Shown piece after piece: positions 1 through 64,000 of a stretch of 64,000 nt of DNA (positions are counted from its first letter, which is position 1; each line of letters opens with the position of its first letter). Below the pieces are notes generated by a model. It saw nothing but the letters and a program-made list of their open reading frames with translations, did no database searches and was not told where the DNA came from. Position numbers and translations under genes: made by a program. Source of the stretch: Candidatus Nanohaloarchaea archaeon (lineage in GTDB: Archaea; Nanohalarchaeota; Nanosalinia; Nanosalinales; Nanosalinaceae); assembly GCA_042218325.1 (NCBI GenBank), contig JBDGRE010000001.1, positions 36,356 through 100,355 of the forward strand, in the 5' to 3' direction.

Positions 1-1
1 C

Positions 2-289
2 CGTTCGGTCGCGTTCACGCTGTCGTTCTTCGCCGGCCTGACCTACATGTTCTACACCATCCCGCTGGTCTCGATGATAGCGGATATCGCGGAGGACGAG
101 AACCTGCTCGGCTTCTTCTCCGTAAGAGAGGTCTTCCAGGGTTTCGGCAAGATAGCGGTCGTCGCGGTAACGGTCACGATGCTGGTCCAAGGCTCGATGG
201 CGGACGCGTTCCGGGTAACGTTCTATCTGGCCTCCGCCTCAGTACTGTTGCTGGCGCTTGTGGCGAGAAAGATTGACCGCCGCAGGTAG
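2..289 (+). CDS. MFS-type membrane transporter, C-terminal part (runs off the window start)
   Basis: Frame is open from position 2 (RSVAFTLSFFAGLTYMF...). It has several hydrophobic helices and a basic tail, like the last helices of an MFS transporter. Confidence 0.5.
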   Translation, partial: RSVAFTLSFFAGLTYMFYTIPLVSMIADIAEDENLLGFFSVREVFQGFGKIAVVAVTVTMLVQGSMADAFRVTFYLASASVLLLALVARKIDRRR

Positions 290-1510
290 CTACTTCCTCA
301 GCCGCTCGTCGACCTGCTCCTGGAAGTCCATGACGTGCTCCATGATGACGGCGAATCCCTGGAACGGGTGGTCGAAGTACGAGAAGTAGTTGTGTACGGC
401 GTGGTCGCTCCAGGACTTGGTCGCGATATGGTGTAGATGGTCCGAGGTCAAGAATTTGCGCCATACCTCGTATACCTCTTCATCATCCGTTTCCCTGACC
501 TTCTGCTCCAGGTCCTGAAGTTTGTCGAAAAGCGTCCGCTGGACCGGGTTGCCGAGCCAGGCGGAGGCGTCCATCTCCTTGTCGGCCCAGGAAACGGTGT
601 TGTACTCGAACGCGTCGAACTCGCCGACCGGGTCGTTCTGCGCGACTTCTCGAACTTTCGCGAATCGGAGGTCGTCGTAGTCGAGCACCTGGTCAGGCAT
701 CGACTCCAGGAACCACAGGATGCCGGTTCCCTCCCAGTGATGTTCCCCAAAAGTCTCGTAGTCCATGAAAAGGTTGACCATCTGGCCCTCGCACGCCGAG
801 AGCCAGGCCGCGTACTTGTCCGCGGTCAGCGGGTACTCCTCCCACCACTCCGCGGAGAAACGGTAGCCGATATCGTCGGTGATCTTCCGGTTCCTGAGTA
901 GTATGTTGTTCCCGTTCTTCGTCACGAAGTCGGGCTGCGTGTAGGCGTAGTTCGGCGACCGCCAGCCCAGTACGCGGGGAACGCCCTCGGTGAATATGCC
1001 GTCGAAGCCCTCCTCCGCCGACACCTTTCCTATCTCGTTGTGGTATATCAGCTCGGTGTTGGTCATGACTTGGGGGCGCGTGCCGAACGTGTCCTCGATT
1101 ATCTCCCGGTGCCTTCCAAGCTGCTGCCGGAACTCCCGCTTGTCGCAGAACAGGCCCGCGAGTGAGTGGTAGTGGGCCTGGCCGATTAAGTCGACCGTGT
1201 TGTCAGGGAAGGAGTTTAACATGTCGATAAGCTCCGGATGGTACTGTTTCGCCTGCTCGATCCAGGAGCTTGAGACGGAGAAGTTTACCTTCAGCTGCTG
1301 ACCGCGGTCCATCCCCGAGCGGTTCTTGGCTATCCTCAGCAGTCTTTCTGTCGCGGGGAAGTAGCAGTTCTCCGCCACGTCCCGGAAGAAATGCTCGTTC
1401 ATCTCGTCGTCGAAGTACCTGTCGTACAGCCGGTCTGCGTCCTCGTTGACGCCGTCCACCCTCAACCTGTGCGGCTGGTGGACCTCGAACGAGAGGGTTA
1501 TCGGCAGCAT
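290..1510 (-). CDS. Glycoside hydrolase family 57 (alpha-amylase/amylopullulanase-like)
   Basis: GH57 motifs FEVHQP, NTELIY (nucleophile Glu), FMDYETFGEH and TSDH. Start placed at MLPITLSF (ATG 1510). Confidence 0.9.
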   Translation of the reverse strand: MLPITLSFEVHQPHRLRVDGVNEDADRLYDRYFDDEMNEHFFRDVAENCYFPATERLLRIAKNRSGMDRGQQLKVNFSVSSSWIEQAKQYHPELIDMLNSFPDNTVDLIGQAHYHSLAGLFCDKREFRQQLGRHREIIEDTFGTRPQVMTNTELIYHNEIGKVSAEEGFDGIFTEGVPRVLGWRSPNYAYTQPDFVTKNGNNILLRNRKITDDIGYRFSAEWWEEYPLTADKYAAWLSACEGQMVNLFMDYETFGEHHWEGTGILWFLESMPDQVLDYDDLRFAKVREVAQNDPVGEFDAFEYNTVSWADKEMDASAWLGNPVQRTLFDKLQDLEQKVRETDDEEVYEVWRKFLTSDHLHHIATKSWSDHAVHNYFSYFDHPFQGFAVIMEHVMDFQEQVDERLRK

Positions 1511-1591
1511 GTCTTCAGGATTCTCGCTATCGTTTAAATGAGGCCGTGGTTCTACCGTGGCGTTAAAAATCGAGCCCCGCATGTTCTACAT

Positions 1592-1822
1592 GTGAACGTC
1601 GAAACCCGGCAGGTAGATGGGGGTACGGAGGTACGGGTCTCTGCGGATAGAAAGGTAGCAGTGGCGGTGAAGACGCCTGAAGGCGAACGCATCTACCTGC
1701 CGGAAGCAGAAGGCAGCGATTCCTCCTATTACGTCGAGGAGCCGGAATCTCTCAGGAAGACAAGCGACGGGTACGCCGTTGTCCACCCGGGCGAGGTGGA
1801 GGAAGTCGAGGTCATAAGATGA
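1592..1822 (+). CDS. Small conserved halophile-type hypothetical protein next to the glycogen genes
   Basis: GTG start about 25 nt after a TTAAAAA box, acidic composition (GERIYLP...SSYY), and ATGA overlap with the next gene. Confidence 0.6.
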   Translation: MNVETRQVDGGTEVRVSADRKVAVAVKTPEGERIYLPEAEGSDSSYYVEEPESLRKTSDGYAVVHPGEVEEVEVIR

Positions 1823-2418
1823 GAGAGGAGGTCAGGGAGGGCTACGAGAAAGGAGACTACGAGAGCGATTACCGCCGGAACAGAGAGATAAGACAGATGG
1901 AAGAAAGATTATTCGAAGAGATGCTGGACAGAGTTCCTGAAGGCCCCAAGGTACTGGATCTGGGGTGCGGTATCGGTGAGCCTTTCGACAGATACCTTGT
2001 AGAGGAGGGTTGCGATATGACAGGAGTCGATATAGCTGAAAAGCATGTAAAGAAGGCCAGGGAAAACGTTCCGGGCGCCGAATTCATGCAGGGAGACTTC
2101 TTCGAGCAGGACTTCGCTGACGGGTCTTTCGACGCGGTCGTGAGTTTCTACGCAATATTTCACATACCGAGAGAGGAACACGGCAATCTATTCGGGCGGA
2201 TACATCGATGGTTGAAGGAGGATGGCGTGATACTGGTAACACTGGGAGGCGGAGAGATGGATGAGCACAGGGACGAGATAGGTGGGGCGGAGATGCTCTG
2301 GAGTTCCTATACCGTGGAGGAGAACAGGGAACTCGTGGAGGAGGCAGGTTTCGACATAATCGAGGACTGTATAGAGGAAGAGGAAGGCCATCTCTGGATA
2401 CTTGCGGAGAAACGATGA
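1819..2418 (+). CDS. Class I SAM-dependent methyltransferase
   Basis: VLDLGCGIG motif I, GVDI, FDAVVSFYAIFH, WLKEDG. Confidence 0.9.
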   Translation: MREEVREGYEKGDYESDYRRNREIRQMEERLFEEMLDRVPEGPKVLDLGCGIGEPFDRYLVEEGCDMTGVDIAEKHVKKARENVPGAEFMQGDFFEQDFADGSFDAVVSFYAIFHIPREEHGNLFGRIHRWLKEDGVILVTLGGGEMDEHRDEIGGAEMLWSSYTVEENRELVEEAGFDIIEDCIEEEEGHLWILAEKR

Positions 2419-2419
2419 G

Positions 2420-3457
2420 CTAAAGATTCCGGTAGACTTCACGGACCTCTTCCGCGACCTCCATCCAGGTGCGCGACTTGAAATTTCCTACTTCGCGGCC
2501 GAGCGCCTCCTCTATACCATTCTTTATGGAATCGGAGTCCGGTTCCACGCTCACGACGGCGTTACCTGGCAGCACCTCTTCCGCGCCGCTCCGGGTCGCG
2601 ACCACGGGCGTACCGGCCTCGACCGCCTCTGTAACTGTCAGGCCGAACGGTTCGTTGATGGAGGGCGACACGAACACTTCGGCGCCCCCGTAGTAGTCGC
2701 CGAGTTCTTCCTCCGGGATGAATCCCTCGAAAACCACCCGGTCCTCGATACCCAGTATCTCGACGAACTCCTCGAGCGCCGGCCTCATATGGCCGTCGCC
2801 GCCGAGCACGAGCGTCGCCTCCCGCTCCTGTAAAAACTTCTTGAAGCCGTAAAGCAGGTGTTCCAGCCCCTTCTGCTCGGCGTGCCGGCCGACGTAAAGC
2901 ACCATCTCGCCGTGGATGCCGAGCTCCTCTTTGACGTCCCTGCCGCCAGATTCCGCAGTCGAGAAACCGTTGTGGATGACCTGCGGCTCCCGGCCGTATT
3001 TCTCCTCGATATCGTCCGCGAGCATCTGGCTGACCGCGATGAGCTCGTCCGCACGCTCGATTATGCCGCGTTCCATCTCCACCATCCTGTCGGATGGTGA
3101 ACGGTTCCGTTGCGAGCTCAGGGAGTGGAAAGTAGCGGCCCACAGGGCATCCGAGTACTTCTTCGCCTTCAGTCCGGGTTCGGAGCCGAACCAGTCGTGC
3201 GTGTGAACGATGTCGTACTCCTCCGCCAGTTCAAGAAACTCTTGGGAAAGGTTCCGGGTCTTCTCCATCATGTCGCCCTCGCCCGCGTCCAGTCCCACGA
3301 TTCCCTCGCGGTCCGGCGCCCGCTCTTCAGGCAGCGCCAGCGTCACGTCGACGCCCAGTCCCTGCAGCTCCTCGAACAGCCGGGCCACGTGTACATCGAG
3401 GCCGCCGTCGATATCGGGCGGGTATCCCCAGCCCAGCATGAGCACTCTACGGTCCAT
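2420..3457 (-). CDS. Glycosyltransferase family 4 (probable glycogen synthase)
   Basis: GWGYPP..GGL, HTHDW, VGR..EQKG and EPFGLT..EA motifs; lies close to GH57. Confidence 0.85.
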   Translation of the reverse strand: MDRRVLMLGWGYPPDIDGGLDVHVARLFEELQGLGVDVTLALPEERAPDREGIVGLDAGEGDMMEKTRNLSQEFLELAEEYDIVHTHDWFGSEPGLKAKKYSDALWAATFHSLSSQRNRSPSDRMVEMERGIIERADELIAVSQMLADDIEEKYGREPQVIHNGFSTAESGGRDVKEELGIHGEMVLYVGRHAEQKGLEHLLYGFKKFLQEREATLVLGGDGHMRPALEEFVEILGIEDRVVFEGFIPEEELGDYYGGAEVFVSPSINEPFGLTVTEAVEAGTPVVATRSGAEEVLPGNAVVSVEPDSDSIKNGIEEALGREVGNFKSRTWMEVAEEVREVYRNL

Positions 3458-3484
3458 AGGGAAAGACTGCGGCGGGAAGTTCTT

Positions 3485-4510
3485 TTACTCTATCCCTATC
3501 GCGTCGTTCGTCCGCGCTATAGACGTCTCTCTGTCCTCGAGCTCCATCATCGACCTGATGGCGTCGATGTTATCCGGCACGACGATGGATTCCTGGTGGA
3601 CCATGTGGATCCAGTAGAGCGTGCCCGAATCTACGGTAACGGTCTCCTCCCAGACCGCGGCCTCCTGCATGTCAGAACGAGCCCTATGAAGGTCGCGCAT
3701 CTTCTCGTGCAGCTTCGCGGTCGAGTCGTAGCCGTCGCCCGCGGATTCAAGGTTGACGCGCGGCTGCTCCTCGAAGGCCTTCAGGACTTCTTCTTCCGTT
3801 GCCTCGTTTTCCAGCTCGACGTTGACCATGTGTACGTGGCCGTAGGTTACCGGCACCTTGACCGCGAGCGTCTTGATATCCAGCCCGGGCATCACCGCCT
3901 GTACGTCAGGCCCATGGTGCGATGGGACCTCTGTGACCGGGATGGTGGAGTTTATAGGCCCGCGGGAGTCCTGCGGGATGTCACCTCCACGCCTCACGAG
4001 ATTCGCGACTGCTTCTTCCACGCCGAAGTTTTCGTCCACGGCGTTCATCGTCCTTGACAGCGAGGTGGTGTTACAGGAGACCACCTTCACGAAGTCCTCG
4101 CCTCGCGCTTCCCCGTAGTTCGCGTCGGCGTTGAACTTGACCTCAGCGATGTCTCCCGGTGCCCCGCCCTGGAATATCGCCTTCACATCGTTCGGTGCGT
4201 AAAGTTTCTCCTTGTTCTTCTCGTCGATACCGGGAGGCGTGCAGTCCACGACGATGTCGGCCTCGTCTATGTGTTCTTCAAGCAGGCCCTCGACATGCAT
4301 ACCGTCCTCCTCGAGCTGTTCTCTCCCGTCATCGCTAGAGGCGAGCAGCGTCGTGCCGTGCAGCGCTCCCTGCTCGCTGAGACCTGTCCTGAGTCCCGTG
4401 CCCGCGGAGACATCCGATAATGCGTAGAGCTCCATGTCAGGCTGTTTTTTGACGGCTTCCGCCACCCGCTTTCCTATCGTTCCGACACCGTTTACGACTA
4501 CTTTTACCAT
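3485..4510 (-). CDS. gap: Archaeal type II glyceraldehyde-3-phosphate dehydrogenase
   Basis: NGVGTIGKRVA, VVSCNTT (catalytic Cys), PSHHGPDV, HQESIVVPDNIDAIR. Confidence 0.95.
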   Translation of the reverse strand: MVKVVVNGVGTIGKRVAEAVKKQPDMELYALSDVSAGTGLRTGLSEQGALHGTTLLASSDDGREQLEEDGMHVEGLLEEHIDEADIVVDCTPPGIDEKNKEKLYAPNDVKAIFQGGAPGDIAEVKFNADANYGEARGEDFVKVVSCNTTSLSRTMNAVDENFGVEEAVANLVRRGGDIPQDSRGPINSTIPVTEVPSHHGPDVQAVMPGLDIKTLAVKVPVTYGHVHMVNVELENEATEEEVLKAFEEQPRVNLESAGDGYDSTAKLHEKMRDLHRARSDMQEAAVWEETVTVDSGTLYWIHMVHQESIVVPDNIDAIRSMMELEDRETSIARTNDAIGIE

Positions 4511-4556
4511 GATATCACGGTTACAGATTGCCGCTCCGGAATAAAAAGATGCCGAC

Positions 4557-5006
4557 CTACTCCGTGATACTGTCCAGAAGGGTCTCTATGTCTCTACCCG
4601 GGCCCCGCACGGGTTCGGTATTCTCTTCTGCTGCCGCCTTGAGCTCCCGGACCGGTCCCGGATCGTCCCCGTCCGTGATCCAGGCCCTGCGTTCCACCGC
4701 TTCACCGTCGAGGATGGACAGGCAGCCAGGAAGCAAAGGATGGAAGAACCTCTCGAGACGGGAGGGCTCCTCCACTTCCATGCTGTCCAGTTCTTCCGGG
4801 CTGGGCAGTTCTCCTCCTGTTACGTATCCGCGGAACTCCACCACTTCGTACGTGCCGCCGGTTCGACCGGGAGGCGCGCCTATCGAGGGCCTTGGCGAGG
4901 CCATACCGCTGCTTTCGTAGAGCTCTACGCGGAAACCTTCCGGGTCGCCGTAGACCTGGATGGTCTTGCCCGGTACCTCGTCGTATCTTATGAAAGGTCC
5001 TGCCAC
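4557..5006 (-). CDS. Hypothetical acidic protein
   Basis: Open frame with halophile-like composition. The GTG start at 5006 is inferred from a TTTAAG box about 25 nt upstream. Confidence 0.5.
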   Translation of the reverse strand: MAGPFIRYDEVPGKTIQVYGDPEGFRVELYESSGMASPRPSIGAPPGRTGGTYEVVEFRGYVTGGELPSPEELDSMEVEEPSRLERFFHPLLPGCLSILDGEAVERRAWITDGDDPGPVRELKAAAEENTEPVRGPGRDIETLLDSITE

Positions 5007-5087
5007 GCCTGCGTTAACGCACCGAAACTTAAATCGATACCGGGGAGAAGGGAAGGAAATATGATGCACCGGGCCTGATAGTAAACC

Positions 5088-5864
5088 ATGCAAGAGCTGC
5101 TCCAGGAACTCGAAAGGAAGCCCGGCACCCACAAGGGAGAGAACGGCCGTGTCGGTATCGTCGCGGGAAGCGCTGACTACACCGGTGCGCCGGCGATAGC
5201 CGCGGAGGCGGCGCTGCGTACAGGCTGCGACCTGGTGAGGATTCTGACTTCAGGCAAGATATCGGAGGTCGTGGCTTCTTACTCCGAGAACTTCATCGTC
5301 TCCGGCTACCCCTCCAAGTACTTCGGCAGGTCTTCCCTGAAGGAGGCCCGGGAGCTGGCGGACTGGGCCGACGCCCTTGTTGTCGGACCGGGGATGGGCG
5401 ATGCGAGCAGTTCCGCGCTCCAGCGTTTCATGGAGGAAGTCGACACACCGGTGGTGGTCGACGCTGACGCGATAGGGCCGGCCCTTGAGGCGGAAAACTC
5501 GGACATGGTCTTCACGCCGCACAGCAGAGAGGCCGAGCTCATCGAGCAGGAGTACGGCTCCCTCTCCGTGTTCTCGGAAGAGACCGGGGCGGTGGTGCTC
5601 CAGAAGGGCCCTGTCGACCAGGTATACTCTGCGGAGAAGTACAGGAACCGGACGGGTACGGCAGCGATGACCGTCGGGGGAACCGGCGACGCGCTCGCCG
5701 GCGTGGTGGGCTCGTTGCTCTCACAGGGGTTGCCGAGGACCAAGGCGGCGAGACTCGGTTCGTGGATAAATGGTAAGGCGGGTGAAAGAGCCGCGGAGCG
5801 CTACGGCAACGGGATGCTGGCGACAGACCTCGTCGAAGAGATACCCGGGATCATGTGGGACTAG
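5088..5864 (+). CDS. nnrD: ADP-dependent NAD(P)H-hydrate dehydratase (stand-alone NnrD)
   Basis: HKGENGRV..VAGS..YTGAP, VVGPGMG, VVDADA, TPH..E, GGTGDALAG. Confidence 0.92.
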   Translation: MQELLQELERKPGTHKGENGRVGIVAGSADYTGAPAIAAEAALRTGCDLVRILTSGKISEVVASYSENFIVSGYPSKYFGRSSLKEARELADWADALVVGPGMGDASSSALQRFMEEVDTPVVVDADAIGPALEAENSDMVFTPHSREAELIEQEYGSLSVFSEETGAVVLQKGPVDQVYSAEKYRNRTGTAAMTVGGTGDALAGVVGSLLSQGLPRTKAARLGSWINGKAGERAAERYGNGMLATDLVEEIPGIMWD

Positions 5865-6226
5865 CCCTTCAGCAGTGCGAACGGGTCGTCGGGTCCTTCC
5901 TCGAGCATCTTTTCGGTCCAGGCCCCGGCGCTTGCGCCGTCTTTCTCTATCGTTGGCGGGTACTCGCCTCGCCTGAGTTTGAGATCTGACTCGGGCCGGT
6001 CCATGCATGTAAGGGCATACCGCTCTTTTTCCTCTTCGGTCAGGGCTCTTGCGGCGGGCTGCGCTACCTCTCCCTCGACTATTTCGGCGGAGCAGGCGAG
6101 ACACATCCCCACGCGGCAGGAGTACTCCTGCGCTATGCCCGTTTCTATCGCTGCGCGGAGTATGGTCTGGTTCTCTGGTACCTTCATCGTTTCGCCGCTG
6201 CCGACGTACTCGACGGTGTGCTCCAT
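5861..6226 (-). CDS. fer: Plant-type [2Fe-2S] ferredoxin (halophile Fer-like)
   Basis: YSCRVGMCLAC...LTC cluster motif; start MEHTVEY at 6226. Confidence 0.88.
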   Translation of the reverse strand: MEHTVEYVGSGETMKVPENQTILRAAIETGIAQEYSCRVGMCLACSAEIVEGEVAQPAARALTEEEKERYALTCMDRPESDLKLRRGEYPPTIEKDGASAGAWTEKMLEEGPDDPFALLKG

Positions 6227-6269
6227 GTAGAAAGGTCCGGGAGGCTGCTTGAAACCAGTTACGGCCCTG

Positions 6270-6824
6270 TCAGTTCTGGATGTTCTCTTTCTTCCAGCCC
6301 GGCCTGAAATCGTACTGTATGCCTGAGTCACGGATGGCCTCGATGTGCTGTTCTATCCTGTCGCGCGCGCACTCCGGTACGAGATACCGCCACTCCTCCC
6401 CGGAACGGATACGGCGGCGGACCTCTGTACCCGAGTAGACGTCCGGTTCGTGCATCTCCTGTTCCACGGCCTCCATCGAGGTGTGCTCCTCGACCAGTTC
6501 CTTGACGAGGTCGTTGTTCGATACGACGACGTCCGCGCCGAGCTCCTCTATATTCTCGGCCCAGCGCCTGTTCCCCTCCTCGTCTTTCTCGTCGTCTTCC
6601 ACCGGGACGATCCTTAGTTCCGGGAAGCAGTCCTCGATTATCGCCTTCCGCTCCTCGAAACTGAGGGGGTTGTCCTCCTCCCGTGACTTGTCGGCGCTGC
6701 CGACCGCGACCACGAGTTCCCCGAACCTGTCCCGCGTGTTCTCGATGGCCTTCCTGTGGCCCACGTGGAGTGGCTGGAATCTGCCCAGGAAGACCGCTTT
6801 CTTGTCTCCAGTATCCATTTTCAT
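6270..6824 (-). CDS. nadM: Nicotinamide-nucleotide adenylyltransferase
   Basis: GRFQPLHVGH, NPLSFEER, SGTEVRRRI...WRYLVP. Confidence 0.85.
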   Translation of the reverse strand: MKMDTGDKKAVFLGRFQPLHVGHRKAIENTRDRFGELVVAVGSADKSREEDNPLSFEERKAIIEDCFPELRIVPVEDDEKDEEGNRRWAENIEELGADVVVSNNDLVKELVEEHTSMEAVEQEMHEPDVYSGTEVRRRIRSGEEWRYLVPECARDRIEQHIEAIRDSGIQYDFRPGWKKENIQN

Positions 6825-7441
6825 CAGTCCGAGAACATCTCGTCTCCGGCGTCCAGAACGTCGCTGCGTTTGAGTTGAGGGAAGTCCTCGACGTAGTTCT
6901 CGGTCTCCAGTCTCTGCCCGATATGGTAGGCGAACGCGTAGCCGAGCCAGCGCGGGAACCGCTCGCTACCCTCAAACAGGGAGCCCCAGTCCGAGTTCTC
7001 GCTTAACGCTTCCCGGACCACGGGCCAGAGCTCCTCGAGCTCGTGGTCGCTGAACTTCCGGGCCCGCGGCGGCTTACCCGGGTACATCTTCTCCGCGAAG
7101 ACGTAGGCCTGGGCCTCGAACAGCAGTGTCTGCCACTTGAACTCAAGACCCTCCGTTTTTTCGAGGAAATAACTGTGCGCGTACTCGCGGGCGACCACGG
7201 TTTTCAGCCTTTCCTGCCAGCCGTCGGTGTCGGCGTTGAACTCGACGGAGAAGTAGCCGGGCGATACCTCGGTGGAGTTCGCGCCGCCGAGCTCCTCCCT
7301 CACCATGCTGCCGCCCCAGGCGATACCGGCCTCGATATCGTTCTCGTGCTCCATAGCTGCCTTGCAGGCCTCGAGGGCATCTTCCACGACCTGCCGGGCC
7401 TTCCCCAGCTCGTGCTCCCGCGGCCTAATCGAGTAGTTCAT
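6824..7441 (-). CDS. DUF2268-like zincin-fold protein with degenerate metal site (REYAH)
   Basis: VVAREYAH...LLFEAQA...LFEGSERFPRWLGYAFAY resembles DUF2268 proteins, but the first His of HExxH is replaced by Arg. Confidence 0.6.
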   Translation of the reverse strand: MNYSIRPREHELGKARQVVEDALEACKAAMEHENDIEAGIAWGGSMVREELGGANSTEVSPGYFSVEFNADTDGWQERLKTVVAREYAHSYFLEKTEGLEFKWQTLLFEAQAYVFAEKMYPGKPPRARKFSDHELEELWPVVREALSENSDWGSLFEGSERFPRWLGYAFAYHIGQRLETENYVEDFPQLKRSDVLDAGDEMFSD

Positions 7442-7998
7442 CCTTTCTCCTTCCACTTGATGCTGCAGCCCTGCGAAGGTTTTTGCTCTCCCGGCGGGTC
7501 ACGCCTCTTCAGCATACCCTCGATGACCTGCTTCATCTCCCGTTCCTTGACTTCCTCGTCAGGGTTCATGCGGTCGTTCAGCCGGCCGTGGTAGTACAGC
7601 CTGTGGCGCCAGTCCAGCAGGAAAGGATCGGGCGTGCAGCGTGCATCATAGGCCCTGGCTACTTCCTGTTCCGGGTCCGCGAGGTAGTAGAAGTTGCTGC
7701 TTTCGAGGTCGTTCTCCTCCACGAACTCTTCCATCTTCCCGACCGAGTCCTCGGGTTTCGTTTCCGCGTTCGGGTTGATGCCGACGACCGCGACCGAGGA
7801 GAACTCGCCGGTCAGCTTCCTGAGCTCCTCTACCTGCGCCTTCACGTACGGGCAGTGGTTGCACATGAAGACCACGAGAACGCCGTCGTAGTTGTCCAGG
7901 TCGGAGAGCGAGACCTTTTCGCCCGTGTAGCTCTCGAGCTCGAACCCGGGCGCTTTTTCTCTCCGCGAAAGCGAGGACTCGGACTCTGTAACTGTCAT
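7438..7998 (-). CDS. Thioredoxin-fold AhpC/TSA family protein
   Basis: APGFEL, FMCNHCPYV, YDARCTPDPF, YHGRLND, SQGCSIKW. Confidence 0.9.
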   Translation of the reverse strand: MTVTESESSLSRREKAPGFELESYTGEKVSLSDLDNYDGVLVVFMCNHCPYVKAQVEELRKLTGEFSSVAVVGINPNAETKPEDSVGKMEEFVEENDLESSNFYYLADPEQEVARAYDARCTPDPFLLDWRHRLYYHGRLNDRMNPDEEVKEREMKQVIEGMLKRRDPPGEQKPSQGCSIKWKEKG

Positions 7999-8004
7999 GG
8001 AAAG

Positions 8005-8286
8005 TTATTCTGGCGGCACCTTCAAGTCTCCTTCGACCAGCCCGGAGAAAACTTTCCAGGCCTCCAGGTCCTCCACCGTCACCTTCTCTTCCTCGTAGTC
8101 CCTGAAAACCACGGTGTTGGCCCAGGCGTTGAACTCGAACCTTCTTCCGCGGTACTCGAGGCTCTCGTGATCCTTGTCCCGGTACTCGATTCCGCCGTAC
8201 TCCAGCGATTTCTCTACCTCATCAAGGCCGACCCCGTCCCTGAATCTCCATACCTGCGGCCTCTGGTAGGTCGAATCCCTGTCCAT
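8005..8286 (-). CDS. Hypothetical acidic protein (93 aa)
   Basis: ATG at 8286 downstream of a TTTAAA box shared with the divergent aldolase. The longer ORF-track version is shadow overlap. Confidence 0.55.
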   Translation of the reverse strand: MDRDSTYQRPQVWRFRDGVGLDEVEKSLEYGGIEYRDKDHESLEYRGRRFEFNAWANTVVFRDYEEEKVTVEDLEAWKVFSGLVEGDLKVPPE

Positions 8287-8344
8287 CACCGGGAAGGATT
8301 GCCACCACAAGTTTAAACAGATACCAGTCGTAATACTACGTATT

Positions 8345-9166
8345 ATGAAAGAGTTCGAGGACTCCCCGATCCAGCGGAACGGAAACTCCCTGATACTCGC
8401 GTATGACCACGGAACGGAGCACGGCCCGGTCGACTTCGAGCCGATGCCGGAGTCGGCGGACCCGGCGCACGTCTTCGAGGTGTCCCGGCACAGCGCGGTG
8501 ACCGCGATAGCGCTCCAGAAGGGGAACGCCGAGTACTTCCGCCAGTGGGAGAAAGAGAACGGGGTCGATGATGCCGCACCTCTCCTCGTGAAGCTGAACG
8601 GCAACTCCAACCTCGCGAAGCGCGACGACTACTTCTCGCCGAAGCAGTGCTCGGTCGAGTACGCGGTAGAAGAACTCGATGCGGCGGCGATAGGCTATAC
8701 CATGTATGCGGGCAGCCTCCACGAGGACAGGATGTGGCAGGAATTCCGCGAGGTCCAGGAGGAGGCCCGCGAGCACGGCGTTCCCGTAGTGCTGTGGAGC
8801 TACCCGCGCGGCAAGGGCATCGAGGAGAACCCGGATTACGATGGCCAGAAAGACCCGGATGTCGTGGCGTACGGTGCCCGTCTCGGCCTTGAGCTCGGCG
8901 CGGACATGGTGAAGTGCAAGTATCCTGGCTCGAAGGAGGACTGGCAGCAGCTTGAAGACGTCGTCGGCGACCTGAAGACGGTGATGAGCGGTGGCTCGAA
9001 GCGCAGCGACAGGGAGTTCCTGGAGGACGTCCACGATACAGTCTCGGCGGGCGGCAACGGCCTCGCGGTCGGCCGCAACATCTTCCAGCGCGAGCATCCG
9101 GAGCCGATACTCGACAGCCTGGAAAAAGTCATATTCGAGGGCAAGTCTTCTGGAGAGGTCCTGTAG
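8345..9166 (+). CDS. fbaB: Class I fructose-bisphosphate aldolase (archaeal DhnA type)
   Basis: LAYDHGTEHGP, WSYPRG, ELGADMVKCKY (Schiff-base Lys), SGGSK, AVGRNIFQ. Confidence 0.92.
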   Translation: MKEFEDSPIQRNGNSLILAYDHGTEHGPVDFEPMPESADPAHVFEVSRHSAVTAIALQKGNAEYFRQWEKENGVDDAAPLLVKLNGNSNLAKRDDYFSPKQCSVEYAVEELDAAAIGYTMYAGSLHEDRMWQEFREVQEEAREHGVPVVLWSYPRGKGIEENPDYDGQKDPDVVAYGARLGLELGADMVKCKYPGSKEDWQQLEDVVGDLKTVMSGGSKRSDREFLEDVHDTVSAGGNGLAVGRNIFQREHPEPILDSLEKVIFEGKSSGEVL

Positions 9167-10021
9167 ATGCAGGAGAAACAGGTAGTCGAAGAGATCGTCC
9201 AGGCGGTCGCCTCGGCCGCACCCCACATATCCTCGGGCCTGATGCACCGCCGGGAGTACGTCGGCGAGCAGAACCCCTCGCAGGAAAAACAGATGGAGGC
9301 GGACGTCTGGGCCAACGAGATACTGAAAGAAGAGCTGACATCCATCGAGGGCGTCGGGCAGTTCGCCTCGGAGGAAGAGGAAACGATCACGGAGTGCGGC
9401 GAAGGCCTTTCTGTTACGGTCGACCCGCTCGACGGCTCCTCCAACATCCCGACCAACAACCTCGTCGGGACCATAGTCGGCATCTACGACGCCGAGCTTC
9501 CCGCGAAGGGTGAGGACCTTGTCGCGGCGTTCTACGTGGTCTACGGCCCGTTGACGACCATGATGTTCTCGGACGGCGACCAGGTGAACGAGTACGTCAT
9601 TGAGGAGAAGCAGGACGACAGCGTCGAGATGGTGCTGGCCTCGGAGGACGTAGAGATCGACCGCGCCAAAGTCTACGGCTTCGGCGGCAACAGGAACTGG
9701 ACAGAAGAGTTCCGCGAATTCGAGTCGGAGATACAGCAGGAACACAAGCTCCGGTACGGCGGCGCTTTCGTGGGCGACATCAACCAGGTTATGCACCACG
9801 GCGGCATCTTCGCGTACCCGGAGCGCACGGATGCGCCGAACGGGAAGCTAAGACTGCTTTTCGAGGCGAATCCAGTCGCATACATCGTTGAAAACGCTGG
9901 AGGAGCGTCAAGCGACGGCGATGAATCTATACTCGAGGTAGAGCCCGGGGAAATCCACCAGCGCGTCCCGCTGCACGTCGGCCACCCTGATATGGTGGAA
10001 AAGCTGGAGAAATCGGTCTGA
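9167..10021 (+). CDS. fbp: Fructose-1,6-bisphosphatase class I
   Basis: ASEEE, VDPLDGSSN, LRYGGAFVGD, GKLRLLFEANP, HQRVP. Confidence 0.95.
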   Translation: MQEKQVVEEIVQAVASAAPHISSGLMHRREYVGEQNPSQEKQMEADVWANEILKEELTSIEGVGQFASEEEETITECGEGLSVTVDPLDGSSNIPTNNLVGTIVGIYDAELPAKGEDLVAAFYVVYGPLTTMMFSDGDQVNEYVIEEKQDDSVEMVLASEDVEIDRAKVYGFGGNRNWTEEFREFESEIQQEHKLRYGGAFVGDINQVMHHGGIFAYPERTDAPNGKLRLLFEANPVAYIVENAGGASSDGDESILEVEPGEIHQRVPLHVGHPDMVEKLEKSV

Positions 10022-10072
10022 ACCGGCCGCAAGCAGCCCAAAAGATTTAAAACCTTTCTCAAAATTGTAGAT

Positions 10073-10444
10073 ATGGCCAAGGCCGGAGATAGCGCTGGCG
10101 ACAGAGGATCAAGAGGTGTTGAAGGCCTCCAGAATTTCTACGACAGTTTTGAGGGGCTTGTAACCGATTTAAAGGATGGTTACGACTCTACGTTCTACCT
10201 CACCGATCCTTCACAGGATATACCGGATGAAGGAGACGTACTCGTGCTCCTCGGCGATGAACTATGGGGTAAGGACGACGAACTTTCCCGGGTGACGGAG
10301 ATGCTGGAAGAGACCGGCCAGGACTTCGTTATCCCGCGTTCCAAGTACGGCAGCCCGCTACCAGGGGTCACGACAGTTTCAAGGGACCGGTTCGAAAGCG
10401 CGTGGGCAGGCGCCTACGGCAAGGCCCTTTACTTCCGGCAGTGA
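10073..10444 (+). CDS. Hypothetical acidic protein
   Basis: 123-aa ORF with a TTTAAAA box about 25 nt upstream; no recognisable motif. Confidence 0.6.
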   Translation: MAKAGDSAGDRGSRGVEGLQNFYDSFEGLVTDLKDGYDSTFYLTDPSQDIPDEGDVLVLLGDELWGKDDELSRVTEMLEETGQDFVIPRSKYGSPLPGVTTVSRDRFESAWAGAYGKALYFRQ

Positions 10445-10464
10445 CCGGCTTCCCGGTTCCGCGA

Positions 10465-12786
10465 CTACTCGAAGTAGTCCAAGACGTTCTCGCGGTCGAA
10501 GATGTTCTCCTGGCCGACCTGCTTCTTCAGCTTCTCGGCGGTGCGCTTACCGATCAGCTTCTTCAATTTTTCAAACGAGGTCTCCCGGATATCCTCCCGC
10601 GACCTGACACCGTGGTCGTACAGCTTCCTCGCCCTGACGCGTCCTATCTGGTCGTACTTCACGAGCGCCAGCAGCTCCTCCTCGATACCGTGCTTCAGCC
10701 GTAGCCGGACGCGTTCCAGCTCCTTCTCCACGTCTCCCTTAACGCCCTCCATCCGCGCGAGCTCCTTCGCGGCGTAAAGCAGCCAGTCCGCGTTCTGCAT
10801 CTTTGCCCGTATTCCCCCGGGCGCGATACCGTACTTCTCCATGAGCCGCTCCTCGTCGAGCTCCGACATCCAGCCCTGCATCATCATCGACGTCTTCATG
10901 CACTCCAGGAAGTGGTCGTACCTGGGCTCCCACTCCTCCGGCACCTCTTCCAGGATGTACTCCTCCGCGTCCACCAGCTCCTGCGCGATATCGGAGTACT
11001 CGTCGTCCTTCACCCGGAGCCTCGGGGTCATCTCCGAGGTGCGCGCAAGCATGAAAAGAAACGTGATGGGCCGCGTATCCCTGTCACCCGATTTTTCCAG
11101 GGTCTCGAGGATGTGGTGCGCGGAGTCCGGGTCGATGTACAGCTCGGATACACGCTTCCCGACTTCGGTCGCCTTCATATCATCGCTCTCCAGAAAGCCG
11201 TACTCCCGCAGCTGCTCCACCACTTCCTCGACCGTTCTTTCGACCTCTTCGAGGCCGTCGACCGAGGAGAACTGGTGGGCGTAGAACGTCTTCTTGTAGA
11301 ACTCCTTGAGATCGGGCATCGAGGTGCAGAACCTTGACGCGACGAGCGACAGGGTATGCATCCGGAGGACCGGCTCCGCGTTCAGCTTCGACTGTATCCG
11401 CTCCGGCTCCCCGGCGATGTACCGCTCCAGTATCTCATCCTTGTCACCGGACTTCGCGATGCTAATCGCCTCGCCGCGGTCGTCGTACCTCGGCCTTCCG
11501 GCCCGGCCGGTCATCTGCTCGTACTCGAGCACCGGGATGTACTCCATGCCGCGGCCGGTGTACCGCTTCAGGTCGCGGATGATGACCCTGAACGCGGGTA
11601 GGTTGACGCCTGCGGCCAGTGTCGGGGTGGCGGAGACGGTCCTGACAAGTCCGTCCCGGAAGGCCTCCTCCACCAGGGACCGTTGCTCGGGCAGCAGCCC
11701 GGCGTGGTGGAACGCCGCACCTTTCCTGATGTTCTCGGCCAGTCGCTCGCACTGCGACGTCGGCGAGCCGAGCACCGACTCGATGCGGTCCGCGTAGTCC
11801 TCCAGCTCCTTCCTCTCCTCGCGCGACAGGTCTTCGCCGGTCGGTCCCGTGGCCCTGTCCGATGATTTCTCCGAGCCCTTCCGCGAGGAGCAGAATATGA
11901 TGCACTGCTTTTCCAGTTGCAGCGTGTCCTCGATCAGGTTCAGAGTTCCCCTGCCGTGCCTGTCGTCGACGAAGTAGGTGTGCGACTCTATCTCGTCCTT
12001 TTCCTCGTCTTTTACCTCGTTGCCTGTGGAGAACGGGCTGTCCTCTTCGGGCTCCAGGTCGCTGCCCTCCACTCCTGCCCCTATGTCTTCCTTCTCGACG
12101 TCCTCGGGGTAGAACTCGACCTCGTTGCCATGGTAGATACCATGTTTCAGCTCTACCGGCCGATAATCGCTCTCCACCAGCTCCGCGTCCAGCCAGTCCG
12201 CGAGCTCGTAGGAGTTGGAGATGGTCGCTGAAAGGCCGAGCATCTGGAACGCCGGGGAATCCGTGGAGCTCCCCGTGCCGATGATGTCCCGCAGTCTCGA
12301 TATGGTGACCTCCAGCGTGGGTCCCCGTTCCGGGCTCGTCAGGAGGTGTATCTCGTCGACCACGACCAGGCCTATCTCGTGTATCCACGACGGGTTGTGC
12401 CGGAGCATCGAGTCCAGTTTCTCGGAGGTCGCCACGATGATATCCGCGGTCTCCAGCCCGGTACCGGAGTCGTCGTAGTCGCCCACGGACATCCTCACAT
12501 CGAGGTCGCTGTACCGCTCGGAGAAATCCTGGTACTTCTCTGACGCGAGCGCTTTCAGCGGCACGATATAGACCGCCTTCTTATCGTTTTTCTTCACCTG
12601 GTTGACCATCGCCAGCTCCGCGATGAAGGTCTTCCCCGAGGCGGTCGGCGACGCGACCACCATGTCCTCGCCGTCCATAAGACCCGCGTCAACTGCGTCG
12701 CGCTGCGGAGGGTTCAGGTCCGTGATACCCTCCTCGATGAAGTCCTGCTTGATGCCGTCAGGTATCTCCAGATTTTCTACTTTCAC
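10465..12786 (-). CDS. hel308: Hel308 (Ski2-like) ATP-dependent DNA helicase
   Basis: PTASGKT, DEIH, LSAT, FHHAGL, TPTLAAGVNLPA, QMTGRAGRP and the C-terminal IGRVRARKL HhH motif. Confidence 0.93.
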   Translation of the reverse strand: MKVENLEIPDGIKQDFIEEGITDLNPPQRDAVDAGLMDGEDMVVASPTASGKTFIAELAMVNQVKKNDKKAVYIVPLKALASEKYQDFSERYSDLDVRMSVGDYDDSGTGLETADIIVATSEKLDSMLRHNPSWIHEIGLVVVDEIHLLTSPERGPTLEVTISRLRDIIGTGSSTDSPAFQMLGLSATISNSYELADWLDAELVESDYRPVELKHGIYHGNEVEFYPEDVEKEDIGAGVEGSDLEPEEDSPFSTGNEVKDEEKDEIESHTYFVDDRHGRGTLNLIEDTLQLEKQCIIFCSSRKGSEKSSDRATGPTGEDLSREERKELEDYADRIESVLGSPTSQCERLAENIRKGAAFHHAGLLPEQRSLVEEAFRDGLVRTVSATPTLAAGVNLPAFRVIIRDLKRYTGRGMEYIPVLEYEQMTGRAGRPRYDDRGEAISIAKSGDKDEILERYIAGEPERIQSKLNAEPVLRMHTLSLVASRFCTSMPDLKEFYKKTFYAHQFSSVDGLEEVERTVEEVVEQLREYGFLESDDMKATEVGKRVSELYIDPDSAHHILETLEKSGDRDTRPITFLFMLARTSEMTPRLRVKDDEYSDIAQELVDAEEYILEEVPEEWEPRYDHFLECMKTSMMMQGWMSELDEERLMEKYGIAPGGIRAKMQNADWLLYAAKELARMEGVKGDVEKELERVRLRLKHGIEEELLALVKYDQIGRVRARKLYDHGVRSREDIRETSFEKLKKLIGKRTAEKLKKQVGQENIFDRENVLDYFE

Positions 12787-12866
12787 GTATTTCCAGCCGC
12801 GTCTAATCCTTATCAGCTAACCGGTCGCCGCAGGCTTTAACCGCGCGTGCACTTAGAAATTAGTAC

Positions 12867-13229
12867 ATGAATCTTGAGAGGATTTTCGACTACAGGCAAG
12901 AGGCGGCACTCTACGGCCTCGCGACCGTTTTCCTGCTCGCAGGAGTATCGAAGTTTTTCACTCCATCGCTCTGGACAGGCTACGAACCCGGCTTCGTGAC
13001 CGGGCTGCTTCCGCTTACCGCGAAACAGTTCACGTACGCCGCGGGACACCTTGAGGGCCTGATAGGGCTGCTGCTTTTCTTCGACTACCGCACCCGCAAG
13101 GTCGCCTCGATAGCCACGCTCTGGCTGCTGGCGATAACCATATCCGTAGCTACGATGCAGCTCTGGACCATCGCCCTACGCGACCTCGGACTGGTAGCGC
13201 TGGCTTACACAGTGGCGGCAGGAGATTGA
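12867..13229 (+). CDS. DoxX-like membrane protein
   Basis: Four hydrophobic segments; GVSKFFTP, LEGLIGLLL, RDLGL. Confidence 0.7.
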   Translation: MNLERIFDYRQEAALYGLATVFLLAGVSKFFTPSLWTGYEPGFVTGLLPLTAKQFTYAAGHLEGLIGLLLFFDYRTRKVASIATLWLLAITISVATMQLWTIALRDLGLVALAYTVAAGD

Positions 13230-13266
13230 TCACCGGTACCTTTCCAGCCCCGCTTCCGCAAGGTAG

Positions 13267-13344
13267 AAGGAGACAAGGAACGGCAGGAGCTCGGGTATCT
13301 TCGAGGGCCTGTTCGACTTCCTGGCGAGCGTCCTCCCCTTCTGA
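13267..13344 (+). pseudogene. Start-less remnant encoding an amphipathic C-terminus (KETRNGRSSGIFEGLFDFLASVLPF*)
   Basis: Reads as a protein C-terminus with typical codon usage, but is bounded upstream by an in-frame TAG (13264-13266) with no start codon. Confidence 0.35.
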
Positions 13345-13355
13345 ATGCCGGGCCG

Positions 13356-13377
13356 GTGAAGGAACTATAAAGGGAGA
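13356..13377 (+). promoter_or_regulatory. BRE/TATA promoter of surface protein 1 (near-identical copy at 18171-18191)
   Basis: GTGAAGGAACTATAAAGGGAGA with TATA about 25 nt before ATG 13395. Confidence 0.6.
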
Positions 13378-13394
13378 GCTCAAGCTTGTATTGT

Positions 13395-16300
13395 ATGCCG
13401 GCTTGCAGGAAATCCTACGTCGTTCTTGCCGTGATGCTCCTTTTCAGCTTCGTGGCGGCAGGCCAGCTTTTCAGCTCGGAAGAGAGTGTGACTGTAGACG
13501 ACGGGAAGCAGGCGACACGGAACGCGTCCCACCTCCCCGAAATCGCGTTCCTCGGCAGCAACCTGGAGCTCCAGAACTCGAACGGTAATCCTGGACACGT
13601 CCTGAACCTGACCAATGTCTCGGGCGTCGCAAATTCTTCGGGCGAACACCTGTCGACCAGCAACGTGAGCCGGTTGAAAGGTGAGGGCAGGTATATAGTC
13701 AGGAATGAGACAGATACGCTGGAGAACTACACCGTGGACCTGGTCTCGGACAGCTCGGATATCATCGGCCGCATCAAGTCAGGTGAAGACCTTACCACGA
13801 CAGACCTCGAGCTGAGGTACTGGCTGAACAATTCACGGATTAATACCTCAGGAAGCCTTATCGATACTAAAGGCCCGGCGAAATGGCAGGCGGGCGAGTA
13901 CATCTACAGGGTAAACACCACCAGCACCGGGAAGCTCTGGATCGGGGTCAACTCCAGCAAGGGCGGTGACTTCTACGCCGCCTCCGCGGGGAAGAAGGAG
14001 CCGAGGATAACAGATTTCCCCGTGATACAGCTCAGCGGAAATGTCTCCGGCAGGATAGTGAATGAGACGGGTTCAGGGGTCGCCGACGTAAAGGTCAGGA
14101 TAACGGGGATGACCAGCTCACCCCTCATGGTGAAGAGGCTGCCGTACGTCCAGAGGCCGCCTATCAGAACCGATATGACCGACAGCAAGGGCCACTTCAA
14201 CTTTACCGGGCTGCAGTCCGGCCTCGGCTACAGCGTCGAGGTCACCAACTCCACTTACAGGAGGACGAACTCCACGCCGTTCGGGGCAGATGTCTCGCTC
14301 TCCCCCGATGCCGCGGTTGACGCCGGTGAGTTCGAAGTTTCCTCGGCGCTCGGCGGTATCAACGCCACGGTCGACGCGCCGCCTGCTGACGGTGTCAGGT
14401 ACGGTATGATCGCCGGCAACAGGGAGACCGGCAAGGGCTACATGGAGCCCGTCAGCGCGGCCAAAGGGACGCAGGACGTCTTCTTTGGAAACATCCCGAA
14501 CGGCAGCTACACGGTCTTGATGTTCAGGATCGACACGCGGGGAGGACTGTTGTCGACCAGCTTCGACAGTATCACGCGCTCCAACGTGACGGTTGAGAAG
14601 GATAAAAATACCACGCTCAGCTTCGCCTTCGAGGAGAAAGTGCTTTTCACGGGTAAAGTTACCAACTCGTCCAACGACCCGGTAACCGGCGTCAGGGTCT
14701 CGGCCGAGAACAGGGCGGAGGCCCAGTATGTGTCCGACTCCACGAATGCGACCGGGCATTACACCTTGAGAGTCGTCAACAACACCGACTACACGCTTGA
14801 GGTGACTCCTCCGTTCGACTCCGACCTCACTGGCAGCTCGACCACGGTTCACGTCGACGCGGCCAAGACCGGCCACGACTTCGTCCTTTCGAACGGTGTT
14901 GTACTGAACGGCACTGTGGAGGACCAGGGCGGCAACCCGGTTGAAGACGCCTTCATAACCGTTTACAACGAGACGAAGGATATCCACAAGTTCGCGAGCG
15001 CAGACAACGGCAGCTTCAGGGTCGAAGGTCTTGAGAGCGGTGTGGGCTACAGCGTCGACATAGACGCCTACAGCGGCGGCGAGAACCATACGACGATAGA
15101 CGCGGTATCAGGGCCTTTCAAGACCAGGAACTTCACTGTAACAGTCCAGAAAGCGACCCTCTCCGGGAAAGTTACCGATACCAACAACAACGGCAAGGGA
15201 GCGAAAGTAGTCGTCGAGAAGGACGATGGCTCACGTGTCACGGATATCACGGACAGCAACGGCGACTACCAGTTCACGGGCCTGAGACAGGGACAGTTCC
15301 TTGAGATAACAGTGAAGCCGAACAGCTCCTCCTACAGGGAGAAAAACGATTACACATATCTCACCGGCGACGAATCGATAAACTTCGAGCTCTCGGTGCC
15401 GGCATACCTCGAGGGCAAAGTCACAGACAGTAAAGGGGATGCGCTGGGCGGTGTCTACGTCTACGCCTACAACTACTCAATGGGGAGCTACGGATGGGTG
15501 GAGACCTCCAGCGACGGAAGCTACAACATCACAGGCCTCAGCCCCGGCCCTCATGATGTCAGGTACTACAGGGACGGCTACCGGAGGGAAAGAAAAAAGG
15601 TGACGGTCACGAAGAAAGACTATCAGGTCTCGCTCAGCGACGGGCAGTCGATGTCCGGTATGGTGCTGGCAAACGGCCAGGACAAGGACCTCGACGGCTA
15701 CATCTCCTTCTGGAACTCCGAGAAGGGCAGCTACGCCTACAGCGAAGTTAACAGCGGCGACTACAGCGTCAGCGGCCTGAAGGACGTCAACCACACGGTC
15801 TGGGTATCCATCGACGGCGACAGCTACGCGCCGAAGCAGCTTACTATCAACAAGCCATCCGACCTCGGAAACAGCAGGAACTTCTCGATCAACACCAACC
15901 AAGGCAAGAAGCTGAAGGTCACGGTCAGGAACAGCAGCGGCATGGTGGTCCCGGCCGCGAGGGTCTCGACCGACTACAGCGAGAAAGAGACAGGCTCGAA
16001 CGGCGTGGCGAAGTTCCCGAAGCAGCCGATAGGAGAGCTGACCGTATCGGCGAACAAGGAAGGATACCGTGGAGCAGTCGACGAGATTAACATCAGCGGC
16101 CCGACATCCAGACTTACCGGGGGCGGTCTGGATAAAGTAAGGGAGAAGAACCTTACCATAAGCAGGATAAACGAGAAGAAGCTGGTGGTCAACGTCACCA
16201 AGAGCACCCGGTCGGGCAAGGCGGTATCGGGAGCGACGGTGTTCTTCGTGTCGAATGAGACCGGTGTCTCGAAGAGCGGTAGCGCCGTGACGGACAGCAA

Positions 16301-16469
16301 CGGCAAGGCGACCGTCGAGCACCTGGCGATGGGGAGCTTCTCGGTCAGCCTCGGCCTCTCTGAGGATAAAGTGTACTCGAACACCACTACCATCGACAGC
16401 GGCGAGACACAGTTCCTCTCGTTCAACGGCAGCAACTACCACCTCGGCTACGAGGTGAAGCCGCAGTGA
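13395..16469 (+). CDS. Large secreted glycoprotein with tandem carboxypeptidase-regulatory-like beta-sandwich repeats
   Basis: Signal peptide, repeated units of about 80-90 aa (G.V.D..G..V.GV.V ... TDS.G.Y...GL..G.Y.V), many N-x-S/T sequons, and no C-terminal TM. Confidence 0.8.
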   Translation: MPACRKSYVVLAVMLLFSFVAAGQLFSSEESVTVDDGKQATRNASHLPEIAFLGSNLELQNSNGNPGHVLNLTNVSGVANSSGEHLSTSNVSRLKGEGRYIVRNETDTLENYTVDLVSDSSDIIGRIKSGEDLTTTDLELRYWLNNSRINTSGSLIDTKGPAKWQAGEYIYRVNTTSTGKLWIGVNSSKGGDFYAASAGKKEPRITDFPVIQLSGNVSGRIVNETGSGVADVKVRITGMTSSPLMVKRLPYVQRPPIRTDMTDSKGHFNFTGLQSGLGYSVEVTNSTYRRTNSTPFGADVSLSPDAAVDAGEFEVSSALGGINATVDAPPADGVRYGMIAGNRETGKGYMEPVSAAKGTQDVFFGNIPNGSYTVLMFRIDTRGGLLSTSFDSITRSNVTVEKDKNTTLSFAFEEKVLFTGKVTNSSNDPVTGVRVSAENRAEAQYVSDSTNATGHYTLRVVNNTDYTLEVTPPFDSDLTGSSTTVHVDAAKTGHDFVLSNGVVLNGTVEDQGGNPVEDAFITVYNETKDIHKFASADNGSFRVEGLESGVGYSVDIDAYSGGENHTTIDAVSGPFKTRNFTVTVQKATLSGKVTDTNNNGKGAKVVVEKDDGSRVTDITDSNGDYQFTGLRQGQFLEITVKPNSSSYREKNDYTYLTGDESINFELSVPAYLEGKVTDSKGDALGGVYVYAYNYSMGSYGWVETSSDGSYNITGLSPGPHDVRYYRDGYRRERKKVTVTKKDYQVSLSDGQSMSGMVLANGQDKDLDGYISFWNSEKGSYAYSEVNSGDYSVSGLKDVNHTVWVSIDGDSYAPKQLTINKPSDLGNSRNFSINTNQGKKLKVTVRNSSGMVVPAARVSTDYSEKETGSNGVAKFPKQPIGELTVSANKEGYRGAVDEINISGPTSRLTGGGLDKVREKNLTISRINEKKLVVNVTKSTRSGKAVSGATVFFVSNETGVSKSGSAVTDSNGKATVEHLAMGSFSVSLGLSEDKVYSNTTTIDSGETQFLSFNGSNYHLGYEVKPQ

Positions 16470-18154
16470 GGAAGCTCTCGTCCGTGATAGCTGTCGCGCT
16501 GCTTGTGGCGCCCGCCATGGCAGTCGAGGCCAGCATCCAGCCGTCCAGCCCCTCGGCGATAGTTTTCAACGGCTCGAACAACTACCAAGTCAGCAAGACG
16601 TTCGACGGCTCCGCGTCGACCGGAGATATAACGGACTATACATGGCATCTGCTGAAATCCGACCAGTCCGACACCGGTCCGAGCGCGACCTTCGACTTCA
16701 CCAGGCAGGACTCGCAGACCCGTACCGTCCGCCTCATGGTTTCGAACGGCAGCGCCAGCGACATGGCCGAGGTGACACAGGTGCTGCACGACAGGCCAAA
16801 CATAACGGTTTCGTGGCCGGATGACGATCTCTACTTCGGCGGTAACAGTAACGACGATGGCAACGATGATAACTCGATAATGCTCGACTTCAGCGTTGAG
16901 GCGACCGACAGGTTCGACGGCTCTCTCAGCTACAGCTGGGAGGTCGAGGGAACGGAGGAAGACACTGGCAGTTCGTTCAGCTACAGTTTCCAGGAGTCGG
17001 ACGACAAAGAACAGGATGTCAACTTCGGGACGGACTACACGGTCACGGTTAACGTGACGGACGGGAGCGGCTACTTCAGGTCTGACAGTGACACGATAAC
17101 GGTGTACAACAAGTCAGAGGGCAGCGGCTCGTCCAACACCCAGACGCAGCAGACGCAGAAGACACAGACCACAGGCCTAAACACCCAGTCGAGCAGCGTC
17201 TACGATTACCAGAGGAGCGTTGTCGGGACCGCGGACGAGCCGGCGGAAGTATCGCTGCCGACCCCGCTCAACCAGATCAGGATCGAGTCGAACGGGGTCA
17301 TAGCCGGCGACCTTAACGTGGATACGCCGGAAGACAACCCTGCGCCCGAGCAGCCTCCCGGGAAGGCTTACAGGTACTACGGTATAGAGCCGAATATCAC
17401 AGGCGAGCAGATAACCTCCGTGACTTTCAGCTTCATGGTGGAGAAGGACTGGATATCAGACAACGACATCAAGAGGAGCACGGTCGCGCTGCAGCGTTAC
17501 AACGGCGAATGGGAGACGCTGGACACCTCGGAAACCAGTGAGAACTCCTCGCACGTCATGTACGAGGCGACCTCTTCAGGGTTCTCCAGCTTCGTGATAA
17601 CAGGCGAGCAGGAAGGTTCGTCGAAGATAACTGTGCAGCAGGTGCAGATCGCCTCTGGGAACATTTCTGCGGGCGAACAGTTCACCGTAGAGGTACAGGT
17701 GGAGAACACCGGCAGCAAGAGAGGCCCCGGAACAGTCAAGCTTTCTGTCGGTAACCAGACGCTCAGCCGGGACGTATCCCTCAACGCTGGCGAAGGCACG
17801 AAGCTCGAGTTCACTTCCTCGCTGCCTGAGGGAACGTACACTGTTACAGCAGGCAGCAAATCCGCACAGGTCGAGGTAGCAAGTTCTGGTGGGCAACAGG
17901 ACCAGAAGAGCTCCGGTGTGCCCGTGTTCTGGATAGCCGGATTGGTGCTGCTGGTATCCGCCGGGGCCGCGGGGGCGATAGTCTACACGGGGAGGGAAGA
18001 AAAAGTTCTTTCATACATCGAAGACATCGAGAGAAGAGTTTCGGGACTGGCAGGAGGAACAGGGTTCTCCTTCGACTCGTTCGGCGGCGAGGAAGACCTT
18101 GACGCCGACTGGGACGACGACGGCTTCGACTACTCCTTCAACGACAGGCGATGA
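16466..18154 (+). CDS. Surface protein: PKD-like + PGF-pre-PGF + CARDB domains, C-terminal TM and acidic tail
   Basis: Signal peptide; FDGSAS..ITDYTW (PKD); FMVEKDWI...LQRYNGEW..L.T...ATSSGFSSFVIT (PGF-pre-PGF); V.VENTG (CARDB); TM VFWIAGLVLLVSAGAAGAIVY. Confidence 0.85.
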   Translation: MRKLSSVIAVALLVAPAMAVEASIQPSSPSAIVFNGSNNYQVSKTFDGSASTGDITDYTWHLLKSDQSDTGPSATFDFTRQDSQTRTVRLMVSNGSASDMAEVTQVLHDRPNITVSWPDDDLYFGGNSNDDGNDDNSIMLDFSVEATDRFDGSLSYSWEVEGTEEDTGSSFSYSFQESDDKEQDVNFGTDYTVTVNVTDGSGYFRSDSDTITVYNKSEGSGSSNTQTQQTQKTQTTGLNTQSSSVYDYQRSVVGTADEPAEVSLPTPLNQIRIESNGVIAGDLNVDTPEDNPAPEQPPGKAYRYYGIEPNITGEQITSVTFSFMVEKDWISDNDIKRSTVALQRYNGEWETLDTSETSENSSHVMYEATSSGFSSFVITGEQEGSSKITVQQVQIASGNISAGEQFTVEVQVENTGSKRGPGTVKLSVGNQTLSRDVSLNAGEGTKLEFTSSLPEGTYTVTAGSKSAQVEVASSGGQQDQKSSGVPVFWIAGLVLLVSAGAAGAIVYTGREEKVLSYIEDIERRVSGLAGGTGFSFDSFGGEEDLDADWDDDGFDYSFNDRR

Positions 18155-18170
18155 CCTGTTCTGCAGGGCT

Positions 18171-18191
18171 GTGAACAACTATAAAGGAAGA
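18171..18191 (+). promoter_or_regulatory. BRE/TATA promoter of surface protein 3
   Basis: GTGAACAACTATAAAGGAAGA with TATA about 25 nt before ATG 18210; matches 13356-13377. Confidence 0.6.
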
Positions 18192-18209
18192 CGCCGAAGT
18201 ATCCTCCGT

Positions 18210-21200
18210 ATGCATGATGCTTCTTCCTGGGGCCGGAAAGACAGTCGCACGCTCATCCGGTTCGGCCTGCTCCTGCTGTCATCCGTGCTCCTGTGCGGCA
18301 TAGTGGTGGCCGCCACGCTATCAGAGAACCATCTCGCCTCGAAGACAGTAGGGCCGGGGACCGATGATTTCGTGACCCTCAACTTTTCCTACACCGGCGA
18401 CCAGGTGCTGAACGGGACATCGCTGGCGTACGGCGAATCGCTCGCGTTCGGTCAGGACGCGGACTGGGCCATCGTCGCGTACGAATCCGGTGACCAGGAC
18501 TGGGACGCGGGCAGCGACTTCCTTGCGGTCGACCACGACTCCGACGGCGCCTACACCAGCAGGAACGACACCATCGTGAACGGCAGCTATAGTTTCAGCG
18601 GGGGCGAGAAGCTGGTCGAGAAAAATCTCTGGGGCAACATAACCTTCGGCGACGTCCCGCCCGCCGGCGCGTATCATACGAACGATTCGATAGTCAATGA
18701 CTTCGACAACTCTTCCTCTTACTCTGCCGAGAGCGATACAAATATCACTGGTAGCGCAGATGAGGGCGACAAGCTTTTCGAGCAGAAACCTTCCAGCTGG
18801 AAAAAGATCGGGTTCAACAACTACACAGGAGATATAGGCTACTTCCGGGGTAACGACTCGGTGGTGCTGGAGAACTCCACGTCCGGAAAGTTCTACCGCA
18901 TCTACAACAGTATCGGCGATACAGTGCTGGACGGGAACTCGTCGATGAAGAACGGCACCAGGCTTTACAGCACAAAACCGGAGGACTGGTACAACGTCAG
19001 CTTCCAGAACGGCTCCATAACAGGATGGAGCGCGAGCGAGGACGGTATATTCAAGGACCGGGACGGCTACGGCGTCTACACGGCCCGTCCTGACGGTATA
19101 ATCAACGGCCCTGAACCCTCTTTCGGTGTAAAGGTCGATAACCCCTTCACCGGAGACCCTGGCCTTGCCTTCAACGACTCCGGCGACGGTAACTGGAGCG
19201 CGGCCGATGACCTTATAATTCAGGACTACGGCGATCTGACCGTCTCCACGAGGAACGACACTCGGGTGGCAGGGACGCCGCCACAGGAGTCGGCAGGGTA
19301 CAGCTACAGCGACAGCTTCCATCCCAACTGGACGCTGGCCTCATACGACTCGAGCGACACCGGCAGCTACGACCCTTCGACCGATGCGGTCGTGCTTGAT
19401 GACGACAACAACTCGGTGTTCGGCCACGAGCTCAACAGCCTCACGGTCGAGAACGCCAGTACCGCTGGAAAGGACGATATCGACGCTCTCAGGCTCTGGG
19501 CCGAGAACACCAGCGACACAAGCTTCACGACCGGGGACGCGCTGCTTGACAACGCCACCTACAGCGACGGCCACTGGGCGTTCGAGGACATGACCTACAC
19601 GTTCACGTCGGGCCAGGACTTCTACGTCACCGCGAACATCTCCGCCGGCGCGATAAGAATGCCCGAGCTCCAGCTCAGGGTCCCGGCGCTGAACGATGTC
19701 GACGGCAACGGCACCTACAACGACACCGCCGACCGCGGCCTCTTCGTATCGGGAACTTCCGACACCGGCGGCCTCACCGGAACCGCCTCGCACACGGTCT
19801 ACACCCCTAATATCACGGAGGTGCGGACGGAGAGCGATGCTTCTTGGGGGGCTAAGGACAAGAATGTCGACAAGGTAATAGTGAAGTTTTCCGAGCGAGT
19901 GGACGTGGGAACGATAAGTTCAAGCGATTTGAAACTCACTAATCCTGATTTTTCAGGGGCGCTGCCTGACGATAAAAACAATGTTTCCCAGATTGCTATT
20001 CCGCTGGTGACCTCACCCGGTGGTGGAAAAGTAACAGGTATAAAGTACTACGGCGGCGGCCGGATTCTCACGAACCAGAGCGGTTACGAGCTTTCAACGG
20101 ATAACTCCACGGTCGAAGTAATCGACGGAGTGAACAGCGCCCCGACGGCGGATGCGGGCGGGGACAGGACGGTGGACGAGGGTAGTACCGTCCAGTTATC
20201 CGGTTCGGGAAGCTCCGATCCCGAGGGCGATAACCTGGATTACGAATGGGAGATTACCGCTGACCAGACTGGTGGAGCATCTTTTGATGGAGGTGATAAG
20301 GCGACGGGCGAGAGCGTTGTGCTCAGCGTTCCTGAGGTCAGTTCCAGTACCCCTGTCGACCTCAATCTCGTGGTGAACGATAGCGAGCTGACGGACAGCG
20401 ACGCCTTCACAGTTACTGTTACTAACAGCCAGACCTCTACGGGAACGGGCGGTGGCGGGAGCGGAAGCGGTAGCGGCGGCAACCAGCAGCAACAGCAGCA
20501 GGAGCCGGAGACCATCAACCGGTCTGTGATAATCGCCCGTGGAAAGGCAGAAGAGTTAGATATAGATGCGGAGACGGTGGGAGGCATCGCGGTCTCGGCA
20601 GTTGACAACCACGACCTCGTCGGCAGTATAGAGTACCGGGAGTTCGACAGCAGGCCCTCCAGCGTGGAAAGTCCGCCTCGCGGGCAGACGTACAGGTGGC
20701 TGGAAGTGGAGAGGAACAACATCGATAACAGGAACGTCAGGTCCGCGGTCTTCGACTTCAAGGTGTCGAAGGGCTGGCTCTCCGACAACAGTATAGCGCC
20801 GGAGACCGTAAAGCTGCTGAGGTACAACGAAGGCTGGCTGGAACTGGACACCTCGGTGAGGAGAGAGGACGCCGGCAACGTTTACTACCGGGCCACGAGC
20901 CCCGGCTTCTCCTACTTCACCATCACGGGCAGGACGTACCAGTCCCTTTTCGAGGTCAGGCAACTCAGCGTCGACAGGAAGAGGCTGATGGCCGGCGGCA
21001 ACGTGTCGATAAACGTGACCGTTTACAACGGCGCGCAGGAAAGCGCAAGCTACACCGTCGAGGTCGATGCGGGCGGCAAGAAGCTGTCGCGGGAGGTAAC
21101 TGTTGAAGGACGGTCGAACAGGACCGTGAGCTTCCTGCGGACCTTCGAGAGCGGCGGCACCAAAAAGATATCGGCCGGTGGCAGGAGCGTGGAAGTGGTC

Positions 21201-21488
21201 GTAGAGACCGAGGGCCTTCCCTGGATGATGATAGGTGGAGGGCTGCTCGGCATCATAGGCCTGTTCGCGGTCTACGTGTTCTGGCCCCGGATAACCGGCG
21301 AGATCCACACCCTGGAGATGTCGGTGGAAGGCGTCATCGAAGGTCTGGAGAAGACTGTGGTGGGCCTCGCAAGCAAGGCAGGCGTGCTGCATGAAGTGGT
21401 CCGGGGTGTCGGCGGCAGCGGCCGCGACTATTCCTTCGAGGGCTTCGGCGACGACGAGGACTTCGACTACTCGTTCGACAAGGCCTGA
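18210..21488 (+). CDS. Large surface protein: acidic N-terminal repeats + PKD + PGF-pre-PGF + CARDB, C-terminal TM and acidic tail
   Basis: Signal peptide; NSAPTADAGGDRTV...SSDPEGD.LDYEW (PKD); GS/Q linker; ATSPGFSYFTITG; TM WMMIGGGLLGIIGLFAVYVFW. Confidence 0.85.
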   Translation: MHDASSWGRKDSRTLIRFGLLLLSSVLLCGIVVAATLSENHLASKTVGPGTDDFVTLNFSYTGDQVLNGTSLAYGESLAFGQDADWAIVAYESGDQDWDAGSDFLAVDHDSDGAYTSRNDTIVNGSYSFSGGEKLVEKNLWGNITFGDVPPAGAYHTNDSIVNDFDNSSSYSAESDTNITGSADEGDKLFEQKPSSWKKIGFNNYTGDIGYFRGNDSVVLENSTSGKFYRIYNSIGDTVLDGNSSMKNGTRLYSTKPEDWYNVSFQNGSITGWSASEDGIFKDRDGYGVYTARPDGIINGPEPSFGVKVDNPFTGDPGLAFNDSGDGNWSAADDLIIQDYGDLTVSTRNDTRVAGTPPQESAGYSYSDSFHPNWTLASYDSSDTGSYDPSTDAVVLDDDNNSVFGHELNSLTVENASTAGKDDIDALRLWAENTSDTSFTTGDALLDNATYSDGHWAFEDMTYTFTSGQDFYVTANISAGAIRMPELQLRVPALNDVDGNGTYNDTADRGLFVSGTSDTGGLTGTASHTVYTPNITEVRTESDASWGAKDKNVDKVIVKFSERVDVGTISSSDLKLTNPDFSGALPDDKNNVSQIAIPLVTSPGGGKVTGIKYYGGGRILTNQSGYELSTDNSTVEVIDGVNSAPTADAGGDRTVDEGSTVQLSGSGSSDPEGDNLDYEWEITADQTGGASFDGGDKATGESVVLSVPEVSSSTPVDLNLVVNDSELTDSDAFTVTVTNSQTSTGTGGGGSGSGSGGNQQQQQQEPETINRSVIIARGKAEELDIDAETVGGIAVSAVDNHDLVGSIEYREFDSRPSSVESPPRGQTYRWLEVERNNIDNRNVRSAVFDFKVSKGWLSDNSIAPETVKLLRYNEGWLELDTSVRREDAGNVYYRATSPGFSYFTITGRTYQSLFEVRQLSVDRKRLMAGGNVSINVTVYNGAQESASYTVEVDAGGKKLSREVTVEGRSNRTVSFLRTFESGGTKKISAGGRSVEVVVETEGLPWMMIGGGLLGIIGLFAVYVFWPRITGEIHTLEMSVEGVIEGLEKTVVGLASKAGVLHEVVRGVGGSGRDYSFEGFGDDEDFDYSFDKA

Positions 21489-21961
21489 CGCTCGTATGTG
21501 ACAAATGAGAACTCTCCGTGGTCTTCCCTCTCGACCTCTTTCCAGTTGCTGCCGTTCCAGTCGGGGAAGAAGGTATCTCCCTCCGGTTCGTCGTGGACCT
21601 CTGTTATTATCATCCTGTCGGCCTCCGGGAGCGCCTGCTCGTATACTGAGGCCCCGCCTATCACGAAGGCCCTGCCGCTGCCGGTCTTTCTGGCGATGCG
21701 CCAGGCCTCGTCGAGGCTGTTCGCCTGCTCCACACTCTCGGGAGCGTCGATACCTGAACGGGTCAGGACTATGTTCTTCCTGCCGTCCAGCGGCCGTGCC
21801 TCTGCGGGTAGCGACCTGTAGGTTCCGCTCCCCATCACCACCGGGCTTCCCATCGTCGTCTCCCGGAAATGCTCCAGGTCTTCCGGGTAGTGCCACGGTA
21901 TGTCGCCGTCGCGGCCTATGACTCCGTTCTCCGCGACCGCCGCTATCAGGATTTTATCCAT
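21467..21961 (-). CDS. folA: Dihydrofolate reductase
   Basis: IAAVAENGVIG..GDIPW, VVMGSGTY, PLDGRKNIVLT, VIGGASVY, GDTFFP. Confidence 0.95.
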   Translation of the reverse strand: MDKILIAAVAENGVIGRDGDIPWHYPEDLEHFRETTMGSPVVMGSGTYRSLPAEARPLDGRKNIVLTRSGIDAPESVEQANSLDEAWRIARKTGSGRAFVIGGASVYEQALPEADRMIITEVHDEPEGDTFFPDWNGSNWKEVEREDHGEFSFVTYERQALSNE

Positions 21962-22116
21962 GACACCAGTTCCTCCCTGTACCTGTAGACGAGGTAGGCC
22001 AGAAAAATCACCGCGAGATAGAACGCCACGCCGTACAGCGGGACAGGACAACCTTCAGGTATGAAACATCTTCGCCCCATCCAGCCGAACAGCAGGTTCC
22101 AGGTCGCCTGGTCCAT
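21946..22116 (-). CDS. Small single-TM membrane protein (56 aa, below the ORF-track cutoff)
   Basis: Hand translation: MDQATWNLLFGWMGRRCFIPEGCPVPLYGVAFYLAVIFLAYLVYRYREELVSWIKS*. It fills the gap in the folC-folA run and overlaps the folA start. Confidence 0.6.
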   Translation of the reverse strand: MDQATWNLLFGWMGRRCFIPEGCPVPLYGVAFYLAVIFLAYLVYRYREELVSWIKS

Positions 22117-22128
22117 CCCGGAACAGTT

Positions 22129-22401
22129 TTACTCCTCAACAGATTTATACCTGAGCCACAGGTTCATGTCCTCCTCGACGAGTTCATATCCCGGCTGTTC
22201 TTCGAGGGTGGCGTACACCTGCTCGTGGCTGTAACCCTGTCTCGCGCTCCTCACGGCCTTGCCGGTCTGGAAGACTCTCGGGAGCTCCTGTATGTACGGT
22301 TCGAGGACCCTGTATACAGTCGGGGACCCGAGGTCGGGATCTTTCGAGGAGAGGCTCGCCCATCTGCCTATGCCCTCGCTGTCTTCAGGCGTCATCTTCA
22401 C
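22129..22401 (-). CDS. Hypothetical protein (90 aa)
   Basis: Co-oriented with and overlapping the folC end; acidic. Confidence 0.55.
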   Translation of the reverse strand: MKMTPEDSEGIGRWASLSSKDPDLGSPTVYRVLEPYIQELPRVFQTGKAVRSARQGYSHEQVYATLEEQPGYELVEEDMNLWLRYKSVEE

Positions 22402-23572
22402 CTGGCCTCCTGGCGTCTCCTATCAGGTACAGCGACCCGGTGACCACCACCGTCCCGTTGTCCCCGGCATCCCGCTTCGCGCAATCGACCGCTTTACCTG
22501 GCTCATTCACGATGCTGTACGGTTTCGAGACTTTTTCGGCTATATCTTCCGGTGACGCTGCCCTGAAGAAGTCAGGCTGCGTGAGGTAGAACTTCGACGC
22601 CTTCTGCTCAAGAACAGACACCATCTCATCTATATCCTTCGTCTCCAGGGCCGCGAAGACGCAGGTGAAATCTTCCGGCAGGTCGGGGAGGATGCGTCTC
22701 AGCGCCGCCGGGTTGTGGGCCCCGTCGTGGATGCATGTCGGCCTTCGGGACACTGTCTCCATCCGGCCCGGGCATCCAAGGCCCGAGAACGCCCCTTCAA
22801 GCTCCTCTGGCAGGCCCGTGAGCTCGTCGATCACTCTCAGCGCGGTTTCCAGGTTGTCCTGCTGGAAGCTCCCCTCTACGGGCAGCGAGAACTCGTGGCC
22901 GTCGAGGATGTACCTGTCGCCTATCCTCTCGACCTCGAGAGGCCTGAGCACCTCCGTGTCCCGTTCCGCGGCGGTCTCCAGTACCGGTTCGAGCTGGTCG
23001 CGGGCTACCAGCTTCCCTTCCTCCGGTATTATGCCTGCCTTTTCACGGGCTATCTCCTCCCGCGTGTAGCCGAGGTACTCTGTGTGCTCCTTGGCTACGT
23101 TGGTTATCGCCGATATCTCCGATCCGGCGGCGTTCGTCGCGTCCAGCCTTCCACCCATCCCGACCTCCATCACCGCCACGTCGACCCGTTCCCGGGAGAA
23201 ATGCTGGAAGGCCATGACGGTCAGGGCCTCGAAGAACGTGAGCTCGGCGCCGTTATCTATCTTTCTCGTCTCGTGGTACCTGTCCGCGAACTCCTCCTCG
23301 CCGATATCCTCGCCGTTGACACGTATCCTCTCCCGCACGGAGGTAAGGTGAGGTGACTTATAGACGCCGACATCGAGACCTTTCGCCTGCAACCCTTCCG
23401 ATACCATCTCTACGGTGGATCCCTTGCCATTGGAACCGCCTACAAGCACCACCCGGTAGCCCTGCTGTGGCTCGCCGAGGAGATCCAGTGCCTCGCGGGT
23501 CCCGTCAAGCGTCGGCTCTTTCTTCCCGGAGCCACGTGACCTCAGGTCTTCGACCGCTTTCTCGTAGTTCAT
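22385..23572 (-). CDS. folC: Folylpolyglutamate synthase / dihydrofolate synthase
   Basis: VGGSNGKGS, SPHLTSVRERIRVNG, EVGMGGRLDATN, EKAGII, DGAHNP, VTGSLYLIG. Confidence 0.93.
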   Translation of the reverse strand: MNYEKAVEDLRSRGSGKKEPTLDGTREALDLLGEPQQGYRVVLVGGSNGKGSTVEMVSEGLQAKGLDVGVYKSPHLTSVRERIRVNGEDIGEEEFADRYHETRKIDNGAELTFFEALTVMAFQHFSRERVDVAVMEVGMGGRLDATNAAGSEISAITNVAKEHTEYLGYTREEIAREKAGIIPEEGKLVARDQLEPVLETAAERDTEVLRPLEVERIGDRYILDGHEFSLPVEGSFQQDNLETALRVIDELTGLPEELEGAFSGLGCPGRMETVSRRPTCIHDGAHNPAALRRILPDLPEDFTCVFAALETKDIDEMVSVLEQKASKFYLTQPDFFRAASPEDIAEKVSKPYSIVNEPGKAVDCAKRDAGDNGTVVVTGSLYLIGDARRPGEDDA

Positions 23573-23606
23573 GTACCGGAGTTTCCCGGGCAACGGTTTA
23601 AACTGT

Positions 23607-24698
23607 TTACTCGGCCACCGCGAACTTTATGCCTGGATGAGGGTCGTAGTCCTCGACCTGTACGTCCTCGAACTCCAGGTCGTCGATGCTCTTCTCCGCA
23701 ACCTGTATAACCGGGCGGTCCCGTGGCTCACGTGACAGCTGTTCAAGAAGCCCTGGCACGTGGTCGTACCGCTCCTCGCCCTCCGCCTCTTCTGGCGCGT
23801 TCTCGACCAGCCACTCCTTTACCTCGAGGTAGTCCTCTCCTGTCGAGGCCTCGCGGACGCGGCGGGAAAGTTCATCGAGGTTTTCGCTGTACCAGCTACC
23901 TCTCTCGCCCTTGCCGCAGTAAACGTGCGTGTCGACAACTGTATGTGAGAACTTGCCGACCTCGAAAGGTGTCTGGTTCGCGATGATGTGTGTTATCAGT
24001 GCGTAGGCCGCGATGTTGAACGGTATCCCGAGCGCCGTATCGCCGGAGCGCTGTGTTAGATGCGTGTTCAGCTTGCCGTCCTGGACGTTGAGAACCCAGG
24101 TGAAGTGGCACGGCGGCAGCTTGGAAACTGCGGCGTTGGCCGGATGCCAGGCAGAGATGACGAGCCGGCGGGAGTTCGCGGAACGGTACGGGTGGTCGCC
24201 GTTCAGCGTGTCGATAACGTACTGGACCTGGTCGAAAGTCCTGCGGCCGCCTTCCTCATAGTTCACCCACCTGTCGACCTCCTCGATCTTCTCCTTCGGA
24301 AGGTCGTACCAGCTTTCCGCGTCTTCATGCCAGTCCTCTCTGTTGGGCCACCACTCGCCTTTTAGCTGCTGGCTTTTTCCCGGGAGAGGGAAGCGGCGCC
24401 AGAAGCGGCCGTACGCAGTAGGTAAGTTCCAGTCGTCGTCGGCCCAGGCGTTCCAGATACCGGTCTCGTCCTTCAGGTCGCGGATGTGGTGCTCGCCGGA
24501 GAAGTACCATAGCAGCTCGTGTATCAGCGAGTTCCACCTGAAGCCAGACATATCTTTTGTCGTCAGCAGCGGGAAGCCTTCCTGCAGGTCGATAGTGTAG
24601 GACTGCGAGAACGTCGATATGGTGTCGGAGGAGGTCCTGTTCTCCCTGTAGTTGCCTTTCGCGAGTATGTTCTCCACGAGCTGGTGGTACTGCCTCAT
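23607..24698 (-). CDS. thyA: Thymidylate synthase ThyA (halophile-type with insertions)
   Basis: GFPLLTTK, SRRLVISAW, LPPCH, QRSGD..LGIPFN, DTHVY. Confidence 0.95.
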   Translation of the reverse strand: MRQYHQLVENILAKGNYRENRTSSDTISTFSQSYTIDLQEGFPLLTTKDMSGFRWNSLIHELLWYFSGEHHIRDLKDETGIWNAWADDDWNLPTAYGRFWRRFPLPGKSQQLKGEWWPNREDWHEDAESWYDLPKEKIEEVDRWVNYEEGGRRTFDQVQYVIDTLNGDHPYRSANSRRLVISAWHPANAAVSKLPPCHFTWVLNVQDGKLNTHLTQRSGDTALGIPFNIAAYALITHIIANQTPFEVGKFSHTVVDTHVYCGKGERGSWYSENLDELSRRVREASTGEDYLEVKEWLVENAPEEAEGEERYDHVPGLLEQLSREPRDRPVIQVAEKSIDDLEFEDVQVEDYDPHPGIKFAVAE

Positions 24699-24792
24699 AA
24701 CTTATTCGAGTCGGTTCCCACTGTTTAATATCTTAAAAAGCAGTAAGCGGCAGGGGCCGGAAATATAAACTTTGTTGTTCTGAAGTAACAAC

Positions 24793-25665
24793 ATGGTTTC
24801 CCGCAGGATAGATCCCGATCTTCTTCCCTACCTCGTACACGAAGTCAGGGAGCCCATGGCTCTTGTATCCGGCAGTATAGACGCCATGTACGCGGGGCTC
24901 GAGACACGTGTGGCGGAGGAGTTCGAGGAAGAATACGAAGACCCTGAAAGAGAGCGGCTGGTCTCGGAGCTGAAGGAGGACGTTGATTTCACCATATCCA
25001 TCACCTCGGCGCTGACCGAGCAGCGCAGCCGACTCGAGTCGCGAGGCAGGGAGGACGAGGTCGACCGTTTCCTTTACGAGGAAGATATAGAGAGGCTCCG
25101 GAAGCCGGCTGAAGAGATAGATACCACCATCGAGGAAAGAGTTGCCAGGTCGGGTTACGCGCTCGCGGGTCTTTGGGACTACCAGAGGAGGCTGGACGGC
25201 GAGCAGCCGGGCCCTCTCTCGATGCAGGACGTGCTGGAACCGCTCGAAGCGAGGGGAGAAGTCACTTACAACGGGGCAGAGGAAGAGCTTGTTAACGGGG
25301 GTAGAGACCTCTGGCTCGGGCCTACCACCTGGCTGAAGAACCTTGACGACCACACCGAAGGTGCTGAGACAGGTGCAGCCGTCAGGCCTGCGGACGGGGA
25401 AGGTTACGAGATACTGATATGGGATACTGGCACAGGGGTAGACGAGGGCGCCATAGATGAGGAAAGCAAAGGGTTCCGGATAGCAGAAGACGTAACCACT
25501 GCCTACGACGGGGAGTTCGAGGTGCTATACAACAGGTTCGCTGACGGCTCCAGGAACCCGGAGTGGGAGGAGGCCGCCGGCTACCTGTCCGGAGAACTGG
25601 ACAGGCCGGCGGACGACCTCGGCTCCATCTTCTCGTGGAAACTCCGGCCAGCTGAAGGGTACTAG
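24793..25665 (+). CDS. Soluble histidine-kinase-like protein (HisKA + divergent HATPase), no sensor or TM domain
   Basis: H-box-like LVHEVREPM, N-box-like WLKNLDDH, G1-like IWDTGTGVD, degenerate G2 KGFRIA...YDGEFEV. Confidence 0.6.
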   Translation: MVSRRIDPDLLPYLVHEVREPMALVSGSIDAMYAGLETRVAEEFEEEYEDPERERLVSELKEDVDFTISITSALTEQRSRLESRGREDEVDRFLYEEDIERLRKPAEEIDTTIEERVARSGYALAGLWDYQRRLDGEQPGPLSMQDVLEPLEARGEVTYNGAEEELVNGGRDLWLGPTTWLKNLDDHTEGAETGAAVRPADGEGYEILIWDTGTGVDEGAIDEESKGFRIAEDVTTAYDGEFEVLYNRFADGSRNPEWEEAAGYLSGELDRPADDLGSIFSWKLRPAEGY

Positions 25666-26924
25666 TACTCGACTTCCGAGCCCTCGTACAGCGGGAACTC
25701 CTCCAGCAGCCCGGATACCCGCGAGGAAACCTGCTCTTCTACGTCGCCGTCTCCAGGGTTGTGGATCCGCCGGGCTATCATCTCACCGATTTCCTCCAGC
25801 TCGTCCTCCTTCATGCCGCGGGTGGTCAGCGCCGGGGTGCCTATCCTGACTCCCGAGGTGACCCTCGGGCTCTCCGGGTCGTAGGGCACCATGTTCTTGT
25901 TAACGATGATGTTGCAGTCCTCGAGCGCCGCCTCCGCCTCCTTACCGGTAACGTCTTCATCGCGGAGGTCCACCAGCACAAGGTGGTTGTCGGTGCCGCC
26001 GGAGACCAGATCGATGTCGTTCTCCCGGAGACCTCTCGCGAGCGCTTTCGTGTTCTTCTTTATCTGCCTGGCGTAATCCTCGAACTCTGGTTTCATGGCC
26101 TCCTTGAAGCTTACGGCCTTGCCGGCGACCTGGTGCATCAGCGGGCCACCCTGCGAGTAAGGGAAGACAGCGGAGTCCACGTCGTCCGCGTACTCCTCTT
26201 TGCAGAGTATCATCCCTCCACGGGCGCCCCGGATGGATTTGTGGGTGGTGGTGGTGACGATATCGCACTCCGGGAACGGCGATGGATGCTCGCCCGCCGC
26301 GACCAGGCCGGAGATATGGGCGATGTCGCACATCAGCTTCGCGCCGACCTCGTCCGCCACTTCGCGGAACATCTCGAAGTCGATCTCTCTGGGATACGCG
26401 GAGTAGCCGCAGACTATCAGGTCCGGGTCGTGCGCCTTCGCCGCTTCGAGGACGTCCTCACGCTCGAACTGTTCCGTCTCCTCGTTTATCGCGTACGTAT
26501 CGAAATCGAACAGGTCGCCTGAAAAGTTGACGCCGTGCCCGTGCGTCAGGTGGCCGCCGTGCGACAGCACGGGTCCCAGTACACGGTCGCCCTGTTCCAG
26601 CACCGCGAAGTACGCGGCGAAGTTCGCGGTCGAACCCGAGTGTGGCTGTACGTTGGCGTGGTCCGCGCTGAATATCTCGCAGGCCCTGTCGCGGGCAAGG
26701 TCCTCGATGGTGTCGTGGTACTCGCAGCCGGCGTAGTACCTTTTCCCGGGGTAGCCCTCCGCGTACTTGTTGGTCAGGACCGAGCCCTGCGCCTGCAGGA
26801 CCTGGCGGGGCACGAAGTTCTCGGAGGCTATCATCTCCAGCCCCTCTTTCTCCTGCCGCTCCATCTCGTTTTTGAGTGCCTCGTGTACTTCCGGGTCAGC
26901 GTCTGAAAGATTCTGGTGTCGCAT
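25662..26924 (-). CDS. glyA: Serine hydroxymethyltransferase (bacterial-type)
   Basis: MIASEN, NKYAEGYPGKRYY, NVQPHSG, TTTHKSIRGARGG, SGVRIGTPALT. Confidence 0.96.
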   Translation of the reverse strand: MRHQNLSDADPEVHEALKNEMERQEKEGLEMIASENFVPRQVLQAQGSVLTNKYAEGYPGKRYYAGCEYHDTIEDLARDRACEIFSADHANVQPHSGSTANFAAYFAVLEQGDRVLGPVLSHGGHLTHGHGVNFSGDLFDFDTYAINEETEQFEREDVLEAAKAHDPDLIVCGYSAYPREIDFEMFREVADEVGAKLMCDIAHISGLVAAGEHPSPFPECDIVTTTTHKSIRGARGGMILCKEEYADDVDSAVFPYSQGGPLMHQVAGKAVSFKEAMKPEFEDYARQIKKNTKALARGLRENDIDLVSGGTDNHLVLVDLRDEDVTGKEAEAALEDCNIIVNKNMVPYDPESPRVTSGVRIGTPALTTRGMKEDELEEIGEMIARRIHNPGDGDVEEQVSSRVSGLLEEFPLYEGSEVEY

Positions 26925-26925
26925 C

Positions 26926-28194
26926 TTATCCTACCTCGATGTACTCCTGGCCGTCCATGTACTCGGTTAGGGCCTCGGGAATCCTTATCCCGTCCTCTGT
27001 CTGGTTGTTCTCGATTATCGCGGTCATGACTCTTGAAGTGGCGCAGGCGGTCGCGTTCAGCGTGTGCGCGGTCTCGTTGTCTCCCCCGCGCCTGATACGG
27101 GTCTTCAGCTTCCGGGCCTGGTAGTCCGTGCAGTTCGAGCACGAGACGACCTCGCCGTACTCCTGCAGCGGCGGCCTCCAGACCTCGATATCGTACTTCT
27201 TCGCCGGAGTATCACCCAGGTCACCGGTGCAGACGTTCACGACCCGGTAAGGCAGCTCCAGCTCCTTCATGACCTGCTCGGCGTTGTCGAGCAGCTCGTC
27301 GTGCAGGTCCCACGAATCCGAGGGCTCGCAGAAGATGAACTGCTCTATCTTTTCGAACTGGTGGACCCGCCATATACCCCGTGTCTGGGTGCCGTGCTTG
27401 CCGGCCTCCCTGCGGAAGTTGGTGGAGAAGCCCGCGTACTTCTTCGGCAGCTCGCCCGGCTCCAGTATCTCATCGAAGTGGTACGCGGCCAGGGTCTGCT
27501 CGGAGGTGGCTATCATGTACTGGTCGCGCTCCTCCAGCGAGAACAGCTGTTCTTGGAAATCCTCGAGCTCCGCGGCAGCCTCCATCTGCTCCTCGTTGAG
27601 GTAGTAAGGCGTCTGCATCGGCACGTGTTCTTTTTCCCGGAGGATATCCATCGCGAACCTCTGTAGCGCCCAGTTCAGCCGCACGAGTTCGTTCTTCAGG
27701 TAGTAGGCCCGGTCGCCCGCGACCTCCGTCGCCTTCTCCGTATCGACAAGGTCAGAATCTTCCAAGAGGTCGGCGGCCAGCTCCGCGTCTTCTCTTCTCC
27801 CGCTCTCCGGTTCCCACGAGCGGGTCTCCACATTGTCGTCCTCGTCCTCGCCCTTGGGTACTGAGTCGTGGACGATGTTGCCTATCTTGTAACGGGCCTC
27901 GTCCCGTTCCTCCTTGAGTTCGTCTGTTTTCTCTTTTAGTTCCTCGATGCGCTGCTTGACCTCGGACATCTCCTCGATGAGTTCGGCGGCGTCTTCCCCT
28001 GCCTGCTTCCTCTCGGCGATCTCGTCGCCGACCTCGTTGCGGCGCTGCTGCAGCTCCTGCAGCTCTTGGACTTTCTCGCGCCACTCTTCGTCGAGCTCTC
28101 TCACGCGGTCGACCCGCGATGGGTCCTTGTCCCTCCGTTTTTCGGATTCCTTTATCTTCTCCGGTTCCTCGCGGAACATCTCCATGTCAAGCAT
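26926..28194 (-). CDS. serS: Serine--tRNA ligase
   Basis: N-terminal coiled coil, IATSEQ, FRREAG, RVHQFEKIEQ, EVVSCSNCTDYQAR, HTLNAT. Confidence 0.96.
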   Translation of the reverse strand: MLDMEMFREEPEKIKESEKRRDKDPSRVDRVRELDEEWREKVQELQELQQRRNEVGDEIAERKQAGEDAAELIEEMSEVKQRIEELKEKTDELKEERDEARYKIGNIVHDSVPKGEDEDDNVETRSWEPESGRREDAELAADLLEDSDLVDTEKATEVAGDRAYYLKNELVRLNWALQRFAMDILREKEHVPMQTPYYLNEEQMEAAAELEDFQEQLFSLEERDQYMIATSEQTLAAYHFDEILEPGELPKKYAGFSTNFRREAGKHGTQTRGIWRVHQFEKIEQFIFCEPSDSWDLHDELLDNAEQVMKELELPYRVVNVCTGDLGDTPAKKYDIEVWRPPLQEYGEVVSCSNCTDYQARKLKTRIRRGGDNETAHTLNATACATSRVMTAIIENNQTEDGIRIPEALTEYMDGQEYIEVG

Positions 28195-28326
28195 ACATCA
28201 GAACCTCGTGGAGATTAATTGGGTAGAAAGGGTTTAAACTATTCGCGAACGTGCCGAACGGAAAAACGTCCACCCTTCATTGGTACAGTCCAACATTTTC
28301 TCGGGACTGTTAAATACGTTTTTCTG

Positions 28327-28743
28327 CTACCCGTCCCGGTAGTGCGTTCTCACTAGTTCCTTCAGCGACTCGTTCGAATCCCTGTCGAGGAACTCCTCCG
28401 GCGTGACCCACTCGTAACCCGTGATGTTCTCGTCGGCCGGGTTCGAACCTATATCCAAGTCGCCTGAAAAACTATCTGTCCCGAAAACGGTCAGCACCAC
28501 CTGTTCACCGTTGTTCTCTGGGCCTATGAAGAAGTGGTACATGCCGACAGGTTCCGTGATCTCGGCCTCCAGCGAGACCTCCTCCTGAATCTCTCTTTCG
28601 AGGGCCTCGCGCGGCGCCTCGCCGTACTCGACCCGGCCGCCGGGCAGCGTCCAGAGAGTCCTGTCGCCGACCTTGAGTTCAAGCCCGAGGAAGCGATCTT
28701 CCTGCTCTATGAACGCCTTTACCGCGGCCATCGGCCTCCGCAT
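28327..28743 (-). CDS. Nudix hydrolase
   Basis: Intact Nudix box GGRVEYGEAPREALEREIQEEVSL. Confidence 0.88.
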   Translation of the reverse strand: MRRPMAAVKAFIEQEDRFLGLELKVGDRTLWTLPGGRVEYGEAPREALEREIQEEVSLEAEITEPVGMYHFFIGPENNGEQVVLTVFGTDSFSGDLDIGSNPADENITGYEWVTPEEFLDRDSNESLKELVRTHYRDG

Positions 28744-29492
28744 CAGTTATCCTCCAGCACCAGGTTCTCGTCGAAGACGCCGCGCTCCTCTTCCTTTTCG
28801 GCGCGGATGTAGTCCATCTCCTCGTGAGCCTCGAGTACGTCGAGGTAACGGTCCAGCGCCTCGTAAAGGTCCGCGACCTCCTCGAGCTCTCCTGATTCGT
28901 GGAGTTCCTGGGCTTCCTCCAGTATCTTGTCTCGCAGCAGTTCTGGCATCGCGCTGTCCTCTACCTGCTCGACCACGGGTTCTCCGCCATCTTGCTCTAT
29001 GATTTCTGGTATCCGGTCGCGGACTATCTTCGGCAGTTCATCTTTCTTTTCACTGTCTTCTGTCTCTTCTTCGTCCTCTTCCCCGTTTTCCTCCTCGAAC
29101 TCCTTGAGTATGTCGGACAGGTCCTGGTTCAGGTTCTTCCGCAGCAGGTCCTCGAGGCCAAGCCACTGGTAGTCGACTATCTCCCCGTTCTCGGTATCGA
29201 TATCCACAGAGCCTTGGACTTCCGATGTCCTGAAAACAGTTACCACCACCTGCGCGCCGTCGTCTTCCGCCCCCGCGAAGTAGTGGTATATGCCGACGGG
29301 ATTGCCCGGCGCTATCTCTATGGAGAGTTGCTGTTCCACAGCCCTGTGTAAAGCGTTCTGTGGGCTCTCGCCGTGCTCGACGTGCCCTCCGGGCAGAGTC
29401 CACATGTGCTGGTCTCCCGCCGTTATCTTAAGGCCGAGAACCTTACCGTCCCGCTCTACAAGAGCCTTGACCGCTGCGCTTGGGCCACTCAT
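28743..29492 (-). CDS. Fusion: degenerate Nudix domain + MazG-like (PRA-PH-like) NTP pyrophosphohydrolase
   Basis: The N-domain is paralogous to 28327-28743, but its box reads ALHRAVEQQL. The C-domain has KIVRDRIPEII...KILEEAQE...EEVADLYE...RGVF. Confidence 0.8.
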   Translation of the reverse strand: MSGPSAAVKALVERDGKVLGLKITAGDQHMWTLPGGHVEHGESPQNALHRAVEQQLSIEIAPGNPVGIYHYFAGAEDDGAQVVVTVFRTSEVQGSVDIDTENGEIVDYQWLGLEDLLRKNLNQDLSDILKEFEEENGEEDEEETEDSEKKDELPKIVRDRIPEIIEQDGGEPVVEQVEDSAMPELLRDKILEEAQELHESGELEEVADLYEALDRYLDVLEAHEEMDYIRAEKEEERGVFDENLVLEDN

Positions 29493-29495
29493 TTT

Positions 29496-30143
29496 TCACT
29501 CCTCCGAAAACAGTCTCAGTATTATCTGGAGCACCTGGATGAACACACCCATGTACGCGACGTAAAGCCCGATAGCGTTGAGGTAGACTCTGCCGGGATG
29601 AGTGCTCATCTCCCATATCTCGTGGACCAGGTAGACTATGAAGCCGAGCAGGGCGCAGACGAACGCCAGCAAGAGGAAAGGCGTCACGAAGGTCCCTACA
29701 CCGCCGAACACGAGGACACCGATGAACAGGTAGCTCGAGTAACGGCTCCAGCTCGAGAAGTCCCTGTCGGTCCCGTATACCAGCGCTCCGGCAAGCAGCG
29801 CGATGACGGTGGTGACGACCGCTGTGACCCCGAGCGCAGCTATCTGGAAGTCGAGGCTGAAGCCTGCGAGAAGGCCGGCACCGAAAGAGCCATACGCGAA
29901 CTGCAGGAGCCCTGCGCCGAGCAGCGCTATCCCGATATCGTTCCGCTTGATACCTCTCTCGGCGAAGTAGTTCCCGCCCGTGAGCAGGGCGCCGTAGAAT
30001 ATTATGCCGACTATGGCGTAGCTGAACATCAGCCCAAGCAGTTGTGAGACCGGTGTGTAGGCGAGTGCACCCATCAGCGCGATGTTCAGCAGTATCAGTC
30101 CGACGCTGATTCCGAGACTTTTCAGCTCATTGGTATCAAGCAT
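29496..30143 (-). CDS. Bax inhibitor-1/YccA-like membrane protein
   Basis: About 7 TM segments and C-terminal AIGLYVAYMGVFIQVLQIILR. Confidence 0.7.
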   Translation of the reverse strand: MLDTNELKSLGISVGLILLNIALMGALAYTPVSQLLGLMFSYAIVGIIFYGALLTGGNYFAERGIKRNDIGIALLGAGLLQFAYGSFGAGLLAGFSLDFQIAALGVTAVVTTVIALLAGALVYGTDRDFSSWSRYSSYLFIGVLVFGGVGTFVTPFLLLAFVCALLGFIVYLVHEIWEMSTHPGRVYLNAIGLYVAYMGVFIQVLQIILRLFSEE

Positions 30144-30227
30144 CTCTACACGCGAAGGTGCGGTTGCATACTTTTAATCACTGTCGATTGCGGAGAGTAC
30201 AAAAGATTCCCTGCTTTATCTTGAGCC

Positions 30228-30905
30228 ATGGAGGACAGGGAACTCCCGGGCCATGTTATAGTCATCGAGGGGCCTGACGGCTCCGGGACCACGACCCAGG
30301 CGAAGAAACTGGCGGAGGAGCTCGACGCGCATTACACCGCTGAACCTACGGGGGGCAAGATAGGGGAGAAGGTGCAGGAGATGATAACCTCCGAGAAATA
30401 CTCCGCGGAGGCTATCGCGCTGGCGTTCGCCGCTGACCGGGCCACACATGTAGAGGAGGAGATAGTACCGAGGCTCGAGAACGGCGAGACAGTGGTGTGC
30501 GACCGTTACTATCATTCCTCGCTGGTCTACCAGCCTGCTCTTGGCGCGGACGAGGAATGGGTGAGGCAGCTGAACCGGTACATGCTGACGCCCGACATCA
30601 CGTTAGTGCTGGACATCTCTTCGAAGAAGGCGCTGGACCGGGTCAACAAGCGTGAAAATGAGGTGACGGAGGAGACCGTGCCGGAGTACGATGAGAGCCA
30701 GGCCAGTCTTGGCTACTTTATGAGGGATGGCGAGGACGACAACATCTTCGAGAACCTCAGCTTTCAGGAGAAAGTCGTGCTTGGCTACCAGAAGCTCAAA
30801 GACGGCCTTGAGGAGCCGGTCTTCATCGTGGACAGCGACCAGGGGGTGGCGGATGTCTTCGAGGAAGTTCTAAGTATCGCGAGAAAGGAGCTGGACCTAA
30901 GTTAG
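30228..30905 (+). CDS. tmk: Thymidylate kinase
   Basis: IEGPDGSGTTTQ, AEPT, FAADRA.H, VCDRY..SSLVYQ, PDITLVLD. Confidence 0.93.
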   Translation: MEDRELPGHVIVIEGPDGSGTTTQAKKLAEELDAHYTAEPTGGKIGEKVQEMITSEKYSAEAIALAFAADRATHVEEEIVPRLENGETVVCDRYYHSSLVYQPALGADEEWVRQLNRYMLTPDITLVLDISSKKALDRVNKRENEVTEETVPEYDESQASLGYFMRDGEDDNIFENLSFQEKVVLGYQKLKDGLEEPVFIVDSDQGVADVFEEVLSIARKELDLS

Positions 30906-30940
30906 CTTTTTATTCGGGGCTGACCTGCTACTCGAATAGG

Positions 30941-31516
30941 ATGCCGGAAGATGTCGAAGAGACCAACTCAGGAGTGAAGAAGAAGGGTGACTGGAAAGAG
31001 GTCGCAGAGTTCGGTGAGGAAGTAGAGGAAGCGATGGAGCAGAGCGAGATCGATGAGGAATCGGTCGAGAAGTTCCGTGACTGGCGGCCCAAGCAGGGTG
31101 AAGCGGAGAACGATATGAAGAAAAAGACCGTCGACAAGGCGGTCGTGGAGGAAAAAGAGGTCGAGGAGATGGATGACGGCGTCCGCGAGGGCCTGAAGGA
31201 GGCCTCCGGCAAGGTCGCGGAGGCCGGCAAGAAAGCAAGGAACGGCGAGAGAGCAGAGAGCGAGATGGTCGACGCCTCCGAGGATGTCGCCGCACCCCTC
31301 GTCTCAAGGATAGTGAAGCTTTTCAGGAGGTTCGAGTCCATGGTTTACTCGCGTTTCTCGCTGAGAGACGACCGTTACTACCTTGATACAGAGGATTTCT
31401 CCGTCGACATGAAGTCGAAGAACGGGGAGTACGAGATGGACGTTAACTTCCCTACTGAAAGCCCGAAGAAGCAGTTAAGGCACGGCATGGAGGATATGAG
31501 TGGCGGAGATAGTTAA
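30941..31516 (+). CDS. Conserved halophile protein (DUF5828-like)
   Basis: SGVKKKGDWKEVAEFGE...WRPK...KT...A pattern resembles a haloarchaeal family often found next to PiT transporters. Confidence 0.65.
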   Translation: MPEDVEETNSGVKKKGDWKEVAEFGEEVEEAMEQSEIDEESVEKFRDWRPKQGEAENDMKKKTVDKAVVEEKEVEEMDDGVREGLKEASGKVAEAGKKARNGERAESEMVDASEDVAAPLVSRIVKLFRRFESMVYSRFSLRDDRYYLDTEDFSVDMKSKNGEYEMDVNFPTESPKKQLRHGMEDMSGGDS

Positions 31517-32438
31517 CGTCGTCGCGACCGTGGCATCAGTTTTCATGGGTATCTCGATAGGCGCTTCAACAGTTGCATCTGCCTTCGGGCCGGTTAACTC
31601 CGCCCGCTCCGCGAACGTTCTGCGGTCAGCGCTTTTCGCAGGTGTATTCGCGTTCATAGGAGCGGTTACGCAGGGAGGGAACGTGACCAAGACAGTCGGC
31701 TCCGGTATACTTGGAGGGGCGATAACCGAGCTCCAGGCCGCGTCAGTACTGATAGTGGCGGCGAGCCTCGTCATACTCAGTGTCACCAGTGACTACCCTA
31801 TGCCGACCGCTTTCACTGTAATAGGGGCTGTTATAGGCGCAGGCCTGGGTGCAGGGAGCGGCGTCCAGTGGCTGACAGTGGCCAGGATAGTCGGTTACTG
31901 GCTCGCGGTACCCGTGCTTGCGGTGGGGATAGGATACGGCCTGGCAAGCCTGATAAGGCGGCTCGTGACACGGGAGGGCTCGGAACGCGAGATAAAGTAC
32001 GCACTGCTCATCGCGGGCTCATACGTTTCCTACACCGCAGGAGCCTCGGCCGTCGGTCTCGCTGTCGGGCCGATGACCGGTATCATAACCTCGGGCGAGG
32101 CCCTGCTCGTGATGGGAGGCCTGTCGATGACCATCGGAGCCTGGCTCTATTCCCCGCGCATCATCCGTGCCATCTCGTTCGACTACTCCAGCATAGGGCC
32201 GAGGCGTTCTTTCGCGGCCCTCGCGACCGCGGGTATCCTTGCCCAGATAGGTATCTTCTACGGCATCCCGATATCGTTCAACGAGGCCATCGTCGCCGCC
32301 GTGATAGGCTCTGGTCTGGTGGAGGGTCGCTCCAACACCGACAGCGGCAAGATACTGAAGACAGCCGCGGCCTGGACCGGGGCGTTCCTACTCGCCGGGA
32401 CACTCACATTCTTGATTGTTCTGCTACTGAATCTGTAG
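31500..32438 (+). CDS. Inorganic phosphate transporter (PiT family, divergent)
   Basis: IGAST..AFGP, GGNVTKTVG, duplicated signature GASAVG and GIPIS...GSG. Confidence 0.8.
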   Translation: MAEIVNVVATVASVFMGISIGASTVASAFGPVNSARSANVLRSALFAGVFAFIGAVTQGGNVTKTVGSGILGGAITELQAASVLIVAASLVILSVTSDYPMPTAFTVIGAVIGAGLGAGSGVQWLTVARIVGYWLAVPVLAVGIGYGLASLIRRLVTREGSEREIKYALLIAGSYVSYTAGASAVGLAVGPMTGIITSGEALLVMGGLSMTIGAWLYSPRIIRAISFDYSSIGPRRSFAALATAGILAQIGIFYGIPISFNEAIVAAVIGSGLVEGRSNTDSGKILKTAAAWTGAFLLAGTLTFLIVLLLNL

Positions 32439-32479
32439 GAGCAGATGAAGGAGGGTGTCAGGGATAGGTAACCGAAAAA

Positions 32480-32552
32480 TGCCAGGGCCGCGATTTGAAC
32501 GCGGGTCCACACACCCCCAGTGTGCGATGATGGTCCACTACACTACCCCGGC
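32480..32552 (-). tRNA. tRNA-Pro(GGG)
   Basis: Cloverleaf: acceptor GCCGGGG/CCCTGGC + A73; anticodon arm GCACA-CTGGGGG-TGTGT; T arm CCGCG-TTCAAAT-CGCGG. CCA is not encoded. Confidence 0.88.
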
Positions 32553-32570
32553 AACTGGTTACGCTCAGTC

Positions 32571-32672
32571 ACGAAATCCGGAGATTTCGTTCGAGTCGAG
32601 TGAAATCTCTGATTTCACGACTGTTGACACGCAAGAAGCCGCGTTTCGATTTCGAAGAAATCTCCAGCGGCT
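32571..32672. repeat. Cluster of three GAAATC/GATTTC-core palindromic hairpins upstream of tRNA-Pro
   Basis: ACGAAATC-CGGA-GATTTCGT; GTGAAATC-TCT-GATTTCAC; AGCCGC..GATTTC-GAA-GAAATC..GCGGCT. Confidence 0.65.
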
Positions 32673-32749
32673 CTCGGAATTTCCATTAACCTCGCATTCT
32701 GTGGTTCATCTGCTAAAATTTTAAACCTGATCGCTGCGTTCTCTGGGAT

Positions 32750-33142
32750 ATGCGCGTGCTTTACGTCTGCACCGGCAACAGTTTCCGGAGCCCGGTGGCC
32801 GAGGCGCTGACCAGGAAGTACCACCCGGATATGGAGGTCGAGTCCGCGGGCACGGGAGCGACGGATCATATCGCGGAGGACGCCCGCGGACTTCTTGAAG
32901 AGGTGGAAGCCCTGCAGTACGTCAAGCCGTCGCCGGACCAGCTCTCGCAGCGGGCAGTCGACGAGGCCGATATCATAGTCACGATGATGCCCGGCCACAG
33001 GAAGTTCCTGGAGGAGAACTTCGATACGCGAGGAAAGGATGTCAGGACATGGCGCGTGAGAGACCCGATCAATAGAGGGGTGTCGCCCGAGGGAGCATTC
33101 GGGAAAATTGAGCAGCTCGTGAAATCTTTACCGGAGCCCTGA
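32750..33142 (+). CDS. Low-molecular-weight phosphatase / ArsC-like protein
   Basis: P-loop CTGNSFRS, SAGT, ADIIVTM, W.V.DP. Confidence 0.85.
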   Translation: MRVLYVCTGNSFRSPVAEALTRKYHPDMEVESAGTGATDHIAEDARGLLEEVEALQYVKPSPDQLSQRAVDEADIIVTMMPGHRKFLEENFDTRGKDVRTWRVRDPINRGVSPEGAFGKIEQLVKSLPEP

Positions 33143-35020
33143 CTTGCCGGGCGGCAGCGCGCGTATGATGTAGTCCAGGTCGAGCTCATATCCTTCTTCC
33201 CGCAGCTTCGACTGTATCTCCTTCGCGACCCCCGACTTCTTCCGCCTGCCAGGCTCCAGTTCTATCGATACAGGGCAGTTCTCCTCCACCGCGTCGTGGG
33301 GGCCAGCCATCGGCACCTCCACGTCGTCCAGCTCGTACGGTCCGATAGAGGCCTCGACGGAGACGTTCCGGATGTATTCGCGGTCGCCGCGGATGACGAA
33401 TGCACCCTTTTTCAGGTACTCCCCGCTCTCCGGCTCCTTCGTGACCTGCTCCGGTTCGACGTAGTAGGCAGTTCCCGAGGTTATCCCTGCCTTCCAGTTG
33501 CGGGAGAAGGTGACCGCGGCCTTCGCTGCCTCCTCGCGTGTTTCTTCTCCCGAGTCCTGGCCGTCCTTCACGACCACGGAAGGCCCGCCCTCGAAGTCTG
33601 CATGGAAGTACAAGTCGTTCTCGTCCATGTGCTTCTTGACCAGCATCTCGTTGGTCTGTGCGTCGCGGCCGACGCAGACAAGGAATTCTTCCGAGGAGTA
33701 GAACCAGCGGTACTTCTCGAACCACTTTTTCGACCTTTTCCCGGTCTTGTCCTCCATGGTTTCCTGGAACTCCACGGTCTCTTCCTCCAGTTCTTCAAGC
33801 TTCTGTTCCGTCTCCTCCAGTGCCTCCCGCGCCGACTCCATCTTCTCCTCCGACTCCTTGGCCCTGTCGTAGTACCGCGACGCCGTCGCCTCAAGGTCCT
33901 CGAACGGCTCCAACCTTATCGACATTTCTTCGACCTCGACCGTCACGAAGCCCTCCTGCTCATTGAAGCCCCGCACCCGCGAGGAAAGTTCGCTCTCCGA
34001 CTCCTCTATCTTTTCCTTGGTCGCGTCCCATCCGTGCTCCTCGATACCTTTCTCCATTTGGGACTTGACCTCTTTCAGCAGCTGGTAGTTCTCGTATATC
34101 TTCTCCGCCTTCTCACGGTTCTGCTCCGCAGATTTTTCAAGACCCTCTATCTTGCGTTCCTGCTGCTGCCGCTGCTTTTCCAGGCCCTGCTTCTTCTGCT
34201 CGTACGCCTCCCTCTGCTTCTCCTGCTTCTCCGACTGCTCGCGCCGGTAGAAGAGCTCGTCCAGCGCCCGCGAGAAACTGTCGAACTCCTCGCTTTCGTG
34301 CTCACTGTAGGTCTCCAGCGGGAAAGGGGCGGCCCTCTCATGTTCGCCGTCGGTGTAGAGGACTGGATCTGGTTCATGCCCGAGTATCTCGTCGATGGCA
34401 TCTTTCACCGCTTGCTTCTCGTCGCTTTCAAGTTCTTCCACTTCTTTCGATTTGTCGACCCCGGCCCGCATACACACCTCCTCGGCGTAAGTCCCGCCGA
34501 GGCTGAGCTCTGAGGCCAGCTCCCGAACGATTTCGCCTTCTCCTATCTTTTCAAAGTAGTCTTCTACATCTCTCGGGTCAGTGGTACGGTCGGGTGGCTG
34601 GTACTCTTCTCCGACGACGACCGCACGTTCGGCGTACTCTTCCTGTCTTATGGCCCCGATGACCCTGTCTCCCGAGAGCAGCACTGCGTTCCCCTTGCCG
34701 AACATCTCCACCACCAGCGTGTGTTCCCCGCTTTCTATCTCGAGTATACGGTCGAATCCACGCTGCTCTATGGAGTCGACACGGCCGAGATGCTTCCTGA
34801 GCTCCATGCAGAACCCAGGCGGCCGTTCAGGATTTTCGCGTTTGTAGTTCGAGATGAATGCGTAGGAAGGACCCAGTATGAGTCTTTCCTTCTCCTCGCC
34901 AGGTACGTATATCTCGAGCGTCAGCTCGTGCTCGCGCTGGTAGACCTTCTGGACGAAGCCCTCTTCCAGCTTCTTCAGCTCCTGCATAAGGAATGACAGG
35001 TCGAGCCCGGTAAGTTCCAT
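33128..35020 (-). CDS. rqcH: Ribosome rescue protein RqcH (NEMF/NFACT family)
   Basis: GFCMELRKHL, FDRIL, EMFGKGN, coiled coil, WFEKYRWF, GRDAQTNE.LVKK, PESGEYLKKGAFVIRG. Confidence 0.92.
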   Translation of the reverse strand: MELTGLDLSFLMQELKKLEEGFVQKVYQREHELTLEIYVPGEEKERLILGPSYAFISNYKRENPERPPGFCMELRKHLGRVDSIEQRGFDRILEIESGEHTLVVEMFGKGNAVLLSGDRVIGAIRQEEYAERAVVVGEEYQPPDRTTDPRDVEDYFEKIGEGEIVRELASELSLGGTYAEEVCMRAGVDKSKEVEELESDEKQAVKDAIDEILGHEPDPVLYTDGEHERAAPFPLETYSEHESEEFDSFSRALDELFYRREQSEKQEKQREAYEQKKQGLEKQRQQQERKIEGLEKSAEQNREKAEKIYENYQLLKEVKSQMEKGIEEHGWDATKEKIEESESELSSRVRGFNEQEGFVTVEVEEMSIRLEPFEDLEATASRYYDRAKESEEKMESAREALEETEQKLEELEEETVEFQETMEDKTGKRSKKWFEKYRWFYSSEEFLVCVGRDAQTNEMLVKKHMDENDLYFHADFEGGPSVVVKDGQDSGEETREEAAKAAVTFSRNWKAGITSGTAYYVEPEQVTKEPESGEYLKKGAFVIRGDREYIRNVSVEASIGPYELDDVEVPMAGPHDAVEENCPVSIELEPGRRKKSGVAKEIQSKLREEGYELDLDYIIRALPPGKSGLR

Positions 35021-35056
35021 ACCGGTGATTTGGACGTGAGCTACAAAAACTCCGGG

Positions 35057-35593
35057 TCAGTCGTACATCTCGATTCCTTCCTGGTGTGAATCCCGGCCCT
35101 TCGACTCGTTCTCGTACTGCCGCTTGAACTCATCCACGCTCTCGAGATTGAAATAGTCCAGGAAATGGTCCGTGACGTCGAGTATGGCGGTCCGGCCGTC
35201 CTTCTCCTTGTCCACGAAGCCGCGGGACACGAGCTCTTTGACGTGCTGGTAGGCCCTGTTACCACGTATCTCGACGATGTCGGCCTGCTCCACGGGAGAG
35301 TTGTACGCTATCAGCGACAGCGTGCGTAGCTGTCCCTCGTTCAGGTCCTGGTGAGGGGCGAGGTGGGAGACATGGTCCAGATGCTCGTTCTTCACCTTCA
35401 GCTCGTAGCCCTCTGGTGTCTCCACCAGTTCCAGGCCGCGGTGCTCCTCCTCCAGGTCCTCTTGGTACTCCTCTATGAGCATGTCGACGTAACCCATCGA
35501 GCCGAGGTCGAGTATGTCCGCGATTTCCTCTTTATCTATAGGCTCGTCGGAGAGGAACAGCGCGGATTCAAGTCTTGCCTTTTTTGGGTCCAT
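35057..35593 (-). CDS. scpB: SMC-Scp complex subunit ScpB
   Basis: LESALFLSDEP, LRTLSLIAYNSPV..ADIVEIRG, T..FLDYFNL. Confidence 0.92.
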   Translation of the reverse strand: MDPKKARLESALFLSDEPIDKEEIADILDLGSMGYVDMLIEEYQEDLEEEHRGLELVETPEGYELKVKNEHLDHVSHLAPHQDLNEGQLRTLSLIAYNSPVEQADIVEIRGNRAYQHVKELVSRGFVDKEKDGRTAILDVTDHFLDYFNLESVDEFKRQYENESKGRDSHQEGIEMYD

Positions 35594-35594
35594 C

Positions 35595-35723
35595 TTAAGC
35601 GGCACCCCTAAGCTTGAAGCTCATTGCATCACAGCTTTCGTCGAAAGCTGTTCGAACCTGCTTCTTGAGAAGCAGGTGAGTTCCACTTTCGCTGCCGCTC
35701 AAGTGCGGAAATCCCTTACTCAT
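35595..35723 (-). other. Hairpin-rich upstream mini-ORF (42 aa) ending 1 nt before the scpB ATG
   Basis: GAGGA SD, then ATG AGT AAG...GCC GCT TAA G ATG(scpB). Contains perfect palindromes ACCTGCTTCT-CA-AGAAGCAGGT and CAGCTTTCG-A-CGAAAGCTG. Confidence 0.5.
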
Positions 35724-35757
35724 GATTATCCTCTATAGTGCGCGGTTGAAAAAGCTG

Positions 35758-36462
35758 TCAGTTCGCGACCTCTTCCTCGGGTTTCACGTGGAGGTCGCCG
35801 AGGAACTCCTCCTGTATGCACCGCACCTTCTTGTCGTTCTCGAGATGGAGGACGTGCATGAATTTCTCTATCTTCTCCTCGTTGCTCTTCTCCTCGAGCA
35901 GCCGAGAGAACTCTACCTTCTCCTCCGTCGAGACAAGGTCCTTGACCCTTGAGAACAGCGAGTTGATCCGGTCGTTCAGGGTTTCCTCCTGCATCTCGAA
36001 CTGCTGGTCGAGCTCCTGTCGCTCCTCCTGACGTTCTTCCCTCCGCTCCTTCACCTCTATAGCGTCCTCGAGCGCGTCCTTCAGCTCGTCGAACTCCATC
36101 CTGCGCCTCGGTTTCGGCTTGACAGGCATCTCCAGTTCAGGCCCTTCCTCCAGGTCCGGGCCGGGGTCCTCCTCGATTTCCTCCATCTCCCCGTCGAAAT
36201 CCATCGGGTTCTCCTCCGGCTCCTCCTGCAGCGGGTCCTCGCCGTCGATAGCCATCGCCTTGATATTCAGAAGCGCCGCGCAGATACGGACGGCCCGTGC
36301 GGAAACGGAGAGGTCGAGCTCCTGCAGCTCGTTTATGTACTCTCTGTATCGGCCGGCGAGAACTTCTATATCTATCTCCGTGGGGTCCATATCCGCTGTA
36401 AGTATATCCAGCGTCTCCTCCCACGGCTGCTCCGCCAGCATTCTGGTATCGTGTTCTTCCAT
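35758..36462 (-). CDS. scpA: Segregation/condensation kleisin ScpA
   Basis: MDPTEIDIEVLA..Y, SARAVRICAALLNIKA, FMHVLHLE...QEEFLGDLHV. Confidence 0.88.
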   Translation of the reverse strand: MEEHDTRMLAEQPWEETLDILTADMDPTEIDIEVLAGRYREYINELQELDLSVSARAVRICAALLNIKAMAIDGEDPLQEEPEENPMDFDGEMEEIEEDPGPDLEEGPELEMPVKPKPRRRMEFDELKDALEDAIEVKERREERQEERQELDQQFEMQEETLNDRINSLFSRVKDLVSTEEKVEFSRLLEEKSNEEKIEKFMHVLHLENDKKVRCIQEEFLGDLHVKPEEEVAN

Positions 36463-36532
36463 AACAGGGCCTCGTCAAGACCCCTTGCCCCCGTGCTCAA
36501 ATGTTCCGGGCCGATGTTATTAAAACCATCTG

Positions 36533-36925
36533 TTATACGTATTCGTCGGGATTATCGGCCATCCGGACACCGTACCTCGGTCCCAGCCTCTCTTCAAGCA
36601 GGGCGGAGATACAATCGTCCGCCTCCCGGAGACCTCCCTGGCCGTCATCCATGCCGAGTACCTCGTAGGCGAGAGCCGCCGAATCAGAAAAGCTGCCGTT
36701 GGTCACACGGATGGCGTCGACCTCGTATAGCTCGTCTTCATCCTGTACCTCGAGACGCATGACCTCGGCATATACCTCGATGTCTTCAGGGTTTATGTCC
36801 CGGCTCGATTCTTCCGAAAGCCGCTTGCTGAATTCATCTTCGATACTGTGTTCGCGCGGTGTAACATGCATGAGGTTGGCGTTACAGGCGAGGTGGACTT
36901 TTTTCCCGACACCTTCTCCGGACAT
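36533..36925 (-). CDS. Hypothetical acidic protein between smc and scpA
   Basis: 130-aa ORF with a TATAA box about 25 nt upstream. Confidence 0.55.
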   Translation of the reverse strand: MSGEGVGKKVHLACNANLMHVTPREHSIEDEFSKRLSEESSRDINPEDIEVYAEVMRLEVQDEDELYEVDAIRVTNGSFSDSAALAYEVLGMDDGQGGLREADDCISALLEERLGPRYGVRMADNPDEYV

Positions 36926-36964
36926 CGAATCTTAAGTGGTCGTCAAAATTTATAGTTCCGTTCC

Positions 36965-39493
36965 TTAAGCGTCCAGTTCGATGCTCCGGACCTTCGAGAC
37001 CCCGTCACGCATCGAGACGCCGTAGGCCCTCTCCGCGTGTCTTACCGTGATGTCGTTGTGGGAGATGACGATGAACTGGTTATCATCCGCGTAATCCTTC
37101 AGCAGCTCGCTGAGCTTCTTGGAGTTGGTCTTGTCTAGCGCCGCATCGATCTCGTCCATCAGGTAGAACGGCGACTCCTCGTACTCCAGGATGGAGAACA
37201 CGAACGCTATCGCGGTAAGGGTTTTCTCGCCGCCTGAAAGCGCCTGGATGATGTGCGGCTCCTTGCCCGGCGGCTGCGCCCTTATCTTCAGCCCTTTCTC
37301 GATGTCGTCGTCCTCAAGCACAAGTTCCCCCGATCCGCCGCCGAAAAGCCGCTCGAATATGTCGCTGAAGGAGTCCTTCAGCTCGGAGAACGTCTCCATG
37401 AAGCATTCCCGCTTGTCTCGCTCTATCTCCTCTATCATGTCCTCTATCTCCAGTTTCTCCTGCCGGACTTCTGACACTTTCTCCTTGAACTCGTCGTACT
37501 CGTCCTTCTTCTCCTTGTACTCGTCGATGGCCCTCATGTTCACCGGCTGCAGGTCGTTCATCTTCCGGACCACCTTCTTCTTTTTCCGCTTCAGCTCCTC
37601 CGGGGAGGAGTCGAGGCCTATCAGGTCGTCCTCGTCGAAGTCGTACTCTTCCTCGTCGCTCTTCACGTTTTCGAGTTCGGCCTTCAGGTTCGCTTTCTTG
37701 GAGCCGGTGCCCTCTATCTTGGTCTTCAGTTTCTCCTTCTCGGAGTACTTCTCCTGCCGCTCCTCTCTCAGCTCGTCCAGCTCGTCCCGCAGCTCCTGCT
37801 TTTCCTGCCGCAGCTCATCGTCGCTACTTTCGTCTTCCTGCTTTCTCTCCTTCATCTTCTTGAGTTCGGCGACATCTTTCTGCAGGTCTTCGATCTCATC
37901 CTCGAGTTCCTCTATCTCCTCCTTCTTTTTCTGGGGGTCGAGGTTGGATGACAGCGACTTGTTCTTCCGCTTCTTTTTCTTCTTCCCGCCGCTCATGGCG
38001 CCGCCCCGGGACATGACGTCGCCGTCGAGGGTCACGACGCGGACTCCATCGATATCCTTGACCGAGTCCAGGTCCTCCGCGATAAGGGTGTCGGAGAAGA
38101 CGTGGCTGATGACCTTATCGTACCTGTCGTCGTAGTTGACCAGTTCCGCGGCGTAATCGATGACGCCCTTTTTCTTCTTCGCCATCTTCGACTTCGCGGA
38201 GCGAGACCGGTCCTTTATCTTGTCCAGCGGCAGCATGCGGGCCCGTCCGATGTTCTCCCGTTTGAGGTAGTTGATGGCGTCCATAGCGGTATCGCGATCC
38301 TCGACCACTACGTCGTTCATGTGGCCGCCCGCAGCCGTATCCAGCGCGACCGCGAACCTGTCTTCCGCCGATATCAGGTCCTCGAACGTGCCGTGTATGT
38401 CGTCGTTGTCGAGCTGGAGCACCGCGTTGACCGCCTTTGAACCTCTCGATTTCCGGGACTGCATCTTCTCCAGCTCCTCGATGGTCTCCTCCAGGTCGTC
38501 TATCTTGTCTCGCTTGTTCTCTATCTGGCCCTTCTTCTTCTCTATCTTGTTGTCCAGGTGCTCGATATCCTTGTCGCCGCCCATCTGTTCCTCTATCTCC
38601 TCTACACGGTCCTGCTTCTCGTCGATTTCACTATCTATCTCCTCCAGTTCCTCCTTCAGTTCCTCTATGCGCTCCTCCTTCTCTGCCGTTTCAGTATTGA
38701 TATTGGCGAGCTGGTTGCTGAGCGCGCGTTTCCTGACCTCGAGTATCGACGCCTCCAGCTTCTTCTTCCGGTCTTCAAGCTCCCGGTACTTCAGCGCCAG
38801 CTCTTTCTCGTCCTTCAGCTTCTTGAGATGCTCCTTCTTCTCGTTCAGCAGTATCTCCTGCTCCTGGAGACGCTGCTCCACCTCTTCCAGTTCTTCCTCC
38901 GCCTCCTCTTTTTTCTCGTCGAACTCCGCGACCCCGCTTAGCTCGTCCACGACCTTGCGGCGCTCGACGTCGCTCTGCTCAACTATCTCGGTCACCTTGC
39001 CCTGCCGCACGAAGTGGTAGCCGTCAGGGTCGATGTTCGCTTTCCTGGATATCTCGTCTATCAGGCTCTTCTTGCAGTTCGAGCCCTGGAACTTGTATAT
39101 CGAGCTGCCGGCCCGGGTGACCTTCCGCGCCACTTTTATCTCGTCTGCCTCCTCCTCTGGCTCAAGGAACTCGTCGAATATGCCGGAGGAGTTATCCAGG
39201 CGGATGGTGACCTTGGCCATGTCCGCGGGCTTCCGGTTCTCGCCGCCGTTGAATATGAGTTGCTCCAGTTTTTCGGCGCGCAACTGTGAGGAGCGTTTGC
39301 CGAAGACGAAGCTGGCGGCGTCGATTATGTTCGACTTGCCGGACCCGTTCTCCCCGACGATGGCGGTCAGGCCCTGGTAGAAAGGGACCGCGGTCTTCTG
39401 CTGGAACGACTTGAAGCCCTTGCAGGTTATCTTGTTGATCTGCGTGTCCAGGTTCTTCTCTTCCTTTTTTTCCACGGCTTCAGCCTCCGCCAT
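36965..39493 (-). CDS. smc: Chromosome segregation protein SMC (short-armed, 842 aa)
   Basis: GFKSF, Walker A GENGSGKSN, hinge (IHGTFEDLI...GRARMLPL...DGDVMSRGGAMSGG), LSGGE, DEIDAALD, QFIVISH. Confidence 0.93.
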   Translation of the reverse strand: MAEAEAVEKKEEKNLDTQINKITCKGFKSFQQKTAVPFYQGLTAIVGENGSGKSNIIDAASFVFGKRSSQLRAEKLEQLIFNGGENRKPADMAKVTIRLDNSSGIFDEFLEPEEEADEIKVARKVTRAGSSIYKFQGSNCKKSLIDEISRKANIDPDGYHFVRQGKVTEIVEQSDVERRKVVDELSGVAEFDEKKEEAEEELEEVEQRLQEQEILLNEKKEHLKKLKDEKELALKYRELEDRKKKLEASILEVRKRALSNQLANINTETAEKEERIEELKEELEEIDSEIDEKQDRVEEIEEQMGGDKDIEHLDNKIEKKKGQIENKRDKIDDLEETIEELEKMQSRKSRGSKAVNAVLQLDNDDIHGTFEDLISAEDRFAVALDTAAGGHMNDVVVEDRDTAMDAINYLKRENIGRARMLPLDKIKDRSRSAKSKMAKKKKGVIDYAAELVNYDDRYDKVISHVFSDTLIAEDLDSVKDIDGVRVVTLDGDVMSRGGAMSGGKKKKKRKNKSLSSNLDPQKKKEEIEELEDEIEDLQKDVAELKKMKERKQEDESSDDELRQEKQELRDELDELREERQEKYSEKEKLKTKIEGTGSKKANLKAELENVKSDEEEYDFDEDDLIGLDSSPEELKRKKKKVVRKMNDLQPVNMRAIDEYKEKKDEYDEFKEKVSEVRQEKLEIEDMIEEIERDKRECFMETFSELKDSFSDIFERLFGGGSGELVLEDDDIEKGLKIRAQPPGKEPHIIQALSGGEKTLTAIAFVFSILEYEESPFYLMDEIDAALDKTNSKKLSELLKDYADDNQFIVISHNDITVRHAERAYGVSMRDGVSKVRSIELDA

Positions 39494-39544
39494 CGTGGAT
39501 AAAGATTGGCCTCCGCGGCATAAAAATACTCTGCCTGCACGCTA

Positions 39545-39594
39545 TGTAATACAAAAACAGATTTATGGGTAAATGGTGTGTTTTTTGTATTACA
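39545..39594. repeat. AT-rich 13-bp perfect inverted repeat
   Basis: TGTAATACAAAAA - 24 nt - TTTTTGTATTACA, between the mscL stop and the smc promoter. Confidence 0.7.
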
Positions 39595-39597
39595 AAA

Positions 39598-39903
39598 CTA
39601 TATTTTCTCGACTGTTTCCTTGCCGAGCGCGTACTTCACGAAGAGGAAGACCAGCAATGCGATTGTAGTGAAGTCGATGAGCGCGCCGAGGAAATGACCT
39701 ACCTGGAACTGTATGCCTGCGAATCCCGCGCTATAGGCCTGCCAGTCGCCTGCAGGCAGGAAGACCTCGACGATCGGCATCACGATGTCGTTCACAGTGG
39801 CCTTGACGAGGTCGCTGACCGCCTGGCCGATGATAAACGCTATCGCCAGGCCGAGCACGCCGTACTCCTCGAGGAACTTCGTGAACTCGTCGACCAGAGC
39901 CAT
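39598..39903 (-). CDS. mscL: Large-conductance mechanosensitive channel (short form)
   Basis: EFTKFL...VLGLAIAFIIG...VNDIVMP, GHFLGALIDF. Confidence 0.88.
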   Translation of the reverse strand: MALVDEFTKFLEEYGVLGLAIAFIIGQAVSDLVKATVNDIVMPIVEVFLPAGDWQAYSAGFAGIQFQVGHFLGALIDFTTIALLVFLFVKYALGKETVEKI

Positions 39904-39970
39904 GTTTCCACAATTGTCCGGGACACTGATAATTCTGTCGACAGTTTTATATTAACAACAGTACATTACT

Positions 39971-40588
39971 ATGAACTGGTGGCAAAAATTGTCTACTGGT
40001 CCGTCTGACGGCGAAGCTGTCTCGCAGGTGGAAGTCCCTGTGGACACCGGCCTTGGGAGAAGCGAGCTTATGGACTACTTCCCAGGGCTTTACGCTATAT
40101 ACGGCGGATGTGAAAGCCTGGAGGAGCTCGCTAACACCATAATACAGAGCGACCCGGAGATCAAGAGGGTATAAGGCGACGGCCCTTTCCCGTGGAGCGG
40201 AGGTGAGGAAGTGGCGCAGAAGATAGAAGACCTGGCGGAGCCCGGTTTAGAAACTCTCGACATGGACGCGGATGTCCCCGGCAGCGTGGAGCTTGACTAC
40301 GATACCTCCGAGATAGATGGCCTTTCCGGGGCGTACGAGCTCCGGAGATGGAGGGAGGCGCAGGCCGGTGTAGTGGAGGAAGCACTAACCGTGTACACGC
40401 GCGAGGAGGATCGCCCTGAGCTCGAGCAGGGTGTATCCGCGGTCATAGACGTCTCACGGGAGTTAGTCGATGAAGTCAAGGTCGATGCAGCCAGCCCGGA
40501 GGAGCTTAAGGAGGATATGCTCGAGACAGGAAAGGAAAGAGAGGTGCCGAAGAACTCGAAACTGCGCAGGTCTACGCCGAATATATAA
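39971..40588 (+). pseudogene. Hypothetical acidic protein interrupted by one in-frame TAA (or two small genes)
   Basis: ORFs 39971-40174 and 40211-40588 are in the same frame, and the 12 codons between them are open. A GGAGGTGA SD precedes GTG 40211. Confidence 0.4.
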
Positions 40589-40657
40589 GAGAGGTCAGTG
40601 AGGAGTTCCCGGATATGGTGCCGGAAACCCCTGCCAAAAGGCTGCTTGTGCCCTGAA

Positions 40658-41968
40658 TCAAGGTGTAAGCCTTTCCGGTGTCCTCGGGAAAAGGATGCTC
40701 TCCTGCACGTTGTCGAGTCCTGCGACCTGCTTCACCAGCCTGTCGATGCCAAGACCGTAGCCTCCATGCGGAGGCATGCCGAACTTGAATGCCTCAAGAT
40801 AGAACGAGAAGTTCTCCGGGTCCGCTCCCTGTCTATCCATGTATTCCTCCAGCGTCTCGAGGTCGTGCTGCCTCTGGCCGCCCGAGGAAAGCTCGAGGCC
40901 CCTGTAGATCAGGTCGAACTTGCGTGAGGCGGTCTCATCTTCGGGAACGTCCTGCATGTAGTAGAACTTCTCGTCCGGGTAGCCTACGACGAAGAACGCC
41001 GGGTGGCCCTTTTCCTCGAAGTGTTCGCCGAGCAGCTTCTCGCCTTTTGTGTCGAGGTCGTTGTCGTCCTTCGGCACGTGGTCGTACTCCTCTTTCAGTA
41101 TCTCCCGGGCCTTTTCGAAGGTGATGCGCGGGAAGTCTTCCTCGGGAACTTCCAGTTCCACGCCCAGCACATCCAGGTCGTCCGCCGCGCGCTTCTTGGC
41201 CTCCTTGAGGGCGTAGCGAAGTGATTCCTCCTGGACGTCCATGACATCGTGATGATCGTCGATGAACGCCAGCTCGACGTCGAACATTTGGATCTCCGAG
41301 ACGTGGCGCGAGGTCGCGAAGTCCTCCGCCCGGAACGCGACGCCGGTCTCGTAAACCTTGTCGAAGCCAGCGGCCATCAGCATCTGCTTGTACAGCTGCG
41401 GGCTCTGGGAGAGGAAGGCCTCGTCGTCGTAGTATATTATCGGGAACAGCTCCGCACCTCCTTCAGCGCCTTCCTTCGATATCAGCGGTGTCTGGATGCG
41501 GATGTACTCGTTCTGGTCGAACCATTCCTCCATGGCCTCGACGAGGTGGGACTTGAGCGAGAATATAGCGTGTTTTTCCGGTCTCCTCAGGTCCATGAAA
41601 CGGTTGTCGAGTCTGGTGGCGAGGTCGGAGTCTATGTTCTTCGATACGTCCATCGGCAGTGGTGATTCTGCCTCGCCGAGTATCTCGAGTCCGGTCGGCT
41701 TCAGCTCCCTGTCGCCGGGCGCCTGGTCGGTCTCCTCGACTATCCCGGTCACTTGGACGACATCTTCCCTCCCTATGTCCTGCGCCTTTTCGAAAAGTTC
41801 CTCGTCGTCATCCTCCTTGAAGGTCGCCTGTATCTTTCCCTCGCGGTCCCTGATTATGACGAAGGTGAGGCCTCCGAGGTCTCTTATCTCGTGTGCCCAT
41901 CCTGCAACGGTGACCTGTTCACCGTCCATCCCGGGCGTTACGTCGTGGGTGTAGGTTCTTTCTGCCAT
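40658..41968 (-). CDS. aspS: Aspartate--tRNA(Asp/Asn) ligase, archaeal type
   Basis: [60 protein letters not shown]. Confidence 0.96.
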
Positions 41969-42014
41969 CTGTATTCACAGGGCTATAACGGTTCCGGACT
42001 TTTTTATTGGCTTC

Positions 42015-42602
42015 CTACACCAGCAGGAAAGCCACAGTTACGGATGCAGCGGCGATGAGCGCACCTGCGATCACGTCCTGGGCCGTGTGCTGTTCGAGCC
42101 TGATCCTTGACCAGCCGACCGCCGCGAGCAGCAGGAAAACTACTGCGGCTGCGAAGGTCGAGTAGAACGCGGCAGTGGCTGCGACCCCGGACAGCACGCC
42201 TGCATGTATGCTGGGCTTTACGTATTCGTTCCCGGCTGCGCCTGCAGCTATAGCGGCTATCCCGGCGTATGCCAGTTTCTGGAAAACCACTGGTGCGTTC
42301 AGAATCGCCGCAAGCAACAGGAAGACAGTTGAGAAAAGCATCGCGAGGACGTAGAAAAGTGTTCTCTCCTCGCGGATGTAGAGGTCGTAGCCGTAGAACC
42401 GCTCGGCCGATTTCACGGCTATATAGGTCGGCAGGACTACGACCGCGATCCCTAAAACCACGAACTCCAGGAAAGGCTTGGCAGGGAGACCGGTTAACTC
42501 CACCAGGAGCAGGCCGCCGCCGATACTGGTGGCGAAGGGGTTGAAAACCAGTGAAACTGCGCCCGCCAGAATGTCTACCCCGCTCCGGGAGATTTTTCTC
42601 AC
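42015..42602 (-). CDS. PAP2-superfamily membrane protein
   Basis: Multi-TM; KPSIHAG and WSRIRLEQHT..DVIAG. Confidence 0.7.
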   Translation of the reverse strand: MRKISRSGVDILAGAVSLVFNPFATSIGGGLLLVELTGLPAKPFLEFVVLGIAVVVLPTYIAVKSAERFYGYDLYIREERTLFYVLAMLFSTVFLLLAAILNAPVVFQKLAYAGIAAIAAGAAGNEYVKPSIHAGVLSGVAATAAFYSTFAAAVVFLLLAAVGWSRIRLEQHTAQDVIAGALIAAASVTVAFLLV

Positions 42603-44773
42603 CTGACGATTACTGTCCCGGTGTCTCCAGCTGCCCTGTGGTTGTGGTAGCCGAATTCACCCGTTTTCTCGAACTCGAAGCTGAACCTTCCGCCTGAGGA
42701 GCACTGGTCGAACGTGTCGCTTTCGCCATCGCTGCAGTGCTGGCTCGTCGAGGTGCCGTCGTACTGCGTGTGAGTCGGGTGCCGGTCGGATGCGACCCAC
42801 ATCGAGCTGCCGGCCTCGTTGACCCATGTGACCTCCTCGCCCCGCTGGATGGTTATGGTCTGGGGCTGGAAGCCCGAATCCGTGTAAGTGACCACGTTGT
42901 CCGGGCTGGAGGTCTCGTCTTCAGTCTCGGATCCGTCTTCGGCTGACTCGTTTTCGGACTTCCCTGTTTCGCTCTCGTGCTCCGTGAAACCGGGGACTGA
43001 AACGTCGCGAGAAAGGCTGTTGACTTGCTGTCCGTCGACGACGAGGGTGACGCTGGCGCTGTAGCTGCCGTCCTCCAGCTTGACACTCTTCTCGGCCTTG
43101 TAGTCGGTGACTGCCTGTCCCGCAGCGCCGGTGGGCGGTGATAGACTGAAAGTGAACTTCACGCTGCCGCTTCCCCTGTTCATTTTTTTGCTCCAGGTGT
43201 ATCCGAGTGAGGGCGCGGTGTACTCTGTCTCGGCCTTCAGCTCGGAGCCTTCCAGTTCAAGCTTGACCTCCGAGCTTCCGACCTCCGCACGGTCTCCATC
43301 TTTCCGGCGTTCACGGGCTTCCTCGCGTGCCTCTTTCCTGAGCTCCCTGCGTTCGTCGCGGAACTCCTGGATTATCTCGAGCCGTTCTTCCTGGCTCTCT
43401 GCCTCCCTGAGTTCCTGGGCCATCTCCCGGCTGAACTCCTTCATCTTCCTGACTGCTTCCTGCGTGTCCTCGCGTTCGTCCTCTATTTCCTCTCGGACTT
43501 CTTCATGAGTCATGCGCTGGTAGCGCTCCGAGTTGACGATCGAGAGCGCGCGGATCGCGCTCTTCCGGGCCTCGAAGTAGTCGCCTTCTTCGAAGGCTTC
43601 CTGGGCCTCTATAAGGTGTTCCTGCGCCTCCCCCGAGGAGTTGGAGTCGACCGCGGCCTCCGCCTTCCTGAGCGTCCGGTTCGCCTGTCGCTGGAGTTCT
43701 TCAGAGTTCATAACCTGCTGCCTCCACCTCCCGAACCTCTTCTGCTGGAGGCGGTTCCATTCGCGGCGGTTGTCGGCCGTGATACTGGACGTGACCTGTT
43801 CGGGTGGCCCGGATACACGGTCCACGCTCCTGTTGGTCTCCGACTCGATGCGGTCCGCTATCTGCCGGGCGAACTCCGGCTTGCCGGTTACCTTGATACT
43901 CTCCGCCTCTGTATCCCGCACGAGTTCGACAGCATCCGAGACCTGTTCCTGGCTGCCTACGACGAAGGATGCGGAGTTCGGAGCCACCGGCACAGAGATG
44001 GCGTGCCGGAAGTTGGCGGCCGCCACTATGACAAGCGTCGAGCGGTTGCGTGAGCTCTGCGCGACCCTTGACTGCACCTGGTCCGAGAGGCTTTCGATTT
44101 CTTCTGTTTCGTTCTCGCTCTCCTGCTCCGGTTCCTCTACCTCTACGTCCGTGACACCGATGTTCCTGAGGTCCTGTGTGACGTTGACGGCGTCTGTCGA
44201 GTAAACGTCGACCTCGGTCGCCCCGAGCCTGTCGATCTCCGAGAGAACCGCGGCCGACAGCGTACCTGTCTTCGAGATGAGTATAGGTTCGTCCTCGTCC
44301 TGGACCTCGTTCTTTACAGCGGAGAGCAGCTTGTAGCCGTTTTCCGCGTCCTGCGGGTACTGCACTATGGTCGCGGAGTCGCTGCCCTCACCCCAGAAGT
44401 AGCTTGAGACCTCGATGGAGGTCCCTACCTGCGTCGTTCCGAACAGCCGGGTCGTGGAGTTGACCATCGATTCGACCTCGGTCTGGACGGAGTCGGATAC
44501 GACCGCGGGCCCTCCTACTATTATCACCTCTTCTGCGCCCAGCTCCTGGATGGACTGTCTCGTGGAACTGGTCAGCTGGTTCTTATCTGTTAGAAGTACC
44601 GGTATGCCGAGCTTCTCCGACGGCGCAGAGGCGATGAACGCGTCCGGGAAGTTGGCGGTGGACGCAAGTATCACCTTGTCGACGTTAGAATCATCATTAG
44701 AGGGGCTTTCTTGGGCTGCCGAGAAAGATACTACCGCCATAAGGGCTGCAAGCAAAACTAAGGATTGTTTCAT
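42599..44773 (-). CDS. Secreted protein: cell-wall-binding repeat 2 (CWB2) + coiled coil + C-terminal cupredoxin-like domain
   Basis: Signal peptide; ANFPDA...IPVLLT...VIIVGGPAVVS (CWB2); E/R-rich helix; GFQPQTITIQRGEEVTWVN...HPTH...GEFGYHNH. Confidence 0.8.
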   Translation of the reverse strand: MKQSLVLLAALMAVVSFSAAQESPSNDDSNVDKVILASTANFPDAFIASAPSEKLGIPVLLTDKNQLTSSTRQSIQELGAEEVIIVGGPAVVSDSVQTEVESMVNSTTRLFGTTQVGTSIEVSSYFWGEGSDSATIVQYPQDAENGYKLLSAVKNEVQDEDEPILISKTGTLSAAVLSEIDRLGATEVDVYSTDAVNVTQDLRNIGVTDVEVEEPEQESENETEEIESLSDQVQSRVAQSSRNRSTLVIVAAANFRHAISVPVAPNSASFVVGSQEQVSDAVELVRDTEAESIKVTGKPEFARQIADRIESETNRSVDRVSGPPEQVTSSITADNRREWNRLQQKRFGRWRQQVMNSEELQRQANRTLRKAEAAVDSNSSGEAQEHLIEAQEAFEEGDYFEARKSAIRALSIVNSERYQRMTHEEVREEIEDEREDTQEAVRKMKEFSREMAQELREAESQEERLEIIQEFRDERRELRKEAREEARERRKDGDRAEVGSSEVKLELEGSELKAETEYTAPSLGYTWSKKMNRGSGSVKFTFSLSPPTGAAGQAVTDYKAEKSVKLEDGSYSASVTLVVDGQQVNSLSRDVSVPGFTEHESETGKSENESAEDGSETEDETSSPDNVVTYTDSGFQPQTITIQRGEEVTWVNEAGSSMWVASDRHPTHTQYDGTSTSQHCSDGESDTFDQCSSGGRFSFEFEKTGEFGYHNHRAAGDTGTVIVR

Positions 44774-44855
44774 GTTCTCGAATTGGTGCTCGCTGTTTAA
44801 ATTGTTGTGTGGCGGTCTACTACAGTTTTTTATCCCTCATAAACAATCGACTGGT

Positions 44856-45374
44856 ATGGCACTGAACCGTGAAGAACTCCGCGAGCTGATAGAGGAGAAA
44901 AACCTTGTATCGGGTTACCCGCACCTCGAGACCCAGCTCGGGTCGAACGGCTTCGATGTGACCGTCGATGAGATACATCGCTACCCCGGGCCGGGGAAAC
45001 TGGATTTCTCGAACGACGAGCGCGAGATACCGGAAACCGTTCCCATCGAGCCGGAGAAGAAGAGCGAGGAGGACGAGTACTGCTGGTGGTCGCTGGAGCC
45101 CGGAGCCTACAAGATAGTCATGAACGAGCGCGTCGATATACCGAACGATCTCGTGGGCCTCGCCTTTCCCCGCTCATCGCTACTCCGGATGGGCGCCACC
45201 ATCAACAACGGCGTCTGGGACTCCGGTTACACAGGGAGAGGAGAGTTCATGCTGACTGTCGAGAACCCTGAAGGCATCGAGATAAAGGAGAACGCTCGGG
45301 TGAACCAGATAGTCTTCTTCCACATGGACGAGGTAGAACAGGGTTACGACGGCAGGTACCACGAAGGGGAATAA
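44856..45374 (+). CDS. Trimeric dUTPase / dCTP deaminase family protein
   Basis: NGFDVT, LEPGAY, PRSSLLRMG, WDSGYTG, ARVNQIVF, YDGRY. Confidence 0.88.
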   Translation: MALNREELRELIEEKNLVSGYPHLETQLGSNGFDVTVDEIHRYPGPGKLDFSNDEREIPETVPIEPEKKSEEDEYCWWSLEPGAYKIVMNERVDIPNDLVGLAFPRSSLLRMGATINNGVWDSGYTGRGEFMLTVENPEGIEIKENARVNQIVFFHMDEVEQGYDGRYHEGE

Positions 45375-45397
45375 AAAGCTGTAGCTCCCGGGGAACA

Positions 45398-45467
45398 ATA
45401 GATGATGACGACTCAAGGCTGATTCCCGATAGAAAGGGAGATGATGAGAACGAACACCTCTGAGTCA
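45398..45467 (+). ncRNA. Box C/D methylation-guide sRNA
   Basis: C ATGATGA (45402-08), guide CGACTCAAGG, D' CTGA (45419-22), short hairpin, C' ATGATGA (45441-47), guide GAACGAACACCT, D CTGA (45460-63). An AATAAAAA box lies about 25 nt upstream. Confidence 0.85.
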
Positions 45468-45507
45468 CTTTTAATAACGCGCGAGGGAAACATTCTCGTG
45501 AAGTATA

Positions 45508-45882
45508 ATGGTGGATGAAGAAGACCAGCTGTATGTCAGGGTCGACGGCTACAAGGTGCTTCTACAGGATCTTGAAGCGGTAAGACAGATAGTGCAGAAC
45601 GTGAACGAGGCGGCCCAGGTCCTGAGGCAGGTCCGGGACGTCAAGGAGAAGACCATCGATACGATATACGAGAACCTTGACAGAATGAACGAGAAGCTGG
45701 AGGACGTTCACATGGAGATGCCGGACGTCGACAACGTGCCCGCTGGCCAGTCTGTTCCTTCGCAGGTAGAGGTCGAGGCCACGGCCAACCAGGAGGTCAA
45801 CGAGATAGACGAATCCGTCGAGCAGCTTCACTCCGAGCTGGAGAACCTGCAGGACGAGCTCTCCGACCTCGGAGAAAAATAG
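45508..45882 (+). CDS. Conserved coiled-coil hypothetical protein
   Basis: LYVRVDGYK.LL..L followed by heptad-rich helices. Confidence 0.7.
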   Translation: MVDEEDQLYVRVDGYKVLLQDLEAVRQIVQNVNEAAQVLRQVRDVKEKTIDTIYENLDRMNEKLEDVHMEMPDVDNVPAGQSVPSQVEVEATANQEVNEIDESVEQLHSELENLQDELSDLGEK

Positions 45883-45943
45883 ATTCCAAGTACACCGCAT
45901 AGGATATAGTTCTACCGTTCATCAGATCGCGCTGGAAGTTGTT

Positions 45944-45967
45944 ACCGGGGACCGGATTTGAACCGCT
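45944..45967 (-). other. tRNA 3'-end fragment (T-loop + acceptor half)
   Basis: Minus strand GCGGTTCAAATCCGGTCCCCGGTA lies about 40 nt downstream of tRNA-Leu; no D or anticodon arm. Confidence 0.55.
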
Positions 45968-46008
45968 CGAAACCTCGGTAGAGGTTTCTTTGAGGAGGTT
46001 AAATCTCA

Positions 46009-46160
46009 TGCCGGGGCGGAGATTTGAACTCCGGAACCCTCTACGGGACAGGATATCTTATCACAGCGCCCCTCCACGGGAAGCTGTTCGGGCCTCCATC
46101 TCCTTGCGGAGAAAGAGGTGTCCTTAAGTCCTGCGCCTTTAGCCACTCGGCCACCCCGGC
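46009..46160 (-). tRNA. tRNA-Leu(TAA) with 68-nt intron at 37/38 (intron 46055-46122)
   Basis: GCCGGGG acceptor, D arm GCCGAGTGGCTAAAGGC, CAGGA-CTTAAG|intron|A-TCCTG, long variable arm, T arm CGGAG-TTCAAAT-CTCCG. CTTA/TAAG central helix with ATA bulge (relaxed BHB). Confidence 0.9.
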
Positions 46161-46236
46161 ATTGCGTGTATCGTGGAGGTGTATTTACAACGTAGTTCTC
46201 TCTGATTTTTTAAACAGCCCTTACGAAGTCCCAGTT

Positions 46237-46647
46237 ATGACTGGTGTCGAAGCCGTGTTCGGTACCGCGTACGGTGACCTCGGCCTTGCGGTCCTGAGGA
46301 TAATCGTCGGAGGTGTTTTCGTGTCCCACGCTGTACCGAAGATCGAGGACCCGCATTCGACGAGGAGTTTCTTTTCGTCGGTGGGTCTTCCTGATTCGAT
46401 GTACCTCGTGTATCTCGCGATAGGGATAGAGGTCGTCGCCGGAACGATGCTTGCCCTCGGCCTTTATACCCAGCTCGCGGGCCTGGCACTCACGGCCTTC
46501 ATGCTTGTGGCGACCTACGTCGCCGTCGAAAAGATGGATAAGGATTTCGAGGGAGGTTACGAGGTCGACCTGCTGCTTCTCACTGCCTCTTTCATGTACT
46601 ACCTGAACGGCCCGGGCATGTATGCGCTCGATGCGGTCATCAGGTGA
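46237..46647 (+). CDS. DoxX family membrane protein
   Basis: LRIIVGGVFVSH..PK, IEVVAG..LALGL.T, GGYE.DL, GPG.YALD. Confidence 0.88.
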   Translation: MTGVEAVFGTAYGDLGLAVLRIIVGGVFVSHAVPKIEDPHSTRSFFSSVGLPDSMYLVYLAIGIEVVAGTMLALGLYTQLAGLALTAFMLVATYVAVEKMDKDFEGGYEVDLLLLTASFMYYLNGPGMYALDAVIR

Positions 46648-46675
46648 TTTATTCTCCCGGGGATAAGATGTTCTT

Positions 46676-47098
46676 ATGTTACAGGAAGGAGACGAGATTC
46701 CGGAGTTTGAGGTCGAAAACCAGGATGGTATGACAGTGCGCGCGGCCGATATCGAGGGCGCTATAGTTTATTTCTACCCGAAGGCCGGCACACCGGGTTG
46801 TACGAAGGAGGCCTGCAGTTTCAGGGACAGCATCCAGGAGTTCGAAGACGCAGGTATAGCGGTCTACGGTGTCAGTGTCGACTCTGTAGGGGGCCAGAAA
46901 GCTTTCCACGACAAGTATGATATCGGGTTCGACCTGCTCGCGGATGAGGAAGGAAAGGTCGCGGAGAAGTTCGGCGTACTGCACGGCGATGTGGCGGAAA
47001 GAACGACTTTCCTCGTGAGAGAGGGAAAGGTGGAGAAAGTTTTCCGGGACGTAGACCCGGAAGAACACGTGGGAGAGGTTATCGAGTATCTGGATTAA
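46676..47098 (+). CDS. bcp: Peroxiredoxin Bcp
   Basis: YFYPKAGTPGCTKEACSFRD, ERTTF. Confidence 0.92.
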   Translation: MLQEGDEIPEFEVENQDGMTVRAADIEGAIVYFYPKAGTPGCTKEACSFRDSIQEFEDAGIAVYGVSVDSVGGQKAFHDKYDIGFDLLADEEGKVAEKFGVLHGDVAERTTFLVREGKVEKVFRDVDPEEHVGEVIEYLD

Positions 47099-47649
47099 TC
47101 CAGTAGCTCTGTCTTCCTGATCTCAAGGTCGCGGAACGGATAGATATCGTTCGCAACGTCCCTAAGCTCTTCCTGGAGCTCATCCCTGAAAACAGCTTCC
47201 ATGAACTCGTGGTAATCCATACTGGAAGCGTTTTCGTCTATAACGTCCTTGAGTTCCTGTCTGGCAGCCTTCAGCGTCTTGCTGGAAGTGTTGCTGACCG
47301 TGGCTCCTACTATCTTGACACGGACCTCCCTGCTATCATCGGTCAGGGTGTCATACACCAGGTCCATCCTGTCGCTTCTCTTCCTTATCATCCGGGAGAC
47401 GAACTCCTTCGAGCACTCCATCCCTGTGACCTCTGTGAAGGCCTTATTGCCCTCGACCTCGGTCACTTTCAGTTCGACATCCACGTAGTACTTGCTGGTT
47501 CCTTCCAGCAGGTCTGTCAGGTCCTCTCTTATCGTCCTGCCGATCACCTGTGAGTCCTTCTCCGCCGGCGTCTCGCCGACCTCGTCCTTCGAGAAGAACT
47601 CTGGTGCTGTTATCTCGTACCAGTTTTTCTGGATAACTGCCTTGGTCAT
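47095..47649 (-). CDS. rps3ae: 30S ribosomal protein S3Ae (eS1)
   Basis: KNWYEITAPEFF...VGETPA...VIGR, IYPFRDLEIRK. Confidence 0.9.
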   Translation of the reverse strand: MTKAVIQKNWYEITAPEFFSKDEVGETPAEKDSQVIGRTIREDLTDLLEGTSKYYVDVELKVTEVEGNKAFTEVTGMECSKEFVSRMIRKRSDRMDLVYDTLTDDSREVRVKIVGATVSNTSSKTLKAARQELKDVIDENASSMDYHEFMEAVFRDELQEELRDVANDIYPFRDLEIRKTELLD

Positions 47650-47703
47650 ACGACTGGTGGCGGGTCAAAACTTTATAAACAGTTGGCCGGGGTTCTGGAA
47701 GGT

Positions 47704-48471
47704 ATGGAGTTCGAAAAATACGTCCCTGGTAAGCATGGAAACCTCTTTCCCGACTCCTTCTCTGTGAATGTGGTGAAACCTTCCGACATCGAAGACTACC
47801 GTGGAGCGGTGAAGCAAGCTCTCGAAGATATCGAGGGTATTTTCGGAAGTATGGCGGCGGATTTCTCCGTAGTGATCGGGGAGATAGACGCCGGTCTACT
47901 GGAGGAAGAGTTCGACGGAGATATACTGCACTACGCCTATTTCCAGGCATACTCTCTCGGGAAGAAGGCACACAGTCAGGGCGACCGCAACATCATCTTC
48001 CTGGCCACTTCACAGGGGTACGAGTACTGGAGACCTGGCCTGAAATACTACACGGTGCACGAGGAGGCTCACCAGGAGTTCTACGTCGAGAAACCGGACA
48101 TGATGCACGAGATTTGGGAGTCGATTATCTTCGAGGGCCACGCGATCCACCGCTCTGAAAAGGTGCGGGAGCAGAAGGACTACCGCTGGGAGGGGCACCG
48201 GGGCAGCTTCCCCGGCTCCGCAGCAGAACTGAAACAGGAGCTGGACAAGAACAGGGAGTGGGAGGGCGACCTGCATGAGAGGGAGGACTCCAGCCCGCTG
48301 TTCAGCATGGGCGGAGAGCGCTGGCAGCAGGCGGAAGGATATATAGCTGCGTTCGAAATCTACCGCGATATCGTCGAACGCAACGGCATGGACGTAGACG
48401 GGCCCGTAAGGAGAAGCGAGGCGTGGCAAAAGGAGGAGAAAAGGAAGTCCATAGACCGGCTCTACAGCTAG
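47704..48471 (+). CDS. DUF2268-like Zn-dependent protease
   Basis: VHEEAH (HExxH) ... IIFEGHA ... EGY. Confidence 0.65.
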   Translation: MEFEKYVPGKHGNLFPDSFSVNVVKPSDIEDYRGAVKQALEDIEGIFGSMAADFSVVIGEIDAGLLEEEFDGDILHYAYFQAYSLGKKAHSQGDRNIIFLATSQGYEYWRPGLKYYTVHEEAHQEFYVEKPDMMHEIWESIIFEGHAIHRSEKVREQKDYRWEGHRGSFPGSAAELKQELDKNREWEGDLHEREDSSPLFSMGGERWQQAEGYIAAFEIYRDIVERNGMDVDGPVRRSEAWQKEEKRKSIDRLYS

Positions 48472-49838
48472 TATTCCGCGACCTGCTGCTCCACGGTTTC
48501 CAGGAACTCTTTCTTCCTGTCTCTCGGTATCTTGGCTCCGGCCGCGACGTTATGGCCCCCGCCTTCGCCGTCTACGTCTTCCGCGGCTTCTCCTATGACG
48601 TCGCCGAGGTTGAGGCCTTCCTCGACCGCGTCCTTCTTGGCCCGGGAGGAGACCTTGATCTTGTCTTTCTCGGCGTGGGCCATGCCCATGGCGACCGGTG
48701 AAGAGAAGTATCCGTCTCCCATGGTGATGGTCGTGACGGTGCCGATGAAGTTCTCGTCTATGTTGCTTCCGGCGTCTATTATACCCATCCTGTCGTCGTA
48801 GACGACCTCGCTGTTGTCGCGGTTGTCCTCGACGTACCGTAACGCCTTCGAGATGCGGCGGCCGTACTTCCTTGACATCTTCTCCGCCAGCTCCATGTCG
48901 TTCTCGAGCAGTATCTTCACGCCTTTCCTTGGTTCGCCGAGCCGTCCGCAGGCGTTGATTATCGTGGAGAACTCGTCGATGCCGTGGCCGTTCTCCAGCA
49001 CGTAGACGTTGCGGAGCAGAGGTTCGACGTCGTGGCCCTGCTTGATGAGGCCGTGTATGATGCGTTTCTCTTCCTCCGCGTCGAGATCTTCAAGCGTCTT
49101 GAAGCCGTCCCCGTCACGTATATCCAGGTCGATGGATTTCAGGAACTGGATCGCACCCGACTCGCTGTTGCTGATACCCTCCAGCACAGGGTCCGTGGTG
49201 TACATGAGCGACTTGTGCAGCGGCTTCGTCGAACGGCCGTAGAGGTCGAGGCCCTTCCTTTTGTCTATAAGGTCGTGCTCCTCGGCCCTTCCAAGCAGCT
49301 GCTTGTTTAGTCCGAGGAATTCTCCTTCCTGCTTCTGGACGTCGCCCGTCGCCCCTATCAGGGCGTATGGCACAAGGTCGATGTTCTCGCTGTTCGCGGC
49401 CTCCGCGAGCAGGTAGGTCATGCCGGCGGCACTGATCGCCTCTCCGCCGTCGTGGCCGAGAAAATGCGGGTTGAGGTGGACGAACCTGTCGCTATCCGGT
49501 GTTTCCTCCATCTGCGGCGAGTGGTGGTCTGATATTATGACCTGCTTGCCGGTATCTTCGATTATGTGTTCCTGGATCAGGCGGGACTGTCCCGAGCCTA
49601 TGTCCACGAAGAACAGGAGTTCCTCGTCTTCCCCGGCGAGCCTCTCGATGTCTTCCTCGTAGAGCTGCTCGAGTATCTCGTACTCGAACTTCTTTCCCAT
49701 GCGATCTAGAAGTTCGTGGGCTATGGCGCTAGAGCATATTCCGTCGGCGTCGAACTGGCCGATAAGTCTTATCTTGCCGTCGTGCTGTCTGAGTTTCTCC
49801 ACCGCCGGTTCCGCCGCCTGCAGGATATCTTCTACCAT
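48468..49838 (-). CDS. DHH phosphoesterase, RecJ/Cdc45-like GINS-associated nuclease (GAN)
   Basis: DADG, DIGSG, DHH, LNPH, INACGRL, GGGHNVAAG; conserved rps15-GAN-rps3Ae context. Confidence 0.85.
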   Translation of the reverse strand: MVEDILQAAEPAVEKLRQHDGKIRLIGQFDADGICSSAIAHELLDRMGKKFEYEILEQLYEEDIERLAGEDEELLFFVDIGSGQSRLIQEHIIEDTGKQVIISDHHSPQMEETPDSDRFVHLNPHFLGHDGGEAISAAGMTYLLAEAANSENIDLVPYALIGATGDVQKQEGEFLGLNKQLLGRAEEHDLIDKRKGLDLYGRSTKPLHKSLMYTTDPVLEGISNSESGAIQFLKSIDLDIRDGDGFKTLEDLDAEEEKRIIHGLIKQGHDVEPLLRNVYVLENGHGIDEFSTIINACGRLGEPRKGVKILLENDMELAEKMSRKYGRRISKALRYVEDNRDNSEVVYDDRMGIIDAGSNIDENFIGTVTTITMGDGYFSSPVAMGMAHAEKDKIKVSSRAKKDAVEEGLNLGDVIGEAAEDVDGEGGGHNVAAGAKIPRDRKKEFLETVEQQVAEY

Positions 49839-49873
49839 CCCTGTGAAACACAGGTGGCGGGACTTATTTCAAG

Positions 49874-50308
49874 TTACTCTCGGACGTACTTCCAGTCTCC
49901 CGGGATGTTGCCTTCTTCCCTGTGGTAGTTCGCGAGCCTGCGGATCTTCGCCTCTGTAAGCTCCAGCTCGCGCTCGGCGTCTTGGTCGTTCGGGTTCTCG
50001 GCGATGTGGTCCTGGATGGACTCCGCCTTCTCCACGAGACTTGAGAGGTCCTCGGGGATCTCAGGTGCGACATCTTCCTCCTCGAGTATCTCTGTCAGCT
50101 TCTTCCCGGTTATCTCCCGGACCGACGGGATTCCGTACTCGTCTCGCAGCTTCATGCCTATCTGTGACGGCTCGAGACCCTTCTCGCGGAGCTTGACAAC
50201 GAGGTCGATGACCTCCTGCTCGTCGTAGTCGACCCAGCGGGGAACCTTCTTGTCCACCGGCTTGTCGCTGCCGGAGCTTCCGCGGTCGCCTGAATGCATC
50301 CGGGACAT
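49874..50308 (-). CDS. rps15: 30S ribosomal protein S15 (uS15)
   Basis: MSRMHS..RGSSGS, SQIGMKLRD.YGIP, PEDL, EAKIRRLANYH...P.DWKY. Confidence 0.96.
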   Translation of the reverse strand: MSRMHSGDRGSSGSDKPVDKKVPRWVDYDEQEVIDLVVKLREKGLEPSQIGMKLRDEYGIPSVREITGKKLTEILEEEDVAPEIPEDLSSLVEKAESIQDHIAENPNDQDAERELELTEAKIRRLANYHREEGNIPGDWKYVRE

Positions 50309-50388
50309 CAGCTGAACCTCCGGTAGAAAGTAGCTGTTACCATGTTTTTGACGTACTGCAGCAGTTCGAGGTAGATGTAAGCTTTCAT
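50308..50388 (-). other. Leader mini-ORF (26 aa) coupled to rps15 by TGATG
   Basis: MKAYIYLELLQYVKNMVTATFYRRFS*, inside a long leader downstream of a TTTAAAAA box; contains the rps15 SD GGAGGT. Confidence 0.5.
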
Positions 50389-50506
50389 GTTATCACTTGC
50401 CGATCCGGTCACGCGCCAGCGTTTACGGTCTATGAACCGAAGGATCGACAAATCTTTTTAAAGGCAGCCCGGAGGGCTTAAGTGCCAGCGTCCACGTTTT
50501 TCTTTC

Positions 50507-51289
50507 ATGGACATCGAGTTCGATGGCGGCTACGTACTTTACGCTCTGGGCGTACTGCTCGGAATCTTCTCGGTGTTCTACTTTGGGTTCGAGATATTAC
50601 TGGGCCTGTCGCCAGTGACGAAGGCACTGCTGTTGCTGGCGGTCACTTCCTGCTTCCTTCTCGCCGGAGCGCGTTTCTACAGGCGTTTCCTGTCGATCCC
50701 GTTCTACCTGCTCGGGGCGTTCTCGTATGTCGTTTTCATCGTCTACACGCTGGCACGGTTCGGTTTTTCACGTGAGGTGGATTTCCTGCTGCTCGCAGTT
50801 TCCTCCGCGGCGTTCCTCGGCCTGGGCTACCTCCTGAGGAATTCCGGGACAAGGCTTGGGACAAAGAGATTCAGGGCCGCCATATCCGGGATTCTGCTAG
50901 CAGCTATCGTTCTTTCGGCAGTCGACGCCGCAGGACCTCAGCCGGAGTACAGCCTCGAGCTGAAGGATGAGGTGCGCATATCATCAGATGAAACAGTTTT
51001 CGGCACTCTGCAGGTCGAGAATAGTTTCTTCCTTTATCGCGGCACTGACATACCGCGGTATGAGGCATGCACCTCTGGGAGAGAAAGCCTGTTCGTCGAT
51101 ATGAAAGAGCCCGGTCTGATGCCCGGCCATTCCTCTACCACTGTGAACCTGACAGTCCAGGTCCCGCGCGCGAGCGATGGCGGCTTCGCTCTCGAGGGGG
51201 TGTACAGTATCGAGAAGGCCGAGAGCTGTCCGGAAAACCCTGCCGAGGACACTATTTACGTCTTTGAAGAAGAGAGGAGGTATGACTAG
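50507..51289 (+). CDS. Halophile-type membrane protein with extracytoplasmic C-domain
   Basis: About 5 TM helices (LYALGVL...LSPVTK), then a soluble domain with 2 Cys. Confidence 0.7.
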   Translation: MDIEFDGGYVLYALGVLLGIFSVFYFGFEILLGLSPVTKALLLLAVTSCFLLAGARFYRRFLSIPFYLLGAFSYVVFIVYTLARFGFSREVDFLLLAVSSAAFLGLGYLLRNSGTRLGTKRFRAAISGILLAAIVLSAVDAAGPQPEYSLELKDEVRISSDETVFGTLQVENSFFLYRGTDIPRYEACTSGRESLFVDMKEPGLMPGHSSTTVNLTVQVPRASDGGFALEGVYSIEKAESCPENPAEDTIYVFEEERRYD

Positions 51290-51767
51290 TTTCCGTACAA
51301 AACGGGGCCGATGCATAATCGACGGAGACGACCTGTATCTCTCCTCCAGCATGGCTGGTCTCTTCCGGCGTTTCTGGGAAGGTGGGAGACTAGGAAGGCT
51401 TTTAGCCGTCTCCTACCTGGTATTCTTCGCATGGTTCTTCTATAAGTTGCTCTTTGACCTGGGAACCCCGTTCAAGGTGGGAATCGCGCTTGGGGCGGCT
51501 TTACTTGCTCTGAGTTACGTCACGAACAGTTTGAGGGGTTTCTCCAGGCAGAGGGTTATACCTCTGGACTCGGTAAAGGAAGTCTCCTTCACAGAGGGGC
51601 GACCGGGCCTGACACGTCCTCGTTTTATCGTGGAGTTCGAGAAAGAGGGTGGTGAGCAAAAGAAGAGGTACATAATGATGCCGTCACTGTGGCTAGACTA
51701 CAGTGAGGAGGAGGTCGGTAAGGCAAAAATGATGTTTGAGGATAAAGGTCTCCGGGCCGAGTACTGA
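51282..51767 (+). CDS. Hypothetical membrane protein (2 TM, PH-like soluble part)
   Basis: SFRTKRGRC.I, two TM segments, IPLDSV..V...G...LTRPRF; start overlaps the upstream stop. Confidence 0.65.
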   Translation: MTSFRTKRGRCIIDGDDLYLSSSMAGLFRRFWEGGRLGRLLAVSYLVFFAWFFYKLLFDLGTPFKVGIALGAALLALSYVTNSLRGFSRQRVIPLDSVKEVSFTEGRPGLTRPRFIVEFEKEGGEQKKRYIMMPSLWLDYSEEEVGKAKMMFEDKGLRAEY

Positions 51768-52144
51768 TGTACGGCCGAAAGCTCCTGATCGCGGTCGCTG
51801 GCGCACTCATGGTTTTCTTGGCTGTCCAGGTTTCAATAGGTTTAGCGGCTTTCGTATACCTCTTCTTCACACAGCTATGTCTTCATAACGTGACGGTTTC
51901 GGGGATTAATGCGACCTATGAAAGAGTCGGATGGGAAACCGCTCACCCGGCGACGGGGTCAGTTGAGAAATTTGTGCAGGTAGAGATAGGTCACTGGAAG
52001 GGTTTTGAAAGTGTTGGGTCGGGCAACATGTCTCGGGAACAGTCCGTGGTAACTGACCTTCACAGTGTGAGCCGCCTCAGACACATGAACGAGACGATAG
52101 CTCCCGGGAATATCACCGGTTACAGGGTAAGCGTCTATGCCTAA
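51767..52144 (+). CDS. Hypothetical membrane-anchored protein (possibly truncated by a premature TAA)
   Basis: N-terminal TM and TGATG coupling; the frame continues 30 codons past the stop. Confidence 0.5.
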   Translation: MYGRKLLIAVAGALMVFLAVQVSIGLAAFVYLFFTQLCLHNVTVSGINATYERVGWETAHPATGSVEKFVQVEIGHWKGFESVGSGNMSREQSVVTDLHSVSRLRHMNETIAPGNITGYRVSVYA

Positions 52145-52238
52145 AGAAAAGGAGAACTCGAGGCAGAGGACGTACTAGAAGTTAACAGGGCCGAAGAACT
52201 GGGCTTCTCCGGCTCGGGCTTGGAAGTCCAGAGATAAA

Positions 52239-52823
52239 TCATTTGTAGCGGCCGCGCTGTTCTACCTCTTCCAGTCTCTCCAGCACTTCCTCGCTATCTT
52301 CGTGGCTGCGGTAGCCGTCGAGGAAATCCTGCCAGGCCTCATCCGCAATTCCCGGATGTGAGGGTTCCAGCACCTGCTTCAGCAGGTGTATGTCGACCGC
52401 CCGGTCCTCTGCCCTGTTGGAGCGGAACGCGAGCCCGAAGTCGATCAGGAACACCTCGCCGGATACGGAGAGAATGGCGTTCCGCGTGGTAAGGTCGCCG
52501 TGGATTATGCCCGCGTCGTGGAGCTTGGCGGCGTTTTCCCCGAGCAGCTCCATTGCGTCGCTGTCCCGGTCCAGCGCGTCCTTCAGCTGCTCGCCGTCTA
52601 TCTCCTCGATTTCAAGTGTGTCGTCGCCCGTTTTCTCGACGCCGGGAACGTTTACGCCGTTCTTCCGGGCCTCCCGCATCAGGCGCGCTTCCCGCTCTGT
52701 CCGCTCCTCCCGTATCTTCTCGTCGAGCTCCGGGTGCCGGTAGTTCTTGCTGTGGCGTTTCTTCACCACGCTGTCATCCCTGAACTTGAGCGTGGCTTCT
52801 GCGCCCTCGATAGTTTCTGTCAT
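52239..52823 (-). CDS. bud32: KEOPS kinase Bud32
   Basis: GAEA, K.YRHPELD, IIHGDLTTRN, IDFGL, EDRAVD, RGRY end. Confidence 0.95.
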   Translation of the reverse strand: MTETIEGAEATLKFRDDSVVKKRHSKNYRHPELDEKIREERTEREARLMREARKNGVNVPGVEKTGDDTLEIEEIDGEQLKDALDRDSDAMELLGENAAKLHDAGIIHGDLTTRNAILSVSGEVFLIDFGLAFRSNRAEDRAVDIHLLKQVLEPSHPGIADEAWQDFLDGYRSHEDSEEVLERLEEVEQRGRYK

Positions 52824-52825
52824 CT

Positions 52826-54478
52826 TTATCCTTCCTCCTGTTGCATGTACTGCCTAAGCTCTAAAAGGTTCCTCCTTCTCAGCTCCTCGCGGTAGTCCGG
52901 GTTCTCCATCATGCCGTTGAGATGCTCGATAAGCTGCTCGGAGGCGACTATGTCTGGTACCTCGACGTAGAGCGCTCCGGCGTCGAGGAGTTCCGAGGCC
53001 ACCTCCACGTCCTCCGCCCTCAGTATCTTTTCAGGTCCTTCCCGCTCCAGTATCCTGAGAGATATCTTCCTCTGCGGTATCGTGGAGGCCACGAGCTGCG
53101 CATCTGGCGCCTTCGCCCGCTCCCAGGTGTTCTCGTCCATGATGTCGCCGAAGACGTAGTAGTCCTCGTTCTGCCGGGCCTCGATTATCTTCTCCGGGTC
53201 GTTCTCCACAACGACGAATTCCGCGTCTTCTTCCTTCAGGTCTTCGGCCAGCCGCTTCCCCTGTGTGTCGTATCCCACTACGACTATGTGGTCTTCCATA
53301 TCCTCCCTCACATCCGTCCATTCCTCGAGCTTGGCCTCTGTCGTCTCGATGCTGCTGTACCGGGAGGCTGCCCTGTATATCTCTTCCTCGTGCCGGCTTG
53401 TGTAGGCCGAGTACACCATGGTGAAAGTGGCGCTTATTATCACGGCGTTGAAAAGCTCCGGTGCGATGGTGCCGGCTATGAACGCCTGTATCGCCACTAT
53501 GAGCGAGAACTCGCTTACCTGGTCGAGCGTCAGCGCGGTCAGGTAGGATGTCCGGCGGTCGTACCCGTTTATCAGCAGCGTGACAACGGTTATGCCCGGT
53601 TTCAGAACGACTGTCGCCAGAAAAAGGGCGAAAGATATCAGTATGGCTTCAGGCCCTGGCAGCGTCAGCAGGGCGCCGAGCGAGACGAAGAAGAGCACGG
53701 AGAAGAAGTCCTTCAGCGATCCCATCGTCTCCAGCATCTCGAGGTTGTGCGGGAAGCGGGCGACCGAGATCCCTGCGGCGAACGCGCCGACGACTATCGA
53801 GACACCGGAGAACTCGGCGAGACCGATGAAACCCGTCAGGGCCGCCAGGCCGACCAGCATCATGAGTTCGGTGGAGCCCTCCGTCCTGTCCGCGAGGAAC
53901 GGGAAGATCCACTGCCTGACGCCCAACGCAAGCAGTACGAGCGCGAGACCCCTGGCCACGTGCAGTCCCGCGGCCTCAAGTGTCAGCGCCGGCGAGCTGA
54001 CAATCAGGACCCCGAGGACGGCGAAAAGATCCTGCACGAGGTGTATGGACTCGGAAAGCCTGCCGTGCAGCAGGTCTATACGTATCTCGTTCTCGATGAG
54101 TTCGAGCCCCACGAGCGACGAGCTCACGGAAGCGGCTATGACGAGGTAGAGCGAGTTGAGAAGGTCGAGGCCGAGCCCTTGGGCGAACAGGTAGGCAGCT
54201 ATGCCCACGACCGTTACCTGCACTATCGTGGTGGCGAGACTCTCTTTCGCGACAGATCTTATCCTTCCCGGTTCCGTCTTCAGGCCGAATATGAAGACCA
54301 GGAAAGCGATACCGAGCTGGGAGAGCTCCAGTATCTGCGCCTGCCCGAAGAACATCCCCACTCCTACACCTGCAAGGATGTAGGCGGGTATCGAGGGATG
54401 GTCGAACCGGTGCAGCAGCAGGAGCAGGGCAGAGGAGAAGACGAACGCCGCGGTTAGCAGCGGTACGAGTTCACTCAT
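52826..54478 (-). CDS. CPA2 cation:proton antiporter (Kef-like) with TrkA-N domain
   Basis: Multi-TM, QDL, GAFAAG, LKDFF..LFFVSLG, QVSEFS; RCK domain VVGYD. Confidence 0.88.
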   Translation of the reverse strand: MSELVPLLTAAFVFSSALLLLLHRFDHPSIPAYILAGVGVGMFFGQAQILELSQLGIAFLVFIFGLKTEPGRIRSVAKESLATTIVQVTVVGIAAYLFAQGLGLDLLNSLYLVIAASVSSSLVGLELIENEIRIDLLHGRLSESIHLVQDLFAVLGVLIVSSPALTLEAAGLHVARGLALVLLALGVRQWIFPFLADRTEGSTELMMLVGLAALTGFIGLAEFSGVSIVVGAFAAGISVARFPHNLEMLETMGSLKDFFSVLFFVSLGALLTLPGPEAILISFALFLATVVLKPGITVVTLLINGYDRRTSYLTALTLDQVSEFSLIVAIQAFIAGTIAPELFNAVIISATFTMVYSAYTSRHEEEIYRAASRYSSIETTEAKLEEWTDVREDMEDHIVVVGYDTQGKRLAEDLKEEDAEFVVVENDPEKIIEARQNEDYYVFGDIMDENTWERAKAPDAQLVASTIPQRKISLRILEREGPEKILRAEDVEVASELLDAGALYVEVPDIVASEQLIEHLNGMMENPDYREELRRRNLLELRQYMQQEEG

Positions 54479-56150
54479 CTTTTCCACCCCATCTCATGCT
54501 TTCCAGCTCCTCATTTACTTCTTCGAGGAACAGCTCGCGGTCTTCGAGGTAAAGTTTCAGGTACTCGCCGAGCTTCTCCGACGAAAGCAGGTTCTTGACC
54601 GTGACGTAATGCGCTCCCTGCTCGTACAGCTCGGCTGCTTCCTCGATACCATCTGACTTGACCACGATGGTCGCGTCCCGCGGCGCTTCCTCAACGGTGT
54701 TCCGGTTCACAAGGTTATCCGGCGCGAAGCAGACTACCATCCCGGCATCTCCGAGTCCCGCTGCGTTCCGTATCTTGGGGTGACGGAAGTCGCCGTAGAT
54801 GTACTCGTAACGTGACTCGGATAGCTCGCGTATGTTCAGGGGATTCCGGTCCACGACCACCACGTCATCGAAGTATTCCTCGAGTTCTTCCAGCGCTCTC
54901 CTCGCGAGTTCATCGTAGCCGACAACGACGAGATGGCCACTGAGTTCACGGACCTCGATGTCTTCTTTCTCCTCGGTCTCCAGTTTCTCGAGCATGTGCT
55001 CGAACGCGGTATATATGCGTGAGTTGTAGCTTATGAAGTACGACGAGACGCCCATCGTGGTTATGGCGACCATGCTCAGGAAACCGAGCAGGCCGGGGGA
55101 GGCAAGCCCCTGCGCGACAGCAAGAGACCCAAGTATAAGGGAGAACTCGCTGGTCTGGGCCTTGTTGATAGCTGCCTTGAACGATGTCTCCGGGGTGAAA
55201 CGGGCACGGTCCACGAGAGCAAACATTACAGTAAACTTTACCGACATGAGAACTGTGGAGGCGATAACTGCCTCGACCCAGTAGCTTTCCAGCATCCCGG
55301 GCGATAGCTGCAGGCCCACCTGTATGAAGAAGACAGCCATAAAGAAGTTCGTCAGGGGCCTGACCCTCTCCTGCAGCTCCTGGCTGTAAGGTATCTGGGC
55401 CAGTGCGAGGCCCGCGAAGAAAGCTCCTATCTCGGCGGATATTCCGAGTTGTGATGCCACTGTCACCATGACGAAGAGCCAGGCCACGCCGTGTATGAAG
55501 AACGCGTGCCGGTTCTCGGAGATCTTCTGGAACACTCTCGGCAGCAGGTACCGCGAGGAGAGGTACGACAGTGAGCCTATCGCTGCGACCATGAACGCGA
55601 CCTTGAGCAGGCTGATCCCGAGCCGGAGAGGTGTCGAGGCACCGGTCTCCATCACCGCCAGGATAAGTACGACGGCGAGGTCCTCGACCAGCAGTATCCC
55701 TACATCTATCTTTCCTGGCAGTGTGGTGACTTCATCCTTGTCCGCGAGAAGCTTCACAACGACGGCGGTCGATGAAAACATCACTGCGGCCGCTACGATC
55801 ACCGATTCCAGGAACGGGAAACCGAGCGCCTGCGCTGTTATGTATCCTGCAATTCCGACGAGCGCCATCTGCGAGACCGCTATCGCGACGGTGGGCCGGA
55901 GTATCTCCTTGACATCCTCTATCCGTATCTCCAGTCCGATCAGGAAGAGGAGGAAGGCAAGGCCGAGCTCGGAGAGCAGCTCTGTCGACGGGGTCGTCGA
56001 AACAAGACCGAGGCCGGCCGACCCGAGCAGTAGCCCGGTGGCGATGTAAGCGATGACGGTCGGCTGCTTCAGTTTCCGGGATAGCAGCCCGAGCAAAGCT
56101 GCCACTACGACTATGAGTGCAAGTGAGCTGAAGGCCGCCGACTGTACCAT
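54471..56150 (-). CDS. CPA2 cation:proton antiporter (Kef-like) with TrkA-N domain, paralogue
   Basis: LFLIGLE, SSTAVVVKLL, ILLVEDL, GAFFAG, QTSEFS; RCK domain. Confidence 0.88.
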   Translation of the reverse strand: MVQSAAFSSLALIVVVAALLGLLSRKLKQPTVIAYIATGLLLGSAGLGLVSTTPSTELLSELGLAFLLFLIGLEIRIEDVKEILRPTVAIAVSQMALVGIAGYITAQALGFPFLESVIVAAAVMFSSTAVVVKLLADKDEVTTLPGKIDVGILLVEDLAVVLILAVMETGASTPLRLGISLLKVAFMVAAIGSLSYLSSRYLLPRVFQKISENRHAFFIHGVAWLFVMVTVASQLGISAEIGAFFAGLALAQIPYSQELQERVRPLTNFFMAVFFIQVGLQLSPGMLESYWVEAVIASTVLMSVKFTVMFALVDRARFTPETSFKAAINKAQTSEFSLILGSLAVAQGLASPGLLGFLSMVAITTMGVSSYFISYNSRIYTAFEHMLEKLETEEKEDIEVRELSGHLVVVGYDELARRALEELEEYFDDVVVVDRNPLNIRELSESRYEYIYGDFRHPKIRNAAGLGDAGMVVCFAPDNLVNRNTVEEAPRDATIVVKSDGIEEAAELYEQGAHYVTVKNLLSSEKLGEYLKLYLEDRELFLEEVNEELESMRWGGKDE

Positions 56151-56738
56151 CTATAGCACTTCCTCGATTTCCTCCCGTGTTACCGGGCCCTTACGATGGA
56201 TAACCACCTCTCCGTTATTAACTTCTGCGATAGTCGACGTCGGGCCCTGCTCAAGCTTGCCCGCGTCGATGATGTAGTCTACTTCTTCTCTCAGTTCCGG
56301 GTCGATATCCTCGACACGGTAAGAGGTCTCCTGCCCGGATATGTTGGCGCTGGTAGCGGTCATAGGTCCGTTTGCCGCGAGTTCCCGGGCGACCTCGCTG
56401 TCCGGTACCCGGAACACGAACCTGTCGTTGAGCACGTCAGGCACAGCCGGTTTCCTGTCGGCGACGAGCGTCAGCGGCCCCGGCATAAGCGTCTCCACGA
56501 TCCTTCTCTCTTCACCGGTCAGCTCCGCGTACCTTTCCGCGCTCTCAAGGCTGTCAACTATGACCGTCAGTTTCTTCTCGCGCGGCCTCTGCTTCACCTC
56601 GTAGACTTTCTCTACTGCCTCCGGGTCCAGTGCGTCCGCCGCGATACCGTACGCGGTTTCAGTCGGGTATATAACGGTGCCTCCTTCCTGCAGGACCTCC
56701 TTCGCTTCCTCGACCTGCCTCTTTATCTCATCTTTCAC
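56151..56738 (-). CDS. sua5: L-threonylcarbamoyladenylate synthase (TsaC/YrdC, single domain)
   Basis: YPTETAYG, VKQRP, PGPLTL, FRVP, ATSANISG, STI. Confidence 0.93.
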   Translation of the reverse strand: MKDEIKRQVEEAKEVLQEGGTVIYPTETAYGIAADALDPEAVEKVYEVKQRPREKKLTVIVDSLESAERYAELTGEERRIVETLMPGPLTLVADRKPAVPDVLNDRFVFRVPDSEVARELAANGPMTATSANISGQETSYRVEDIDPELREEVDYIIDAGKLEQGPTSTIAEVNNGEVVIHRKGPVTREEIEEVL

Positions 56739-57351
56739 CTTTTACCTCCTCCTTCATCTGAGCCACGAAATCCTCCACGAACCTGTGGCGCTCCTCCGCC
56801 ATCTCCTTGCCTGTTCCTGTATACATCCTTTCCTTCAGCGACAGTATCTTGTTCGTCAGGTGTTTCAGTCCCGTCTCGCGACCCAGATCCTCCCCGTGCA
56901 TCCTCTCGATGTCGGCCAGCGCCCTGCCGTGTTCCCCGCTGTAGCAGAAAGTCCTCGCTACACCGGTCGCGCCGAGCGCGTCGAGGTTGTCCGCGTCTGA
57001 AAGAACTTCGGCTTCGACTGTCTCCGGCTCGACATCTCCGGAGTAACGGTGCGCCAGTATGCAGTGCATGACCTCCTCCACGACCTCTTCGCTGTACCCG
57101 TTGCTCCCGAGTATATCCGTTGCTTCCCGGGCTCCCCATCTTGCGTGGTCTTCTATCTCTCCACGGTCCTCTTTCCCTCTTCCTATATCGTGAAGCAGTA
57201 CTGCGAGCTTCACCACCTTCCAGTCGGCGTCTTCCTCTTCCGCGATTCTCTCGGCCAGTATCTCCACACGTTTCACGTGGTGCCAGTCGTGGGAGGAATC
57301 CACGCCGTCGAAGTACTTTCTCGCCTCCCGCCGTACCTGGTCTACTTCCAC
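56728..57351 (-). CDS. HD-domain phosphohydrolase
   Basis: SHDWHHVKRV, LLHDIG, DH, AHR, DADNLDALGATG. Confidence 0.9.
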   Translation of the reverse strand: MEVDQVRREARKYFDGVDSSHDWHHVKRVEILAERIAEEEDADWKVVKLAVLLHDIGRGKEDRGEIEDHARWGAREATDILGSNGYSEEVVEEVMHCILAHRYSGDVEPETVEAEVLSDADNLDALGATGVARTFCYSGEHGRALADIERMHGEDLGRETGLKHLTNKILSLKERMYTGTGKEMAEERHRFVEDFVAQMKEEVKGER

Positions 57352-58316
57352 TCTATATCTACCTCGTCAGGCCTCCAGTTCGGTTTCTTCCCCGATTCCT
57401 CGACGGAGGTTTTCCGGCCCGCTTCGAGTTCGAGCATGCCCTGGTGCGCTATCATCGCGCCGTTGTCCATGCAGTAATCGGGCGGCGGGAAGTACGCCTC
57501 GCAACCTCTTTGCTCGCACATCGCCTCCACCATCTCGCGCAGCCTGGAGTTCATCGCGACGCCGCCCGTTAAAAGCGCCTCCCGGGAGCCTTCCTGCGCC
57601 ATCGCCCTCTCCAGGGCCTCGACCACCGCGGCGTAAGCGTGCTCCTGGAACGAGTTGGCTATCAAAGCGTCATCGATTTCGTCGACCTTGCGCTCGCCTT
57701 CTGTTACCAGCCCGGAGAAAGAGAAGTCCATCCCCTTGATAGGGTAGCTGAGTTCGACTATCCCGTCCGTCTTCTCGGCGAGTCTCTCGATTTCGGGGCC
57801 TCCCGGATGCGGGTAGCCGAGCTTCCGCGCCAGCTTGTCGAGCGCGTTACCCAGCGCGATATCCAGGGTCTCCCCGATTATGCGGTAACGACCGGAGCGC
57901 AGCTCAAGTATCTGCGAGTTGCCGCCGGACAGGTACAGTGTGGTCGGTTCCTCCGCACCGGTGGTCCTCGTCCCGATCGAGATGTGTGCAAGGCAGTGGT
58001 TCATACCGATGAGCTCCAGGTCGTACCGTTCGGAAAGCGCACGGGCGATAACCGCCCCGATATCGAGGCACTGCGGTATACCCGGGCCCTGCGCAAAGGC
58101 CACCGCGTCGAGCTCCTCTTCATCTAGGTCTGCCTCCTGCAGTGCGTTGTTCAGGACCTCGAGAGCATGTTGATAGTGGTGCTCCGCCGCCTTCCTCGGG
58201 TGTATCCCGCCCTCCTCCGGCTCGAACATCGACTTCTGGTTTGCAAGTATATCATCTTCGTCGACTATACCGATGCCAAGCGTGTGCGCTGTCGACTCGA
58301 TGCCGAGCACTTTCAT
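57342..58316 (-). CDS. kae1: tRNA N6-threonylcarbamoyltransferase Kae1 (KEOPS), unfused
   Basis: LGIESTAH, GGIHP, NHCLAH, SGGNSQ, GETLDIALGN, TGGVAMN, DNGAMIA. Confidence 0.96.
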   Translation of the reverse strand: MKVLGIESTAHTLGIGIVDEDDILANQKSMFEPEEGGIHPRKAAEHHYQHALEVLNNALQEADLDEEELDAVAFAQGPGIPQCLDIGAVIARALSERYDLELIGMNHCLAHISIGTRTTGAEEPTTLYLSGGNSQILELRSGRYRIIGETLDIALGNALDKLARKLGYPHPGGPEIERLAEKTDGIVELSYPIKGMDFSFSGLVTEGERKVDEIDDALIANSFQEHAYAAVVEALERAMAQEGSREALLTGGVAMNSRLREMVEAMCEQRGCEAYFPPPDYCMDNGAMIAHQGMLELEAGRKTSVEESGKKPNWRPDEVDIEWK

Positions 58317-58352
58317 GCGTGGAGTTAGCTGCTGAAGAATTAAAAGAGAATT

Positions 58353-58502
58353 CTATCCGTGCTTGGTGTAGCCGCACTTGCCGCACGACTTGCGTTCGTC
58401 GTGCTCCGCCAGGAAGCTTCCGCAGCGGGGGCATTTCTCGCCGTCGTATTCTCCTGACTCGTCGTACTTCTCCCAGATCTGTACCTTGTCGTGCTTACTC
58501 AC
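58353..58502 (-). CDS. rps27ae: 30S ribosomal protein S27ae (eS31), 49 aa, not in the ORF track
   Basis: Hand translation: [49 protein letters not shown]; CPRCG..CGKCGYT zinc ribbon upstream of kae1. Confidence 0.92.
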
Positions 58503-58551
58503 GGCTACCACCTGTGGTTGGCGTGTCAAGAAGATCTCTGATCTTTGCCAT
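58495..58551 (-). other. Double-hairpin mini-ORF (18 aa) bridging the rps3 stop and the rps27ae GTG
   Basis: TGATG overlap; [18 protein letters not shown]; palindromes AAGATC-AGA-GATCTT and ACCAC-AG-GTGGT. Confidence 0.5.
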
Positions 58552-59657
58552 CATTCTTCAACCCTCGTTTCCAGCCAGTCGATGAACGTCGTCCGGCTCT
58601 TGTTGTCCTTTTCAGCTTTGAGGGCTTTCTCCCAGTCAGGGTTTTCGAGGTCTTCCAGCTCGTCCTTCGCATCGGCGATAGTGCCGGAGACTATCTCTTC
58701 GTAGTCCGCTTCAGTTCCGCCTTCTGATCCCTCGGCGTCGTCCTCCACTGCTTCCTCGTCGATTCCCGACTCGGACTCGGTGGATTCCTTTTCTACGTCT
58801 TCGGGGACTTCTTCATCCTCCTCGTTTTCTTCAGCTTCCTGTTCTTCCTTGGCCTCTTCTTCTGCGGCTTCCTTTATCTCTTCGCCGCGCTCCTCGAACA
58901 CGTCGCGGATCTCCTGCTTGGTGATATCTTCTGTTTCGACCTCGAGCTCTTCCATTGCCTCGTCGATGGCGGAGGAGGTCATGCTTTCGGCCTCCGCGAC
59001 CACCATCTCGAGTCTCTCGTCTCTTGGAAGTGAGTCCTCGTGCTCGACTGTCTTGTGGAGTATCTCTTCCTCTACGTCGACGTCGCGGTGCTTGAATTCG
59101 GGCAAGGATTCCATGATGCGGACCTTGACACCGATAGCGCCCGGCTTGGTTCTCGCAAGTTCGTAGGCCTCCTTGACGTTTTCCTTCGATGTGTTGCCGT
59201 TTCGCTTGACGTACCCGTACGAGAACTTCTCCGTCCTTCCACGGTTTCCTGAGAGCTTGCCGGCTACCTCTATCTCGGCGCCGATGACTCCGGCTTCCTT
59301 CACCCTTCGCAGGTAGGTGTAACCGACACGTTTCGGCTGTCCTCCCTTCTCGAGCCAGTCAGCCATCGACTTCGCGACGACTTCCGCGTCTGCGTCGGCG
59401 TTCTCTATCTCGTTTACCTCTATCTGCGGGTTCTCGAATCCGAACTCTGCCTCCATGTCCTCTGTGAGTTCACGGATGCGTGAGCCGCCTCGACCGATTA
59501 CAAGTCCTGGTCTCTGTGCGTATACAACTATCTTCGTCGAGGTCGGTGTCCTTACAAGCTCGCACCGCGAGTAGCCTGCTCCCTCGAGCTCTTCCTCGAA
59601 GAACTCGTGCAGCCTTACCTTCCGGGCTCCTTTCTCGACGAACTGTTTCTCCTGCAT
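58551..59657 (-). CDS. rps3: 30S ribosomal protein S3 with long acidic C-terminal extension
   Basis: RPGLVIGRGG KH domain, GAEIEVAGKL, KPGAIGVKVRIM, then about 180 aa of extension. Confidence 0.95.
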   Translation of the reverse strand: MQEKQFVEKGARKVRLHEFFEEELEGAGYSRCELVRTPTSTKIVVYAQRPGLVIGRGGSRIRELTEDMEAEFGFENPQIEVNEIENADADAEVVAKSMADWLEKGGQPKRVGYTYLRRVKEAGVIGAEIEVAGKLSGNRGRTEKFSYGYVKRNGNTSKENVKEAYELARTKPGAIGVKVRIMESLPEFKHRDVDVEEEILHKTVEHEDSLPRDERLEMVVAEAESMTSSAIDEAMEELEVETEDITKQEIRDVFEERGEEIKEAAEEEAKEEQEAEENEEDEEVPEDVEKESTESESGIDEEAVEDDAEGSEGGTEADYEEIVSGTIADAKDELEDLENPDWEKALKAEKDNKSRTTFIDWLETRVEE

Positions 59658-59676
59658 GAAACTTCTGGAAGTTTCA

Positions 59677-59745
59677 TCACCATAGCACGTCCAGCCTGAC
59701 GGCTGAACGCACTCCGGTTTTAAGTTGGTTTTTATTTCCTGCCAT
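59677..59745 (-). other. Mini-ORF (22 aa) and two hairpins in the rpl22-rps3 spacer
   Basis: MAGNKNQLKTGVRSAVRLDVLW*; hairpins CGTTCAGCC-GTCA-GGCTGGACG and ATGAAACTTC-CA-GAAGTTTCAT, the second overlapping the rps3 ATG. Confidence 0.45.
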
Positions 59746-59746
59746 A

Positions 59747-60160
59747 TTATCTCTCTCCCACGACAATCTTTACATGTGCTGCTTTGATGGTTTCTCCCCT
59801 GTGTCTTCCTGGGGTCCTGAACTCTTGGCCCTGGTTGGTTATGAACTTCTGGATTTCCAGCGCGTCAGTATTGAGTCCCTGGTCCTCTGCGTTGGACGCA
59901 GCGCTCCTGATTACTTTCAGTACTTCTTCCGCGGCTTTGACCGGGTAGCGGCCCTCCTGTCCGCCGCTCCTGTGTCCGGCTCCGGAGAACGTCGTGTATG
60001 GTACGGGAAGTTCTTTTTCAATCACTCTTTCCAGCTTGTTCTCCGCCTTCTCGACGGAGTCGCCCTTGACGAAGCGGCCTATCTCGGTCACGTCCTTCCA
60101 CGAAACGCGGAGGTCGTTGCCTATGGCTTTGGCCTGGTGTGGCTCCGTCTCGATAGGCAC
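59747..60160 (-). CDS. rpl22: 50S ribosomal protein L22
   Basis: RVSWK...EI, GRYPVKAA, A.SNAE, HVKIV. Confidence 0.93.
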   Translation of the reverse strand: MPIETEPHQAKAIGNDLRVSWKDVTEIGRFVKGDSVEKAENKLERVIEKELPVPYTTFSGAGHRSGGQEGRYPVKAAEEVLKVIRSAASNAEDQGLNTDALEIQKFITNQGQEFRTPGRHRGETIKAAHVKIVVGER

Positions 60161-60166
60161 GCTAAA

Positions 60167-60547
60167 TCACTTGAGCGGCACGTGCTGCGAGGACCGGGTA
60201 GCTCCGAGCCCTGGTGCACTGTGCGATACTTCCTTTCTGGTTTTTGCTAGTTCGCCGAGGTAGTGTCCGAGCATCTCTTTCTCGATATCTACCGGGACGA
60301 AATCCTTGCCGTTGTATACCTGGACGGTCTTGCCGACCATCTTCGGCACTACGATCATCGACCTCATGTGGGTCTTGACCTGGTCTTTCTCCTCGAGGTC
60401 TTCCAGTATCTTTTTCTCCTTTCTTCTCAGTCCGCGCTGTATCTTTCTCCTGCCTCTTGAGTTGAGCAGCTCCGAGAACTCTTCCAGACTCATCTCTTTC
60501 AGCTCTTCAAGGCTGTGTCCGCGGAAGCTCCAGTCGTCGTCACTCAC
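60167..60547 (-). CDS. rps19: 30S ribosomal protein S19
   Basis: FRG.SLEEL, KTHMRSM, VYNGK, EMLGHYLGE, GATRSS..VPLK. Confidence 0.96.
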   Translation of the reverse strand: MSDDDWSFRGHSLEELKEMSLEEFSELLNSRGRRKIQRGLRRKEKKILEDLEEKDQVKTHMRSMIVVPKMVGKTVQVYNGKDFVPVDIEKEMLGHYLGELAKTRKEVSHSAPGLGATRSSQHVPLK

Positions 60548-60603
60548 TCGAAAACACCTCTGGCGTTTTCTGCGAGATTAGAAAATCTTCGATTTTCACT
60601 CAT
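60544..60603 (-). repeat. Start-codon double-hairpin element / 19-aa mini-ORF, copy A (before rps19)
   Basis: MSENRRFSNLAENARGVFE*; hairpins GAAAATC-GAA-GATTTTC and GAAAACGCC-AGA-GGTGTTTTC; paralogue at 62357-62416. Confidence 0.75.
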
Positions 60604-61312
60604 TGTCTGCTGTTCCCTCCTTGTTTCCTGATTTTCGTGCCGCGATGGAGCCTACCTTGCTACCAGGCGAGGCATGCCTCGAGACAGTTTTCGGCTGACC
60701 TGGTTTTGCGGAACCACCGAACGGGTGGTCGACCGCGTTCATGGCGACCGCACGGACGTTCGGGTATTTGTGGCCCTTCGCCTTCATGGCCTTGTGCTTG
60801 TTGCCGGCCTTCACGAACGGCTTGTCCTTTCTTCCGCCGCCCGCGACCTTTCCTACAGTGGCGCGGCATCCTGTATCCAGTTTTTTGAACTCTCCGCTCG
60901 GAAGCTTGATTCTCACGCCGTCCTGCTCGTGGGTCACGACGAAAGCGTAGGTGCCGGATGAACGGACGAGCTGCCCGCCGCTGCTTGGCTGGGTCTCGAT
61001 GTTATGAATCGGGACACCCTCCGGGATCTCTCCTACAGGAAGAACGTTGCCCTCCTCGATTTCCGCGGAGACACCTACCTCTATGGTGTCGCCGACCTGG
61101 AGGTTCTCCGGCGCCAGAACGTTACGTACCTCTTCATCGTCGAAATCGACGACCGCTACCGGTGCGCTTCTCGCAGGGTCGTGTACTATATCTATCACTT
61201 CGCCCGTCGTCTCTGCGTTCCTGTGCTCTACGTCTCCTTTCCCGTGGTGGGAGTTAGCTGTCCACGTGGAGCTTGCTTTTCCTCTTCTCTGCTGTCTCAG
61301 TGGGCTTCCCAT
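60596..61312 (-). CDS. rpl2: 50S ribosomal protein L2
   Basis: QQRRGK, HDPARSAP, LPSG, VRAVAMNAVDHPFGG, PGSKVGSIAAR. Confidence 0.96.
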   Translation of the reverse strand: MGSPLRQQRRGKASSTWTANSHHGKGDVEHRNAETTGEVIDIVHDPARSAPVAVVDFDDEEVRNVLAPENLQVGDTIEVGVSAEIEEGNVLPVGEIPEGVPIHNIETQPSSGGQLVRSSGTYAFVVTHEQDGVRIKLPSGEFKKLDTGCRATVGKVAGGGRKDKPFVKAGNKHKAMKAKGHKYPNVRAVAMNAVDHPFGGSAKPGQPKTVSRHASPGSKVGSIAARKSGNKEGTADNE

Positions 61313-61321
61313 CTTATCACT

Positions 61322-61594
61322 TTAAATCATTCCGAGCTTGGTCGCGACATCCATCGCGTCGTCAGCTTCGGATAGACTAACGAAGGCCTTTTTCTTGGCC
61401 TGTGGTGTTACCATGGTGTTTACTTTTTTAACCTCTACATCGAACAGCGTCTCCACCGCGTCCTGCACCTGGTTCTTGTTCGCGTCGATGTCGACCATCA
61501 GCACGAGCTGGTTGTGCTCGTCGACCTTGTCCATCGACTTCTCCGTCAGGTGCGGGTTCTCGATTATCTCCCAGGCTCTTTCTTCTTCCATCAT
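61322..61594 (-). CDS. rpl23: 50S ribosomal protein L23
   Basis: PHLTEK, ANK.QV..AVE.LFDV.V.KVNT, KKAFV, ATKLG. Confidence 0.95.
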   Translation of the reverse strand: MMEEERAWEIIENPHLTEKSMDKVDEHNQLVLMVDIDANKNQVQDAVETLFDVEVKKVNTMVTPQAKKKAFVSLSEADDAMDVATKLGMI

Positions 61595-61601
61595 CGCCAC
61601 C

Positions 61602-62360
61602 TCAGTCGAGGAAGAGCTCCTCTTCCTCAAGTCTTTCCAGTGCGTCCTCGCTCCAGACCACAAGCCGTCCTGGCTGTGCACCTGGTGCGAGAAGCTCTGC
61701 GTTAAGGTTTTCGACTCTTGCAACTTCTACACCAGCGAGGTTGCTGGCTGCGTCGACCGCGTTGCTTTCGCCGGAGACGACCAGTAGCGGCCCTACCTTC
61801 CGGCGGTACTTCCGGCCGCGGTTCGCTCCTCTTCCGGCACGAATCTTCTTCTCCTTTACTCTCTCGAGCTCGTCTTCGAGGCCGAGCTCCTCGAGCCTAT
61901 CTTTCAGCTCCGTGGTCTTCTCTATCTCCTCGAGGTCGTCGACGAGCGGTAGCTCGCCGTCGTAATCGTGATTTTCGCTGACGAACTTTTCGTGGTTCGA
62001 GGCCGCGATGCCCGACCTGATGGCCTTGCGTCGCTCCTTGTCGTTTATCTCTTCTGTCCAGTCCTTGTCGCTGTCAGGGCCGTGCGCCCTTCTACCGCCC
62101 CGCGTATTCGGGGCCTCTGCGCCCTCCCCGAGCAGTTGCGAGCCGCGGCCCATCATGATCTTCCTCGGGGTCCGGGACTGTCCGCGGCCTTTCTGCGAGC
62201 GGTACGCGTTGTTCCGCTTCTTCCAGCGGGTGACATGCTTCAGGCCCGCTTCTTTGTCGTTCCCGTACGCCTGCCTGTTCTTGGATTGAATCGACAGGAC
62301 GGCGCGCTTCATGATGTCGGGGCGGACACGTTCGTCGAACTGTACCGGTAGGTCTGTCAC
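61602..62360 (-). CDS. rpl4: 50S ribosomal protein L4
   Basis: VRPDIMKRAV, GRGQSRTPR, GGRRAH, INDKERRKA, LLAPGAQPGRL. Confidence 0.95.
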   Translation of the reverse strand: MTDLPVQFDERVRPDIMKRAVLSIQSKNRQAYGNDKEAGLKHVTRWKKRNNAYRSQKGRGQSRTPRKIMMGRGSQLLGEGAEAPNTRGGRRAHGPDSDKDWTEEINDKERRKAIRSGIAASNHEKFVSENHDYDGELPLVDDLEEIEKTTELKDRLEELGLEDELERVKEKKIRAGRGANRGRKYRRKVGPLLVVSGESNAVDAASNLAGVEVARVENLNAELLAPGAQPGRLVVWSEDALERLEEEELFLD

Positions 62361-62416
62361 TCGAAAACACCTCGGGTGTTTTCTACGTGTGCTGAAAATC
62401 TTGTATTTTCGCTCAT
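62357..62416 (-). repeat. Start-codon double-hairpin element / 19-aa mini-ORF, copy B (before rpl4)
   Basis: MSENTRFSAHVENTRGVFE*; hairpins GAAAAT-ACAAG-ATTTTC and GAAAACACC-CGA-GGTGTTTTC. Confidence 0.75.
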
Positions 62417-62423
62417 TTGTTAA

Positions 62424-63392
62424 TCACTTCTCGATGTGTGTTATCTCTGGTTCTCCTGGTTTTTCGTCCTTTCTCAGTGCGGTTCGCAGCCGGACGAGTC
62501 TCTCCGCCGGCCCGGGAACCGAGCCCTTGACGAGTATGTAGTTGGACTTGACTTCGCCGTAGTTCTTGAAGCCTCCCTCGCGCTGGACTTGCTCCGCGTC
62601 TCCGTGGTCAAGTATGCGCTTGTTCAGCTCCGTACGGTTGTTATAACCCTGCTGGCCTGGAAGAGGAACCTTCCACGAGAGCTTGTCAGGGTGCCACGGG
62701 CCGACGTTTCCGGCCTTTCTCCGCTTCTTCTGCGTCTTGTGGCCCAGCTTCCTGATACCGTAGCGCTTTACCGGGCCCTCCACGCCTTTACCTTTCGAGA
62801 CAGCGACTACGTCGCTGTACTCTCCGGGCTCGAAGACGTCGTTGAACTCGATTTCCTTTCCGATCATCTCTTCAGCGTACTCAAGCTGCTCCTCGACTTC
62901 GCCGCCCATCGCCACCTCGAAGTTGGCGGGTTTCTTCTTGCTGAGCCCCGCGCGCTGTGGCTGGGTGTGGACGAGAAGCCGGACTTCCGAAAGCTCGTCG
63001 CTTATCTCTTTGGCGTCCTCGAAGTTATCCATGTTGCCCTCCTTCGGAACGTCGGTGGCTCTTTGAAGTTCCTTCGAGGGCGAATCGGTCCACGCCTCGG
63101 TGAAGACCTGCTTGCCTGAGTTGAGGTCCTCAGTGTAGAAACGCGCGCCGTAAACTCGTAGCGGCGGCGCTTCGAGTATCGTTACCGGTGTCGCCTTCTC
63201 CCGGCCCTCGGTCGCGCCCTCGGTGTCGTCTATCATCAGGACACGGGTCATGCCGACCTTATATCCCCCGAAACCAAGAGGTTTCAACTCGTCGGTCTCC
63301 TCCCATGTATCTATCTCTGGGTAGATCTTCTGCGCTCTTACCTTGGGCTTGAACCCGAGCGAACCGCTTCTTGGTCTGTTAACGTCTGACAT
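62424..63392 (-). CDS. rpl3: 50S ribosomal protein L3
   Basis: PRSGSLGF.P, GYKVGMT, KGKGVEGPVKRYG, GPWHP, PGQQGY.NRTELNK, KGSVPGP. Start MSDVNR follows an AAGGAGGA SD. Confidence 0.96.
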   Translation of the reverse strand: MSDVNRPRSGSLGFKPKVRAQKIYPEIDTWEETDELKPLGFGGYKVGMTRVLMIDDTEGATEGREKATPVTILEAPPLRVYGARFYTEDLNSGKQVFTEAWTDSPSKELQRATDVPKEGNMDNFEDAKEISDELSEVRLLVHTQPQRAGLSKKKPANFEVAMGGEVEEQLEYAEEMIGKEIEFNDVFEPGEYSDVVAVSKGKGVEGPVKRYGIRKLGHKTQKKRRKAGNVGPWHPDKLSWKVPLPGQQGYNNRTELNKRILDHGDAEQVQREGGFKNYGEVKSNYILVKGSVPGPAERLVRLRTALRKDEKPGEPEITHIEK

Positions 63393-63543
63393 ACTGTTAT
63401 CTCCTCCTTTACCTGTTCCAGAGGCCTCGACTGAGGCTTGTCCACCTGACAAATTCGAAACTCCCTTCAGGAGTTTCTGCGAACCCGCAGCTTGATGTTC
63501 CGGGTAGGGTGGTAACTCATCGGTCACAGACAAATCTTATAAA
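63393..63543 (-). promoter_or_regulatory. Promoter and structured 5' leader of the rpl3 operon
   Basis: TTTATAA box near 63537-63543. Hairpins CTGCG-GGTT-CGCAG, GAAACTCC-TGAAG-GGAGTTTC and AGCCTC-AGTC-GAGGC, then the SD. Confidence 0.6.
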
Positions 63544-63606
63544 TGGGTCGAAGACGCTGTTCCCGTTCCTTCCCTCGGCGCTCTTTTATTCGTCAGGTCC
63601 ACAGGT

Positions 63607-64000
63607 ATGCGTATGCTAAAGGCGGAAAACCTGTCGAAGAGCTACGGTGAAACCCGGGCGGTACAAGACCTCAGTTTCCAGGTCGAGAAGGGAGAGATAG
63701 TCGGTCTTATCGGCCCGAACGGTGCAGGCAAGTCGACCACGATGGAGATGTGTGCCGGGCTGCTGCAGCCGGACTCCGGCCGGGTAAAGGCGGAAAGCAG
63801 CCTGAAACAGTGCGTCGGGATCGTATTTCAGTCGCTCGAGATGCGGCCCAAGATAACCGTCGAGGAGTTCCTAGGGCTGATGAAAACGCTGAACAGCTCC
63901 GGCGCCGATATACAGGAAGCGTTGCGGGACGTAGCCCTTGATGAGAGCGATGCATGGGTCGAGGAGCTTTCCGGCGGCCAGAAAAAGAAGCTGAACATCG
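63607..64000 (+). CDS. ABC transporter ATP-binding protein (partial, runs off the window end)
   Basis: Hand translation: LKAENLSKSYG...GEIVGLIGPNGAGKSTT...VFQ...LSGGQKKKLNI. Confidence 0.9.
   Translation, partial: MRMLKAENLSKSYGETRAVQDLSFQVEKGEIVGLIGPNGAGKSTTMEMCAGLLQPDSGRVKAESSLKQCVGIVFQSLEMRPKITVEEFLGLMKTLNSSGADIQEALRDVALDESDAWVEELSGGQKKKLNI

What the first reader, a model, noticed from the sequence alone, without database searches (positions are those of the whole stretch)
60544..62416. Paralogous 56-nt double-hairpin inserts sitting exactly in the start codons of rps19 and rpl4
Seen: two spacers of the r-protein operon hold near-identical elements (minus strand). Copy A is ATGA-GTGAAAATCGAAGATTTTC-TAATCTCGCA-GAAAACGCCAGAGGTGTTTTC-GAGTGA. 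Copy B is ATGA-GCGAAAATACAAGATTTTC-AGCACACGTA-GAAAACACCCGAGGTGTTTTC-GAGTGA. The stems are largely conserved while loops and linker vary. The second hairpin buries the SD (GAGGTG) of the downstream gene. The upstream ATG opens a 19-codon mini-ORF (MSENxRFSxxxENxRGVFE) whose TGA overlaps the new GTG start. Deleting exactly 56 nt after ATGA restores an ATG-started gene (ATG AGT GAC for rps19, ATG ACA GAC for rpl4), and copy A is flanked by a TGAGTGA direct repeat. Inference: this is a small element that targets start codons and stays harmless by providing its own SD, start and translational coupling, or a domesticated translational relay that tunes r-protein stoichiometry. I know of no description of this in DPANN, but cannot search.
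Basis: partly seen in the sequence, partly recalled or inferred. Interest (0 to 1): 0.85.

Follow-up and report, generated by a model that had tools for sequence, protein, structure and literature searches.

The report
Start-codon double-hairpin repeats in Nanohaloarchaea
The two inserts are real members of a large family of about 60-base double-hairpin repeats that sit at gene starts in operons of salt-lake nano-archaea and carry their own mini reading frame, ribosome-binding site and start codon, much like the MIRU repeats of mycobacteria.

Summary
Observation confirmed. Copy A (window 60544-60603, minus) lies between rpl2 and rps19. Copy B (62357-62416, minus) lies between rpl3 and rpl4. 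They are not a local pair. A covariance model built from 11 copies finds the element in 49 of 70 genomes of the class (Nanohaloarchaea), up to 51 matches per 1-Mb genome.

The typical copy reads: ATG near the upstream stop, hairpin 1, a 10-nt linker, hairpin 2 holding GGTG(A), then a stop at or overlapping the next start. Among 66 suitable copies, the ATG frame stops at the downstream start in 56. The two other frames do so in 3 and 18. Both stems covary, and the linker covaries with the start codon (CRC with GTG, CAT with ATG).

G000 and its congener share about half or fewer of their copies.

I found no Rfam match, no usual Y1 transposase (2 of 50 genomes) and no consistent BHB intron motif. 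No RNA data were available.

Best reading: an interspersed, evolutionarily mobile intercistronic element whose mini-ORF and SD/start-sequestering hairpin preserve translational coupling. The closest known analogue is MIRU. I rate it a new archaeal variant of a known kind. The mechanism of spread is unknown.

The parts
60544..60603 (-). Copy A: 60-nt element between the rpl2 stop and the rps19 start. The mini-ORF MSENRRFSNLAENARGVFE* runs from ATG 60603-60601 to TGA 60546-60544. The rpl2 stop TGA lies at 60598-60596, inside the element's first 8 nt.
   Evidence: (80 bits, E 2.8e-19)
60581..60597 (-). Copy A hairpin 1: GAAAATC-GAA-GATTTTC (7 bp, triloop).
60550..60570 (-). Copy A hairpin 2: GAAAACGCC-AGA-GGTGTTTTC (9 bp, one G-U). 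It holds the SD-like GAGGTG at 60555-60560. In the MFE fold, an outer helix pairs linker CUCGC with GUGAG, which includes the GUG start.
60167..60547 (-). rps19, GTG start overlapping the mini-ORF stop (GTGA).
   Evidence: PF00203, 1.3e-26
60596..61312 (-). rpl2, the gene upstream of copy A.
   Evidence: PF03947, 1.4e-42
62357..62416 (-). Copy B: 60-nt element between the rpl3 stop (62424-62426) and the rpl4 start. Mini-ORF MSENTRFSAHVENTRGVFE*.
   Evidence: (72.8 bits)
62394..62410 (-). Copy B hairpin 1: GAAAATA-CAA-GATTTTC (6 bp plus an A/G mismatch).
62363..62383 (-). Copy B hairpin 2: GAAAACACC-CGA-GGTGTTTTC (9 bp), with GAGGTG at 62368-62373.
   Evidence: z -3.21
61602..62360 (-). rpl4, GTG start overlapping the mini-ORF stop.
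   Evidence: PF00573, 1.1e-35
62424..63392 (-). rpl3. The listed ORF reaches 63533 from a TTG, but the L3 domain begins at residue 49 and relatives align from residue 35-48. The likely start is the ATG at 63392-63390, behind GGAGG.
63451..63520 (-). Weak, diverged copy in the leader upstream of rpl3. It has an ATG, a 17-codon ORF and the hairpin GAAACTCC-TGAA-GGGAGTTTC.
   Evidence: (27.8 bits, E 2.6e-4)
58495..58551 (-). Degenerate copy between rps3 and rps27ae. Mini-[22 protein letters not shown], hairpin AAGATC-AGA-GATCTT, GGTGGT, and a TAA overlapping the GTG start at 58502-58500.
   Evidence: 23.3 bits, E 0.005; G001 has a counterpart
59658..59746 (-). 89-nt rpl22-rps3 spacer, not found by the model. 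It has a 22-codon mini-ORF (MAGNKNQLKTGVRSAVRLDVLW*) ending in GGTGA, then the hairpin GAAACTTC-CA-GAAGTTTC abutting the rps3 ATG. Possibly a diverged relative.

Best explanation
Copies A and B belong to a class-wide family of short interspersed double-hairpin repeats of Nanohaloarchaea. Most copies are 55-61 nt. Some are composites of 3-4 hairpins.

The repeats lie inside operons, in sense orientation, at the junction of two genes. They are presumably transcribed with the operon.

Inferred mechanism:
- A ribosome that finishes the upstream gene restarts at the element's ATG. This ATG is the former start codon, or lies within a few nt of the upstream stop.
- The ribosome translates a 15-20-codon mini-ORF.
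- In doing so it melts hairpin 2 and the linker/start-codon helix, which otherwise lock up the Shine-Dalgarno sequence and the start codon of the next gene.
- It terminates at a stop that overlaps or abuts that start (NTGA, TAATG, TGAATG) and re-initiates there.

The element thereby keeps two genes translationally coupled despite about 60 extra bases. This is probably why it is tolerated at these sites.

The family has been gained, lost and copied between junctions many times, so it is evolutionarily mobile. How it is copied is unknown.

Shown: the family, its architecture, the covariation, and the mosaic of filled and empty sites. Inferred: transcription, translation of the mini-ORF, the coupling, and mobility as a process.
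For: Family:
- Four near-full copies by BLAST or pattern in G000, against 0 for the reversed-pattern control.
- Model R1 gives 36 matches at E<=1 in G000, both strands counted.
- 43 of 50 genomes of the family match at E<=0.01, up to 51 matches each.
- 49 of 70 genomes of the class match at E<=1e-4: 38/49 other f1 genomes (G000 itself is the 49th), f3 4/10, f4 6/8, f2 0/1, f5 0/1.

Structure:
- 8 of 16 pairs change on both sides in 11 copies, and 0 of 500 shuffles reach this. Paired cells are 91% against 27-66% for slid partners.
- In 48 copies G-U outnumbers A-C 23 to 9 on the sense strand.
- GTG starts have a CRC linker in 8 of 8 copies. ATG starts have CAT in 13, CRC in 6 and other in 16 of 35.
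- MFE folds often close this helix over the start codon.

Mini-ORF:
- Of 88 non-tRNA copies, 66 have a 5' ATG and a sense downstream ORF.
- In 56 of the 66, the ATG frame stops within -12..+4 of the downstream start. The +1 and +2 frames do so in 3 and 18.
- All three phase classes occur, each with its own junction type.
- The G001 rps19 copy has a linker 1 nt shorter and a 3' end 1 nt longer, and still has 20 codons.

Mosaic occupancy:
- The rpl3-rpl4 junction is filled in G000, G006, G010 and G023 of the 23 f1 genomes read.
- The rpl2-rps19 junction is filled in G000, G001, G006 and G022.
- Of 13 resolved G000 copies, 7 are empty in the congener G001.
- Of 13 G001 copies, 10 are empty in G000.

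Copying:
- The G000 sufS-sufU and S28e-L24e junctions share an ~84-nt composite, while G001 has none or a short form.
- Near-identical variants sit at different junctions in different genera, for example G022 rps19 and G023 rpl23 at 0.88 identity.

Context: coupling by termination-reinitiation needs overlaps or very short distances (PMC10666635, abstract in the listing).
Against: - No RNA run holds this DNA. Transcription, translation of the mini-ORF and the absence of excision are therefore all inferred.
- 22 of 88 copies do not fit the architecture: 10 lack a 5' ATG, 7 lack a sense downstream ORF, and 5 have no start found.
- The element's words (GAAAA, TTTTC) contain few stop triplets. Part of the open frame is therefore compositional, and the +2 frame also ends at the start in 18 of 66.
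- Copies are related, and the R1 alignment is fitted to the structure, so the covariation and the counts overstate independence.
- Same-genome copies are no more alike (mean identity 0.66, n=187) than copies in different genomes (0.70, n=2124). Same-junction copies are the most alike (0.77, n=35). There is thus no sign of a recent burst, and some junctions look vertically inherited. This fits a host-kept element as well as a mobile one.
- No transposase was linked to the element, and flanking direct repeats vary from 3 to about 17 nt.
- No 16S gene was found in this MAG with the one motif tried. The SD assignment therefore rests on the GGTG(A) motif recurring before starts at empty junctions and on recalled knowledge of the archaeal 16S 3' end.
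Confidence: 0.65

Rival explanations
1. A host-selected cis-regulator rather than a selfish repeat. In this reading, the strongly conserved hairpin 1 (GAAAAUC-AAA-GAUUUUC) is the binding site of a protein that switches many translation and transcription genes together. The mini-ORF and hairpin 2 are its expression platform. The patchy distribution reflects recruitment and loss of junctions from a regulon. This overlaps with the best explanation; the difference is why the element is kept.
For: The consensus is held across three families of the class. Pairwise identity is about 0.70 between copies in genera whose L4 proteins are only 60-75% identical. Same-junction copies persist across genera, for example before rps3, rps27e, spt4-like and rps24e-like genes. 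Many downstream genes encode ribosomal proteins, RNA polymerase subunits or translation factors. In G000 these are S19, L4, S4e, S4, S27ae, L24e and RpoK. No transposase was found.
Against: No binding protein is known or was tested. Copies also precede sufU, a phosphodiesterase gene and others, and lie in 3' regions and in tRNA genes. Two congeners differ at most junctions, which is fast for a regulon. A truncated remnant in G001 (rps13-rps4) keeps only the SD, the start and a 9-codon ORF, so the hairpins can be lost. 7 of 50 family genomes have no match at E<=0.01.
Confidence: 0.25
2. An RNA-level intron. The 56 nt would be cut out of the mRNA by the tRNA-splicing endonuclease at a bulge-helix-bulge motif, restoring an ATG-started gene, as for the related hairpin elements inside tRNA genes.
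For: The same kind of double hairpin sits in the D-loop of the only tRNA-Gly(GCC) seen, in both G000 and G001. A relaxed BHB there removes exactly 59 nt and leaves a normal tRNA. 21 of the 31 tRNA genes called by ARAGORN have predicted introns of 12-139 nt built of similar hairpins. Removing 56 nt after ATGA keeps the protein unchanged.
Against: My relaxed BHB scan finds the expected motif at 14 of 21 ARAGORN intron positions. A BHB spanning the element occurs in 24 of 41 mRNA copies against 27 of 41 chimeric controls, with no recurrent position. Copies B and C have none. The conserved mini-ORF frame, the stop placed at the start, and the internal SD would all be pointless in an excised intron. 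The scan is home-made and permissive.
Confidence: 0.05
3. A REP/PATE-type derivative of an IS200/IS605 element. Its two hairpins would be the ends recognised on single-stranded DNA by a Y1 (TnpA/RAYT) transposase that inserts next to an NTGA tetranucleotide.
For: The element has two subterminal hairpins. A tetranucleotide-like repeat (ATGA ... GTGA/ATGA/CTGA) flanks many copies. Insertion is orientation-specific.
Against: PF01797 is not found in G000 (96% complete). It is found in only 2 of 50 family genomes, both in one genus, while 43 of 50 carry the element. The control genomes did give hits. Flanking repeats are not a constant tetranucleotide.
Confidence: 0.03
4. A chance or purely local duplication within one ribosomal-protein operon, with no wider meaning.
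Against: There are copies on other contigs and in 48 other genomes of the class. The expected chance count in the window is 0.00.
Confidence: 0.01

Closest known systems
MIRU (mycobacterial interspersed repetitive units; Supply et al. 1997, known to me only through PMC12548453 section 11 and PMC3184786 section 9, passages read)
   Same: Both are 40-100-bp repeats with tens of copies per genome, lying in intergenic spots inside polycistrons. Both are co-transcribed or co-oriented and carry an ORF whose ends overlap the neighbouring genes (-4 spacing). Both show filled and empty orthologous sites and short direct repeats at filled sites. The review describes MIRUs as inserting at start codons so that expression of the target gene is little disturbed.
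   Different: The host is a different domain of life, and no sequence relation was tested or is expected. The nanohaloarchaeal element is A/U-rich, with two defined hairpins that covary and sequester the SD and start codon. I did not see tandem VNTR-type arrays, only occasional composites. Relatives of it also sit in tRNA genes.
Neisseria REP2 and Borrelia IR-A/IR-B repeats (PMC3184786 section 12, passage read)
   Same: They are repeats placed immediately upstream of genes. [quoted passage not shown]
   Different: Those repeats also carry a promoter and are not described as bridging two cistrons with a mini-ORF. I did not test promoter function here.
Translational coupling by termination-reinitiation and by RNA unfolding (PMC6728339 and PMC10666635, abstracts in the listing; PMC12548453, passages)
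   Same: Both have ATGA/TGATG-type stop/start overlaps, and an SD and start held in secondary structure that is opened by the upstream ribosome.
   Different: Here the 'upstream gene' is a portable 15-20-codon mini-cistron that is itself coupled to the real upstream gene, giving a two-step relay.
Synthetic bicistronic designs (BCD) (PMC5995908 and bioRxiv 10.1101/2023.02.09.527918, abstracts in the listing; the original Mutalik 2013 design is recalled, not read)
   Same: Both have a short leader cistron with the second SD inside its 3' end, and a stop next to the start of the gene of interest. Ribosome helicase activity removes structure.
   Different: The BCD is engineered. This element is natural, repeated and structured.
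Archaeal BHB introns of tRNA genes, and intron transposition among tRNAs (recalled from the literature on Thermoproteales, not read here)
   Same: Hairpin modules of the same type (GAAA..TTTC stems, 10-nt linkers ending in GCA) make up tRNA introns in this genome. One D-loop copy has a usable BHB.
   Different: The mRNA copies show no consistent BHB and carry translation signals.

Membership tests
MIRU-like intercistronic repeat (a kind, not a homologous family) | Short (40-100 bp) repeat present in tens of copies per genome | tested here: met
   55-61 nt. G000 has 23 matches at E<=0.01, and other genomes up to 51.
MIRU-like intercistronic repeat (a kind, not a homologous family) | Lies between co-oriented genes of an operon, in the orientation of the genes | tested here: met
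   Most copies fit. The exceptions are listed: 22 of 88 do not fit.
MIRU-like intercistronic repeat (a kind, not a homologous family) | Internal ORF whose ends overlap or abut the stop and start of the flanking genes | tested here: met
   56 of 66 in the ATG frame, against 3 and 18 of 66 in the other frames.
MIRU-like intercistronic repeat (a kind, not a homologous family) | Filled and empty orthologous sites with short direct repeats | tested here: met
   The direct repeats are of variable length (3 to about 17 nt).
MIRU-like intercistronic repeat (a kind, not a homologous family) | Sequence similarity to mycobacterial MIRUs | not tested
   No MIRU sequence was at hand from a tool. None is expected, given the A/U-rich archaeal consensus.
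MITE | Terminal inverted repeats, a fixed-length target-site duplication and a cognate transposase family | tested here: inconclusive
   The ends are inverted (GAAAA / TTTTC), but so is every hairpin. Direct repeats are not of fixed length. No transposase was identified; only the Y1 family was searched.
REP/RAYT or IS200/IS605 PATE | Y1 (PF01797) transposase in the genomes that carry the repeat | tested here: not met
   0 in G000. 2 of 50 family genomes have it, against 43 of 50 with the element.
Archaeal BHB intron | A bulge-helix-bulge (or relaxed hBH/HBh') motif at both ends | tested here: not met
   mRNA copies: 24 of 41 against 27 of 41 chimeric controls, with no recurrent position, and none in copies B and C. 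Positive controls: 14 of 21 tRNA introns. The tRNA-Gly D-loop copy has one. The scanner is home-made.
Known Rfam families, including ribosomal-protein leaders | A match to a curated covariance model | tested here: not met
   cmscan of window 57000-64000 at E<=5 gave two weak C/D-box hits elsewhere, both below gathering score, and none at the elements.
Translational coupling element (RNA unfolding / termination-reinitiation) | Stop/start overlap or abutment, with the SD and start inside a structure crossed by the upstream ORF | tested here: met
Translational coupling element (RNA unfolding / termination-reinitiation) | Downstream translation depends on upstream translation | not testable with these tools
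   This needs reporters or ribosome profiling. No RNA run is listed.
ermC-type translational attenuator | Alternative pairing of segments 2 and 3 that frees the SD when a ribosome sits on segment 1 | tested here: inconclusive
   By eye, UUUUC of hairpin 1 can pair with GAAAA of hairpin 2. This is only 5 bp, against 9 bp in hairpin 2. It was not modelled further.

The most novel reading that the evidence does not exclude
One family of hairpin modules colonises two kinds of site in Nanohaloarchaea. In tRNA genes it lives as a BHB intron that is spliced out. In operons it lives as a translated mini-cistron that hands ribosomes on to the next gene. On this reading the start-codon elements are intron-like mobile RNA or DNA modules that escaped into mRNAs and evolved translation signals in place of splice sites. 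The host may also use the conserved hairpin 1 as a common handle on its translation genes.
Probability: 0.2. Interest if true: 0.9.

Novelty: new variant of a known kind. Interest (0 to 1): 0.7.

Why it matters
It shows how a tightly packed 1-Mb genome can absorb a repeat without breaking its operons. The element brings a ribosome-binding site, a start codon and a bridging mini-ORF, which amounts to a natural counterpart of the synthetic bicistronic designs.

It matters for annotation. Gene starts next to these elements are easily miscalled. In this window, for example, the longest ORFs of rps27ae and rpl23 begin at TTG codons upstream of the element-proximal starts.

It gives a marker with high turnover between congeners, useful for strain typing of Nanohaloarchaea, as MIRUs are for mycobacteria.

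It offers many natural, covarying examples for the open question of how translational coupling works in archaea.

The link to tRNA introns, if real, bears on how archaeal introns spread.

My literature searches found no description of these elements in Nanohaloarchaea. Subscription journals and supplementary files were not searched.

Tried and rejected
Rfam: nothing at the elements.

Y1 transposase: absent from G000 and present in only 2 of 50 family genomes. The REP/PATE reading is rejected as a general explanation.

BHB splicing of the mRNA copies: my first scanner had the wrong geometry and missed all 21 positive controls. The corrected scanner recovered 14 of 21 (relaxed) and 3 of 21 (strict). 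The mRNA copies were no better than chimeric controls.

Expression: the look-up of sequencing runs listed no RNA holder.

Read laying on the DNA contigs of four runs gave no contig bridging an empty site. It showed only raised summed depth in the bins holding the two elements, and loose ends at 60543, 60598, 62353-62357 and 62384-62389. I read this as the repeat being multi-copy in those metagenomes. It gives no evidence on mobility.

Viral contigs: the hairpin-1 pattern hit 3 contigs. The model scored them at only 18-21 bits, so no virus is shown as a carrier.

16S 3' end: one recalled 11-nt motif found nothing in the MAG, so the anti-SD could not be read.

Tail plus element moved together: the C-terminal tail shared by S3 and L24 made me suspect this. 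G001 has the tail on both proteins but an empty rpl24-rps4e junction, so I rejected it.

Within-genome bursts or concerted evolution: not supported. Same-genome pairs have mean identity 0.66.

Protein structure, complex and atlas tools were not needed.

Supplementary files of papers are closed. Those of the cited coupling papers could hold lists of coupled pairs, but they bear little on the claims here.

Full report

On the minus strand the window carries the gene order rpl3, rpl4, rpl23, rpl2, rps19, rpl22, rps3, rps27ae. Pfam confirms each of these. The two quoted 60-nt stretches are present letter for letter at 62357-62416 (rpl3-rpl4) and 60544-60603 (rpl2-rps19).

Each half of the element, searched as a degenerate pattern with up to 3 mismatches, occurs exactly twice in the window. 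The expectation from 100 shuffles is 0.00.

Each copy opens with ATG and runs 19 codons. It ends in a TGA whose first two letters close the GTG that begins the long ORF.

RNA folding of five G000 copies with flanks gives both hairpins every time. Energies are -16 to -22 kcal/mol and z-scores -1.4 to -3.2. GGUG lies in the 3' arm of hairpin 2.

2. It is a family, not a pair.

BLAST of copy B against the window's own assembly finds two more full-length copies. The assembly is G000: 1.07 Mb, 35 contigs, 96% complete. One copy lies on contig C2 before an S4e gene, the other on C23 before an S4 gene.

nhmmer and a hairpin regular expression then showed further, more diverged copies. They lie before rpoK, L24e, sufU, a phosphodiesterase gene and others. 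Some have three or four hairpins.

I aligned 11 copies from G000 and five relatives. The two helices are supported by covariation. 8 of 16 pairs change on both sides, and 0 of 500 shuffles reach that. 91% of cells are paired, against 27-66% when partners are slid by 1-3 columns.

The covariance model R1 gave these counts:
- G000: 36 matches at E<=1, both strands counted.
- Family f1: 43 of 50 genomes at E<=0.01, up to 51 matches in one genome.
- Whole class: 49 of 70 genomes at E<=1e-4, in three of its five families.

Record titles of the closest L4 loci name Nanohaloarchaea MAGs.

Two more weak or degenerate copies lie in the window. One is at 58495-58551 (rps3 to rps27ae). The other is at 63451-63520, in the leader of rpl3. 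The 89-nt rpl22-rps3 spacer has a mini-ORF and a hairpin of its own, but the model does not recognise it.

3. Anatomy across copies.

57 matches in 58 fetched loci give a sharp consensus:
- ATG-nnC
- GAAAATC-AAA-GATTTTC (hairpin 1)
- TGGnCAnGCA (linker)
- GAAAAtCAC-gGA-GGTGaTTTTc (hairpin 2)
- GAaTGr

I examined 88 copies outside tRNA genes: 43 from relatives' loci, 20 from G000 and 25 from G001. Of these, 66 have an ATG at the 5' end and a sense ORF of at least 45 codons downstream.
- In 56 of the 66, the frame opened by that ATG has its first stop within -12..+4 of the downstream start.
- The same test in the +1 and +2 frames gives 3 and 18 of 66.

All three phases between ATG and downstream start occur, each with a fitting junction:
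- NTGA overlap, 21 copies.
- One-base overlap of TAATG/TGATG type, 10 copies.
- A stop abutting the start, as in TGAATG, 16 copies.

The 61-nt variants owe their in-frame stop to a C-to-T difference in the consensus (TTTTCGAATGA against TTTTTGAATGG).

The rps19 copy of the congener G001 has a linker 1 nt shorter and a 3' end 1 nt longer. It keeps 20 codons.

The peptide itself is not conserved. Some copies are read in another phase relative to hairpin 1 (MKIKDF... instead of MSENQRF...). If anything is selected, it is translation through the element, not a product.

The upstream gene's stop lies mostly between -16 and +8 of the ATG.

4. The start codon is part of the structure.

MFE folds often extend hairpin 2 with a helix between the linker and the start region. 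I counted this on 43 copies from relatives:
- All 8 copies with a GTG start have CAC or CGC in the last 8 linker nucleotides.
- Of 35 copies with an ATG start, 13 have CAT, 6 have CRC and 16 have neither.
- The four G000 copies with GTG starts have CRC, and the rpoK copy (ATG start) has CAT.

In the stems, G-U pairs outnumber A-C 23 to 9 on the sense strand. This favours an RNA structure on the mRNA strand. The copies are related and the alignment was fitted to the model, so these figures are indications, not probabilities.

5. Mosaic occupancy and copying.

Across the four junctions from rpl3 to rps19, the genomes differ:

| Genome | Junctions filled (named by downstream gene) |
|---|---|
| G000 | L4 and S19 |
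| G001 | S19 |
| G006 | L4, L2 and S19 |
| G023 | L4 and L23 |
| G007 | L23 |
| G020 | L2 |
| G022 | S19 |
| G010 | L4 (its S19 spacer is masked) |
| other f1 genomes read | none |

Between G000 and its congener G001, whose proteins are about 75-85% identical:
- 13 G000 copies could be resolved. 6 are present in some form in G001, including a truncated remnant at rps13-rps4 and a short form at S28e-L24e. 7 are empty.
- Of 13 G001 copies, 10 are empty in G000, one is masked, and two face long unrelated spacers.

The G000 sufS-sufU and S28e-L24e elements share an ~84-nt composite of three hairpins that differs mainly in the loops. G001 has nothing at the first site and lacks the inner 51 nt at the second.

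Variants with the same unusual linker occur at different junctions in different genera. Examples are G022 rps19 with G023 rpl23, and G006 rpl2 with G007 rpl23.

These facts argue for copying between sites. Against a recent burst:
- Same-genome pairs are no more alike (0.66) than pairs between genomes (0.70).
- Same-junction pairs are the most alike (0.77).

I conclude that the family is old. It is partly inherited vertically, is repeatedly gained and lost, and is under constraint on its sequence.

6. What it is not.
- No Rfam family matches it.
- A Y1 transposase is absent from G000 and present in only 2 of 50 family genomes.
- A BHB motif spanning the element is no more frequent than in chimeric controls, 24 against 27 of 41. 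The same scan finds the expected motif at 14 of 21 tRNA introns.
- No RNA data exist for this DNA.

7. Surroundings: tRNA genes.

The genome is rich in hairpins of the form GAAA...TTTC. Not counting those that arise in N runs, there are 576 perfect 7-bp hairpins. 38 of them begin with GAAA, by far the largest class, and 32 of the 38 lie outside my crude ORF set, which covers 89% of the genome.

Such modules build the long tRNA introns. A double hairpin sits in the D-loop of tRNA-Gly(GCC) in both G000 and G001. It is flanked by an 8-nt direct repeat and has a usable relaxed BHB. Other copies lie in or next to other tRNA genes. This is the basis of the novel case.

8. Mechanism.

I take the relay as most likely (about 0.65):
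- Re-initiation at the element's ATG.
- Translation across hairpin 1, the linker and the 5' arm of hairpin 2.
- Release of the SD and the start codon.
- Termination at the overlapping stop.
- Re-initiation on the gene.

Its logic follows from published work. In archaea and bacteria, coupling by termination-reinitiation needs overlaps or very short distances (PMC10666635 and PMC6728339, abstracts seen in the listing). Structured ribosome-binding sites can be opened by upstream translation (PMC12548453, passages read). Every step of the mechanism is inferred here; only the anatomy is shown.

9. Comparison with what is known.

The review PMC12548453 (passage read) describes mycobacterial MIRUs as repeats that appear to insert at start codons, so that an ORF within the repeat is coupled to the gene with -4 spacing.

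PMC3184786 (passages read) adds their size (40-100 bp), their copy number (40-50), the filled and empty sites and the tetranucleotide direct repeats. It also describes Neisseria REP2 and Borrelia IR repeats, which bring an RBS, an ATG and two stem-loops.

The present family works like these and like synthetic bicistronic designs (abstracts in the listing). It differs in domain of life, in sequence, in its covarying SD- and start-sequestering fold, and in its tRNA-intron relatives.

Searches for Nanohaloarchaea with 'hairpin' and 'intergenic', with 'MITE', and with 'tRNA intron' found no description of it. A search for MITE with Shine-Dalgarno and translational coupling found nothing.

It is a new archaeal variant of a known kind. 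Interest 0.7.

Noticed in passing
G000:C16:5972-6034 (-) and G001:C1:41477-41526 (-): tRNA-Gly(GCC) carries a double-hairpin insertion of 59 nt in its D-loop, flanked by the 8-nt direct repeat GTGGCTAA, in both congeners. The second hairpin shows compensatory changes. A relaxed BHB removes exactly 59 nt and leaves a normal tRNA. ARAGORN does not call this gene.
   Followed up: partly
G000:C1:107120-107216 (-), C31:77310-77400 (-), C1:201650-201753 (-): tRNA-Met, tRNA-Ala(GGC) and tRNA-Tyr are each followed by a 46-67-nt spacer. The spacer holds a GAAAA..TTTTC hairpin and an inverted copy of the T-loop, and is followed by a 22-23-nt duplicate of the tRNA's own 3' end. This could be a remnant of integration, or a trailer structure.
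   Followed up: no
G000:C23:1885-1960 (+): A double hairpin sits just before a tRNA-Ser/Leu-like gene, flanked by a 9-nt direct repeat (GCCGGGATG) that duplicates the tRNA's 5' end.
   Followed up: no
G000:C5:62650-62760 (+) and C16:56260-56360 (-): Two tRNA-like genes appear to have a double-hairpin insertion between the 5' strand of the T-stem and the T-loop. ARAGORN does not call them.
   Followed up: no
window 58551-58680 (-) and G000:C2:3090-3220 (-): Ribosomal proteins S3 (368 aa) and L24 (245 aa) both end in a long acidic extension. Its last ~40 residues are homologous (...DAKDELEDLENPDWEKALKAEKDNKSRTTFIDWLE...) and about 78% identical at DNA level. G001 has the tail on both proteins too.
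   Followed up: partly
window 63393-63533 (-): The longest rpl3 ORF starts at a TTG 47 codons upstream of the likely ATG (63392). The L3 domain begins at residue 49, and the extra stretch overlaps the leader copy of the element. Similar over-long ORFs occur for rps27ae and rpl23.
   Followed up: partly
G000:C16:18323-18380: One copy lies, antisense to the model's better strand, inside the 3' end of an msrA-like ORF. The PMSR domain ends at residue 194 of 251, and the ORF reads through the element in frame.
   Followed up: partly
G000:C2:52691-52748 and C23:6125-6191: Two copies lie in 3' regions rather than at start codons. One is just after a chaperonin-like gene that ends in GGM repeats. The other is between a small gene and the TATA-like box upstream of rps13. 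They are in the orientation opposite to the neighbouring genes.
   Followed up: no
L026 (G011), rpl2-rps19 junction: A 328-nt insert with an ORF of about 100 codons (MNEIKLEAANEDFYDILG...) sits between rpl2 and rps19 in one relative.
   Followed up: no
L033-L039 (families f3, f4), rpl3-rpl4 junction: In the other families of the order, the 50-67-nt 'gap' before the conserved L4 start is coding. L4 there has an N-terminal extension of about 15-18 residues instead of an element.
   Followed up: no
L023 (G010) rpl2-rps19 spacer; G000:C23:10207-10306: Runs of N cover a junction where an element could lie. In G000, one of the nine 100-nt N runs covers the site orthologous to a G001 copy. I did not probe them.
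   Followed up: no
window 60408-60775 and 62248-62431: In contigs of four salt-lake DNA runs, the summed depth rises several-fold in the bins that hold the two elements. Contigs break or diverge at the element borders, as expected for a repeat shared by many organisms in the sample.
   Followed up: partly
L180, L182 (IMG/VR contigs): Two viral contigs hold a similar pair of A/U-rich hairpins (AAAATTC-AGG-GAATTT ... GAAAATC-AGA-GATTTTC), scoring only 18-20 bits with R1. The host is unknown.
   Followed up: partly
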